This document shows positions 1 through 388 of a DNA stretch of 388 bases, piece after piece. The translations under genes were made by a program, and so were the position numbers. The notes beneath the pieces were generated by a model. It had not been told where the DNA came from. It saw nothing but the letters and a program-made list of their open reading frames with translations, and did no database searches. The DNA lies in the NCBI RefSeq assembly GCF_003334335.1, contig NZ_QOWQ01000199.1, one strand, 5' to 3'. Within the stretch, counting starts at the first letter, position 1, and every line of letters starts with the position of its first letter. The stretch comes from Escherichia coli. GTDB taxonomy: Bacteria > Pseudomonadota > Gammaproteobacteria > Enterobacterales > Enterobacteriaceae.

Positions 1-47
1 AGTGCTCACACAGATTGTCTGATGAAAATGAGCAGTAAAACCTCTAC

Positions 48-123
<76 letters not shown>

Positions 124-124
<1 letters not shown>

Positions 125-142
125 AATTTGCACGGCAAATTT
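124..142 (+). other. AT-rich 8-bp hairpin directly abutting the tRNA-Ile 3' end (AAATTTGC-ACG-GCAAATTT) in the tRNA-Ile/tRNA-Ala intergenic spacer
   Basis: Seen in sequence: 124-131 AAATTTGC is the reverse complement of 135-142 GCAAATTT, with a 3-nt loop at 132-134. The first stem base is the terminal A of the tRNA-Ile CCA. Low predicted stability because of AT-richness and the tight loop. Confidence 0.35.
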
Positions 143-166
143 GAAGAGGTTTTAACTACATGTTAT

Positions 167-242
167 GGGGCTATAGCTCAGCTGGGAGAGCGCCTGCTTT
201 GCACGCAGGAGGTCTGCGGTTCGATCCCGCATAGCTCCACCA
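167..242 (+). tRNA. alaT/alaU/alaV: tRNA-Ala, anticodon TGC (UGC; reads GCN), 76 nt including encoded 3' CCA
   Basis: Folded by hand into a cloverleaf. Acceptor stem GGGGCUA (167-173) pairs with UAGCUCC (232-238) and includes the G3:U70 wobble pair (G169:T236), the classic AlaRS identity determinant. D-stem GCUC/GAGC. Anticodon stem CCUGC/GCAGG with loop UUUGCAC, anticodon TGC at 200-202. T-stem UGCGG/CCGCA with T-loop UUCGAUC. Discriminator A239, CCA 240-242. Matches E. coli tRNA-Ala1B as I remember it. Confidence 0.97.
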
Positions 243-274
243 TCTCTGTAGTGATTAAATAAAAAATACTTCAG

Positions 275-296
275 AGTGTACCTGCAAAGGTTCACT
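275..296 (+). promoter_or_regulatory. boxB-like hairpin immediately upstream of the spacer boxA (imperfect stem AGUGUACC/GGUUCACU, loop UGCAAA)
   Basis: Seen in sequence: 275-282 AGTGTACC pairs with 289-296 GGTTCACT, 8 positions with one U-U mismatch, around a 6-nt loop at 283-288. A hairpin ahead of boxA is the arrangement in nut-like antitermination sites. Functional assignment is inference; the stem is imperfect. Confidence 0.4.
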
Positions 297-305
297 GCGA
301 AGTTT

Positions 306-318
306 TGCTCTTTAAAAA
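306..318 (+). promoter_or_regulatory. Spacer boxA-like antitermination element (TGCTCTTTAAAAA), the expected binding site on nascent RNA for the NusB-NusE(S10) rRNA antitermination complex
   Basis: Seen in sequence: TGCTCTTTAAAAA at 306-318. It differs by one position from the rrn leader boxA core TGCTCTTTAACAA as I remember it. A second boxA in the 16S-23S spacer of rrn operons is established knowledge. Exact functional boundaries are approximate. Confidence 0.7.
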
Positions 319-346
319 TCTGGATCAAGCTGAAAATTGAAACACT

Positions 347-364
347 GAACAACGAAAGTTGTTC
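347..364 (+). other. Perfect 7-bp hairpin capped by a GNRA-type tetraloop (GAACAAC-GAAA-GTTGTTC) in the tRNA-Ala to 23S spacer; likely a pre-rRNA structural element
   Basis: Seen in sequence: 347-353 GAACAAC is the exact reverse complement of 358-364 GTTGTTC, with loop GAAA at 354-357. Function not established from the window. Confidence 0.45.
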
Positions 365-388
365 GTGAGTCTCTCAAATTTTCGCAAC

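Follow-up and report, generated by a model that had tools for sequence, protein, structure and literature searches.

In the ribosomal RNA operons of Escherichia coli, boxB- and boxA-like elements occur in the leader as well as in the spacer, and RNA polymerase is modified at both, suppressing Rho-dependent termination (PMC6614797). One boxB/boxA set follows promoter P2, a second is found upstream of 23S (PMC10250234), and many species have two boxA copies, one upstream of 16S and one upstream of 23S (PMC4807359). The 9-nt core of boxA is UGCUCUUUA (PMC2724277, PMC6614797). Binding of NusB/NusE has been documented for the leader boxA and for the lambda boxA (PMC2724277, PMC3177189), and in the crystal structure NusB-NusE contacts 8 nt of boxA (PMC3177189). 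For the recruitment of the factors boxA is both required and sufficient, and the occurrence of boxB has been called "puzzling" (PMC10250234). Leader boxB is dispensable and deletion of the leader boxA has only an approximately 3-fold effect (PMC10250234); thus, the contribution of the hairpin may be small.

Two described systems can be compared directly with the element studied here. The first is the E. coli rrn leader antiterminator (boxB-boxA-boxC; for example the rrnG/rrnB leader of the rrnTAC structures), which has the same order as the spacer, a hairpin and then boxA. In the leader, as in the spacer, the hairpin lies within a few nucleotides of boxA, and the segment after boxA is the 5' strand (in the spacer, the putative 5' strand) of a long-range leader-trailer helix. 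However, the hairpin sequences of the two are unrelated, and the spacer lacks the alternating-GU boxC that follows the leader boxA, its downstream strand pairing with the 23S trailer. Furthermore, the leader boxA can form pairs with the 16S trailer through its UGCUC, whereas the spacer boxA has no complement in its trailer. The second system is the lambda nutL and nutR sites, which are like the spacer in having a stem-loop and a boxA-type linear element that binds NusB/NusE, as the spacer boxA would do by analogy. The A-rich run after the spacer boxA also resembles the nutL boxA-spacer cgcucuuaaaaauuaa (PMC2724277). However, the order in lambda is boxA, spacer, boxB, opposite to that in rrn (PMC6614797, PMC6614801, PMC2724277), and the comparison made in a preliminary description of this locus, which took its boxB-boxA order to be like that of phage nut sites, was mistaken. 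In addition, the rrn boxA is longer by one U and its first base is U, not C, the rrn system has no N protein, and the rrn hairpin has no consensus and is dispensable. The hairpin loop in our sequence is the 4-nt GCAA, as compared with the 5-nt loop of nutR boxB agcccugaaaaagggc (PMC2724277); neither the boxA-spacer-boxB order nor a boxB pentaloop is present in it.

The stretch of DNA that we analyzed (388 nucleotides, hereafter the window) is over its whole length an Ile/Ala-type 16S-23S spacer of E. coli, and is an exact substring of the rrnA and rrnD spacers of MG1655. With Megablast, the window was found in 5,426 of 5,426 complete E. coli genomes, with identity of at least 99% in 5,397 records, and the matches overlie annotated tRNA-Ile and tRNA-Ala genes. 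Position 1 of the window is 22 nt past the 3' end of 16S; relative to the first base of the rrnA 23S, position 306 is at -120 and position 388 at -38. In an Rfam scan of the window only the two tRNAs and StyR-44 scored above threshold, the remaining matches being due to chance, and no family in that scan models boxA. A promoter and terminator scan of the window returned 0 promoters and 0 terminator-like sites, and an internal promoter or terminator was therefore dropped from consideration. The features are as follows, with the first three given for context.

1 to 35, plus strand: trailer strand of the 16S leader-trailer (RNase III) helix, from its duplex with the rrnA leader
48 to 124, plus strand: tRNA-Ile(GAU), from ARAGORN, the Rfam tRNA model and the ileT/ileU annotation
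167 to 242, plus strand: tRNA-Ala(UGC), from ARAGORN, the Rfam tRNA model and the alaT/alaU annotation
268 to 303, plus strand: boxB-like hairpin, from the minimum-energy and centroid folds and covariation
268-272 with 299-303: outer stem of the hairpin
A273 G274 / G297 C298: 2x2 internal loop AG/GC
275-283 with 288-296 (A275-U296 to U283-A288): 9-bp inner stem, with one U279/U292 mismatch
284-287: GCAA tetraloop
306 to 318, plus strand: spacer boxA 13-mer TGCTCTTTAAAAA, exact match, with the core UGCUCUUUA at 306-314
319 to 338, plus strand: inferred 5' (leader) strand of the distal segment of the pre-23S leader-trailer helix, pairing with +35 to +54 of the 23S-5S spacer
310 to 388, plus strand: match to Rfam StyR-44 (RF01830), from cmscan, its 3' end cut by the window edge

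The copy of TGCTCTTTAAAAA at 306-318 is the sole match in the window, exact or with up to two mismatches; at the latter stringency 0.04 would be expected by chance. We fetched the seven rrn operons of MG1655 and searched them for the boxA motif. The spacer 13-mer was found upstream of 23S in all seven, at -120 or, for rrnD and rrnG, at -111; the leader boxA TGCTCTTTAACAA was found at -144 from 16S, also in all seven. As the preliminary description had stated, leader and spacer differ by a single base, C in the former and A in the latter at position 11 (window position 316), and this holds in every operon. From boxA onward the spacer sequence is identical across the seven operons, and the part upstream varies by operon type. 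The core of the rrn boxA consensus, UGCUCUUUA(ACAA), is matched exactly by 306-314. The motif match, the operon comparison and the two boxB/boxA sets of the literature (PMC10250234, PMC6614797, PMC4807359) make the identity of 306-318 as the spacer boxA secure, and the earlier claim of a second, intra-operon rrn boxA stands. That claim was offered as known biology, and rightly: the spacer boxA/boxB set is already in the literature, and the element, as the second of two boxA signals of the rRNA operon, is textbook material that will not surprise specialists. In our literature search the leader TGCTCTTTAACAA was found verbatim in a few papers and the spacer TGCTCTTTAAAAA in none. Position 11 is outside the 8-9 nt core recognized by NusB/NusE, and thus the A/C difference is unlikely to define a functional variant.

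In local folds, boxA was unpaired in every E. coli spacer and leader variant folded, and it was fully unpaired in 13 of the 27 unique spacers from other taxa. When the whole of 243-388 (146 nt) was folded, part of boxA could pair, and the ensemble was diffuse, with a frequency of only 0.0037 for the minimum-energy structure, and for this reason we did not rely on the global fold. In that fold 297-307 (GCGAAGUUUUG) can pair with 374-384 (CAAAUUUUCGC), a pairing that would enclose boxA and disrupt the outer stem of the hairpin.

For conservation outside E. coli, one genome per species was scanned for the 25-nt 3' end of tRNA-Ala only, because anchoring on this end alone avoids selection for boxA. 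The scan gave 120 loci from a broad range of Gammaproteobacteria; in 41 of them a 23S 5' motif was found within 900 nt of tRNA-Ala (the spacer class), and 39 formed a stand-alone class. The latter reflects the fact that many marine Gammaproteobacteria have tRNA-Ala(UGC) genes with the identical 25-nt 3' end outside rRNA operons, which provide a natural negative control. G[C/T]TCTTTAA was present between tRNA-Ala and 23S in 37 of the 41 spacers, and two more have a one-base variant; within 300 nt of the tRNA-Ala genes without a downstream 23S it was present at 0 of 39 loci. On this comparison of sequences, boxA is conserved at its place across species and specific to rrn (37/41 versus 0/39). 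Among the 37 motifs, positions 12-13 (AA) are invariant even though they are outside the 9-nt core and were unconstrained by the search; position 1 is T, C or A, and at position 3 either C or T occurs. At position 11, 30 of the motifs have C and seven have A. Thus, other gammaproteobacterial spacers mostly agree at this position with the E. coli leader and not with the E. coli spacer. A occurs in E. coli, Citrobacter, Enterobacter and several further spacers, and C in two metagenomic relatives (L130 and L136); this distribution over taxa indicates that the "variant" is a lineage-level difference.

The preliminary description placed a boxB-like hairpin at 275-296, about 10 nt upstream of boxA. 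The stem-loop is real, but those coordinates cover only the inner part of a hairpin that extends from 268 to 303, so that boxA starts after a gap of 2 nt and not of about 10. The fold (of 268-322) has an energy of -15.1 kcal/mol (z = -2.76); among 200 dinucleotide shuffles, three folded equally well. For the covariation check that had been proposed for the stem, we aligned six distinct Enterobacterales hairpins of the Ile/Ala type on the 14-bp structure. The Hafnia hairpin came from the genome scan and three informative variants came from a metagenome scan anchored on the tRNA-Ala end, a gap, and boxA with its downstream sequence, so that the hairpin itself was not an anchor. The metagenome scan returned 12 loci, mostly E. 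coli-like, and the set is small (six sequences) because few of these variants were informative. In these six variants, standard pairs occupied 96.4% of the cells, as compared with 31-50% when the 3' partners were slid by 1-3 columns; compensatory two-sided changes occurred at 8 of the 14 pairs, and 0 of 500 column shuffles reached the observed covariation score. One of the metagenomic loci is peculiar: L134 (contig VOFK01000505.1) has an E. coli-like spacer with the pre-boxA segment atactcatcttcaggtacctgcaaaggtttgcgatag, which resembles a hybrid of the Glu and Ala types, and does not form the usual hairpin.

The hairpin of the window is carried by the Ile/Ala operons A, D and H of MG1655. The Glu operons B, C and E have an unrelated sequence before boxA (aatatctcaaaactcatcttcgggtgatgtttgagatatt), and rrnG has a third one. 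Nevertheless, the three hairpin types all end at boxA and leave it unpaired in the local folds, and they have a common layout of outer stem, 2x2 internal loop, inner stem and tetraloop, although the loops of the Glu type are UUCG or GUUA and the stems are unrelated to those of the window. Among 27 unique gammaproteobacterial spacers from other taxa, 23 have a hairpin that stops 0-3 nt upstream of boxA, and the median z of the 45 nt upstream of boxA in these 27 is -2.6. Small as the set of six variants is, its covariation is in line with both of these comparisons, the unrelated Glu-type hairpins and the 27 spacers. What is found at this locus is therefore what has been described for rrn boxB, a stem-loop directly 5' of boxA with a conserved structure and no sequence consensus. 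Within the six Enterobacterales variants, the AG/GC internal loop is the same in all, though the stems covary, and five of the six have a GNRA loop (GCAA, GAAA or GCGA). The invariant internal loop, the GNRA loops and the common layout hint at a constraint beyond simple helicity.

The GNRA loops and the invariant internal loop could be read as signs of a true lambda-nut-like site, with the hairpin bound by an N-like host factor, as the analogy in the preliminary description implies; lambda boxB has a GNRA-like fold (in a reference cited in PMC10250234). However, the order of the elements is reversed relative to nut sites, no host homologue of N is known, the rrn boxB lacks a consensus and is dispensable (PMC6614797, PMC10250234), and the Glu-type hairpins of this genome carry UUCG or GUUA on unrelated stems. 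We therefore regard recognition by an N-like factor as very improbable. A different reading of the same segment is that the hairpin 268-303 and the U-rich UUUUGCUCUUU after it are an intrinsic terminator or a pause site inside the operon. The hairpin is indeed stable, significantly so against shuffles, and is followed by a T-rich tract, but its stem is A/U-rich and broken by an internal loop, the window scan gave 0 terminator-like sites, and other taxa have CGCTC or AGTTC without a U-run right after the hairpin. The site is, moreover, upstream of 23S inside the most heavily transcribed operon of the cell, and a role in termination or pausing at this place is hardly credible.

The sequence downstream of boxA was compared with the 23S trailer. 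The segment 319-338 (TCTGGATCAAGCTGAAAATT), which starts right after boxA, is complementary to +35 to +54 of the 23S-5S spacer (NC_000913.3). The duplex has an energy of -22.9 kcal/mol, as compared with -11.1 +/- 2.6 for shuffles, of which 0 of 300 were as good. Folding the full 23S leader against the trailer gave an artificial chain of interior loops, and for this reason only shuffles of short segments and comparisons of native with non-native pairs were used. Complementarity to the trailer, beginning with the first base past boxA, was also found, with different sequences and thus in a covariation-like manner, in Enterobacter, Marinobacterium, Shewanella, Vibrio and Endozoicomonas, as well as in a Bathymodiolus symbiont and one operon copy of Thiomicrorhabdus. 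Native leader-trailer pairs had a median energy of -18.4 kcal/mol and non-native pairs -9.6 kcal/mol, and the native trailer was the best partner in 7 of 12 distinct spacers; in 3 of the 12, with 120 nt of trailer searched, no such complementarity was found beside boxA. These comparisons suggest that the pre-23S leader-trailer helix has a distal extension, beginning at boxA, of which 319-338 is the 5' strand. A large-scale catalogue of 23S leader-trailer helices has been published (PMC11404451), and the helix itself is thus probably not new; boxA is not mentioned in that survey, and older papers may describe the juxtaposition of boxA and the 23S helix. The spacers of Vibrio, Shewanella, Marinobacterium, Endozoicomonas and others then have the same series of elements as the window: a hairpin, [T/C/A]G[C/T]TCTTTAA[C/A]AA, and a strand complementary to the 23S trailer.

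There is a parallel in the leader, in which boxA is likewise followed by a strand that pairs with window positions 1-35 in the 16S RNase III helix. The duplex of window 1-35 with the rrnA leader from -144 to -105 has an energy of -49.1 kcal/mol and spans the leader boxA through boxC, and only the first 5 nt (UGCUC) of the leader boxA are within it. A boxC-spacer duplex has been described for rrn (PMC6614801). We also considered the spacer boxA as a strand of the 23S helix, and this was rejected, because its complementarity to the trailer did not exceed that of shuffles (-8.1 versus -8.0 +/- 2.0, and -5.1 versus -5.4).

The match to StyR-44 begins 4 nt into boxA and thus overlaps the element, but StyR-44 is not a model of boxA. 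It scored 93.4 bits, where the gathering score is 54 (E = 2.4e-15), over model positions 1-79 of 107. StyR-44 is a processed fragment of the 23S leader, and a 109-nt fragment was detected by northern blot in Salmonella and E. coli, although the authors could not exclude that it is a maturation intermediate (PMC2943607); it is not known to have a function of its own (PMC2943607). Long-range pairing to the 23S trailer would have a competitor in the hairpin of the StyR-44 model (329-339 with 374-384). From the match over 310-388 and the northern blot, as well as from the ability of the first five bases of the leader boxA to pair with the 16S trailer, it might be argued that what keeps the 13-mer conserved is an RNA structure or membership in a stable small RNA (as a strand in a processing helix or as an sRNA's 5' end) and not the binding of a protein. 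However, the complementarity of the spacer boxA to the 23S trailer is no better than chance, the boxA sequence is constant across genera while the flanking helices change and covary, and the motif recurs in the leader; the fragment may itself be an intermediate, as noted above. Conservation of the 13-mer for such reasons is very unlikely.

We conclude, with a probability of approximately 0.88, that 268-318 is the second, intra-operon nut-like element of the rRNA operon, consisting of a boxB-like hairpin (268-303), a 2-nt gap and a probably single-stranded boxA (306-318). By the mechanism that we propose, with the binding step taken from the literature, the nascent spacer boxA leaving RNA polymerase would be bound by the NusB-NusE(S10) dimer. 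NusA, NusG, SuhB and S4 would join it, so that the rrn transcription antitermination complex is formed or re-formed and the nascent RNA is tethered to the polymerase across the 2.9-kb 23S gene. The tethered complex would elongate faster and in a Rho-resistant manner, and the tether would keep the pre-23S 5' end close to the RNA exit channel, to pair with the 23S trailer approximately 3 kb later. The location of boxA beside the 5' strand of the pre-23S helix is what would place this strand, held by the tethered complex, near the exit channel. A fresh boxA in the spacer is plausibly needed for reloading, because the RNase III cut of the 16S leader-trailer helix severs the leader boxA. The spacer element was reportedly tested directly by Berg et al. 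in 1989 and by Pfeiffer and Hartmann in 1997, who are said to have found that it makes transcription Rho-resistant or is required if 23S synthesis is to be efficient. The delivery model explicitly takes in the spacer element (PMC6614801).

The preliminary description assigned to this boxA the role of keeping the polymerase termination-resistant through 23S. This is the classical reading, but Singh et al. in 2016 favored looping and maturation (PMC4807359). They reported that, when NusB or SuhB is missing, transcription of rRNA is still largely Rho-resistant, and argued that BoxA and the Nus factors serve mainly in the maturation of rRNA, through a loop between BoxA and RNA polymerase, and not in antitermination (PMC4807359). 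Thus, the antitermination component may be minor in vivo. A 2026 preprint shows that the assembled complex greatly raises co-transcriptional processing of the 16S helix by RNase III. One possible explanation of the spacer element is then that the Nus factors do bind, and that its real job is co-transcriptional looping or chaperoning of the RNA for the folding of pre-23S and its RNase III processing. The immediate adjacency of boxA to the covarying, trailer-complementary strand 319-338, in the way that the leader boxA adjoins the 16S helix, is in agreement with this. However, BoxA-dependent suppression of Rho termination has been observed in reporter and in vitro systems (PMC6614797, PMC4807359, and the 2026 preprint), the published data on looping concern the 16S leader and not the spacer, and the two roles are mutually compatible. 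We consider that the chance of looping being the real job is close to even, falling a little short of it. It overlaps with our preferred reading of a second nut-like element and departs from the antitermination claim of the preliminary description. The function of this element is better put as recruitment of the Nus/SuhB complex and tethering ahead of 23S, for processivity, with the tethering probably also serving formation of the pre-23S helix.

In the proposed mechanism the hairpin would act as an auxiliary, sequence-independent helix. It is plausible that it docks on the dsRNA site of NusB-NusE, which would give a role to an otherwise unexplained hairpin without a consensus; the rrn geometry, with a helix ending 0-3 nt on the 5' side of boxA, agrees with such docking. 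A more far-reaching possibility is that gammaproteobacterial spacers have a conserved three-part module, made of a covarying helix 0-3 nt from the 5' end of boxA, boxA itself, and, from the next base on, the covarying 5' strand of a distal pre-23S leader-trailer helix. In this module the dsRNA site of NusB-NusE, which is sequence-independent, would receive the hairpin, and the main job would be handing the strand to the trailer 3 kb later, and not antitermination. We offer this tentatively, with the odds somewhat against it. What the present analysis adds to the known element is a correction of the nut-order analogy, the true extent of the hairpin, and sequence-based evidence of structural selection on both the hairpin and the strand that follows boxA. 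Such selection fits the current move from seeing the Nus/SuhB complex purely in terms of antitermination to seeing it in terms of looping and maturation, here for 23S and not 16S.

Finally, a minor difference between the operons of MG1655 may be mentioned. The distance of boxA from the annotated 23S start, which is shorter in rrnD and rrnG than in the other five operons (-111, not -120), corresponds to a 9-nt difference in length in the last approximately 38 nt before 23S, beyond the end of the window.

Follow-up and report, generated by a model that had tools for sequence, protein, structure and literature searches.

Local helices within rRNA leaders are the closest described relatives of the hairpin analysed here. 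Deletion of either hA or hB, two such helices of pre-16S rRNA, caused a 30-40% loss of activity and no growth defect (Warner, Bundschuh and Fredrick 2023, PMC10250234), and Gemler et al. 2024 (PMC11404451) assign leader-trailer helices to 98% of 23S genes, together with variable leader-leader and trailer-trailer helices. Like our hairpin, hA and hB (PMC10250234) and the leader-leader helices of Gemler et al. (PMC11404451) are local structures that stand beside, or branch from, a long co-varying leader-trailer helix downstream of boxA, and they further resemble it in that their presence and sequence vary among Enterobacteriaceae. Unlike the 23S-leader hairpin, which is known here from folding and sequence comparison, hA and hB have been tested by deletion; our search of the literature found no probing or mutational work on the 23S-leader hairpin. 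The pre-23S leader-trailer helix of E. coli itself has been described as ~27 bp (PMC10250234) or ~30 bp (PMC8782170) long. The antitermination element boxA, to which NusB/NusE bind, comes after boxB in rrn operons, and a second set of nut-like elements is present upstream of 23S (PMC10250234, PMC8632103). In the rrnTAC model, the leader is held near the RNA exit channel through boxA and its bound NusB/NusE, and the leader strand is thereby delivered to the emerging trailer (PMC8632103), and the 23S arrangement that we describe below has the same outline.

The second relevant precedent is StyR-44 (Rfam RF01830), cloned from S. Typhi as npcRNA 44, a 109-nt RNA with seven copies that was detected by northern blotting in both S. 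Typhi and E. coli and was regulated by growth phase; its discoverers considered that it might be 'merely a metastable intermediate' of rRNA maturation (Chinni et al. 2010, PMC2943607). It has been listed as an sRNA, with no function assigned, in several later transcriptome studies, and all seven copies rise strongly upon carolacton treatment.

The window (the whole stretch of 388 nt that was analysed) is an Ile/Ala-type 16S-23S spacer, as follows from its two tRNA genes, its identity to E. coli and its annotated rrn context, and its final ~146 nt are the 5' leader of pre-23S rRNA. Over its full length it is 100% identical to E. coli chromosomes, with a match in 5,426 of the 5,426 complete genomes searched. 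At the best-matching annotated locus (L001, whose coordinates equal window position + 4000) the order of genes is gmhB, 16S, tRNA-Ile, tRNA-Ala, 23S, 5S, tRNA-Asp and dkgB, and 23S starts at the equivalent of window position 426. Scans of the window found no terminator-like site (a G+C-rich stem followed by a U-run) on either strand, and neither the promoter scan nor the ORF listing gave a promoter-like site or a meaningful ORF overlapping the hairpin. The features discussed below are collected in Table 1.

Table 1. Features of the window, in window coordinates, and hairpin inserts found at the corresponding site of other organisms.
Feature	Position	Strand	Sequence, partner or basis
tRNA-Ile(GAU)	48-124		ARAGORN
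tRNA-Ala(UGC)	167-242		ARAGORN
boxB-like hairpin	276-295	+	GUG-U-ACCU / GCAA / AGGU-U-CAC; fold of 243-388; just 5' of boxA
Spacer boxA	306-318	+	UGCUCUUUAAAAA; fits scan pattern GCTCTTTAAMAATYTGGA
RF01830 StyR-44 match	310-388, cut by window end	+	93.4 bits vs gathering score 54; full match to 418
Distal 5' strand of the predicted extended leader-trailer structure	317-338	+	AAUCUG, UCA, GCUGAAAAUU; predicted partner AGAUUUUCAGCCUGAUACAGAUU in the 23S-5S spacer
Unpaired junction strand of the predicted three-way junction	339-342	+	GAAA; minimum-free-energy co-folds
Full leader-leader helix	343-367	+	basal pairs C343-G367, A344-U366, C345-G365 and bulged U346; fold, StyR-44 alignment
Core hairpin	347-364	+	7-bp perfect stem GAACAAC/GUUGUUC, GAAA tetraloop at 354-357; sequence and fold
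Strand directly 3' of the hairpin	370-376	+	UCUCUCA; predicted partner UGAGAGA of the trailer; co-folds
3' arm of the Rfam 'outer helix'	377-385	+	AAUUUUCGC; local partner 329-338; local fold
E. albertii insert			GAAUAGUC-GAAA-GAUUAUUC; compensated 8-bp stem
Enterobacter insert			ACACACA-GCUCA-UGUGUGU
Photorhabdus insert			GUCGAUAAUAUC-ACCGAG-GUAUUAUUGAC
Xenorhabdus insert			GAAUG loop
Vibrio inserts			long stems, UUCG or AAUU caps

An earlier note, made from the letters of this DNA, had drawn attention to a perfect 7-bp inverted repeat closed by a GNRA tetraloop (GAACAAC-GAAA-GTTGTTC), and both stem and loop were verified, the GAAA loop conforming to GNRA. Folded as RNA, the core hairpin has a free energy of -7.4 kcal/mol (z = -4.8) and the full helix one of -10.3 kcal/mol. 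The same note held such a structure to be unlikely by chance. When the 146-nt spacer part was shuffled 20,000 times with its dinucleotides preserved, ~0.1% of the shuffles contained a GNRA-looped 7-bp hairpin, by a criterion picked post hoc, and ~9% contained some perfect 7-bp hairpin with a loop of 3-8 nt. At each nascent-transcript length tested, from 364 to 1000, the minimum pair probability of the 7-bp stem is 0.94-0.998, and the basal pairs (343-345 with 365-367) have a probability of 0.26-0.67 in the nascent leader. When the trailer is present these values become 0.998-1.0 and 0.90-0.95, respectively, such that the hairpin persists alongside the 5'/3' helix, and both in the leader plus trailer ensemble and in the nascent leaders it pairs within the leader only. 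The hairpin is therefore predicted to be very stable in every folding context. It was also proposed that this is a folding or processing element of the pre-23S leader, and the analysis agrees as far as a structured leader element is concerned; nothing in it points to a specific processing role. With 10 bp and a bulge, the helix is too short to serve as a substrate for RNase III itself.

The hairpin as such is already known, both as part of the catalogued StyR-44 and as part of the pre-23S leader. The match of the StyR-44 model to the full locus (L001 4310-4418, model positions 1-107, 124.9 bits, E = 1.4e-21) ends 8 nt before mature 23S, which is the position of the 5'-side cut by RNase III, and in all seven K-12 rrn operons StyR-44 is located directly upstream of 23S. 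The model also scores above threshold in E. albertii, Citrobacter youngae, Xenorhabdus, Serratia and Shimwellia. Its central 10-bp helix is this hairpin: in the cmscan alignment 343-367 falls on it with zero non-canonical pairs, as does the E. albertii sequence; StyR-44 and the hairpin share locus and helix. The Rfam consensus loop is uAAa, not GNRA. A further difference concerns the surrounding fold, which in Rfam is local only and consists of the outer helix formed by 329-338 and 377-385, this hairpin and a third hairpin, whereas in our co-folds the outer-helix strand pairs with the 23S-5S spacer and the central hairpin alone is common to both.

These co-folds joined the leader to the 23S-5S spacer, that is, the 3' trailer of 23S. 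Their minimum-free-energy structure keeps the classical helix of the 23S termini and immediate flanks, and adds to it a series of predicted leader-trailer pairings that begin next to boxA: AAUCUG (317-322), directly abutting boxA, with CAGAUU; UCA (325-327) with UGA of the trailer; and GCUGAAAAUU (329-338) with AGAUUUUCAGC, at a probability of 0.82-1.0 and in place of the Rfam partner. On the other side of the hairpin, the strand predicted to pair with UGAGAGA belongs to a motif, (G)AGU(C)UCUCAA, that Enterobacterales, Vibrionales and Alteromonadales have conserved and to which GAGAGA or GAGAAC in the cognate trailers is complementary, and further on UUCGC (381-385) pairs with GGCGG of the trailer instead of entering the local outer helix. 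Because both of its flanks (329-338 and 370-376) have complements in the 23S-5S spacer, the hairpin is predicted to be a branch within an extended leader-trailer structure, forming in the co-fold a three-way junction in which 343-367 stands between these two strands. All seven K-12 operons give the same co-fold. Among 13 operons of 10 gammaproteobacterial species for which leader and trailer were available (E. coli, Citrobacter sp. R56, Enterobacter cloacae (2), Photorhabdus thracensis (2), P. asymbiotica (2), Xenorhabdus ehlersii, Ca. Steffania adelgidicola, Vibrio hannami, Moritella PE36 and a Bathymodiolus methanotrophic symbiont), 13 of 13 have a predicted leader-trailer structure that starts right after boxA and bears a leader-only hairpin as a branch. 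It counts against this reading that boxA, which NusB/NusE occupy during transcription, overlaps the two outermost of the predicted leader-trailer pairs.

With mature 23S starting at 426, the hairpin is 62-79 nt upstream of it and ~40 nt upstream of the 5' strand of the classical processing helix. The earlier note had placed it just upstream of that strand, which is only roughly right: the strand begins at about 406, past the end of the window, and the hairpin does lie upstream of it, but inside the extended leader-trailer structure. The classical pre-23S RNase III helix (about 27 bp including H1) belongs to the same precursor structure and is removed in the same maturation pathway, and it receives no strand from the hairpin. 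The predicted whole would span ~55-60 bp, from the 3' edge of boxA to a point shortly before the 5S-proximal hairpin in the 23S-5S spacer, and seems to be conserved from Enterobacterales to Vibrionales and methanotrophs, with co-varying strands. Given that the helix of the literature measures only ~27-30 bp, the extended pairing, though co-varying, is offered as a prediction; the structure may already be drawn among the per-cluster structures in the supplement of Gemler et al. 2024.

Several results suggest that the Rfam outer helix is a competing local structure, at best transient. Its mean pair probability is 0.34 or less in nascent transcripts and falls to ~0 once downstream sequence is added, and the E. 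coli 329-338 strand forms a duplex of -11.6 with the trailer versus -6.5 with the local 3' arm. In addition, Photorhabdus and Xenorhabdus have not conserved this arm. The precursor is probably not described by the local fold curated for StyR-44.

Support for the distal pairing comes from comparison of leader and trailer strands among operons. The 16-22 nt that follow boxA form with their cognate distal trailer a duplex of -16.6 to -23.4 kcal/mol (z = -4.5 to -8.6 versus shuffled trailers, with 0 of 300 shuffles as good). Covariation was then judged from an alignment-free matrix of cognate versus non-cognate duplexes, in place of column statistics; a MAFFT alignment of the distal strands of 12 operons was discarded, being mis-registered for Vibrio, Moritella and the methanotroph. 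Trailers of the same clade mostly bind more strongly, at about -17 to -23 kcal/mol. The Vibrio leader reaches -20.0 and the methanotroph leader -18.4 with their own trailers, as against about -3 to -15 with those of Enterobacterales; an exception is the Moritella leader, which prefers the Vibrio trailer (-20.0) over its own (-16.6). Compensatory differences can be followed between the strands of E. coli (GGAUCAAGCUG with CAGCCUGAUAC), Photorhabdus (GGAACAAGCUG with CAGCUUGUU), Vibrio (UUUGGAAAGCUG with CAGCUUUCCGAA) and the methanotrophic symbiont (GGAAAUCUGUA with UACAGAUUUCC). We regard this covariation of leader and trailer as supportive, not as formally established.

The site between the two conserved flanks behaves differently. 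A scan of species-representative genomes with the boxA-proximal pattern of Table 1 gave at least 120 loci and, among the matches listed, a common layout in Enterobacterales, Vibrionales and Alteromonadales, in which boxA is followed by AAGCUGA, an insert that varies, and (G)AGU(C)UCUCAA. All 44 distinct inserts between AGCUGA and AGUYCUCAA among these matches fold stably into a single hairpin or a pair of them (z = -1.0 to -7.8, the majority below -4), and they do so with unrelated sequences, loops and lengths (about 20-90 nt). Since these hairpins share no sequence homology and vary in length, in register and in the side of the bulge, column-wise covariation across genera was dropped for the hairpin, and its conservation was judged by the folding z-score of each sequence. 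Within K-12, the loop is GAAA in rrnA, C, D and E and GAGA in rrnB, and in rrnH and rrnG the change C353U turns the closing pair into U.G; all of these alleles retain both the pairing and a GNRA loop. The compensatory changes looked for in the stem are thus present, in that C353U keeps the pairing, the 8-bp stem of E. albertii is compensated, and entirely different hairpins occur in other genera. Among the matches listed, GNRA loops (GAAA or GAGA) occur only in the sampled Escherichia, and the other Enterobacterales and Vibrionales have UUCG, GAAUG, ACCGAG, GCUCA or loops of at least 8 nt. The GNRA loop had been taken as a sign of structured RNA, which fits a structured element of the pre-23S leader, but the loop itself is not conserved beyond the sampled Escherichia. 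No hairpin was found between the two motifs in Aeromonas, Zobellella or Moritella among the same matches. To judge from these sequences, pairing is maintained wherever the insert exists, and the element can be absent. Within one genome, that of Photobacterium alginatilyticum (L111-L120), the operon copies carry different hairpin modules.

We consider it reasonably probable, on the strength of the folding and of the comparison among species, that the hairpin is an accessory leader-leader helix at the predicted three-way junction of the pre-23S leader, and that its sequence and loop would be irrelevant. According to this proposal, the hairpin would fold upon transcription, about 25 nt after the spacer boxA, and would stay folded while the leader awaits transcription of 23S and after the trailer emerges. 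Its flanks, 329-338 and 370-376, would then pair with adjacent segments of the trailer, and the hairpin would become the third arm of a three-way junction in a structure running from boxA to the 23S termini. Such a helix would contribute in two ways: it would keep ~25 nt from mispairing, and it would bring the leader strands on its two sides next to each other, ready to pair with the trailer. After cleavage of the proximal helix by RNase III, the hairpin is discarded within the ~109-nt StyR-44 by-product, to whose metastability it probably adds. The structure of the hairpin, its persistence, its place between trailer-complementary strands and the maintenance of its pairing are computational predictions, from which we infer its kinetic and organising role and its modest importance. 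Since the element is absent in some lineages, and since hA and hB of pre-16S are dispensable, its role would be accessory at most and a small effect is to be expected.

By itself the hairpin is a minor element, a catalogued and discarded piece of pre-rRNA. The modestly new point is that it is apparently a branch within a leader-trailer structure much longer than usually described, with the 23S leader apparently paired with the 23S-5S spacer out to boxA. It is possible, and we suggest it tentatively, that the textbook ~27-bp helix makes up only the inner third of a branched, ~55-60 bp leader-trailer structure, with the hairpin acting as the fixed hinge of the three-way junction, the Rfam outer helix as a transient placeholder displaced by the trailer, and the boxA-tethered leader being handed over to the trailer much like boxC for 16S. 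Confirmation of such a structure would extend to the large subunit the delivery of a boxA-tethered leader to its trailer by the antitermination complex, and would counsel caution against labelling StyR-44 a regulatory sRNA in transcriptome studies.

A serious rival to the accessory helix is a fully neutral insert, a palindromic sequence tolerated at a permissive, peripheral site, in which the hairpin forms and adds nothing measurable to 50S biogenesis. The hypervariability of the site in sequence, length and loop, which extends to modules that differ between operon copies of the same Photobacterium genome, is what would be expected from such an insert, and the analogous pre-16S helices can be dispensed with. 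Because Aeromonas, Zobellella and Moritella have no hairpin at the site, any role must be dispensable and the hairpin may indeed be neutral. However, none of the 44 distinct inserts among the matches listed has decayed to unstructured sequence, the hairpin is kept even in a reduced-genome endosymbiont (L093), and the changes among E. coli alleles all preserve the pairing and the GNRA loop. The ubiquity of hairpins among the inserts, together with these pairing-preserving alleles, suggests some purifying selection on pairing, and we regard complete neutrality as unlikely, though by no means negligible.

A trans-acting function, in which StyR-44 itself would be a regulator and the hairpin its stabilising or target-binding module, seems very improbable to us. 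It would account for the discrete, growth-phase-regulated RNA of ~109 nt seen on northern blots (PMC2943607), for the strong increase of the seven copies with carolacton and for the annotation as an sRNA in several transcriptome studies. The abundance of StyR-44, however, tracks rRNA synthesis, its 3' end coincides with the RNase III cut 8 nt before 23S, and its discoverers already allowed for a mere maturation intermediate (PMC2943607). The literature found reports no target or function for StyR-44, and the carolacton paper calls its function unknown. Moreover, base-pairing of the hairpin with a target is disfavoured by the fact that its sequence is not conserved even within Enterobacteriaceae.

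Specific recognition of the loop, in which GAAA would dock into an RNA receptor or bind a protein (for instance, a component of the rrnTAC) in the way that the GNRA-like boxB loop next to boxA is bound by lambda N, is if anything a shade more improbable. Like the boxB hairpins of lambda nut and of rrn operons, the hairpin is short, has a GNRA or GNRA-like loop and lies near boxA in an antiterminated transcript. All Escherichia alleles seen have a GNRA loop (GAAA, GAGA in rrnB, and GAAA again in E. albertii despite a different stem), and its position about 25 nt downstream of boxA recalls the lambda order of boxA then boxB. Against this, Enterobacter, Citrobacter, Photorhabdus, Xenorhabdus, Serratia, Shimwellia and Vibrio have loops other than GNRA, as has the Rfam consensus. 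From the leader through the 5S gene we found no canonical arrangement of the 11-nt tetraloop receptor (CCUAAG...UAUGG); isolated copies of CCTAAG (2) and TATGG (2) occur there, no two of them within 150 nt. The lack of loop conservation and the absence of this canonical receptor from the region make specific recognition of GAAA unlikely; docking into the minor groove of ordinary helices is possible. A role like that of lambda boxB is unlikely as well, given that in rrn operons boxB precedes boxA and that its hairpin, with a GCAA loop, is present here at 276-295, whereas the hairpin at 347-364 follows boxA, with a variable loop and variable spacing; the lambda-nut-like assignment was rejected on these grounds. 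We know of no N protein or N-like ligand in E. coli.

The last reading, a chance inverted repeat with no RNA structure in vivo, is effectively refuted on comparative grounds: perfect 7-bp hairpins are common enough among shuffled spacers, as noted above, but the same site holds hairpins of unrelated sequence in dozens of species, a curated covariance model contains the helix, and the region is transcribed at a very high level within rrn operons. Besides the two tRNAs, Rfam gave weak matches to the window (HPnc0260, MALAT1 and others); these score far below their gathering scores and were set aside as due to chance. The ORF listing for the window consists of eight short ORFs and is mechanical only.

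In the consensus structure of Rfam StyR-44, positions 329-338 and 377-385 form an outer helix around the central hairpin at 347-364; this helix competes with an alternative in which 329-338 pairs with the 23S-5S spacer. The helix has a predicted probability of at most 0.34, which falls to approximately zero when downstream sequence is added, and conservation of its 3' arm is absent in Photorhabdus and Xenorhabdus. Within the 23S-5S spacer, a hairpin confined to the trailer lies directly 3' of the distal strand of the leader-trailer pairing and 5' of 5S, and it is predicted in all seven rrn operons of E. coli K-12 MG1655.

Features of the spacer, the trailer and the K-12 central hairpin (window positions unless marked; L001 is the best-matching E. 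coli rrn locus)
Feature	Position	Sequence or form	K-12 operons
Perfect inverted repeat, 9 bp	123-143	CAAATTTGC-ACG-GCAAATTTG	
Second GNRA-capped hairpin of the window	276-295	GUG-U-ACCU / GCAA / AGGU-U-CAC	
Central hairpin allele	347-364	GAAA loop	rrnA, C, D, E
Central hairpin allele	347-364	GAGA loop	rrnB
Central hairpin allele	347-364	U.G closing pair through C353U	rrnH, rrnG
Trailer-only hairpin, 23S-5S spacer	L001 7379-7402	AUCAGAACGCAGAAGCGGUCUGAU	

The same seven operons (L122-L127) carry three alleles of the central hairpin, and just 3' of the window end a CUCUGAAGUG block replaces ACGAUGAUGAAUCGAAAG in rrnG and rrnD. Both a hairpin branch and the boxA-proximal complementarity between leader and trailer have been kept in the endosymbiont Candidatus Steffania adelgidicola (L093) despite the reduction of its genome to 1.37 Mb. 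Between the conserved AGCUGA and AGUUCU leader motifs, no hairpin is present in Aeromonas popoffii (L109), Zobellella iuensis (L083-L085) and Moritella sp. PE36 (L013); in Moritella the equivalent stretch of the leader is paired to the trailer without a break, with a hairpin branch located further downstream.

The two Enterobacter cloacae DSM 26481 loci (L072 and L073) have identical 23S leaders, whereas their 23S-5S spacers differ, one of them containing an additional ACACUCAAA-type insert; even so, the predicted pairing with the leader reaches as far as boxA for both spacers. The spacer variation in Photobacterium alginatilyticum P03D4 (L111-L120) is mosaic and of a module-swapping kind, with hairpin modules that differ among operon copies of this single genome at the same two sites 3' of boxA.

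Two further structures lie upstream in the window. The GCAA-loop hairpin ends 10 nt before the spacer boxA (306-318), the position expected for an rrn spacer boxB. The inverted repeat begins within tRNA-Ile, whose end is at 124, and overlaps its final two nucleotides; in the Ile-Ala spacer it may form a structure that bears on tRNA 3' processing.
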